Shown here: one piece after another, positions 1-37,929 of the stretch
Layout: each line of letters opens with the position of its first letter
Numbering within the stretch: the first letter of the stretch is position 1
Assembly (NCBI GenBank): GCA_050253335.1
Contig: JBFWJG010000020.1
Coordinates: 1-37,929 of the forward strand
Source: Deferribacterales bacterium
GTDB taxonomy: Bacteria; Chrysiogenota; Deferribacteres; Deferribacterales; Geovibrionaceae
Length of the DNA stretch: 37,929 nt
Direction: 5' to 3'
Made by a program: the position numbers and the translations under genes
The notes under the pieces: generated by a model
Told to the model about the DNA's origin: nothing
Database searches by the model: none
Seen by the model: the letters and a program-made list of their open reading frames with translations, nothing else

Positions 1-264
1 CGGAAGGCGCGTCCTGCGCCGTTCGTTTACACTTCTTCCTTGTTGCCGTGTTTGAAAATCTGACGCTCAAGGAGCCTGTCGTAACCGCTCTGACATACCA
101 GTAAAAATCCGTACATCATGTCGGATTTTTACACACGCTCGCGCCGCTTAAAAAGCGGCTTCGCTGCGCACGGCGGAAGGCGCTTCCTGCGCCTTTTCGT
201 TTACACTTCTTCCTTGTAGCCGTGTTTGAAAATCTGACGCTCAAGGAGCCTGTCGTAACCGCTC
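1..264. repeat. Imperfect tandem repeat (period ~174 bp) made of the last 64 bp of the yhaM-like gene plus a downstream palindromic element; truncated by the window start
   Basis: 27-90 matches 201-264 with one substitution (44 T vs 218 A). 1-26 matches 174-200 with one substitution plus one substitution/indel. Confidence 0.95.
91..200 (-). repeat. Three-hairpin extragenic element, yhaM-locus copy
   Basis: Hairpins at 101-132 (GTAAAAATCCG/CGGATTTTTAC), 143-159 (GCCGCTT-AAA-AAGCGGC) and 177-195 (AAGGCGC-TTCCT-GCGCCTT). Core 132-177 is shared with 5468-5513 and 5618-5663. Confidence 0.9.
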
Positions 265-1133
265 CAGCCTGCGTCCTGAACCTCGTCCTTAACGAAGATA
301 GATGAAAATGTGTTTATCTTGGCATCCATATCATCAATGTGGTGAAGGATAAGTGCTTCTATTGTCTTAGGTTTTTTAGGTGAGCCGAACTCAAGAAAGC
401 CGTGGTGGCTCGCTATCATATGGCAGATCAGATCCTTAACCTCTTCGGGAAAGCCCTCGACCTTATCCGCCATGTTCCTGAAAAGCATGATTCCCTGAAT
501 AAGGTGACCGAGAAGTTTGCCGCTGTTGGTGTAGTCAAACCCGAGCTTTGAATCAAGCTCGACAATCTTGCCCATATCATGGAAAAGCGCGCCGAAAAGC
601 AGATGCTCAGTATTCGCCTTTTCCCCGTAGTAATCACCGATAAGCACCGCAAGCTTGGCAATGCTCAGCGTGTGCTCAAGCAGTCCGTTGACATAGGCAT
701 GGTGCACTGCTTTTGCGGCCGGACTCTTTTTAAATTTATCAATAACTTTTTCATCGGCAAAAAACATGCTGATGAAAGATTTCAGGTAATCCGTTTTAAT
801 TCTCTCATCAAGCAGATCCTTCAGCTCCTTCATGAGCTTATCGGCATCAAGACCGCTGGTCGGGAGAAACAGTGAAGGATCCGCGTCCTCCTTTTTCTCC
901 ATCATGGTTATTTTGAGCTGAGTCTGCCCCGCATACTGCTGAAGAACACCCTCAAGGGTTACAACATCCCCGCCTGCGGGCTCAAAAGCCAGCCTGTTGC
1001 TGTCAAACATGATGCCGTTGTGCCTTGTGCCTTCGCTGTCGTTCAGCACGAGACGCAGAAAGGGTTTGCCGTCCCTTGTGACGTTCTTGTTTATGTCTGT
1101 GATCATAAAGTCTTTCTTAATAGTAAGTTCCAT
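201..1133 (-). CDS. YhaM/Cbf1-like 3'-5' exonuclease (OB-fold + HD domain)
   Basis: N-terminal OB-like region (GKPFLRLVLNDSEG), SPAAKAVHHAYVNGLLEHTL, FHDMGK, SHHG and HHIDDMDAK HD-family motifs. Confidence 0.85.
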   Translation of the reverse strand: MELTIKKDFMITDINKNVTRDGKPFLRLVLNDSEGTRHNGIMFDSNRLAFEPAGGDVVTLEGVLQQYAGQTQLKITMMEKKEDADPSLFLPTSGLDADKLMKELKDLLDERIKTDYLKSFISMFFADEKVIDKFKKSPAAKAVHHAYVNGLLEHTLSIAKLAVLIGDYYGEKANTEHLLFGALFHDMGKIVELDSKLGFDYTNSGKLLGHLIQGIMLFRNMADKVEGFPEEVKDLICHMIASHHGFLEFGSPKKPKTIEALILHHIDDMDAKINTFSSIFVKDEVQDAGWSGYDRLLERQIFKHGYKEEV

Positions 1134-2497
1134 TATCTACCGCCTACAGTTATCAAAGGAATACGCAGAGTCGGCTGTGCATCGGAAACAGGAACACCCT
1201 GCCCGCCTTTGCCGCAGGTTCCGATTCCGAAGCCGAGATCGGTTCCCGCCATATCAATGCTCTGCATCACTTCAGGTCCGTTGCCCATGAGTGTGGCATT
1301 CTTCACCGGCCTGTCTATCTGTCCGTTTTTTATTAAATAGCCTTCGGTTACTTCAAAAACAAAGTCGCCGTTGACCGTGTTTACCTGTCCGCCGCCCATA
1401 TCAGCCACATAAATTCCGTTATCAACGGATTTTATTATGTCTTCCGGTCTGTCATTTCCGGGGGCTATGAATGTATTCGTCATGCGCACTATGGGCTTGT
1501 GCCTGTAGCTTTCCCTCCGGCCGTTGCCTGTGGGGGCTCCGCCGTTTTTGAGCGCGTACAGCCTGTCACGCATATAGCCTTTAAGAATTCCATTTTCTAT
1601 CAGAACATTGCGCGCCGCGTCCGTTCCTTCGTCATCAAAGGGGATGTAGCCCCTCTTCTGTTTAAGTGTTCCGTCATCTATCACGCTGATAATCCGGTTC
1701 GCTACCTGAGTCCCGATTTTATCTTCGTAAACACTCATCCCCTCTTCCGCCAGATCAGCCTCAAGCCCGTGCCCCACAGCCTCGTGCACCATTGTTCCGC
1801 CGGCCTTTGAGGCAAGCACAACGGGCATTCTCCCTGCGGGAGCGTAATCTGCGGCAAGATTGTTAAGCGCCTTTCTCAGCGATTCCCTGCCTATTTTTTC
1901 AGGCTCAAAGCCGTCCAGCCCTTCCGCGCCGAAAACTCCGCCGAAGGATTCATAACCGGTTTGCAGGTCATCGCCCTCTCTGGCGACCGTATTTGCGTAT
2001 ACCGTTATGTAGGACAGCTTCTTGGTTTTATCATCTCCGAGGGAGTTGATAATCCGCACATCACGGAAAACATCGCCGTAGAAAGCGCGCACCTGAACGG
2101 TTCTTTTGTCGCCGTAGGCAGAGCGGCTAACGGTTTCGGCAAGCTTTATCTTATCCTGCAGAGGGATTTGCTCGCAAGGCCTCTCGAATGTGTAAACCGG
2201 AGCTGATTTTGTGAAGTCGAGTACTTTCTCGGCGCCCTTTTCACCAAGGGCAGTAAGCCCGCAGGCTATTTCATTGAGCACATCGGGATCTGATGAGTTG
2301 GTATATCCGTAGAAAGTTCTGCCGTTTCTGATGAGCCTGAGCCCTATCCCTGCGTCATCCTCGCTGGAAAGCGTGTCTATTTTGCCGTCCTCGAAAACAA
2401 TAATGCGCCGGAAAGAGCTCTCTATGAAAATATCCGCATAGTCCCCGCAGGAAGCGAGTTTTTTAAGAATGCGGGCGTAATCAGGTGTTTTTACCAA
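1133..2497 (-). CDS. tldD: TldD/PmbA family metalloprotease (TldD-type)
   Basis: HEAVGHGLEAD zinc motif, FDDEG, TGNGRRESY, RMTNT, GTCGKGGQGVPV; TTG start. Confidence 0.92.
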   Translation of the reverse strand: MVKTPDYARILKKLASCGDYADIFIESSFRRIIVFEDGKIDTLSSEDDAGIGLRLIRNGRTFYGYTNSSDPDVLNEIACGLTALGEKGAEKVLDFTKSAPVYTFERPCEQIPLQDKIKLAETVSRSAYGDKRTVQVRAFYGDVFRDVRIINSLGDDKTKKLSYITVYANTVAREGDDLQTGYESFGGVFGAEGLDGFEPEKIGRESLRKALNNLAADYAPAGRMPVVLASKAGGTMVHEAVGHGLEADLAEEGMSVYEDKIGTQVANRIISVIDDGTLKQKRGYIPFDDEGTDAARNVLIENGILKGYMRDRLYALKNGGAPTGNGRRESYRHKPIVRMTNTFIAPGNDRPEDIIKSVDNGIYVADMGGGQVNTVNGDFVFEVTEGYLIKNGQIDRPVKNATLMGNGPEVMQSIDMAGTDLGFGIGTCGKGGQGVPVSDAQPTLRIPLITVGGR

Positions 2498-2739
2498 TTA
2501 TCAACTTCCTCACTGAATTCCGTTCTGATTTCCGTAACGCCGATGCCGATTTTATTCAGCTCTTCCAAAACTTTGAGAAGCTGTTTATACACGGTGTCCG
2601 TGGAGTAGATAACCACATTCCCCTTGGCGCTGTCCAGTGTGCGGACTATGCCGAGCCCTTCGTATGAGTCAACGAGGCTGTTGACAAGAAGGATGTTGCG
2701 CTTGTCCACATGGCACTTAACTTTTACGGTACGGGTCAT
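2491..2739 (-). CDS. Small conserved protein, DUF4911-like
   Basis: 82 aa with DSYEGLGIVRTLD motif; overlaps both neighbours in the operon. Confidence 0.65.
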   Translation of the reverse strand: MTRTVKVKCHVDKRNILLVNSLVDSYEGLGIVRTLDSAKGNVVIYSTDTVYKQLLKVLEELNKIGIGVTEIRTEFSEEVDNW

Positions 2740-3130
2740 CTGCGAATTCCATCAGCACTATTTCAATACCCTTGAGCTCGTCCTGAAGCTCTTTCACATC
2801 AAAGTTAAGGGCATTTTCCAGATATATCTTCTTAAAGCCCGCGTCCTTCACCTTTTCAGCGAATTTTGCGGGAGCAATCGAGTTAAAGTCGGTAACGAAG
2901 AAACCTTCCTCCTCAAAGAAGCCTGTGCTCCTGAGAAAAAGCCATTCCTCCTGTATAAACCTTCTCTCCTCCGCGCTGAGGCCGGAAAGAACTCTGTTCA
3001 GACCGCCGTAGTAAAAGAGATCAAGCTTTGCGGACATTCCCCTGCATTTGAGCTCGGCCACGTTGTAGTCGAGAAATGCTGGAAACAGCCCTTTGTTGTG
3101 TAGACCGACCTTAGCCTTGTTCATTTTCAC
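2717..3130 (-). CDS. Hypothetical protein
   Basis: 137-aa ORF filling the gap between nusB and the DUF4911-like gene with short overlaps; no family recognised; start may be ATG at 3124. Confidence 0.7.
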   Translation of the reverse strand: MKMNKAKVGLHNKGLFPAFLDYNVAELKCRGMSAKLDLFYYGGLNRVLSGLSAEERRFIQEEWLFLRSTGFFEEEGFFVTDFNSIAPAKFAEKVKDAGFKKIYLENALNFDVKELQDELKGIEIVLMEFADDPYRKS

Positions 3131-3554
3131 CCGCCGAAAGGCTGTAGGTTTTTCTTACATTGTCCAGAATTCCGTTAACAAGCCCCGCCGCGGCTTCGTC
3201 GCCAAATTTTTTGGTGAGCGTCACGAAGTCGTCAAGTACGGCAAAATAAGGGGATTTGCCGTCCAGAAGCTCATACAGGGCAACACGCATAATGTTTTTC
3301 TCTATCTCGCCCATTCGCTCAAAAGTCCAGCCGTTTTTAAGAAATTTTTCTATCACAGCGTCGCTGTCGGCGGCTTTTGCGGCGGCTCCGCGGAAAAGGC
3401 TCTCCGCGAAGTCCTTAACCTCCGGCTCCACTACGCCGAGCGGCTGCCAGAAAGTAAGGGGGATCTGCGTCGGCGTTTCCCCTGTCATACCGTAACGGTA
3501 CATCATCTGAAACGCGTATTCGCGCGCCTTCGTGCGTTTTGATTTATCAGCCAA
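3111..3554 (-). CDS. nusB: Transcription antitermination factor NusB
   Basis: [29 protein letters not shown]; follows ribH as is usual. Confidence 0.92.
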
Positions 3555-4020
3555 GTTTATTGTCCTTAATGAGATTTACAAGCTCAAGCGCTCCCATTGC
3601 GCAGTCGGCGCCTTTGTTTCCGCTTTTTGTTCCCGCTCTTTCCACTGCCTGCTCGATTGTGTCTGTGGTGAGAACGCCGAAGATAACAGGCACGCCCGTA
3701 TCAAGGGAAACCTTGGCAACGCCCTTTGAAACCTCAGCGGCCACAAAGTCGAAGTGAGGCGTTGCGCCCCTGATGACAGCGCCGAGGGTGATGACAGCGT
3801 CATATTTCTTGGTAAGAGCAAGCTTCTGAGCCACAAGGGGAATCTCAAAAGCGCCGGGGACCTTGAACACATCGATGTCCTTCTCTGCCGTGTTGTGTCT
3901 CACAAGCGCGTCAACAGCACCGCCGATAAGCGCCTGTGTGATGAAATCATTGAAACGGGAAGCCACTATGGCAAACTTAAACCCTTTCCCGTCATATTTT
4001 CCTTCTATAGCCTTGATCAT
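3547..4020 (-). CDS. ribH: 6,7-dimethyl-8-ribityllumazine synthase
   Basis: [48 protein letters not shown]. Confidence 0.97.
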
Positions 4021-4077
4021 TAGGAACTCCTTAGATGTTTAATTATATTTTATTCTGAATGTACACATTTCAAAGTT

Positions 4078-4145
4078 GAGAATCTTCGCATCCGCTCAGA
4101 GTGACGCGGTAATGCGTCATTCTGAGGCTTCTGCCGAAGAATCTC
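4078..4145. repeat. REP-like imperfect inverted repeat in the ribBA-ribH intergenic region
   Basis: GAGAATCTTCG..CTCAGAGTGACGC (4078-4107), 6-nt loop, then GCGTCATTCTGAG..CGAAGAATCTC (4114-4145). Confidence 0.85.
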
Positions 4146-4166
4146 TCATTCTGTAACATCAAACCC

Positions 4167-4193
4167 CACGGCGCTGTTCCATCCATGGAACAG
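4167..4193 (-). repeat. Truncated copy of the post-stop-codon element (CACGGCG + CAT-CC-ATG hairpin)
   Basis: CACGGCG at 4167-4173, then perfect inverted repeat CTGTTCCAT-CC-ATGGAACAG, 4 nt from the ribBA stop; same layout as 5655-5681 and 169-200. Confidence 0.75.
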
Positions 4194-4197
4194 AAGA

Positions 4198-5412
4198 TTA
4201 TAAATCCAGTTTATGCCCCATTTTGTCCTTTTTAGTAAACAGATATTTTTCATTTTCGGGGTTGAGGTCGCTCAATGTGCCCACACGCTCCACAACCTCA
4301 AGCCCGTAGCCGGAGAGGCAGCGCATTTTCTTGGGGTTGTTGGTAATCAGGCGGATCTGTTTTATCCCCAGATGCCTGATGATCTGCGCTCCGAAGCCGT
4401 AGTCACGCAGGTCTTCGTTAAAGCCCAGATGAATGTTCGCCTCTATGGTATCAAGCCCTTCGTCCTGAAGGTGGTAAGCGTTGATTTTATTGAGGATGCC
4501 TATTCCGCGCCCCTCCTGAAACAGATAGAGCACAACGCCTCTTCCTTCCTTCTCCACACGGTCCATCGCTTCATGAAGCTGAGAGGCGCAGTCGCACCTT
4601 CTGGAACCGAATACGTCCCCTGTGAGGCATTGGGAATGAACACGCACAAGGACGGGTTCATCTGTGGTGACATCCCCTTTCATGAGAACAACCGCCTCCT
4701 GACCGTCCGCAACGCTTCTGAATCCGAGGATGTTAAACTCGCCCGCATGGGTGGGGAGCCTTGCCACGTTTGTTTCTTCTATGAGCTTTTCATGATCCAT
4801 CCTGTAGGAGATGAGATCCGCTATTGTAACTATTTTAAGCCCGTGCACCCCTGCGAATTCATCAAGCTGGGGCATTCTGGCCATTGTGCCGTCATCGTTC
4901 ATAATCTCGCAGATCACTCCTGCGGGTTTGAGTCCTGCGGCCTTCATGAGGTCAACGGAGCCTTCGGTCTGCCCCGCGCGGACAAGCACTCCCCCCTGCC
5001 TTGCCCTGAGCGGGAAGACATGGCCGGGTCTGGCGAGATCCTTTGAGGTGGACTTGTCGTCAATGGCGACTCTGATAGTGTGCGCCCTGTCAAACGCCGA
5101 GATTCCCGTGGTAACCCCTTCTTTTGCCTCGATGGAGACAGTGAAGGCAGTGCCGAAGCGCGCGGTGTTTCCGTCTCCGCCCACCATGAGGTTGAGCCCC
5201 AGCCTGTCGCAGCGGTCTTCCGTCATGGCAAGGCAGATAAGCCCGCGCCCGAATTTCGCCATGAAGTTTATGGACTCCGGCGTCACGTGCTCAGCCGCAA
5301 GAACAAGGTCGCCCTCGTTCTCCCTGTCTTCATCATCCACAAGGATGATCATCCTGCCCTGTTTAAGGTCTGCTATGGCTTCATCTATTGTTGCCAGATT
5401 TTTATATTTCAT
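4198..5412 (-). CDS. ribBA: Bifunctional DHBP synthase / GTP cyclohydrolase II
   Basis: DDEDRENEGDL, RPGHVFPL, RVHSQCLTGDVFGSRRCDC, QEGRGIG, TNNPKK. Confidence 0.97.
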   Translation of the reverse strand: MKYKNLATIDEAIADLKQGRMIILVDDEDRENEGDLVLAAEHVTPESINFMAKFGRGLICLAMTEDRCDRLGLNLMVGGDGNTARFGTAFTVSIEAKEGVTTGISAFDRAHTIRVAIDDKSTSKDLARPGHVFPLRARQGGVLVRAGQTEGSVDLMKAAGLKPAGVICEIMNDDGTMARMPQLDEFAGVHGLKIVTIADLISYRMDHEKLIEETNVARLPTHAGEFNILGFRSVADGQEAVVLMKGDVTTDEPVLVRVHSQCLTGDVFGSRRCDCASQLHEAMDRVEKEGRGVVLYLFQEGRGIGILNKINAYHLQDEGLDTIEANIHLGFNEDLRDYGFGAQIIRHLGIKQIRLITNNPKKMRCLSGYGLEVVERVGTLSDLNPENEKYLFTKKDKMGHKLDL

Positions 5413-5427
5413 ACAAAAACACCTTTA

Positions 5428-5727
5428 TACTTTACTGCTCGTGTTTGCCTTCCATGGAAACACTCGCCACACGCTCGCGCCTTGTGGAACAAGGCTTCGC
5501 TCCGCACGGCGGATTTCCATCCATGCAAATCTTACAGCATATCAAGAAGTGAAGTTATGTTCTTCCCTTCCTTTTTCTACTTTACTGCTCGTGTTTGCCT
5601 TCCATGGAAACACTCGCCACACGCTCGCGCCTTGTGGAACAAGGCTTCGCTCCGCACGGCGGATTTCCATCCATGCAAATCTTACAGCATATCAAGAAGT
5701 GAAGTTATGTTCTTCCCTTCCTTTTTC
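5428..5727. repeat. Perfect 2 x 150 bp tandem repeat: 104-bp three-hairpin element plus the last 46 bp of ribE
   Basis: 5428-5577 is identical to 5578-5727; 5532-5577 duplicates the ribE 3' end including TAA (5682-5727). Confidence 0.97.
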
Positions 5728-6305
5728 ATTAGCTTTTCAAGATAGCGCGCTATCACGTCCGCTTCAAGGTTAACTTTGTCCCCTCTCCGCTTATCCGAGA
5801 GGACAGTCTCCTTAAAAGTGTGCGGAATAACAGCAACATCAAACGTAAGTCCGTTAACCCATGCCACAGTGAGGCTTATGCCGTCCACGGCAACGGAGCC
5901 CTTCTCGGCAATATATTTGTCCATCTCCTCAGGGAACCTTATCCGCAGTACATAGGAATCACCTTTGGGAGTTATTGAATCCACTGTTCCGAGCCCGTCC
6001 ACATGGCCGCTGACAATATGTCCGCCGAGGCGGGTGGTAAGCGTCAGCGCCCGCTCAAGATTCACGCGGGTTCCGGCGGCGGCTCCCGAGAGGGATGTGC
6101 GTTTCAGCGTTTCGTATGATATATCCGCGCTGAAACTGCCGTCCGTTATCTCCGTTGCGGTGAGGCATACACCGTTTACCGCTATAGAATCGCCGATTTT
6201 TGAATCCTCAAGCACCTTGGAGCACCTGATTCTGATTACGGCGGAATTTCCTTTTATATTCAGGGAATCTATCTTCCCTGTTTCCTCTACAATCCCCGTG
6301 AACAT
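5682..6305 (-). CDS. ribE: Riboflavin synthase (alpha chain)
   Basis: N-terminal MFTGIVE, GDSIAVNGVCLT, VNLERAL, GGHIVSGHVDG, KGSVAVDGISLTV. Confidence 0.97.
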   Translation of the reverse strand: MFTGIVEETGKIDSLNIKGNSAVIRIRCSKVLEDSKIGDSIAVNGVCLTATEITDGSFSADISYETLKRTSLSGAAAGTRVNLERALTLTTRLGGHIVSGHVDGLGTVDSITPKGDSYVLRIRFPEEMDKYIAEKGSVAVDGISLTVAWVNGLTFDVAVIPHTFKETVLSDKRRGDKVNLEADVIARYLEKLMKKEGKNITSLLDML

Positions 6306-7459
6306 CTGTTCCTCAGTTTTTCGGTCAGGTCAAGCACATGGGTTCGGTAGTCGGTAAAGCGTCCGCTGATCAGTATGTCATTTTCGAAATGCCTTATGTC
6401 AGTTTCCAGCATTTCTTTTGCGTCAGCAACAAGTTCCACACCGGCGCCCGTCACAGTCATTACGGCGTCACGCCCTCCGATAACTTTCGGGGCGATAACA
6501 AAATAACCCTTATCAACCAAATCCGCGTCAAAAAAGGCTCCGGCGGTTTCGCCGCCCCCTTCTATGAGAATATTCATTATCTTCATTCCGAGAAGCTTGC
6601 CGGAAAGCTCACGCAGGTCAAGTCCGCCGTTTATGCAGGAAACCTCAAGCACATGAGCGCCCTTTTCCCGCAGACGCGCCGCAGAGGCAGTTTGAGCCCC
6701 TTTTTCCGTGACATAAACCAGTTTATCAGGATTTTCCTCGAGCTTCCTGCCTTCGGGCATCCTGCCGTGAGGATCGAGAACAATTTTATAAGGATCATTT
6801 TCGGAATAAACATCCCTGACAGTGAGCTGCGGGTCATCGGCTATGACAGTATTCACGCCGACCATAACAGCATCTGAGACACTGCGGAGGTAATGAGCAT
6901 AGACCCTTGCGGAAGGGGATGAAATCCACTTGGAATCCTTGGTTCTGGTGGCGAGCTTGCCGTCTATGGATGTTGCGGTTTTCAGCGAGTAATAGGGCAG
7001 TCCGGTAAGGATTCGTTTGGTAAAGTCCTCAATAAGCGCGGCGCAGAGCTCCTCACGATAGCCGAGGAAAACTTCAATGCCATGTTCCATGAGAATATTG
7101 AGTCCGTTTCCTGCGTTCACCGGATTGGGATCAACGACACCGACAAACACACGCTTTATTCCTGTTTCTATGATTTTATTGACACAAGGGGGCGTTTTCC
7201 CGTGATGGCTGCAAGGCTCAAGGGTCACATACAGATCAGCGCCCCGAACATCTCCGGCATCGGCTATTGCCATTACCTCAGCGTGAGCCTTGCCGTATTC
7301 TGAGTGCCAGCCGCGGCCGATGATTTTTCCGTCCTTCACCACAACAGCGCCAACTATGGGGTTGGTTTTTGTAAACCCCTTTCCCGCCAGAGCGAGAGAG
7401 GCGCATTCATCCATTATATCAAGAGGATTTACGGTTGAACTCAACTTTGGTTTCCTCAC
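6287..7459 (-). CDS. ribD: Bifunctional pyrimidine deaminase/reductase RibD (true start may be slightly downstream)
   Basis: NPIVGAVVV, HAE, TLEPCSHHGKTPPC, SIDGK, DDPQLT, EGGG. Confidence 0.95.
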   Translation of the reverse strand: MRKPKLSSTVNPLDIMDECASLALAGKGFTKTNPIVGAVVVKDGKIIGRGWHSEYGKAHAEVMAIADAGDVRGADLYVTLEPCSHHGKTPPCVNKIIETGIKRVFVGVVDPNPVNAGNGLNILMEHGIEVFLGYREELCAALIEDFTKRILTGLPYYSLKTATSIDGKLATRTKDSKWISSPSARVYAHYLRSVSDAVMVGVNTVIADDPQLTVRDVYSENDPYKIVLDPHGRMPEGRKLEENPDKLVYVTEKGAQTASAARLREKGAHVLEVSCINGGLDLRELSGKLLGMKIMNILIEGGGETAGAFFDADLVDKGYFVIAPKVIGGRDAVMTVTGAGVELVADAKEMLETDIRHFENDILISGRFTDYRTHVLDLTEKLRNRCSRGL

Positions 7460-8009
7460 CTTTCATTATTCTGCTGATGTTTGTTCTGTGTTTATAGATC
7501 ACAAAAGCGGCGATAACCACTGTAAAAATTTTTAATGATACCGTGGTGTCCATAAGAACAACCGAGGCGGCAAGGACAGCGGCGGCGGTTATTGAACTCA
7601 GAGAGACCATCCGTCCGACATAAAACACCACGCCGAATGCCACAGCGGCCACTCCCAGCGGAACAGGAGCCAGAGCGAGAAAAACCCCCACAGCGGTTGC
7701 AACCCCTTTGCCCCCCTTGAAATTGAGAAAAACAGTGTAAGTATGCCCCAGAACAACAAGCACGGCGGCTATAAGCACCACATCGGGATAAAGCATTCCC
7801 GTTACCCACACAGGGATGAACCCTTTGAGCATATCTGCTGTAAAAACAGCGGCAAAACCCCATTTCCCGAGGATTCTGGCGGCGTTGGTAGCGCCTACGT
7901 TTCCGCTGCCGACAGTTCTTATATCCACACCCTTGAGTTTCTTCACCAGAAGATACGCAGTCGGTACGGAGCCCACAAGATAACAAATAATCAGTAAAAC
8001 AAATTTCAT
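7419..8009 (-). CDS. plsY: Acyl-phosphate:glycerol-3-phosphate acyltransferase
   Basis: GSGNVGATNAAR, GH...FKGGKGVAT, HRTNISR; hydrophobic membrane protein. Confidence 0.96.
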   Translation of the reverse strand: MKFVLLIICYLVGSVPTAYLLVKKLKGVDIRTVGSGNVGATNAARILGKWGFAAVFTADMLKGFIPVWVTGMLYPDVVLIAAVLVVLGHTYTVFLNFKGGKGVATAVGVFLALAPVPLGVAAVAFGVVFYVGRMVSLSSITAAAVLAASVVLMDTTVSLKIFTVVIAAFVIYKHRTNISRIMKGEETKVEFNRKSS

Positions 8010-9088
8010 CTTACAAACACCTTATGCAGAAATGAACGCCTCATGCCCACTGCGTCCGACTCGCAGACCTCGTGACAGCAGAAGCATTCTATGCACTTGT
8101 CAGTTTCTATGAAAAATTCACCGTCAGTGCGTATAGCATCCACAGGACAGCTTTTTACGCACAGACGGCATTTTATACATTTCTCCGTGATAATGAAAGG
8201 CTTAACGAAAACCCTGTCAGATACCCATGATTTAAGAAACTCCGGCAGAACAGGAACTTTTTTGGAAACAGGAATTTTCACCCTGAACCTTCCTGCGGGC
8301 ATATCCGCCTGAATCAGAGATGTGTCATACCCTGCCCTCTTGGCGCCAAGAGTCGTCAGACAGAAGTCCTCATCAAAGCCAAGCAGGCGGGTTACAGCCG
8401 CATCCAGTGCCACTGCATCGCTTGACGCAGCCATAAGCCCAAGGTGAACAGGCTTACCCCTTGATGGGCCGTCACCCTCGTGGGCTGTTATGCCGTCCAG
8501 CAGATTCAGGATCTTCCCCTCAAACATGGAAAAGAAATCGTATATATTATAAGCCAGCTCCCTGTCATCCGGATGTTCCCTGTGGTAGCCCACCTTGGCG
8601 TTGCCGGGCACAAGCCCGAACATATTCTTAACGCAAAGGGTGAGCCCTGTCAGGGAGTGGGTTTTGAGCTTTGCTGTATTTATTATTATATCAGCCTCGT
8701 CAGCGGCGGGGGCATAAACCCGTCCGTTTCTGATTTTCGGCGCGGATGCCTCCATGCGGACAGTGCGTATTCCGTGTTTTTCGCATATCTCTGCCATGCC
8801 TGTCTTTTTCAGGACGGTTTCATATTTGCCGAAGTTCGCACCCGGACTGTCGCCGAGAAAAAGCTCCGCATCCGTATATTTTTTCAAGGCTGTCACAGCA
8901 GCCTCAACAAACAGCGGATGGGTGGTGATCCCCCTTTCGGGAGGGGCGGCAAGGAGAAGATTGGGCTTGAGCAGAATTTTCCCTGCCTCTGCAAGCCTTT
9001 GGGCATGGAGGGAAAAAAAGGAGTCGATAAATGAAACAACGGCGGGGTCGGAATACCCCTTTGCCGTACTAAGGCTTACTTTTTTCAT
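8006..9088 (-). CDS. DUF362 domain protein with C-terminal 2x[4Fe-4S] ferredoxin
   Basis: LLKPNLL, TTHP, KLKTH..LTLCVKNMFG, EGDGP; CIKCRLCVKSCP and CIECFCCHEVC. Confidence 0.85.
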   Translation of the reverse strand: MKKVSLSTAKGYSDPAVVSFIDSFFSLHAQRLAEAGKILLKPNLLLAAPPERGITTHPLFVEAAVTALKKYTDAELFLGDSPGANFGKYETVLKKTGMAEICEKHGIRTVRMEASAPKIRNGRVYAPAADEADIIINTAKLKTHSLTGLTLCVKNMFGLVPGNAKVGYHREHPDDRELAYNIYDFFSMFEGKILNLLDGITAHEGDGPSRGKPVHLGLMAASSDAVALDAAVTRLLGFDEDFCLTTLGAKRAGYDTSLIQADMPAGRFRVKIPVSKKVPVLPEFLKSWVSDRVFVKPFIITEKCIKCRLCVKSCPVDAIRTDGEFFIETDKCIECFCCHEVCESDAVGMRRSFLHKVFVR

Positions 9089-9638
9089 CAGCAGGCTTGT
9101 AATAACCTCTGAAATATTCCCAAGCGGAATACATGGAGAATATGAGCGATATGTAGACCAGTATTGTTCCTATAAGGTGTATGTCCAGCCCTAAGAGCTT
9201 GTTTTTGAAGATAATGCAGCCTACCCCGGTCATCTGGAAGCCTGTTTTCCATTTTCCGGCGCTGCCCGCCGCTATGATTATGCCTTTGCTGGCGGCAAGG
9301 TTGCGCAGAGCGCCCACGGCAAAATCACGGGTGAGGATAATCATAAGGATGAAGCCTTCAAGCCTGCCCATCTCCACCAGAGCGATCATAGTGGCGGCAA
9401 CGAATATTTTATCCGCCACAGGGTCGAGGATTTTGCCGAGATCAGTCACCATATTGTATTTTCTGGCTATGTAGCCGTCAACATAGTCTGTAGCGGCGAA
9501 CACGGTGTATATGACGCAGGCAATTACATTAAGCAAAGGCTGGTCAAAATAGAGAAAAGCAAGGAAAACAGGAACTGAGATAATTCTCAGCGCCGTAAGC
9601 AGGTTGGCGGGGTTCAGCTCGCGCTGTACTTTATTCAT
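9069..9638 (-). CDS. pgsA: CDP-diacylglycerol--glycerol-3-phosphate 3-phosphatidyltransferase
   Basis: ANLLTALRI; DYVDGYIARKYNMVTDLGKILDPVADK CDP-alcohol phosphotransferase motif. Confidence 0.93.
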   Translation of the reverse strand: MNKVQRELNPANLLTALRIISVPVFLAFLYFDQPLLNVIACVIYTVFAATDYVDGYIARKYNMVTDLGKILDPVADKIFVAATMIALVEMGRLEGFILMIILTRDFAVGALRNLAASKGIIIAAGSAGKWKTGFQMTGVGCIIFKNKLLGLDIHLIGTILVYISLIFSMYSAWEYFRGYYKPADEKSKP

Positions 9639-9673
9639 AAAAAACTTCCGTAATATTTTTAATAGCAGGGTGA

Positions 9674-9702
9674 ATTATATACGCTCATGTCTTTATTTAC
9701 AA
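9674..9702 (-). promoter_or_regulatory. Putative sigma70 promoter for the pgsA...rib...yhaM unit
   Basis: TTGTAA-N17-TATAAT on the minus strand in an AT-rich gap upstream of pgsA. Confidence 0.65.
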
Positions 9703-9711
9703 AGAAAAATT

Positions 9712-11454
9712 TCAGGAGAAGAAAATGCCCTCTCCCTGATTCTCCACAAAGGCGGTAACCTTTTCCTCCGCCAGCACGGATGTGTCGCACTTCATAAGAT
9801 CCGTCACAAGGTGCTCGCAGTCATGAACTTTCAGCTGTTTAATAAGCTTTTTCGCCCTGAGTATATGGGCGGGGCTCATGCTGAGCTGTCTGTAGCCGAG
9901 ACCCAGAAGTATGGGGATATATCTGGGCTCGCCCGCTATCTCCCCGCAGACGGAGCAGTCTATCCCCTCTTTTCTGGCGGCGGTGATGATAGTGTTCAGA
10001 AGCGTGAGAATCGCCGGATGCGCAGGCCTGTAAAGATATGCCACGTATTCGTTGTTGCGGTCAATGCCCAAGGTATACTGTATGAGGTCGTTCGTGCCGA
10101 CGCTCATGAAATCCACCTCACGGGCTATCAGGCCGCTGATTATGGCTATGGAGGGAAGCTCCACCATTATGCCGAGCTTTATATTGTCTGCAAAAGGTAT
10201 CCCTTCCGCACGGAGCGATTTCTTTGCGGATTCATACACCTCGCGCACCTTGCGGTATTCATGCAGACCGGAGATCATGGGGAACATTATCTTTATATCC
10301 CCGTAGACAGACGCGCGGAGGATGGCTCTCAGCTGTCTTATGAAAAACTCCCTGAAACGCAGGGAATAGCGCACTGCGCGGAGCCCCATCACCGGGTTCT
10401 GCTCTTTCGGGTGCGGCATCTCCTCTGAAAGCTTTTCTCCGCCGAGGTCGAATGTCCTTATTGTGGTGGGCTTGCCGCTGTTCAGTTCCAGAGCCTCTTT
10501 CAGAATCTGAAACTGTTTTTCCTCGGAGACATCCCCGTGCTGGAGGTAGATGTATTCCGTTCTGTAAAGCCCCACTCCGGAGGCGTTATTCAGGTTCGAG
10601 AGGTGAATTTCGTCATTAAGCTCCACGTTGGAGTAAAGGTAGACATCCACCCCGTCCGCAGTGCGCACTTCAGTGTCGCGCAGGTTTTCCAGAGATGTGA
10701 TGTAGTCGCGGTAGCGTCTTTCTTTTATCGTATATTTTTCAAGGGTTGCCGCATCGGGGTTGATGATAACCACCCCCTCGAACCCGTCCAGAATAATCGT
10801 GTCGCCGCTTTCGGCTATTTTTGAAATATCCTCAAGCCCCACAACAGCCGGAAGACCCAGAGAACGGGCGAGTATTGATGTGTGGGATATTTTGCTGCCC
10901 AGATCTGTGGCGAAGCCTTTTATGTTTTTCTTGAGTATGTGTGTTGTGTCGGACGGGGAAAGGTCATGGGAAACCACAACGGAGTTCTCCTCCACCTGTT
11001 CCAGAATGTCATAGCCTTCGCCCGTGAGGAAGCGGAGAAGCTTCTGCACTATATGAACAACATCGTTCCCCCTCTCACGGAGGTATTCATCATCAGCCCG
11101 CTGAAAAACACGGCTGAGTTCCCTGCCTGTATTGTGCAGAGCCTGTTCGGCATTTACCAGACTGTTCCTGACAATCTCTTTGCTTTTCCCTATGAGCATT
11201 TCATCGCGAAGAAGCATCAGGTAAACGTCGAAAATCATTGAATGGCTTTCGGAATATGTGTCTCTGCCCATTTCACGCACTTTTTCGATATAAGCGGTGG
11301 CGTCCGCCACTGCCGCGTCAATCCGCGCGCACTCGGTCTCTGTCTCAGTCGGTTCGATCCTTCGCTTCTGAAAGCTCACTTTCAGACGGTCAAGGAGATA
11401 GCACTTGCCTATCGATACCCCTTCGGATGAGCCTATACCCTTGTAGATCTTCAT
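9712..11454 (-). CDS. ptsI: PTS enzyme I (phosphoenolpyruvate-protein phosphotransferase)
   Basis: SHTSILARSLG phospho-His motif, GVGLYRTE, RTFDLGGEK, SVGTNDLIQY, CGEIAG; 580 aa with no GAF domain. Confidence 0.95.
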   Translation of the reverse strand: MKIYKGIGSSEGVSIGKCYLLDRLKVSFQKRRIEPTETETECARIDAAVADATAYIEKVREMGRDTYSESHSMIFDVYLMLLRDEMLIGKSKEIVRNSLVNAEQALHNTGRELSRVFQRADDEYLRERGNDVVHIVQKLLRFLTGEGYDILEQVEENSVVVSHDLSPSDTTHILKKNIKGFATDLGSKISHTSILARSLGLPAVVGLEDISKIAESGDTIILDGFEGVVIINPDAATLEKYTIKERRYRDYITSLENLRDTEVRTADGVDVYLYSNVELNDEIHLSNLNNASGVGLYRTEYIYLQHGDVSEEKQFQILKEALELNSGKPTTIRTFDLGGEKLSEEMPHPKEQNPVMGLRAVRYSLRFREFFIRQLRAILRASVYGDIKIMFPMISGLHEYRKVREVYESAKKSLRAEGIPFADNIKLGIMVELPSIAIISGLIAREVDFMSVGTNDLIQYTLGIDRNNEYVAYLYRPAHPAILTLLNTIITAARKEGIDCSVCGEIAGEPRYIPILLGLGYRQLSMSPAHILRAKKLIKQLKVHDCEHLVTDLMKCDTSVLAEEKVTAFVENQGEGIFFS

Positions 11455-11726
11455 TTTCCCTCACCGAACCTGTCAGCGACAAGATTCTCAATGGCGCACA
11501 CAGCCTCGTCCGCATCGGTTCCGTTGGCGATTATTTCTATAAAGCTTCCCTTCTGAGCGGCAAGCATCATAAGCCCCATAATACTTTTTCCGTTTACTTC
11601 AAAGCCGTCCTTTTTCACTTTGATATCGCAGGAAAATTTCTCGGCAACCTTAACAAGGTTCGCAGCCGCCCTTGCGTGCAGTCCGAGTTCGTTCACTATT
11701 TCCAGTTTTTTGTTAAGTAACTGCAT
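11451..11726 (-). CDS. ptsH: HPr phosphocarrier protein
   Basis: GLHARAA (His15 motif) and NGKSIMGLM (Ser46 motif). Confidence 0.95.
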   Translation of the reverse strand: MQLLNKKLEIVNELGLHARAAANLVKVAEKFSCDIKVKKDGFEVNGKSIMGLMMLAAQKGSFIEIIANGTDADEAVCAIENLVADRFGEGK

Positions 11727-12425
11727 CTAAACTCCCAATTGAAAAAATATTATTCCGCTCAGAATAAGGTTAATCATAAGCCCCAGAGTTATATCCAGCT
11801 TTTTGGCCAGAACAAGCCCCATGGCAAGATAACCGGCGGCAATAAAAAAGACATCCACGCTTATTTCAGCGCTTGTTTTAAACATATATGAAAGAAACAC
11901 TCCCAGAAAAAAAACGCTTATGAGATCAAAGTGCTCCGGCCATTTATTAAACCCTATGCGGTTGAACCAGACTATGACATCGCGCCCCAACTCTCTGCCC
12001 AGACTGTAGCCGGTGAAAAGGAAGGCGAAATGAAAAATATTGAATGTGAGGAGGTATATCATCACCCCCGTGAACGGATCCACAGTTCCCACAATTGCGG
12101 CAAAAACAAAGGAGAACGGGCGGAGCGAGTGCCAGAAAAAGCTGTCCCCCAACGCGCCGAAGGCTGAGGCATAAGCCTTTTTAAAAGTTTCCGGCTCGAA
12201 TCCGTTTTTATATTCGGTAAGCCACATGCCGAGGATGAAGTTTACGAGAAACGGGTGGGTGTTGAAATATTTCCGCTGATTCTCCAGACATTTTTCGTCA
12301 ATGGATATTCCGTCCCGCTTGGCGGCATCCCTGAGCAGGTAGTAAAAGCCCGTGCCCTGCATGTTTTCATGATTCAGTCCGGCTTGATAAAAAAGACTTT
12401 TCAGGAGAGTGACAATGTTTCTCAT
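11727..12425 (-). CDS. PTS mannose/fructose/sorbose family IID component (short, divergent)
   Basis: NHENMQGTGF, YFNTHPF, GDSFFW..LRP; start set at the ATG overlapping the IIC stop (ATGA). Confidence 0.85.
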   Translation of the reverse strand: MRNIVTLLKSLFYQAGLNHENMQGTGFYYLLRDAAKRDGISIDEKCLENQRKYFNTHPFLVNFILGMWLTEYKNGFEPETFKKAYASAFGALGDSFFWHSLRPFSFVFAAIVGTVDPFTGVMIYLLTFNIFHFAFLFTGYSLGRELGRDVIVWFNRIGFNKWPEHFDLISVFFLGVFLSYMFKTSAEISVDVFFIAAGYLAMGLVLAKKLDITLGLMINLILSGIIFFQLGV

Positions 12426-13078
12426 AAAACAGCCCATCCCACCAGAACACCGCAGAGGAAAAGCACATACTTAACATAGCTGTTGCCGGAAAGAAATCGG
12501 AGAAGAAAGCCGGAAAGAAATATTATTGTGAAGACAATGTAGGGGATGTAATTGTCATCCCCGGGAAGGTAAGCCGCGAACCACTGGTAAAGTGTGTATA
12601 TAATGACAAACGCCAGATTATAGACCACAACGCCCTGTCCGTAATGAAACAGGAGCCCCAGCTTCACCAGCTTTGAGGCATTGAACTTATCCCCCCTGCC
12701 AAGCTCCCGGAGATAAAGCCTTTTGTTGAGCTTTCTGCATATATGGAGGGAGAGGGTGACGGGGTATGTGAAAACAATAACAAGCATGAGCGCCAGAATA
12801 AAGCTACTCATCCCCGTTACGGCGTGGTATGACAAAACAAGGCTGAAGGAGTATGCCCCGAAACTGTCGTCTCTGGAAATCCTTGTGCCCACAGGGACAT
12901 CCACAAGCCCGATTATTTCAAAAATCAGCCCGCCGAGAAAGCACAGCTCCACCGAGCCAAAAAGAAGACCTATGACAACCGCAACAACAAGGGGGCGGGA
13001 TATCATGGTGTTGAAGCCTGCGGCTCTGTCCACGGTGATTATCCCCGAAAAAGCTAACAGCAGAATCAGCTGGGTCAT
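12422..13078 (-). CDS. PTS mannose family IIC component (short, divergent)
   Basis: ISRPLVV..G....G, E....DVPVG; hydrophobic; lies between IIB and IID. Confidence 0.78.
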   Translation of the reverse strand: MTQLILLLAFSGIITVDRAAGFNTMISRPLVVAVVIGLLFGSVELCFLGGLIFEIIGLVDVPVGTRISRDDSFGAYSFSLVLSYHAVTGMSSFILALMLVIVFTYPVTLSLHICRKLNKRLYLRELGRGDKFNASKLVKLGLLFHYGQGVVVYNLAFVIIYTLYQWFAAYLPGDDNYIPYIVFTIIFLSGFLLRFLSGNSYVKYVLFLCGVLVGWAVL

Positions 13079-13566
13079 AACCCGCCTTTGAGAAGCTTGG
13101 AAAAGTTTCTTATCTCCACACTAGGCTCCCACGGAACCTTATGGATATATACTTCCACCATATCCCTGATGGAACAGACCTGTTCAATCTCGTTCAGGTC
13201 GAGAAACACGGTGTTGGAAACCTCCACCTTGTGCTCCCGACAGGCAACACAGCCTATATTCACATAAACATCATTGTCTATAAGCTCGGTACAGCGGGCA
13301 AGATCCTCAACCGATTCCATCAGCACCAGAGTGTAGTCTCTGGCGCCTTTCAGCCTGCCGAAGCCCGTGATGAACTGGTCAACGTTCATAATCTCCAGTG
13401 TACAGCCCGAAGGAAGTGCGCTCTGGAAAATCATCCGCTGAAGGCTGTCTCCGGCAATGCGGTCGCTCACAACCATAATGCGGTGGATCTTGTAATACTT
13501 GACCCAGCCTTCAATAACCTGACCATGTATAAGTCTGTCATCAACGCGAAAAATTATCTTCTTCAT
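13075..13566 (-). CDS. PTS mannose/sorbose family IIB component
   Basis: RVDDRLIHGQV phospho-His motif. Confidence 0.92.
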   Translation of the reverse strand: MKKIIFRVDDRLIHGQVIEGWVKYYKIHRIMVVSDRIAGDSLQRMIFQSALPSGCTLEIMNVDQFITGFGRLKGARDYTLVLMESVEDLARCTELIDNDVYVNIGCVACREHKVEVSNTVFLDLNEIEQVCSIRDMVEVYIHKVPWEPSVEIRNFSKLLKGGL

Positions 13567-13976
13567 GATGTCTCTTTCAAAAGCTCTCCGGCAACTATTA
13601 TGCTCTGCCTTGCGGAGTCAGCGCATTCGTTGCACATTGCTCTGATCGATTTATTTTCCCGCCTAAGCCCCAGAGCCTTGATAAGCATCGGGAGATTAAC
13701 GCCGGAAACAACCTCGACATTTTTAGCGCCAAGGTAAGCCATAGCCACGTTTGAGGGGCTTCCGCCGAACATATCGGTGAACACTATGGCTCCCGATTCC
13801 TCATATCTGGCGATCATTTTCTCTATTTCGTCAGCAACATCCGCCAGAGATGAGCCGTACTCCATGGAAATCGTCTCCACACCTTCCTGAGAGCCCAAAA
13901 TCATCTCTGCGCTTTTTTTAAGCTCCTCACCGAATCTGCCGTGTGTCACAAGAACTATTCCGACCATCATTGTCAC
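13563..13976 (-). CDS. PTS mannose family IIA component
   Basis: VTHG, TDMFGGSPSN, SGVNLPML. Confidence 0.92.
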   Translation of the reverse strand: MTMMVGIVLVTHGRFGEELKKSAEMILGSQEGVETISMEYGSSLADVADEIEKMIARYEESGAIVFTDMFGGSPSNVAMAYLGAKNVEVVSGVNLPMLIKALGLRRENKSIRAMCNECADSARQSIIVAGELLKETS

Positions 13977-14824
13977 CTGTCCCTATCTCTGTGCTTGGTT
14001 ATAACTTTAAATTTAGCTGTTTCTTTCAGATATTTCGACAGATTTTCGGCTATTGCCACGGATCTGTGCTTACCGCCTGTGCATCCTATTGATACAGTAA
14101 GGAATCTTTTACCCTCTTCAATATAGTTCGGAACGAGGAAATCCAGCATATTTTTCAGTTTTTCAAGGAAAATCCCTGTTCTTTCATCGGAGAAAACATA
14201 TTCCTGAACCTCTTTTTCCATGCCCGTTTTTTCCTTGAGCATATCCTCAAAGTGAGGGTTCTTCAGGAAACGGACATCGAAAAGAAGATCCGAATCTTCC
14301 GGCACGCCGTATTTAAAGCCGAATGACTGCACAGTTACGCTGAGCTGGGAGGAGTCGTCGTCCATGAAATATGACTCCACCTGACGCGCAAGCTCGTGCA
14401 CGGTTTTGCGTGAAGTATCAATGACGATATCCGCTGTTTCTCTTATCTCCTTTAGGCTTGCCCTCTCACTGTCAATCGCCTCGGGCAGGCTTGAGCCCAG
14501 CGGGTGGGTGCGCCTTGTTTCCTTGTAGCGCTTGATAAGAGTTGCGTTGTCCGCCTCGATGAAAAGAACTTTTGCGCCGTAGCTGTTTTTAAGAAGCGAA
14601 ATAACCTCCGAGGCCTTCTCGCTGTTTCTGCTGCGGATGTCAATAACGAGTGCAACCTTGGAAACATCCATGTTAAATGTAAATATCAGTTCCAGAAATT
14701 TTTCAAGAAGCTGCGGGGGAAAGTTATCGACGGTATAATAACCCAAATCCTCAAGAACATCCGCCGCCCTTGATTTTCCGGCGCCGGAAAGCCCTGTGAG
14801 CACAACCAGAGAAACTCTCTGCAC
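13973..14824 (-). CDS. rapZ: RNase adapter RapZ (YvcJ family)
   Basis: GLSGAGKS, KETRRTHPL, SFGFKYG, DVRFL.NP, GCTGGKHRSV. Confidence 0.95.
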   Translation of the reverse strand: MQRVSLVVLTGLSGAGKSRAADVLEDLGYYTVDNFPPQLLEKFLELIFTFNMDVSKVALVIDIRSRNSEKASEVISLLKNSYGAKVLFIEADNATLIKRYKETRRTHPLGSSLPEAIDSERASLKEIRETADIVIDTSRKTVHELARQVESYFMDDDSSQLSVTVQSFGFKYGVPEDSDLLFDVRFLKNPHFEDMLKEKTGMEKEVQEYVFSDERTGIFLEKLKNMLDFLVPNYIEEGKRFLTVSIGCTGGKHRSVAIAENLSKYLKETAKFKVITKHRDRDR

Positions 14825-15825
14825 TATTCTTCCCCCTTTTTAGGAATATTCTTAAATGATAATATCTCTCCGCTCTGTGTGCCATTCTTTTTTCTTTTCG
14901 GGTTCATTCTGTTAAGCAGGTTATCCGAAAAATCCTTTGCGGAGTCATATCCCATAACTTTCAGAAGCTGGTTTCTGGCGGCGACTTCCACAATCACAGC
15001 CATGTTTCTTCCGGCGGTTATAGGCAGAACTATCATAGGGGTTTTTATCTCAAGGGTTTCATAAAACTTCTTTTCAAGGCCGATGCGGTCGCAGCTTCCC
15101 ACCTGATCCCAGTCCACAAACTCAATTACAAGCTCAATTTTTTTGCGCATTCGTATAGCGGTAACTCCGAACATATCCTTTATGTTCAGAATCCCCAGAC
15201 CACGCACTTCAATATGGTGGCGGAGAATGTCGTTGCTCATGCCGACAAGGGTGTCGTAGCGTTTTTTGATGGTAACTATATCGTCCGCCACAAGCCTGTG
15301 GCCGCGCTTCACCAGTTCCACGGCGCATTCGCTTTTGCCTATGCCGCTTCTGCCCATAATAAGCACGCCGATTCCGTAAACGTCCATGAGAACTCCGTGA
15401 ACATTTGTTTCCGGCGCAAGCCTCTCCTCAAGAAAGTCCGTGATAAACTCAATGGCTTTTGAGCTGAGAAGCTTTGTTTTAAAAAGCGGTATGCCGAATT
15501 CCTGCACAGCGGCAAGAAATTCCTTGGGTATTTTGAGGTTTTTGGTAACGATAAAGCAGCATATCTCGTGCTTCATAAGGTTTTCTGCCGCCGATTTGCG
15601 CTGTTTCGGCGGCAGTGTCCAGAGATAGGATATTTCGGTATTGCCGAGGATCTGAATGCGCCCCTCGTGAAGATACTCCGTAAAACCGGCAAGAGCCAGT
15701 CCCGGCTTCTGTATCCGGTGGCTGGTTATGAAAAGTTCATGAATCTGCTTTTTGCCGTAAAGCAGCCTGAGCCCTATGTGTTTCGCACCGGCAGAAAGCA
15801 GATCGGAAACAGGCATTTTATCCAT
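14824..15825 (-). CDS. hprK: HPr kinase/phosphorylase
   Basis: HGVLMDVYGIGVLIMGRSGIGKSE, RGHRLVADD, EVRGLGI, GRNMAVIVEVAARN. Confidence 0.96.
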   Translation of the reverse strand: MDKMPVSDLLSAGAKHIGLRLLYGKKQIHELFITSHRIQKPGLALAGFTEYLHEGRIQILGNTEISYLWTLPPKQRKSAAENLMKHEICCFIVTKNLKIPKEFLAAVQEFGIPLFKTKLLSSKAIEFITDFLEERLAPETNVHGVLMDVYGIGVLIMGRSGIGKSECAVELVKRGHRLVADDIVTIKKRYDTLVGMSNDILRHHIEVRGLGILNIKDMFGVTAIRMRKKIELVIEFVDWDQVGSCDRIGLEKKFYETLEIKTPMIVLPITAGRNMAVIVEVAARNQLLKVMGYDSAKDFSDNLLNRMNPKRKKNGTQSGEILSFKNIPKKGEE

Positions 15826-15849
15826 ACAGATCCACCCGGGATTATTATC

Positions 15850-16305
15850 TTAAAGTTTCTGTTCCTCTTCACGGAGAATAAGGCAGACCTCGCCGGCACT
15901 TTCCGCTTTAAGGACTCTTTCCTTAAAGTCAGTCGCCTTCACGAGCCTGCTTATTTTTGCCAGAGTTTTCAGATGAAGGTTCATCTGTTTCTCAGGAGCA
16001 AGAACAAGAAAAAGTATTTTCACATCCTTTCCGTCCGCAGACTGAAAGGGCAGGCCTTTGCTCAAAGCCAGAAGGATCACAAGGTCATCCACGGCGAGTT
16101 TCGCGTGGGGGATTGCTATCTCCTCGCCCACTCCCGTGCTGCCCAGCTTCTCTCTTTCAAAAAGCGCCGTAAGCGCGGACTCCGTGTCCGCAAGGGCGTT
16201 CTTCCCGTCCAGAAAGCCCACCATCTCGCGTATTGCGGAATCCTTATCCTGAGAAGAAAGGGAGAGGATTACCCTCTCCACGTCGATATATTCGCAAAGA
16301 TTCAT
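15850..16305 (-). CDS. ptsN: PTS IIA (Ntr/fructose-type) protein
   Basis: REKLGSTGVGEEIAIPHA, HLKTLAKISRL; in the rpoN operon. Confidence 0.88.
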   Translation of the reverse strand: MNLCEYIDVERVILSLSSQDKDSAIREMVGFLDGKNALADTESALTALFEREKLGSTGVGEEIAIPHAKLAVDDLVILLALSKGLPFQSADGKDVKILFLVLAPEKQMNLHLKTLAKISRLVKATDFKERVLKAESAGEVCLILREEEQKL

Positions 16306-16313
16306 TCAGCTGC

Positions 16314-16847
16314 CTAAGAGTCAATCAGGCCGATGTTTCCGTCGTCTCTTCTGTAAACGACGCTCAGTTCGCCGGTTTCGGCATTGCGGAAAACGAAGAA
16401 GGTTTTGTTCAGCAGATCCATCTGCATAACGGCTTCTTCAACATCCATGGGTTTCACGGGCATGTCTTTGGATACCACTACGCGGGGTTCATCGCTGTCA
16501 AAGCTGTCAACATCAAGAACATTAAGCTTGAGGGGAGCTTTGAACTCTTTTTCCATAAGTTTTTTGTTTTTCAGCTTTTCTTTGTATTTAACAAGCTGTT
16601 TTTCTATTTTATCCACGGCGAGATCGATGGACGCATAAAGGTCCTCGGACTTCTCAAGCCCTTTCATAAATACGCCTTTAGCAGTGATAAGCACTTCCAC
16701 TATATGAAGATTTTTCTGAACCTCCAGAAGAACGTTAGCCTCTGTGATGTGATCAAAGTATTTTTCAAGTTTAGCGACTTTCTTTTCTGCGTAGCTTCTT
16801 ATGGCATCCGTAATTTCAATGTTTCTTGCAGTGATCTGGACGTTCAT
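16314..16847 (-). CDS. hpf: Ribosome hibernation promoting factor (long HPF)
   Basis: ITDAIRSYAEKK, DLYASIDLAVDKIEKQL, PMDVEEA..QM, VVYRRDDG. Confidence 0.95.
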   Translation of the reverse strand: MNVQITARNIEITDAIRSYAEKKVAKLEKYFDHITEANVLLEVQKNLHIVEVLITAKGVFMKGLEKSEDLYASIDLAVDKIEKQLVKYKEKLKNKKLMEKEFKAPLKLNVLDVDSFDSDEPRVVVSKDMPVKPMDVEEAVMQMDLLNKTFFVFRNAETGELSVVYRRDDGNIGLIDS

Positions 16848-16848
16848 G

Positions 16849-18255
16849 CTACCTCCCGGTTTTTTTTCTCTGGGATTTGGTGGGTATATTCAACTCATCC
16901 CTGTATTTTGCAACGGTTCGCCGTGCAATTTTTATACCTTTTTTCTGCAAAATTTCCACAATTTTCTGATCGCTGTGGGGGCTGTCCGCGGGCTCTTCGT
17001 CAACAATGCCTTTGATCATCTCCTTGACCCTGTCTGTGGACATATCCCCTTCCGCCGTGTCGAGCCCTTTCACGAAGAAGGATTTAAGCTCCATAACCCC
17101 GTGCTCGGTCATTGCGTACTTGCCGGAGGTGACTCTGCTTACCGTGGACTCATGCAGTTCGGTCACTTCCGCTATGTCTTTCAGCTTGAGCGGGCTAAGA
17201 TGCCTCACAGTGCCGAGGAAAAACGGCTTCTGCGCGTCTATTATGGCCCGCACGACTCTGTATATTGCCTTCTGGCGCTTGTTGAGGCTTTTTATCAGCC
17301 ACACTGCGCCTTTTATCTTCTCTTCAAGATATTCCTTGGCTTTCGCGTCAACATTGGCGCTTTTGAGAAGGCGCATATAGTAGGCGCTTGTCCGGAGGGA
17401 TGGCATCCCGTCCTCGTTGAGGACAACGTCAAAGTCATCCCCCTTGCGCGCTATGTACACATCCGGGGTGACGTGCCTGTTCTCCCCTTTCTGAAAAGAA
17501 AGCCCCGGTCTGGGATCTGTCTTTCTTATTAAAAAAAGGAGATACTCAAAAGTGTCCTGCTCGATGCCGATGCTCTTCATGATATCGGCATATTTAAAGT
17601 TTATCAGTTCCTCTTCATAGTTTTCAAGGAGTTCGGCCGCAAGCTCCAAATAAACTTCCTCTGTGCCGAAATCCTCAAGCTGGCGGCAGATGCATTCACG
17701 CAGGTTTGAACTGGCTATGCCGGAAGGCTCAAACCCCTTGATAACATCGAGCACGGCCTCAACCTGCTGTTCCGTACAGCCGAAATGCTCGGCGACCTCC
17801 GCGCAGGGCAGTCTGAAGAAGCCGTCTTCGGACAGGTTGCCGATTATGTATTCGCCTATTTTCTCCGCCTCAGCACCCAGCCCCATTATCCTGAGCTGAA
17901 ACATCAGATGGTCAAAGAGGTTGTCGCTGCGGCCTATGAATTTTTCAAAATCATAGCCTTCGTCGCTGGACGGAGAATACTGGAGTTCTTCGTTATCACG
18001 GTAGAGCTCGTCCCAATCCACTTTAAGGAGATCATCCTCAAAGTTATCCTCGTTTTTGAGCTCCTCCGCGGATTTTTCCTCCCCTTCCTGAACTTCCTCC
18101 AGAACGGGGTTTTCCTCAAGATATGTGTTCAGTTCCTGCACCAGTTCGGTGATAGGCATCTGAAGGATATTAAGAGACTGCTTCATCTGCGGGGTGATGA
18201 GGAGTTTCTGGGCAAGCTTTGTCTGAAGACCTATATTAAGTTTTCCGGCTGCCAT
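16849..18255 (-). CDS. rpoN: RNA polymerase sigma-54 factor
   Basis: TPQMKQSLNILQM, HESTVSR, RpoN box ARRTVAKYR. Confidence 0.97.
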   Translation of the reverse strand: MAAGKLNIGLQTKLAQKLLITPQMKQSLNILQMPITELVQELNTYLEENPVLEEVQEGEEKSAEELKNEDNFEDDLLKVDWDELYRDNEELQYSPSSDEGYDFEKFIGRSDNLFDHLMFQLRIMGLGAEAEKIGEYIIGNLSEDGFFRLPCAEVAEHFGCTEQQVEAVLDVIKGFEPSGIASSNLRECICRQLEDFGTEEVYLELAAELLENYEEELINFKYADIMKSIGIEQDTFEYLLFLIRKTDPRPGLSFQKGENRHVTPDVYIARKGDDFDVVLNEDGMPSLRTSAYYMRLLKSANVDAKAKEYLEEKIKGAVWLIKSLNKRQKAIYRVVRAIIDAQKPFFLGTVRHLSPLKLKDIAEVTELHESTVSRVTSGKYAMTEHGVMELKSFFVKGLDTAEGDMSTDRVKEMIKGIVDEEPADSPHSDQKIVEILQKKGIKIARRTVAKYRDELNIPTKSQRKKTGR

Positions 18256-18974
18256 CAGATTTCGAAGCCCTCGCCCAGATAGCGGCTAATTACCTCTTCA
18301 TTGCTCACAATCTCCTGCGGGGAGCCGTGGCAGAGTATTTTCCCGTCCGCTACGATGTAAGCCCTGTCAGTTATCTTGAGGGTTTCGCGCACGTTATGAT
18401 CGGTGATCAGAACGCCCAGCCCCATCTCCTTCAGGGAGAAAATCATTTTCTGTATGTCCGATACGGATATGGGATCTATGCCGGAAAAAGGTTCGTCCAG
18501 CATGATCACATCAGGTTCCGCAGATATGCAGCGGGCGATCTCCACCCTTCGTCTTTCTCCGCCGGAGAGTGAGTAGCCCTTTGAATCGCGCACCTTTTCC
18601 AGTCCGAATTCACGGATAAGCCTTTCCGTTGTCTCTTTTATCAGAGATTTATCACTGTTTTTAAGCTCCAGAGCGGCATATATGTTTTCATAAACCGTAA
18701 GCTTTCTGAAAACGGAGGGCTCCTGCGGCAGATAGCCTATGCCCTCCCTGCTGCGCTCATGTATGGGGCTTTTGGTAATATTTTTGCCGTTCAGGTGCAC
18801 AGTTCCGCCGTCAGGCTTCACAATCCCCGTGAGCATGTAGAATGTAGTGGTTTTTCCGGCTCCGTTCGGGCCCAGAAGCCCCACAACCTCACCCTTTGAA
18901 ACCTTGAGTGAGATTCCGTCCACCACGGCGCGCTTTTTATAAACCTTACGCAGGTTCTCGGCAGAGAGTCCCAA
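18255..18974 (-). CDS. lptB: LPS export ABC transporter ATPase
   Basis: GPNGAGKTT, YLPQE.SVF, LSGGERRRVEIAR, DEPF.G.DP, TDHNVRETL. Confidence 0.96.
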   Translation of the reverse strand: MGLSAENLRKVYKKRAVVDGISLKVSKGEVVGLLGPNGAGKTTTFYMLTGIVKPDGGTVHLNGKNITKSPIHERSREGIGYLPQEPSVFRKLTVYENIYAALELKNSDKSLIKETTERLIREFGLEKVRDSKGYSLSGGERRRVEIARCISAEPDVIMLDEPFSGIDPISVSDIQKMIFSLKEMGLGVLITDHNVRETLKITDRAYIVADGKILCHGSPQEIVSNEEVISRYLGEGFEI

Positions 18975-18975
18975 T

Positions 18976-19452
18976 CTATTTACCTTCCTTGGGGTTGAGA
19001 ATGATTTTCACCCTTTTGTCCTGTCCTCTGACAACTCTGGCTTCGCCGGTTTTGTTGTTTATATTCACCTGCTCGCCCTCAAGGTAGCTTGTGCCCTGCC
19101 ATACTTTGACAGAACCGCTGAGAACCGCCCTGTCCTCCGCGACATATATTTCCGCCCTGTCCGCCAGAGCGCGCATATCTTCCTTATTCATCCTCACGTT
19201 GTCCTTGAAGATGAGAACCTCGACATCGCTGGTGCCTTTAAGGAACACTTCAAGCTCTCCTGAACGCACCTCAAGATCGCCTCTCTTGACATATACATTG
19301 CCCCTGAGGATGTTTTTGTTTTTAAGGATTGTCACATTGTCCGTTTCTATATGTATTGGGCCGGATGAGCCTATTGTAAACTCTCCTGCGGCAGAAGCGG
19401 CAGAAAAAGCGGTGATGACAGCAAGGCTACATAGAATAATTAATCGATACAT
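18976..19452 (-). CDS. lptA: LPS transport periplasmic protein LptA (OstA-like)
   Basis: Signal peptide, PIHIETD, GNVYVKRG beta-jellyroll-like pattern, RVKIIL.P; directly upstream of lptB. Confidence 0.85.
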   Translation of the reverse strand: MYRLIILCSLAVITAFSAASAAGEFTIGSSGPIHIETDNVTILKNKNILRGNVYVKRGDLEVRSGELEVFLKGTSDVEVLIFKDNVRMNKEDMRALADRAEIYVAEDRAVLSGSVKVWQGTSYLEGEQVNINNKTGEARVVRGQDKRVKIILNPKEGK

Positions 19453-19969
19453 TCCCTATAAACTCCGTGATCTTAGTTTTGAAGTCCATTTCCGCTCTGT
19501 CCGCCCTGATGATGTTGGCACCCTGCATACATACAACTTCGTTTTCCACTGTTCCCGTGTAGCTCTCGAAGTCATAGTTCATTATGCCGCTTTCAGATGT
19601 TCTGAAGCTGAGAGTGCCTGTGTTCCCTCTGATATTTCCTTCCGCGACAAGATACCGGTTCTGAAGGTAATAGCCTCTGTCGGCGCTGGCGGTTATTTTT
19701 TCCTCGCCGTCATCAAACTCCACCGTTATGTCGGTGAGCTCGGCGATATTTTCTATCCTGTTGAAAGATGCTTTGGCGGCGGTGAGGCGGTAGTTTGCCC
19801 CTTCTCTTCCGGTGAGCATCTCAAAATCCGTTATCTCAAAAACATTCGAGGGCGGCACATAGCCCTTCATCCTCTTTTCGCTGCCGGAGCAGGATAAAAG
19901 GGCAAAAAGCATGACAACACCGCCCGCGGCGGCTAATATGATCTTAAAACGTCTTCCCATATTCCGCAT
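19427..19969 (-). CDS. lptC: LPS export protein LptC
   Basis: N-terminal membrane anchor, beta-rich periplasmic domain, position between kdsC and lptA. Confidence 0.75.
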   Translation of the reverse strand: MRNMGRRFKIILAAAGGVVMLFALLSCSGSEKRMKGYVPPSNVFEITDFEMLTGREGANYRLTAAKASFNRIENIAELTDITVEFDDGEEKITASADRGYYLQNRYLVAEGNIRGNTGTLSFRTSESGIMNYDFESYTGTVENEVVCMQGANIIRADRAEMDFKTKITEFIGNVSINYSM

Positions 19970-20430
19970 TTCTTGAGTATGTATTCTATAAATTCCCTGA
20001 CCGCACCCTCCCCGCCTTTGGCAAAGGTGATGTAGTCCGCTTCGCTTTTCACATAATCCGGAGCATCCGCGACAGTAGCGGAGGTTCCGGCGGCTCTCAG
20101 AATGCCTATGTCGTTTATGTCGTCGCCGATTGCGGCGCAGCTTATGTCATCGTAGCCTTTCTCGTCTCTGATCTGCCTGTAGAGAGCGGCCTTGTCCGCT
20201 ATGCCTGTGTAGGCCTTTATGCCGAGTTCCGCCGCGCGGATATCCGTCACAACTGACTTTCTGCCGGAAATGATGATTATCTCAAGCCCCGCACGCATAG
20301 CCAGCTTAATACCTAGACCGTCATGGACGTTAAAATGTTTTGTTTCCTCGCCTCTTTCGTTGTAAATGATTTTGCCGTCGGTCATTACGCCGTCAACATC
20401 GAGGAATATGATTTTTATATCTTTCTTCAT
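19933..20430 (-). CDS. kdsC: KDO 8-phosphate phosphatase
   Basis: DVDGVMTDG, F.VHDGLGI, GDDIND, GG.GAVRE. Confidence 0.94.
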   Translation of the reverse strand: MKKDIKIIFLDVDGVMTDGKIIYNERGEETKHFNVHDGLGIKLAMRAGLEIIIISGRKSVVTDIRAAELGIKAYTGIADKAALYRQIRDEKGYDDISCAAIGDDINDIGILRAAGTSATVADAPDYVKSEADYITFAKGGEGAVREFIEYILKKCGIWEDVLRSY

Positions 20431-21392
20431 GCGAGTCCGGCCCTGAGCAGGTCGTGCAGGTGTATTATTCCTGAGGGTCTGCCTTCCTGATCCACGGTTA
20501 CAAGCGATGTTATGGAGTGAGTCTCCATAACGGAGAGAGCCTTCGCGGCGAGAGCGTCATCCGGTATGGTTTTCGGGGTCTTGGTGCAGACCTCCTCAAC
20601 CTTCATGGAGAAAACCCTGTCTCTGTGCTTCTGCATCCCGCGTCTTAAATCACCGTCAGTAAGTATCCCTTTCAGCACGCCGTCTTTGTCAACAACGGTT
20701 GTGCATCCGAAACCTTTGGAGCTTATTACGAAAACGGCATCGGAAACCGGAGTGCCTTCGCTTATAACGGGGAGCGCGTCCCCTGTGTTGTATATATCAG
20801 CCACTTTCAGCAGAAGCTGCTTGCCCAGTGAACCTGACGGGTGGAAGATAGCGAAATCCTCTTTCTTGAACCCTCTTTTTTCAAGAAGTGCAACGGCAAG
20901 GGCGTCCCCCATTGCAAGAGCCGCCGTTGTGCTCGCGGTGGGCGCAAGATTAAGCGGGCAGGCCTCCTTCTCAACGGAAGCATCCAGAACGCAGTCGCTC
21001 TTTTTTGCCAGCATGGAGTTTGTCTTGCCGACTATGCCGATAAGCGGAATGCTGAAACGCTTTATAACGGGGAGAATTTCAAGAATCTCTTTCGTTTCGC
21101 CGCTGTTTGAGAGGGCTATCACAACATCCCCCTTCACAAGCATTCCCAAGTCCCCGTGAACCCCTTCCGCCGGATGGAGGAAGAGAGCCGGAGTGCCCGT
21201 GCTTGCGAAGGTGGCGGCAATCTTTTTGCCTATGTGGCCGGATTTGCCCATGCCTGTAACAACAACCCGACCCCTGCATGAGAAGATGAGCTCAACGGCG
21301 GAAACAAACCCGTCACCCATGGCGTCTCTGACTCTGCGCAGGGCATCTATCTCGACATCAAGGGTTTTTTTGCCGGCCTCAAGGATATTCAA
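20427..21392 (-). CDS. kdsD: Arabinose-5-phosphate isomerase (KpsF/GutQ family, SIS + CBS)
   Basis: GMGKSGHIG, HPAEGVHGDLG, EACPLNLAPTAST, HPSGSLG, TDGDLRR; TTG start at 21392 chosen for its G-rich RBS. Confidence 0.94.
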   Translation of the reverse strand: MNILEAGKKTLDVEIDALRRVRDAMGDGFVSAVELIFSCRGRVVVTGMGKSGHIGKKIAATFASTGTPALFLHPAEGVHGDLGMLVKGDVVIALSNSGETKEILEILPVIKRFSIPLIGIVGKTNSMLAKKSDCVLDASVEKEACPLNLAPTASTTAALAMGDALAVALLEKRGFKKEDFAIFHPSGSLGKQLLLKVADIYNTGDALPVISEGTPVSDAVFVISSKGFGCTTVVDKDGVLKGILTDGDLRRGMQKHRDRVFSMKVEEVCTKTPKTIPDDALAAKALSVMETHSITSLVTVDQEGRPSGIIHLHDLLRAGLA

Positions 21393-21393
21393 T

Positions 21394-23743
<2,350 letters not shown>

Positions 23744-23794
23744 AAAAACCTGACCTTAAACTTTGTTAAACATTATTTGTATTCAAAACATTAC

Positions 23795-23823
23795 ATAATA
23801 GTATGAACGGCAGAGTTTTTCAA
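23795..23823 (-). promoter_or_regulatory. Putative sigma70 promoter for the kdsB-pyrG-lpt-rpoN-PTS operon
   Basis: TTGAAA-N17-TATTAT on the minus strand in the AT-rich acpS-kdsB gap. Confidence 0.55.
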
Positions 23824-23893
23824 TAAGCAAAAACAATGCCGCACAATAACTTTTGTTATTCAGCTGTAAACGATTTTAACAGAGAAAAAGGGC

Positions 23894-24241
23894 TCAGCCC
23901 TGTTTCATCAAACTGACGGCGATGGCGTAATCTTTGCCGTGGGAGATGGAAATCTCAATGTCCGGACGCCTGACCCCTCTGACATAAACCTCCGGCGCAC
24001 CGCCGCGCACGGGCAGAACCTCGATATCCGAAAAGCCTATTCCGCGCATTCCGGTTTTGAGGGACTTTGATATGGATTCCTTGGCCGCGAACCTCCCCGC
24101 GAGAAAGTTGAGCCCGTTTTTGTTTCTTTTATGAAAAACAGCCTGCTCACGTTCGGAGAGTATCTTGTCCAGAAACCTCTGCCCGAAGCGGGCGTAAGCC
24201 GCTTTTATCCTGTGGAGCTCAACAATGTCACAGCCCAGCAT
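23894..24241 (-). CDS. acpS: Holo-[acyl-carrier-protein] synthase
   Basis: [19 protein letters not shown]. Confidence 0.94.
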
Positions 24242-24962
24242 GGAGCGTGGCCCTGTCTATGGCTTCCCGCATGTCCTTCACAGCCTGAGTAAGTCCGGTG
24301 AAGATGCTTCTGGCTATTATGGAATGCCCGATGTTCACCTCATGCATCCCTCTGAGGGAGACCACTTCGCCTACATTCTTGTAGTTCAGTCCGTGGCCGG
24401 CGTTCACAATGAAGCCTGTTTCAAGGGCAAAGTCCGCCGCTGTGGAAAGCTTTGTGAGCTCCCCTCTTTTCTGCATCCCCTTTGCCTCGGCGTAGCTTCC
24501 TGTGTGAAGCTCGATGTATTTTGCGCCTGTTTCAAAGGCTTTTGCTATCTGCCTGTTGTCGGGATCAATGAAAATGCTCACCGCGATTCCGGCGTTCATG
24601 AGCTTTTCAACCGTGTATTTAAGAGTGTCGTAATTCCCTATCACATCAAGCCCGCCTTCAGTGGTGAGCTCCTCACGCTTTTCCGGCACAAGGGTGCAGG
24701 TTTCGGGCTGAACTGCGAGGGCAATCTCAATAATCTCCTCACTGCATGCCATCTCAAGATTAAGGGGGATATTTATCGTTTCACGGAGCAGCATCACATC
24801 ACGCTCGTTTATGTGCCTTCTGTCTTCCCTGAGGTGAACGGTTATTCCGTCCGCACCGCCGAGTTCCGCCAGAACAGCCGCCTGAACGGGGTCGGGTTCA
24901 TGCCCTCTTCTCGCCTGCCTTACCGTGGCTACATGATCTATATTTACGCCGAGTTTTACCAT
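24228..24962 (-). CDS. pdxJ: Pyridoxine 5'-phosphate synthase
   Basis: [43 protein letters not shown]; start set at the ATG overlapping the glmM stop (TAATG). Confidence 0.96.
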
Positions 24963-26320
24963 TACTTCCTGCCTATCTCGTCGGTTACGCATTTGGTTAT
25001 TTCCTGCGCAAGCGCAGTTATCTCGTTATGGTCATCACCTTCGGTCATGACGCGGATCTTGTTTTCCGTTCCCGAATAGCGGACAAGCACCCTGCCTCTG
25101 CCTTTCAGTTTTTCCTCGGCCTTCTTTATCAGAGCGGAGGATTCTGTGAGATCGCAGAGAGGAATCTTTCTGTCCACTTTTTCATTGATCAGCACCTGAG
25201 GGAAGAGTTCAATAAACCTCTTCAGCTCACTGAGCGGTTTGCCCGTTCTGCGCATCACCTTCAGAAGCTGGATAGCGCTTACCATTCCGTCCCCTGTGGT
25301 GTTGTAGTCAGAGAAGATCATGTGCCCGCTCTGCTCGCCGCCGATGTTATAGCCGCCCTCAAGCATTTTCGCGAGAACATACCTGTCGCCGACGGCACAG
25401 CGCTCAAGGGTGATCCCTATGCCGTTCATTGATTTTTCGAAGCCGAAGTTGCTCATGACGGTTGCCACAAGAGTGTCCCTGTTCAGTCTGCCTTCCAGCT
25501 TCATCTGGCGGGCGCATATGCCCATGATGATGTCTCCGTCGACAACCTCGCCCTTTTCATCAACAAAAATAACCCTGTCCGCGTCGCCGTCAAAGGATAT
25601 GCCCACATCGGCACCCTGTTTTCTGACCAGTTCAGCGCTTTTTTCAGGGTGAACAGAACCAACGCCTTCATTGATGTTTGTTCCGTTCGGTTCAACGCCG
25701 ATTGTGGTGACATTCGCCCCGAGCTCCATCATCGCCATGGGCGCAACCTTGTATGCGGAGCCGTTGGCGCAGTCCATTACTATCTTCATCCCCATGAGAT
25801 CAAGATCCTTGTCCAGACTGCTTTTCACAAACTCAACATACCGCCCGACCGCAGTGTCGATCCTGTATGCCTTGCCGATATTCTCCGCGGAGATCGAAAC
25901 CTCGCCCCCGTGAACCATGCTGTCGGTCTTCTGTTCTATGGCGAGCTCCACCTCATCGGGCAGCTTGAGCCCTTCGGAGGAGAAAAACTTGATTCCGTTA
26001 TCGTAATAGGGATTGTGCGAGGCGGATATAACCACACCCGCATCGGCCCTGAGACTGCGGGTAATAAAAGCTATGGCGGGCGTTGGGATAACCCCTACCT
26101 GAACCGCGTCCACGCCCATGGAGCAAATACCGGCCACAAGAGCATTTTCGAACATATAGCCCGAAATCCGCGTATCCTTTCCCACGACTATCCTGTGGGC
26201 TTTTTTTCCGTTTTTAAATTGCTGTGCCGCCGCCTGACCAAGGCGCAGCGCGAATGAAGCCGTCATGGGAAAAACATTTGCCTTTCCCCTGACCCCGTCG
26301 GTTCCGAAGTATTTTCTCAC
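24962..26320 (-). CDS. glmM: Phosphoglucosamine mutase
   Basis: [45 protein letters not shown]. Confidence 0.97.
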
Positions 26321-26322
26321 TC

Positions 26323-27228
26323 TTATTCACCTTTCCGTTCGAGCCTGATTCTTACCTTGCCCGGGGTAATTTTGAGCACCTGATACCCCTCAGCTTTGCT
26401 TGAATATACCTTCATTGTGTATCTGCCGGGCTTGTCTGTATTTTCAAGATCCACGTAAAACTTGATCTTTTTCTCAATATTCTCGGGGGTCAGAAGATCC
26501 TTGCGCCCCTTTACCTTTACGGAGACAATATCGTTTATCACCGCGGTGAGGTTGTCATCAAGGTTGACCGCAATTACGGAAACATTGTCTACTGTTTCCT
26601 CGGTGATATTTTCCTTGAAGCTCACATATACCTCCACCTGCTCGGGGTTGGATGTGAGAACGCCGTCGGTTTCCTTTATCCCTATGCTGTATGTGAGCCC
26701 CTCTTTTTTGGATGAGAGGTTTACGGGCTTGGTCTCAATGGAGTTTATTCCGGCGAGTTTTTTTGTGGCTCCGAGAATCTCGGCATATTCAGGATAAACC
26801 GTAACACTGCCGACCTTGAAACCCGGGTGGGGCTCACCGATAAAAGTGGGCACAACCTTGATCGATTTCTTGACCAGCTTGTCGACCGTGATATTAATCC
26901 CTTCGGGGTCAACACTCACCAGCTCAACACCGGAAGGCAGCTTTATTTCGGAAGGGGTCAGCCTGTGGTAAGTGTCTCCGTAGCCGAGGGCAGATACATC
27001 CACCTCGATTGTAACCGCATTGTAGTCCAGAGCGCGCATAAGCCCTCTGGGAGTTTTGGCGGTGACATTCACATGAGTGTCGGCGGAGACAGCGACAAGC
27101 TCTCCCTGCATGTTTCTCAGCTTGACCGGAGCGTAAACGTTAAACTCCTGATACTCGCCGGAAACAAGCCCGAACCAGAGGGAAACGGCTATGACTATTG
27201 AAAGTATTTTCAAATGGAGGTTTTTCAT
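26323..27228 (-). CDS. cdaR: YbbR/CdaR-family regulator of diadenylate cyclase
   Basis: N-terminal TM (KILSIVIAVSLW), repeated YbbR-like beta domains; lies between cdaA and glmM. Confidence 0.85.
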   Translation of the reverse strand: MKNLHLKILSIVIAVSLWFGLVSGEYQEFNVYAPVKLRNMQGELVAVSADTHVNVTAKTPRGLMRALDYNAVTIEVDVSALGYGDTYHRLTPSEIKLPSGVELVSVDPEGINITVDKLVKKSIKVVPTFIGEPHPGFKVGSVTVYPEYAEILGATKKLAGINSIETKPVNLSSKKEGLTYSIGIKETDGVLTSNPEQVEVYVSFKENITEETVDNVSVIAVNLDDNLTAVINDIVSVKVKGRKDLLTPENIEKKIKFYVDLENTDKPGRYTMKVYSSKAEGYQVLKITPGKVRIRLERKGE

Positions 27229-28001
27229 TTCTTCTTAGTCCCTCTTTTGTCTGTTTCAAAGAGTTCCTTCAGCCTTACCCTCAGCATCTCAGCGTCAAGC
27301 TCCTCACTCAGCACACCTTTGTATGCTATTGTGATTGAACCCTTCTCCTCGCTGACAGTAACGCTCACCGCGTCTGTTTCCTCGGTTATCCCTATGGCTG
27401 CCCTGTGGCGGGTTCCGTAGTTTTTGCCTATGTCAACCTTCTTGCTCAGGGGCAGAATGCACCCGGCTTTCAGGATTTCACCGTCTTTGATTATCACCGC
27501 TCCGTCATGCAGAGGTGAATAGGGGATAAAAATACTTATCAGAATATCTTTTGTTACCAGACTTTTGAGCGTTTCACCCGTATCAAGGTAATGTTCCAGA
27601 TCCGTGTTTCCTTCTATCACAATGAGTGCGCCTATCTGCCTGTTGGCAAGGATGCTGGCCGCCTTGACTATTTCATCCAGAACCTTCAGGGTGGACTTGT
27701 TTCCGGCGCCGAGCATTCTTGTTTCTCCGAAAACAGCAAGCGCCCGCCTTATCTCCGGCTGGAAGAGAACCACAAGGGTTATGAAAAGATAGCCTGTGAA
27801 GTTGCTCAGCACCCAGCTTGTGGTTTTAAGCCCCAGATACTTTGAAGCAAACGAAATAACAATGAGAAGAAGAACGCCCAGAATCATCTGTATGGCTCTT
27901 GTGCCCTTTATGAGCAGAAGAATCCTGTACGCCACCACAGCGATTATGGCTATATCAAGAATATCAATAAGAGTCACAAACTTAAAAAACTCAGGCATCA
28001 C
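27225..28001 (-). CDS. cdaA: Membrane-bound diadenylate cyclase
   Basis: Three TM helices, FQPEIRRAL, PLHDGA and GTRHRAA DAC motifs. Confidence 0.96.
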   Translation of the reverse strand: MMPEFFKFVTLIDILDIAIIAVVAYRILLLIKGTRAIQMILGVLLLIVISFASKYLGLKTTSWVLSNFTGYLFITLVVLFQPEIRRALAVFGETRMLGAGNKSTLKVLDEIVKAASILANRQIGALIVIEGNTDLEHYLDTGETLKSLVTKDILISIFIPYSPLHDGAVIIKDGEILKAGCILPLSKKVDIGKNYGTRHRAAIGITEETDAVSVTVSEEKGSITIAYKGVLSEELDAEMLRVRLKELFETDKRGTKKK

Positions 28002-29181
28002 ACCCTGCCTTTCTTAGAAAATCAACCACCTTAATCATCTCGGCGGTTTCCGCGACATCATGGGAACGGATAATATCGGCTCCCTTGAAAACGGCGACCG
28101 CCTCAAGGGACTTTGTTCCGATAAGCCTTTCCCGGGGAGGTTTCCCCGTGAGTTGTCCGATCATGGATTTTCTGGAGATTCCCGCAAGAAGCGGAAAACC
28201 AATCGAAGTGAACTCTTCAAGATACTTGAGGATAACGTGATTATCCGTCAAGGTCTTTCCGAATCCGAATCCCGGATCAAGAATTATGGATTCTTCCCTT
28301 ACGCCCGCCTTAACAGCAGCATCCGCCGAATCGTAAAGGAAGTTTTTAACCTCTTCAAGCAGGTTGGCATATGCTGGCGCATCCTGCATGTTTCCGGGCT
28401 CGCCTTTGATATGCATTACGCAGAGCGCCGCGCCGAAATCCGCGCAGACTTTGGCCATATCTGAGTCAAAGGTAAGACCGCTTATATCATTTATCATATC
28501 GGCTCCGTTTTCAAGAGCCTTTAGTGCTGTTTTGCTTTTATAAGTGTCTACTGATACAAAAAGATTCATTTCCTTAGCAAGCCTGACGGCAGGGAGCACT
28601 CTTTTCAGTTCCTCATCAAGAGAAACTGAGTCCGCCCCGGGTCTGGTAGATTCGCCGCCGATGTCTGTTATATCAGCGCCCTGAGCGGCGAACAGGTCAA
28701 GCTTCGCCCTGATTCCGTCTTCGTCCGCTATGCTGCCGCCGTCGCTGAAGGAATCCGGAGTAACATTAAAAATACCCATAACAAGAGGTTTTTCCAGTGA
28801 AAATTCCCTTCCGCATGAAAAGAATGAACGTTTTTTTGATTTTGTCAGAAAAGATTTCAGGCTGAGGGCGATCTCAGATAAATTAAAGGGCTGAACCGCA
28901 AGCCTTCCGGCCAGTGCTTTCAGCCCTCTTTCAGTTCCGATGATAAGAACATCTGTTCTTTCCGCCGTGCAGTTTACAGTGCCTCTGCACACGGCGGCAT
29001 CTATACCGGATGCAAGTGCTTCCTGCTTTATGATGTTACCCTGAGCAGGCCTGAGCCCGCATATCTTGACGGCGCGGGCTACTGCTTTATCTGCCATTCT
29101 CAGGGCGTAGGGGTCTACACCTACTTTTTTCAGTTCATAGATTATCCGCTCTTTCTCGGGCGTTACCTCAAACAGTCTCAA
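27991..29181 (-). CDS. folP: Dihydropteroate synthase with N-terminal extension
   Basis: [41 protein letters not shown]. Confidence 0.95.
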
Positions 29182-31075
29182 CTTGCGCTTCTTCCCCTTT
29201 TACGTCCTCAACGGGTTCAGCTTTTTCTTCGCTTTTCTTTTCAATGGGCTGAAGCATGACGGGATCTATCTCGCCGGATTCAATTTTTGCGATCAGCTCA
29301 TCTATTTCATGTCCGTCGATGGTTTCTTTTTCAAGGAGAAGTCTGGTGACCGCGTGCAGCAGCCCCATGTTGTTTTTAAGTATATCCTTGGCTTTGTTAT
29401 AACCTGTGATTACGAAGCGCTTAACTTCATCATCGATCATAACCGCCGTTGATTCGCTGTAGTCTTTTGTGTGCCCGAAGTCACGGCCGAGGAACACCTG
29501 ATCGTCCTTTTTGCCGAAGGCAAGAGGGCCCATCTTTTCGCTCATTCCCCATGCGCAGACCATTTTGCGGGCTATATCTGTCGCGCGTTCGATATCGTTT
29601 CCGGCGCCTGTGCTCAGCCTGCCGTATATAACCTCTTCGGCGCAGCGTCCGGCCATGAGAACAGCAAGAATAGCCTCCATGAACTCCTTGGTGTACATGT
29701 GTCTGTCATCCTCGGGGAGCTGCTGAGTGACACCCAGAGCCATCCCTCTGGGGATGATGCTTACCTTGTGAACGGGATCCGCGTCAGGGATAAGTTTCGC
29801 CACTATCGCGTGCCCTGCTTCGTGGTAGGCGGTGTTCTCCTTTTCGGAGTCCTTGATAACCATGCTGCGTCTTTCCTTGCCCATGGTTACTTTATCTTTT
29901 GAGTCCTCGATATCTTTCATGTCCACTTTGTCCTTGTTGCGTCTGGCGGCAAGGAGGGCTGCCTCGTTAACAAGGTTTGCGAGTTCCGCACCGGCAAAAC
30001 CGGGGGTTCCCTTGGCTATGGTTTCCAGATCCACTTCGGAATCAAGGGGTATTTTGCTTGTATGCACTTTAAGTATCTGGAGCCTTCCCTGCATATCGGG
30101 TCTGGGGACAACAACCTGCCTGTCGAACCTGCCCGGTCTCAGAAGAGCGGGGTCAAGAACATCAGGCCTGTTTGTGGCGGCGATAAGAATCACGCCTTCG
30201 TTCGATTCAAAACCGTCCATCTCCACAAGTAGCTGGTTGAGGGTCTGCTCTCTTTCATCGTGTCCGCCGCCGAGGCCTGCGCCCCTGTGACGGCCGACTG
30301 CGTCTATTTCATCCACGAAAATGATGCACGGCGCATGTTTTTTACCCTGGTCAAAAAGGTCACGTACACGGGATGCGCCCACGCCCACGAACATCTCCAC
30401 GAAGTCCGAGCCGCTTATGCTGAAGAAATTTACTCCAGCCTCGCCCGCAACTGCTCTGGCGAGAAGGGTTTTACCCGTTCCCGGAGGGCCCACAAGGAGC
30501 ACGCCCTTGGGAATTTTTCCGCCGAGTTTTTGGAATTTATGGGGATCTTTAAGAAATTCGATTATTTCCTCAAGCTCTTCCTTCGCTTCTTCAATACCTG
30601 CTACATCCTTGAATGTAACCTTCTGCTGATCCTGCGTGAGCAGTTTCGCCTTGCTTTTGCCGAAGCTGAAGGCCTTGCCGCCTCCGCCTCCGCCCTGCAT
30701 CTGGCGCATGAAGAAGATCCATACTCCGATAAGCAGTATCATGGGCAGCCACGAAATAAGAACCTGCATGTACCACGGGCTCTTGTCCGGCGGACGCGCG
30801 GTTATTTTGACCTTGTTGTCAACAAGGAGCTTCACAAGTTCAGGGTCATTCGGGGCGTAGCTTTCGAACTGGGTTCCATCCTTGTACTGCCCGTTGAGTT
30901 TTTCCTGTTTAATAATAACGGATTCAACTTCTCCGCTCTGCACGGACTGAAGAAACTCCGAGTATGATATGTTTTTCATGACTCCCTGAGTGCCTGAAAT
31001 GATGTTAAAGAGGAACACCATTATGAATGCTATAACAAGCCAGAGGGCCATATTTTTATAGAGGTTGCTGTTCAT
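29168..31075 (-). CDS. ftsH: ATP-dependent zinc metalloprotease FtsH
   Basis: Two TM helices, [31 protein letters not shown]. Confidence 0.98.
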
Positions 31076-31181
31076 TTCTCCTCCGAATTATATTCTAACC
31101 TAACTTCCTGCCGCACAACGCAGACAGTTTATGAATCTGCTGATTCAAAGCGGAGCGCAATGCTCCACTTGTCAGCTTTTT

Positions 31182-31715
31182 TTACTGAAATTCAACCACT
31201 CTGATATCAGGGAGGTTTCTGTATCTTCCGTCATAGTCAAGTCCGTAGCCCACGACAAACTTGTCGGGGATGGAGAAGCCTATGTAATCAGGCGTGAAAT
31301 CCATTATACGCCTTGAAGGCTTGTCAAGAAGCGCACACACGCCGACATATTCAGGGTCGCGCACCTTGAGCATCTTGGTAAGATAATTTATAGTATAGCC
31401 CGTGTCCACAATATCTTCCACCAGAAGAACACATTTGTCTTTCAGTGGTTTATCAATATCACAGACAAGCTGCACGGAGCCGCTGGACTTTGTGCTGGCG
31501 CCTTTGTAGCTGGAAACAGTTATGAACGCTGTTTCAACCATAGGTTTATCAAGCCTCCTCACCAGATCCGCCATGAAAATAAACGAACCCTTGAGAACGC
31601 CCACGACAAGGAGCTCCTTGCCCGCAAAATCGCTGTTGATTCTTTCAGCCAGCTCAGCGACCTTTTCGCTGATGCTCTGTTCCGATATGTAGCCCACAAG
31701 TGTATGCTTGTTCAC
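31182..31715 (-). CDS. hpt: Hypoxanthine phosphoribosyltransferase
   Basis: VLKGSFIFMADL, VEDIVDTG, FVVGYGLD; GTG start at 31715 preceded by GGAGG. Confidence 0.94.
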   Translation of the reverse strand: MNKHTLVGYISEQSISEKVAELAERINSDFAGKELLVVGVLKGSFIFMADLVRRLDKPMVETAFITVSSYKGASTKSSGSVQLVCDIDKPLKDKCVLLVEDIVDTGYTINYLTKMLKVRDPEYVGVCALLDKPSRRIMDFTPDYIGFSIPDKFVVGYGLDYDGRYRNLPDIRVVEFQ

Positions 31716-31848
31716 GAACCCTCCGCAACTGTCCATAAATATACATAAAAACAGATTTTAAGGACACTGGAACTTTTCAGGAAAAAATACTTTTTTAGTC
31801 AACGGAAAGGATAAAGTCAAACAAAAATAATCCGTTAATAGTAATTGC

Positions 31849-33087
31849 CTAATCATCCTCAGCCTTGCGGAGGAAAATATCCGGATTCTGAAAAACCTTT
31901 TCAGCCCAGATGATTTTACCGTCTTTCTCCGCAATAAGAGCCCTGTCTCTGTCAAAAAGTTCAGTTTTACTGTTGATAAAAATATCTTTAAGTTTTCTGC
32001 CGTCTATGCGGTCGCCGTTTCTGCGGGTTCTGACTGTTACTTCCGCATCAATGAGTGCTCCGGAAAATTCCAGAACCCTGCCGTCTGCCGTCAGTTCCCT
32101 TTCTCCCGCCTGCTTGACTGCGCTTACGGGCTTTATAAGTTCCGAGTGAAATACCCTCAGCCTTCCGTATGAGCATTCCGCGTTATAGCCGTCCGGCAGA
32201 TCGATCCGGACTGATTCACTCTCCGCAGCCAGAGCAAGCACATTGTCCACATGCCTTTTCTCCGCGCGGAAGCAGCCGGAAAGCATCCGCCGCACAACCC
32301 ACGCCTGCTCGAGGGGGCTAAGGGCAAGGAGTCTGTCAGTTTCCGCAATACAGACCCCGTTCTCACACTGATACACACAGCCGAGGCGCTCCTCAGTCTC
32401 CGCATCAAGCAGAGCGGACTGCTCCATAAGCTGTATAACCTTTTCCAGAAATGCGGGATTATATCGTTTTATCTCTGAAACTATCCCCCCCCGCACCCAG
32501 TTACGCAGGTATGAGGTGTCCAGATTAGTTTCATCAAAAGTGGTCTCTATGCCATTCTTTTCTATATATTCCAGAACATCTTCGGTGGAGATTTTCAGCA
32601 TTGGGCGAAAGATGTTCCCCCTTGTCAGCTTTATTCCGCCGAGAGAGTAAGGGGACGCGCCCTGAAAAACCCTTATGAAGAAGGTTTCCGCCATATCGTC
32701 TCCGGTGTGGGCGGTGAGTATCAGTTCAAACCATCCCTTTTCAGCAACTCCTTCCAGAGCCTCATAACGGAGCTTTCTGGCGGCATGTTCCAGCCCCTGC
32801 CCCTGTTCTGAAGCCAGTTCGGGAACATTTCTTCTCTCCGCATAAAAATCTATTCCACGCCTTTCGCAGAACGCACGGCAGAAAGCCTCGTCCCTGTCCG
32901 CGTTTTCACCGCGTATCATGTGATTGACATGACAGGCTCCGAAGGCAATTTTCAGTCTTTGGGCATTAATATAAAGCCAGTGGAGAAGAGCGCATGAATC
33001 CTTTCCGCCGGAAAAAGCGGCAAGAACCTTCCTGCCCGCCATGCTTCCGGCGCTTTCTTCCATGTATCTGTCAAAGGATAAAATCAT
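31849..33087 (-). CDS. tilS: tRNA(Ile)-lysidine synthetase
   Basis: SGGKDS, HVNHMIRG, AARKLRY, AHTGDD..ET, RPML, DETN....LRN.VR; start set at ATG 33087. Confidence 0.94.
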   Translation of the reverse strand: MILSFDRYMEESAGSMAGRKVLAAFSGGKDSCALLHWLYINAQRLKIAFGACHVNHMIRGENADRDEAFCRAFCERRGIDFYAERRNVPELASEQGQGLEHAARKLRYEALEGVAEKGWFELILTAHTGDDMAETFFIRVFQGASPYSLGGIKLTRGNIFRPMLKISTEDVLEYIEKNGIETTFDETNLDTSYLRNWVRGGIVSEIKRYNPAFLEKVIQLMEQSALLDAETEERLGCVYQCENGVCIAETDRLLALSPLEQAWVVRRMLSGCFRAEKRHVDNVLALAAESESVRIDLPDGYNAECSYGRLRVFHSELIKPVSAVKQAGERELTADGRVLEFSGALIDAEVTVRTRRNGDRIDGRKLKDIFINSKTELFDRDRALIAEKDGKIIWAEKVFQNPDIFLRKAEDD

Positions 33088-34429
33088 TCTGTTTGCGGTA
33101 AATTTCCGTAAATGCCTTTTTCTTTGCCTCAAAGCCTTCACGGCCGAGGAGCCCGTAGGCATACTGTTTGCCCTCCTCAACGCCGGGCTGGTCGAAGGGA
33201 TCTATATCGTAAGCGAGACCGATCACCGGAACGACATACTGATAAAGCATGAAAAGCTGTCCGAGAGTGTATTCGTCCAGCACATCCACAGTAAGTTTCA
33301 GTGAGGGCTTGCCCGTATTTTTCAGGGCGGCCTCGGTGGCTTTAAGCTCAACATTGCAGAGCTCGCCCATTGTGTGTCCGCTCAGATAGTCATAAGCAGG
33401 GAAAGATGATTTCAGGGTTTTGTCGCTTTCGTGGTTCAGGACTTCGATAAAAGTCACAAGCTTGTCCGAGGGGCCTTCCTTGAAAAGCTGAACAAGGGAG
33501 TGCTGATCAACAACGCCCACCGATGGAACGGGTGTGGAGCCGAAAAAGACCTCTTTTCCGCTGCGGTCGTATCTTTTTCCGAGACTTTCGCCCCAGAGCT
33601 GGCAAAACCACGCCGAAAACGACTTCAGTCTTGAGCTGTAGGGCATCATGACGTTCATGTTGCGCCCTTTGTCCATGTAGTACATATAGATAGAGGCGAG
33701 AACCAGGATCATTTCGTAGTTGTCGGATGTTATTGAGGCTCCGCCCTTTATGAGCTTGTCGATATCCATGCCCAGAACAGCGGCGGGGAGAAGCCCCACT
33801 GGGCTGAGCACGGAGTATCTTCCGCCCACATTGGAGGGAACATCGAACGCGCGGAATTTCTTTTCGGAGGCGATGGAGCGCATGATCCCCTTTTCGGGAT
33901 CCGTTATAACCACAACTTTCTTTGATATATCTTTTACATTGCTTTTGAGCCATTCGTAGATGATGTTGAAGTTTGCGGCTGTTTCCACCGTGCTGCCCGA
34001 TTTGGAGATAACGCACAGGAAAGTGTCGTCAGGTTCGCAGGTGTTCATTATGGAGGCGACTTTGGAAGGGTCAACATTGTCCGCCACCCATATTCTGGGC
34101 TTGCTCCCCCTTTCCCCGTAGGAAAGCGAGTTGTAGCCGAAAGGAAGCAGAGCATCGCACAGGGTTTCAAGCCCGAGGGATGAACCGCCTATGCCCGCCA
34201 CGATAAAATCGTTCACGGAGCCTTTTATCTCCTTGGCGAAGCTTTTCATGGCGACTGTGTTCTGCCCTTTTAGGTTCGGGAAGCCCACCGCACCGGAGTT
34301 AACAAGGTCTATCAGTCTGGAAAGGCCTAATCTGGCTTTCTCCTTGTACTGCTCGAAGTCAGCCTCGCCCATGCCGCCTTTAATAAAAACGGATGACGTA
34401 TAGTTATAATCCAGCCTGATCCTTTCCAT
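33071..34429 (-). CDS. pgi: Glucose-6-phosphate isomerase
   Basis: GIGGSSLG, SKSGSTVET, VGGRYS, QLWGESLGK, DQHS, FDQPGVEEGK. Confidence 0.95.
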   Translation of the reverse strand: MERIRLDYNYTSSVFIKGGMGEADFEQYKEKARLGLSRLIDLVNSGAVGFPNLKGQNTVAMKSFAKEIKGSVNDFIVAGIGGSSLGLETLCDALLPFGYNSLSYGERGSKPRIWVADNVDPSKVASIMNTCEPDDTFLCVISKSGSTVETAANFNIIYEWLKSNVKDISKKVVVITDPEKGIMRSIASEKKFRAFDVPSNVGGRYSVLSPVGLLPAAVLGMDIDKLIKGGASITSDNYEMILVLASIYMYYMDKGRNMNVMMPYSSRLKSFSAWFCQLWGESLGKRYDRSGKEVFFGSTPVPSVGVVDQHSLVQLFKEGPSDKLVTFIEVLNHESDKTLKSSFPAYDYLSGHTMGELCNVELKATEAALKNTGKPSLKLTVDVLDEYTLGQLFMLYQYVVPVIGLAYDIDPFDQPGVEEGKQYAYGLLGREGFEAKKKAFTEIYRKQNDFIL

Positions 34430-36215
34430 CGCAAACCTCCAGAAAGCTCAGGGCCTCACTCAGCGTGCGTACCCTGTGTACATTTTTTAGCACATCCATA
34501 AAGGACTTTCCATAATTTTTAGTTAACAGGCGGTCATCCAGCACCACCCAGAGCCCCATATCATCCTCATGGCGGAAGAGTCTTCCCACCGCCTGCTTAA
34601 AGTAAATCACCGCACGGGGAAGGAAAAAATCCATGAAAGGATTGCCGCCGTTATTTTTAACCTTCTCGGATTTCTGTTTGAGAAAAGCATCATCCGGATA
34701 TTCAAAAGGGAGCTTGTCCAGCACAACGCATTTCAGCCCTGTGTGAGCGAAATCCACCCCTTCGCGGAAGATGTTGCAGCCTATGAATATGCCCCCTGTT
34801 TCCAGCTCGCGGTCGCTTATATCCACATTCCCCTGCATGAACACTTTTTTGTAGGGAAGCGCAGTTTCAAAGAGGGCGGCAAGCTCCTCCATCCTTCTCG
34901 TGCTGTTGCATATAACAAGCATTGAGCCCTCAAGGCGGGAGGCGAGTGAGGTATATATTCCGTCAGCGTTTTTATCGTTCCATAAGCCTTTGGGAACGTA
35001 AATCCGCCCTCTGGTCTCGTAATCGAAAACCGCCCCTGTTTTAAGTGCGTTGACCTCGCTCGGGTCATAGCCAAGCTCCGAAAGGAAATAGCCGAAGCTG
35101 TCCCCCGCGGTGAGTGTTGCGCTTATGAACAGAGGGGAAATGCAGGTTCCTTTCAGTCCTTCCCTGAAATTATCGCCTGCGGTAAGCGGAATAAACTTCA
35201 CAGTGAAAGAGCCCGCTCCCGCTTCACAGAGCCTCACTCCCTCCTCATCTCCGCGTATGGGAACAAGAGCGGCTTTCAGCTTGGTGAAAGGGTCTTTTAT
35301 CTCTTTCTCTGTCTTATCCTCTATGATTCTGAAAACTGTTTCTATGTATCTGTCCACATCCCCTTTCATCTGCTCAAGGAGCATGCGGCTTTCCTTTACT
35401 CCGGCAAGGAGGGTGTTGTAAGCTCCGGTGGCTGTCTCAACATCCTTCGGTGAGAAATGCGCCTTGTTCTCACGTATCAGCGACATGAAGCTCCGCAGGT
35501 TGATGTCGCTCCCTGCGAACTGGGGGTAAATATCCGGCAGGGCGTGCGCCTCATCGAATATCACATGCTCTGCGAAGTCGAACACCGCTCCGAACTCGCT
35601 TTTGCTCTTCATTGCTATATCGCTTGCTATGAGGTGATGGTTGGTGACTATTACGTCAGACGCGTTCGCCGCCTCTTTTGCTCTGTAGAATGAGCAGTGG
35701 GCAAAAAACTGACAGCCGCTGCCGGAGCACTGATAGCTGTCTGCGGTCATTTTTTCTATGATCTCTCCGCCGAACATGCCGAAGGGTATCTCTATCACGT
35801 AGTTTTCGGCTATCCCCTCAAACCACTTAACCGCATCGGGGTAAAAGCTTGAGTTCGGATAAACCAGACGGAAAAAACGCTCATGGCAGAAGTAGTTCCT
35901 GCGCCCTTTGAGGTAATACACCGTTGGGGAATGCCCGAAAAGCTTTGATGCTATGGGAATATCCTTGTTCAGGATCTGGAGCATGAGCTGTTTTGTCTTG
36001 GTGGATATTATCACCTTCCGCTCAAGCTCAAGGGCGGGAATAAGGTATGACAGAGTCTTGCCGGAGCCTGTGGGCGCCTCAACCACAGCCGGAACATGAC
36101 CGCTCATAGATTTATGGATGAACTCCGCTATCTCCGCCTGCTGCTTCCTCGGCCTGTAGCCGCTCAGCACTGACGGCAGAAAGTCTTCATCTTCAAAGTA
36201 ATTTTTTATATTCAT
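34404..36215 (-). CDS. DinG/YoaA-family ATP-dependent DNA helicase
   Basis: EAPTGSGKT, KGRRNYFC plus Cys cluster (Fe-S-like), VTNHHL, DEAH, SATL, EGVD, KLPF, QAVGRL.R. Confidence 0.9.
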   Translation of the reverse strand: MNIKNYFEDEDFLPSVLSGYRPRKQQAEIAEFIHKSMSGHVPAVVEAPTGSGKTLSYLIPALELERKVIISTKTKQLMLQILNKDIPIASKLFGHSPTVYYLKGRRNYFCHERFFRLVYPNSSFYPDAVKWFEGIAENYVIEIPFGMFGGEIIEKMTADSYQCSGSGCQFFAHCSFYRAKEAANASDVIVTNHHLIASDIAMKSKSEFGAVFDFAEHVIFDEAHALPDIYPQFAGSDINLRSFMSLIRENKAHFSPKDVETATGAYNTLLAGVKESRMLLEQMKGDVDRYIETVFRIIEDKTEKEIKDPFTKLKAALVPIRGDEEGVRLCEAGAGSFTVKFIPLTAGDNFREGLKGTCISPLFISATLTAGDSFGYFLSELGYDPSEVNALKTGAVFDYETRGRIYVPKGLWNDKNADGIYTSLASRLEGSMLVICNSTRRMEELAALFETALPYKKVFMQGNVDISDRELETGGIFIGCNIFREGVDFAHTGLKCVVLDKLPFEYPDDAFLKQKSEKVKNNGGNPFMDFFLPRAVIYFKQAVGRLFRHEDDMGLWVVLDDRLLTKNYGKSFMDVLKNVHRVRTLSEALSFLEVCDGKDQAGL

Positions 36216-36277
36216 ATCATCACAGGAAAATTTATATCACACAGCGGCGGAAGTATAAACTTAATATTTAAAACCCA

Positions 36278-36317
36278 TTGCATTCTACACACTTCATGCG
36301 CATACTATACACATGAA
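36278..36317 (+). promoter_or_regulatory. Putative TA-operon promoter with overlapping palindromic operator
   Basis: TTGCAT-N17-CATACT; imperfect palindrome TTCATGCGCATA-C-TATACACATGAA (36293-36317, 10/12 paired) over the -10; GGAGG RBS follows. Confidence 0.6.
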
Positions 36318-36329
36318 CGGAGGAGCACT

Positions 36330-36587
36330 ATGAACAAAACCAGACTCAATATCAGCATCGATCAGGATATTGCAGACTTTGCCAAGGATTTCGCAAGCGA
36401 AAACCGCACCACGGTTTCTGATATTATAACCCAGTATTTTCTTGCGGTTAAACGCAGAAAAGAAGGTGAATCAGCAGAACGCATACTGGCAGATCCGGCA
36501 TTCAGCGCAGCACTTGAAGAAATGCAGGAAAAACTGAGAACAAACAAAGCCCGCTGGCATTCATACGATGAGGTATTCGGCGGATGA
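36330..36587 (+). CDS. Putative antitoxin (ribbon-helix-helix, DUF6364-like)
   Basis: KTRLNISID...AK.FA.....TVSDII RHH-like N-terminus, C-terminal WHSYDEVFG; ATGA overlap with the next gene. Confidence 0.75.
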   Translation: MNKTRLNISIDQDIADFAKDFASENRTTVSDIITQYFLAVKRRKEGESAERILADPAFSAALEEMQEKLRTNKARWHSYDEVFGG

Positions 36588-36898
36588 ATCAGGCTCTTTT
36601 TGAGGAAGCATTTCTTAAAGACCTGAAAAAACATCAATCCATAAAAAAGATTATCCAAAAAAAAGTCGACATGATTCTGTCAGATCCGGCTGCAATGGGA
36701 GAACCGCTGAAAGGCAATCTCCGAGGGTTTTATTCCTGCCTTGTTAAGCGGAATTTTATCATAATATATCTTTACTGCCGCTTATGCCGCAAAAAAGGTG
36801 ATGATAAGCATGTCATGTGTGCGGATTGCGATGATACAGGGAGTGATACAGTAAAATTTGTGCTCCTCGGACCCCATGATGACGCATACGGAATATAA
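36584..36898 (+). CDS. Putative RelE/ParE-superfamily toxin with a Cys4 insertion
   Basis: FLKDLKK, GEPLKGNLRGFYS, FIIIY, C-terminal LGPHDDAY; CRLC...CADC insertion. Confidence 0.75.
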   Translation: MNQALFEEAFLKDLKKHQSIKKIIQKKVDMILSDPAAMGEPLKGNLRGFYSCLVKRNFIIIYLYCRLCRKKGDDKHVMCADCDDTGSDTVKFVLLGPHDDAYGI

Positions 36899-36982
36899 AA
36901 GCCTGTATGCTTAAAAAACCGAACAAAACATCTTTTTTATGCGTCCATTTTCTGATAGAATTTTTACCCGTCGGAGAGTTAA

Positions 36983-37929
36983 ATGTTCAGAAAATTATCA
37001 GCAGTCCTCATAATAATAATCCTCAGCGTAAGCTGCGGAGCGGCAAAGCACGAAAAGCCCGCGCAGGCTGACGATCAGCAGCCGAAGGCGGAGGCTGTGG
37101 CTCCTGTTCATCCCGAACATCAGCCGGAGGCCTCCGAATCCAGCAGGGTCACTCCCACTGTTCTTGCAATACGCAAAATTGAAGACAGCGTGGTGAACAT
37201 CCGCACGGAAAAAACCGTGGAAACAAATGTCAGCCCCTTCTTTAATGATCCTTTTTTTGACGATTTCTTCGGACTGCGCAAACGCAGCTACAAAACCCAG
37301 AGTCTGGGCTCCGGTGTTTTCATAAGCGACAACGGAACGGTTGTAACCAACTTCCATGTGGTGAAAGACGCCACAACTGTTTTCGTTATCACCCGCGACA
37401 ATGCCAACTACGAGGCGGAGTTCATAGGCGGGGACGAATCCATTGACCTTGCAGTTCTGAAAATAAAAGACAATACAAAGAAATTTCCCGCGGCCACCCT
37501 CGGCACAAGCTCGGATGTGATGCTTGGCGAACCCATAATAGCCATAGGCAACCCCTACGGCCTCAGCAGTTCGGTGACAACAGGCGTAATAAGCGCCGCG
37601 GCGAGGATGATGAACATCGGCAACAACTACAGCGTGTTCATACAGACTGACGCACTCATAAACCCCGGCAACTCCGGCGGCCCGCTGATCAACATCAACG
37701 GCGAGGTGATAGGCATCAACACCGCAATCCACCGTCAGGCGCAGGGGATAGGCTTTTCCATTCCGGCGGACACCGTAAAAAGAGTCCTGCCCGAGATAAT
37801 AAGAAACGGCAAACTCCGCAGGGGGCATGTGGGCTTCACAGTCAAAGACACCGCTCAGGGTGAGGACATGATGCCCGTGATCGAATCAGTTGAAAAAAAT
37901 TCCAACGCCGAAGAGATAGGACTTAAACC
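36983..37929 (+). CDS. DegP/HtrA (Do) family serine protease, 5' part (runs off the window; absent from the ORF track)
   Basis: Manual translation from ATG 36983 (GGAG RBS): MFRKLSAVLIIIILSVSC..., SLGSGV, VTNFHVV, DLAVLK, AIGNPYGL, TDALINPGNSGGPL. Confidence 0.93.
   Translation, partial: MFRKLSAVLIIIILSVSCGAAKHEKPAQADDQQPKAEAVAPVHPEHQPEASESSRVTPTVLAIRKIEDSVVNIRTEKTVETNVSPFFNDPFFDDFFGLRKRSYKTQSLGSGVFISDNGTVVTNFHVVKDATTVFVITRDNANYEAEFIGGDESIDLAVLKIKDNTKKFPAATLGTSSDVMLGEPIIAIGNPYGLSSSVTTGVISAAARMMNIGNNYSVFIQTDALINPGNSGGPLININGEVIGINTAIHRQAQGIGFSIPADTVKRVLPEIIRNGKLRRGHVGFTVKDTAQGEDMMPVIESVEKNSNAEEIGLK

Follow-up and report, generated by a model that had tools for sequence, protein, structure and literature searches.

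A three-hairpin repeat at gene ends in a Deferribacterales genus with a fixed 3′ breakpoint joined to upstream GA dinucleotides

An approximately 105-nt repeat, comprising three hairpins with CsrA-type GGA loops, directs duplication of the DNA that precedes it in a genus of the Geovibrionaceae: the 3′ end of the element, approximately 10 nt past hairpin 3, is joined to a GA dinucleotide some 8–92 nt upstream of the element. The DNA studied (hereafter the window) is a 37,929-nt stretch from a Deferribacterales bacterium (Geovibrionaceae; GCA_050253335.1, contig JBFWJG010000020.1, positions 1–37,929). The genome of this DNA is denoted G000, and the other genomes of the genus, which represent sister species, G027, G028 and G029.

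The element at the yhaM-like and ribE loci

The sequence-only reading had described two genes, yhaM-like and ribE, sharing the order gene end, element, tail copy, element, with one breakpoint 9–10 nt past the last hairpin and both tail copies starting with GA. This architecture is present at both loci, with tails of 64 and 46 nt and breakpoint distances of 10 nt (yhaM) and 9 nt (ribE), and the truncated element that it noted after ribBA is likewise seen. The features are as follows:

201–1133, minus: yhaM-like HD-domain gene (best NCBIfam match YhaM, under its cut-off)
201–264, minus: duplicated tail of the yhaM-like gene, 64 nt (stop codon 201–203)
91–195, minus: yhaM element, short variant
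177–195, 159–175 and 143–159, minus: its hairpin 1, invariant core and hairpin 2
133–142, 101–132 and 91–100, minus: its invariant 10-mer, hairpin 3 and 10-nt linker to the junction
27–90, minus: displaced yhaM tail copy, 64 nt, first bases GA, last bases the stop codon
1–21, minus: second yhaM element, hairpin 1 only, cut by the contig end
5682–6305, minus: ribE, riboflavin synthase alpha
5682–5727, minus: duplicated ribE tail, 46 nt
5578–5681, minus: first ribE element, immediately past the ribE stop codon
5662–5681, 5645–5661 and 5629–5645, minus: its hairpin 1, core and hairpin 2
5619–5628, 5587–5618 and 5578–5586, minus: its 10-mer, hairpin 3 and 9-nt linker
5532–5577, minus: displaced ribE tail copy, 46 nt, beginning GA, 46/46 identical to the gene end
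5428–5531, minus: second ribE element, identical variant
4198–5412, minus: ribBA, downstream of the ribE array
4167–4193, minus: truncated element after ribBA (hairpin 1 and 7 nt of core)

The yhaM tail copy differs from the gene end at one position in 64 nt, and this mismatch is non-silent. The second yhaM element, initially taken for a homologous repeat of the first, is no copy of it; it is a different, older and longer variant, which continues on contig C47 and is also present at the yhaM locus of G029. At ribE, the 150-nt unit is represented by a single contig of depth 33.6 (compared with 8.2–12.9 in the flanks) in run X1, which is a possible source of this DNA and hence a non-independent check on copy number; the unit is probably present approximately three times, not two. 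The ribE tail duplication is 46 nt long in G000 and 13 nt in G027, with a similar insertion in run X5 (this RNA run and X10 consist of contigs from related strains and reveal neither expression nor transcript ends), and these differing lengths indicate, on the sequences compared, independent events at one locus. In G027 and G028, the element at ribBA is complete and is accompanied by a copy of the tail.

The loops of hairpins 1 and 3 read CA-N-GGA-N-G or CA-GGA-N-G. In the element alignment (A1) the G and A of the hairpin 1 GGA are invariant in 66/66 rows; the hairpin 3 loop is near-invariant. The Y positions of the loops are looser than the name AYGGAY implies. Compensatory changes occur in 23 of 26 stem pairs, and the stems are Watson–Crick in 1545 of 1706 cells, with G-T (36) and A-C (31) in the pattern of DNA palindromes. 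Folds and alignment place hairpin 2 and two invariant strands between hairpins 1 and 3, and the element ends are variable and unpaired.

Distribution and junction rule

The pattern is not confined to a pair of loci but is genome-wide, with 169 element matches in 101 loci of G000; the element is abundant in all three sister species, and the closed sister genome holds many tail/element arrays. Every multi-copy cluster is head-to-tail (mixed strands in 0/49). Two observations had been named in advance as fatal to a directed process, random placement relative to stop codons and breakpoints accounted for by slippage at microhomologies, and neither describes the data. The copies are placed non-randomly, with the element sense to the upstream gene in 76/90 G000 loci and, between co-directional genes, sense in 44 and antisense in 8; no base 5′ of the GA is shared in 25/35 GA junctions. 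The sense strand is also biased towards the leading-strand sequence (lagging-strand template), although this bias is confounded with gene direction: 56/66 loci in G029, including 14/17 at convergent genes, and 28/38 in G000, where convergent loci show none (6 vs 5, i.e. 6/11).

The junction lies 40–48 nt past the invariant 10-mer, a span of 9 nt, in 76 of 104 events with an offset of at least 30, and 21 of 32 junctions fall within the same span in a held-out set of 68 loci. The first bases of the tail copy are GA, at 0 to −2 relative to the break, in 35/55 and 12/16 cases, compared with a 23% background. At the other partner of the join, the linker carries A at −6 (33/46) and −5 (32/46), C at −2 (31/46) and A at −1 (32/46), giving a fixed-site consensus of AA-R-W-C-A followed by GA. 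Events common to orthologous loci were entered more than once in these junction counts, so the P values overstate the significance; the codon phase of the GA (18, 0, 9) does not differ significantly from background (P 0.08).

This behaviour is specific to the family. Each of the 21 gene-tail duplications found in G000 has an element inside it, none of 182 terminator-like control hairpins has an upstream copy, and junctions of two other hairpin families are scattered rather than fixed. The proposal that the element directs duplication is thus borne out by a fixed breakpoint past the last hairpin, a variable one at GA, and none at control hairpins. Chance slippage or mis-assembly is scarcely credible as the source of the pattern. 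The 142-contig G000 assembly, with its frequent breaks at the element, and the uncertain ribE copy number speak for it; against it, the same rule holds in the closed genome and at held-out loci, the depth of the ribE unit lies above, not below, that of two copies, and controls using upstream DNA of other loci or the reverse complement gave 0–4/136 and 0/136, respectively (a first count, with contig-start artefacts).

The basic product is tail-element-tail, the second element being optional, and not the tail-element-tail-element order first proposed. Among 31 tail-element-tail cases, 11 have a tail copy that stops at the hairpin 1 foot. That gene tails are copied holds for the G000 tail duplications, but the copying extends to whatever DNA precedes the element: at one locus of one relative (L148), the duplicated stretch comprises the next gene's start codon together with its ribosome-binding site. 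No duplication is detectable at 139 of 330 element copies. Differences between displaced tails and gene ends are mostly silent. Donors are heterogeneous: hairpin 3 differs in the next element in 12/26 events begun in hairpin 1, compared with 2/31 begun upstream. Two simple accounts fail here. Pure copying in cis, as a whole account, is ruled out by the yhaM locus and by mixed arrays, and a general donor in trans is ruled out since upstream-starting events are nearly always of the same variant.

Orthologous sites retain the element in 45 of 102 sister loci, and the sister species differ in its presence, copy number and tail length. It is very unlikely that the arrays are instead retained for function (as multivalent CsrA sponges, mRNA stabilisers or a self-spacer mini-array), with the duplications selected rather than directed by a mechanism. 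The conserved GGA loops, the compensatory changes and the retention at orthologous sites are consistent with such a function, and TwoAYGGAY loops are proposed as Csr/Rsm sites in the passages cited from bioRxiv 10.64898/2026.09.22.753630. However, selection for binding sites neither fixes a 9-nt breakpoint span nor picks GA, the arrays vary among the sister species, and the intervening ‘spacers’ are always adjacent DNA; nothing points to the functional array of self-derived spacers suggested earlier.

Candidate mechanism and search for an enzyme

The reading we favour, at about an even chance, treats the element as a non-autonomous mobile repeat that is processed in single-stranded form: a trans-acting enzyme that recognises hairpins would cut the DNA and transfer the strand. 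From the junctions we infer the cleavage, the transfer, the existence of the enzyme and the sequence in which the steps occur. The enzyme, probably patchily distributed, would bind the hairpins and nick and transfer strands by HUH/RAYT-like chemistry. It would cut the sense strand before GA (N^GA), once at the fixed site approximately 10 nt past hairpin 3 and once at a variable GA, either some 8–92 nt before the element or within the hairpin 1 GGA loop. Once the free 3′ end of the element was attached to the GA upstream, everything from that GA to the element would be present twice. The opposite, 5′ side may be joined by homology: the gene tail would serve if the donor is the same locus (on the sister chromosome or as another strain's allele), hairpin 1 and the core if the donor copy lies elsewhere, and a few shared bases where the site is new. 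The outcome would be tail-element-tail and tail-element-tail-element, with ordinary unequal recombination then expanding or contracting the arrays. The position past stop codons would mostly reflect a survival filter, in that an event persists only if it leaves one gene end or start intact.

This mechanism is supported by the contrast in hairpin 3 identity between events begun in hairpin 1 and those begun upstream, and handling at the DNA level by the near-equal G-T and A-C counts in the stems. The junction rule, its restriction to this family, the ribE events of different length and, confounded as it is with gene direction, the strand bias of G029 also speak for it. It is weakened because searches of the genus genomes found no candidate enzyme, because the loops fit a consensus for RNA binding and the element mostly lies sense to the upstream gene, which suggests RNA, and because the convergent loci of G000 lack replication bias.

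The HUH (RAYT/TnpA-Y1), GIY-YIG and reverse transcriptase candidates put forward by the sequence-only reading do not emerge as genes shared by the genus. Profile searches for Y1_Tnp (PF01797), the RAYT model NF047646 and the IS1634 transposase NF033559 gave 0/4 genus genomes each, and Y2_Tnp gave 0/16 genomes, with the control also without any match. Of the four genus genomes, one has a stand-alone GIY-YIG gene, and the repeats beside that gene belong to another family; the existing DUF559 genes are also flanked by other repeat families, and the DUF559 search gave no shared candidate. Following up the suggestion to look for copies beside candidate enzymes, we recognised no nuclease-like gene, RAYT included, near the element at 101 G000 clusters and the fetched part of the sister loci (170 clusters), the flanking genes being judged visually and with BLAST against G000. 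A patchily distributed enzyme would have a parallel in two further repeat families of this genus, whose candidate nucleases occur in only one and two of the four genomes.

Target-primed reverse transcription is a rather unlikely alternative, in which an RNA ending approximately 10 nt past hairpin 3 would be copied from a nick at GA in a SINE-like insertion; the template, protected by CsrA, could be either the end of the mRNA or RNA from the element itself, and a long, variable target-site duplication would be left. Non-LTR elements insert with this geometry: their 3′ end is fixed, the duplication is long, variable in length and starts at a preferred dinucleotide, and the 5′ side is joined through homology. 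The copies ending at the hairpin 1 foot also fit, as do the orthologous sites without the element, which read tail-downstream (L049, L098, L121), the ANGGA loops, the presence of csrA in 16/16 family genomes, and the sense excess between co-directional genes. Against this, RVT_1 exceeds its cut-off in only one of the four genus genomes (G028), with a reverse transcriptase below every NCBIfam cut-off; there is none in G000, none in G029, which carries the most copies, and in G027 only a weak match within an ABC-F ATPase ORF. Furthermore, the stems show no G-U excess, and an RNA donor in trans predicts mixed variants wherever the event starts, but 29/31 upstream-starting events share their neighbour's hairpin 3. 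Reverse transcription of the mRNA end is disfavoured.

Host replication and repair alone might also suffice, although we regard this as improbable: a 3′ single strand would be trimmed to approximately 10 nt from hairpin 3, which would be stable or protein-bound, and would re-prime upstream on GA microhomology, with recombination between strains and copies completing the process. The lack of a dedicated enzyme in the genus searches, the lagging-template bias, the 3–5 nt of microhomology including GA at 10/35 GA junctions, and the silent tail differences, explicable by ordinary allele replacement, are in keeping with this. Conversely, the terminator-like control hairpins are equally stable, the two other hairpin families have scattered junctions, the linker sequence at the junctions is conserved, and the spread to more than 100 sites is left unexplained.

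Returning to the strand-transfer reading, we tentatively suggest, with the balance against it, an undescribed class of prokaryotic non-autonomous elements that spread via a fixed 3′ end joined to an upstream target GA and a 5′ side joined by homology. Each event would install a fresh gene tail and element and demote the resident tail; the candidate enzyme would serve the family, perhaps TwoAYGGAY generally, and the CsrA-binding loops may be hitch-hiking or regulatory. If true, this would be a homing-like invasion of gene ends. Core genes have their stop codons and 3′ ends rewritten in the process, earlier gene tails pile up as fossils, and mRNAs acquire putative CsrA sites. The breakpoint rule defines substrate, cut site and product, so that an enzyme can be hunted biochemically or through strain comparison.

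Comparison with known systems

Our literature search found no description of the junction rule, a fixed 3′ end joined to an upstream GA. There were no Rfam matches in positions 1–6500 of the window at E ≤ 1, and the RF01731 covariance model gave none in G000 and G029 at E ≤ 0.1, with control genomes also without a match. A viral scan gave four matches, all chance; of 53 stretches from a metagenome scan, the genuine ones represent a further strain of the same genus and the others chance. Most of the 78 stretches listed by a genome-collection scan with the long-variant core come from another palindromic family, in which flanking duplications are few.

IS200/IS605 elements and their palindrome-associated derivatives have, on one strand, hairpins close to both ends, are cut approximately 10 nt past the last hairpin, show a lagging-strand template bias and require TnpA-Y1. 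The element resembles them in its hairpin placement and putative cut position, and may share the strand bias, its lagging-template counts being confounded with gene direction. To our knowledge, IS200/IS605-type transposition gives no target duplication, which weakens the single-strand DNA mechanism; the element, in contrast, gives duplications of approximately 8–92 nt in genomes without detected TnpA-Y1. Non-LTR retroelements and SINEs are flanked by direct repeats that are long and variable, and SINEs have a fixed 3′ end and a 5′ join made through homology; the element shares the fixed 3′ end, the long variable duplication and probably the homology at its 5′ side, but has no poly(A) tail, and the genus no shared reverse transcriptase. 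Elements of IS1634 type also have long variable direct repeats. The present element differs from a MITE of this DDE family in lacking both the transposase in the four genus genomes and complementary ends (terminal inverted repeats; alignment A1, judged by eye).

REP/BIME and REPIN repeats, associated with TnpA-REP (RAYT), are likewise non-autonomous extragenic hairpins (PMC3333891, PMC3116915, PMC3733652, in the parts cited), and tandem clusters taking in flanking DNA are observed here. According to the passages cited, TnpA-REP cuts at a dinucleotide at a variable distance from the hairpin and units are added by nick, extension and strand transfer (PMC3333891), as the junctions suggest here, and CGTC-type repeats have no known transposase (PMC3733652). 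The element differs in that neither a GTAG nor a CGTC tag is present at its ends in alignment A1, in the absence of inverted doublets and of RAYT in the genus, and in that the duplicated DNA is unique gene sequence beginning at GA.

TwoAYGGAY (Rfam RF01731) is a structured RNA family (Weinberg 2010, PMC2864571; Li et al. 2026, bioRxiv 10.64898/2026.09.22.753630). The passages cited from Li et al. describe 100–200-nt repeats, tandem REP arrays at a fixed 3′-side position, mostly divergent neighbouring copies in Pseudomonas, and a mobile-element-like expansion whose means of spread is left unresolved; these passages contain no junction or target-duplication rule. The element resembles TwoAYGGAY, as described there, in its high and variable copy number, intergenic location, two hairpins with A-N-G-G-A loops and covarying stems. 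It differs in having a third hairpin and two invariant strands between the GGA hairpins, with no common basal stem seen, and in its head-to-tail copies, without divergent doublets or 5′ short repeats.

Duplicated gene ends and the architecture of the element

Tails and elements occur behind three genes of the window, in each case read along the sense strand of the host gene:

1–264, yhaM-like gene: tail, element, tail copy, element; tail of 64 nt; break 10 nt past the last hairpin
5428–5727, riboflavin synthase gene (ribE): same order; tail of 46 nt; break 9 nt past the last hairpin
ribBA: element remnant only

Both tail copies begin with GA. The sequence-only reading had described this order at yhaM and ribE and a truncated element at ribBA, as is indeed found; its two elements per locus are present at both loci, but the second yhaM element is a longer variant, unlike the first. 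The window begins at a contig end, and the yhaM locus continues on contig C47 of the same genome (G000). The closed genome of a sister species (G029) likewise has the long variant behind yhaM; a different, short element has therefore come to lie ahead of an older one. Sequencing depth (run X1, possibly the source of the window DNA) is 33.6 over the 150-nt ribE unit versus 8.2–12.9 in its flanks; the ribE array is therefore real, and probably comprises about three units.

Parts of the element, 5′ to 3′

Hairpin 1: sense strand, 5′-most; loop CA-N-GGA-N-G
Core: 3′ of hairpin 1; 17 nt, invariant
Hairpin 2: sense strand, between core and 10-mer
10-mer: between hairpins 2 and 3; invariant
Hairpin 3: 3′ of the 10-mer; GGA loop
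Linker: 3′ of hairpin 3; ~10 nt

A profile built from G000 detects 169 copies in 101 clusters of that genome (E ≤ 0.01) and none in the reversed genome; 49 clusters hold 2–5 copies, never on mixed strands. Long variants with an internal module add 17 copies. The module is palindromic (for example at the start of C47), and its core is shared with another repeat family that occurs across many phyla, a Rickettsia record (L266) among them. A strict pattern matches 92 copies in G000 and 88, 65 and 220 in the sister species G027, G028 and G029, whereas the other 64 of the 68 genomes of the phylum have none. Weaker relatives were detected by a covariance model in 27 of the 68, only 57 candidates being scored per genome. 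One distant relative (locus L152 of genome G060, 1500–1610) lies within the first codons of a phage-like gene.

Across 66 aligned copies, 92.7% of cells are base paired and compensatory changes occur at 23 of 26 pairs, values that greatly exceed those of slid controls. Watson–Crick pairs account for 1545 of 1706, and G-T shows no excess (36, against 31 for A-C), as in DNA palindromes. The loops resemble CsrA sites, and csrA is present in 16/16 family genomes. Rfam gave no match for the element in window 1–6500, G000 or G029, nor any match in the control genomes.

The junction beyond hairpin 3

A copy of upstream DNA follows 191 of 330 element copies (G000 and 102 sister clusters), representing 135 distinct events, of which 31, starting within hairpin 3 or earlier, were excluded from the test as remnants of older copies. 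In 76 of the remaining 104, the junction lies 40–48 nt 3′ of the 10-mer, some 10 nt beyond hairpin 3, as it does in 21/32 events of a held-out set (68 clusters fetched later); the linker preceding it reads AA-R-W-C-A. The copy starts at GA (0 to −2 of the break) in 35/55 events and, held-out, 12/16, against a background of 23%; the P values overstate, since orthologous events were counted more than once. Nothing is shared 5′ of the GA in 25 of the 35 GA junctions. The duplicated length is estimated at 8–92 nt (median about 45; 53 events).

Among the controls, upstream sequence from other loci gave 0–4 matches in 136 and the reverse complement 0/136, whilst in two other repeat families the junctions are scattered. 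Among G000 genes with a strict-pattern element, 14/67 have an exact 15-mer of their final 60 nt repeated within 260 nt, compared with 7/2109 among genes lacking one; all seven of the latter contain variant elements, so that 21/21 tail duplications enclose an element. None of 182 perfect hairpins located after stop codons is followed by an upstream copy, a control that host repair alone, an improbable source of the duplications, fails unless the element supplies a special block. Tail duplication is real and element-directed, as the sequence-only reading had proposed.

Where the upstream break falls in GATCA, the junction is usually GC or GT instead of GA (seven rows, some orthologous, one keeping GA; G000 contigs C41, C26, C79 and C10, and loci L098, L099 and L110); methylation or restriction of GATC is our guess. 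A second class of repeats (offset below 30) begins within hairpin 3, either in its loop or in its 3′ arm, and looks as if the left-hand copy had been truncated there.

Products, donors and placement

Many loci read tail, element, tail, downstream sequence. Of 31 tail copies in this arrangement, 11 terminate at the base of hairpin 1; the rest stop earlier or enter the hairpin. At L049, L098 and L121 the G000 orthologue has tail and downstream sequence with no element, which fits duplication on arrival and, equally, later loss; many of the 35 'empty' orthologous sites contain remnants. ribE has been hit repeatedly (46 nt in G000, 13 nt in G027, a similar insertion in X5, contigs of a related strain). 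In a relative, G024 (L148), it is the ribosome-binding site and start of the following gene that are duplicated; the 'gene tail' of the original proposal is therefore not intrinsic.

Copies that begin within hairpin 1 are followed by an element with a different hairpin 3 in 12/26 cases, compared with 2/31 for those beginning upstream of the element, which indicates that donors need homology on the 5′ side. Tail copies and genes differ by 44 silent and 27 non-silent changes (49 copies, 35 loci; P 0.007), or 39 and 12 without three doubtful rows (L006, the second copy of C36, L049; P 2e-5), for an expected silent share of at most 47% with transition bias. The G000 orthologue matches the displaced copy 12 times, the working copy 13 times and neither five times. 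As the differences are mostly silent and these matches nearly balanced, the displaced tails were formerly working alleles, consistent with invasion by another allele or later ordinary allele replacement. Stop codons often differ between working and displaced tails (L098, L021, L088); L098 has a working stop that overlaps the 5′ flank of the element, and its displaced copy retains the stop found in G000.

Of 90 G000 clusters with a gene upstream, 76 lie in the sense orientation relative to it, and in 28 of these 76 no more than about 15 nt separate the stop codon from the start of the cluster. In G029, with replichores that were assumed but agree with GC skew, the sense strand corresponds to leading-strand sequence in 56/66 fetched clusters and 14/17 between convergent genes, and in head-on operons follows the gene four times and replication four times; the G000 figures are 28/38 overall and 6/11 for convergent pairs. 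Transcription and replication direction both seem to matter.

Mechanism, candidate enzymes and known repeats

We favour, at roughly even confidence, a mechanism in which the sense strand would be nicked just before GA and the breakpoints would be joined by strand transfer of single-stranded DNA, because the same dinucleotide occurs at both breakpoints, the stems act as DNA palindromes do and the element's orientation tracks the lagging-strand template; all the chemistry is inferred. TnpA-REP offers a precedent for nicking and strand transfer in the portions of the source available (PMC3333891). Target-primed reverse transcription has the right geometry, but is unlikely, as a reverse transcriptase (RT) is lacking and the same-variant bias is poorly accommodated.

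Searches for a driver enzyme, covering types suggested from sequence alone and others, found none shared across the genus. Y1_Tnp, the RAYT model and IS1634 each gave 0/4 in the genus genomes, and Y2_Tnp 0/16 genomes, its control also being silent. RT is present in G028 only; this 500-residue protein (L029, 1219–2721), below every NCBIfam cut-off, best matches group II-like, Drt2, retron and Drt3a enzymes, and is possibly a defence gene. Beyond one large GIY-YIG protein per genus genome, only G027 has another, a 105-codon gene (L018) flanked by repeats of another family, GTCA...GAAG-A-TCTC (CGTC-like). That family has 120 pattern matches in G000, 47 within 250 nt of an element, and a member behind ribBA (window 4076–4146). 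A DUF559 nuclease gene in G027 and G029 lies between C/G-run repeats (tandem C-run/G-run palindromes in L297 and L298, ~1500–1830). G000 has many copies of both flanking families yet neither nuclease, so that a visiting enzyme would be compatible with absence from one genome. Inspection by eye of the genes flanking 101 clusters of G000 and 170 sister clusters showed no candidate. In the window, two short neighbouring ORFs (85 and 104 aa; window 36330–36898) resemble, also by eye, an antitoxin–toxin pair.

IS200/IS605 end geometry and the footprints of SINEs and IS1634 served as general background. Full-text searches, with subscription journals largely outside their scope, found no description of the element family or junction rule. 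Judged against the portions of the sources available, the element works like a non-autonomous repeat of the REP/BIME type (PMC3333891, PMC3733652, PMC3116915) and looks like an analogue of TwoAYGGAY (bioRxiv 10.64898/2026.09.22.753630, PMC2864571), yet fails tests of membership in either family. Its footprint is unusually sharp and testable.
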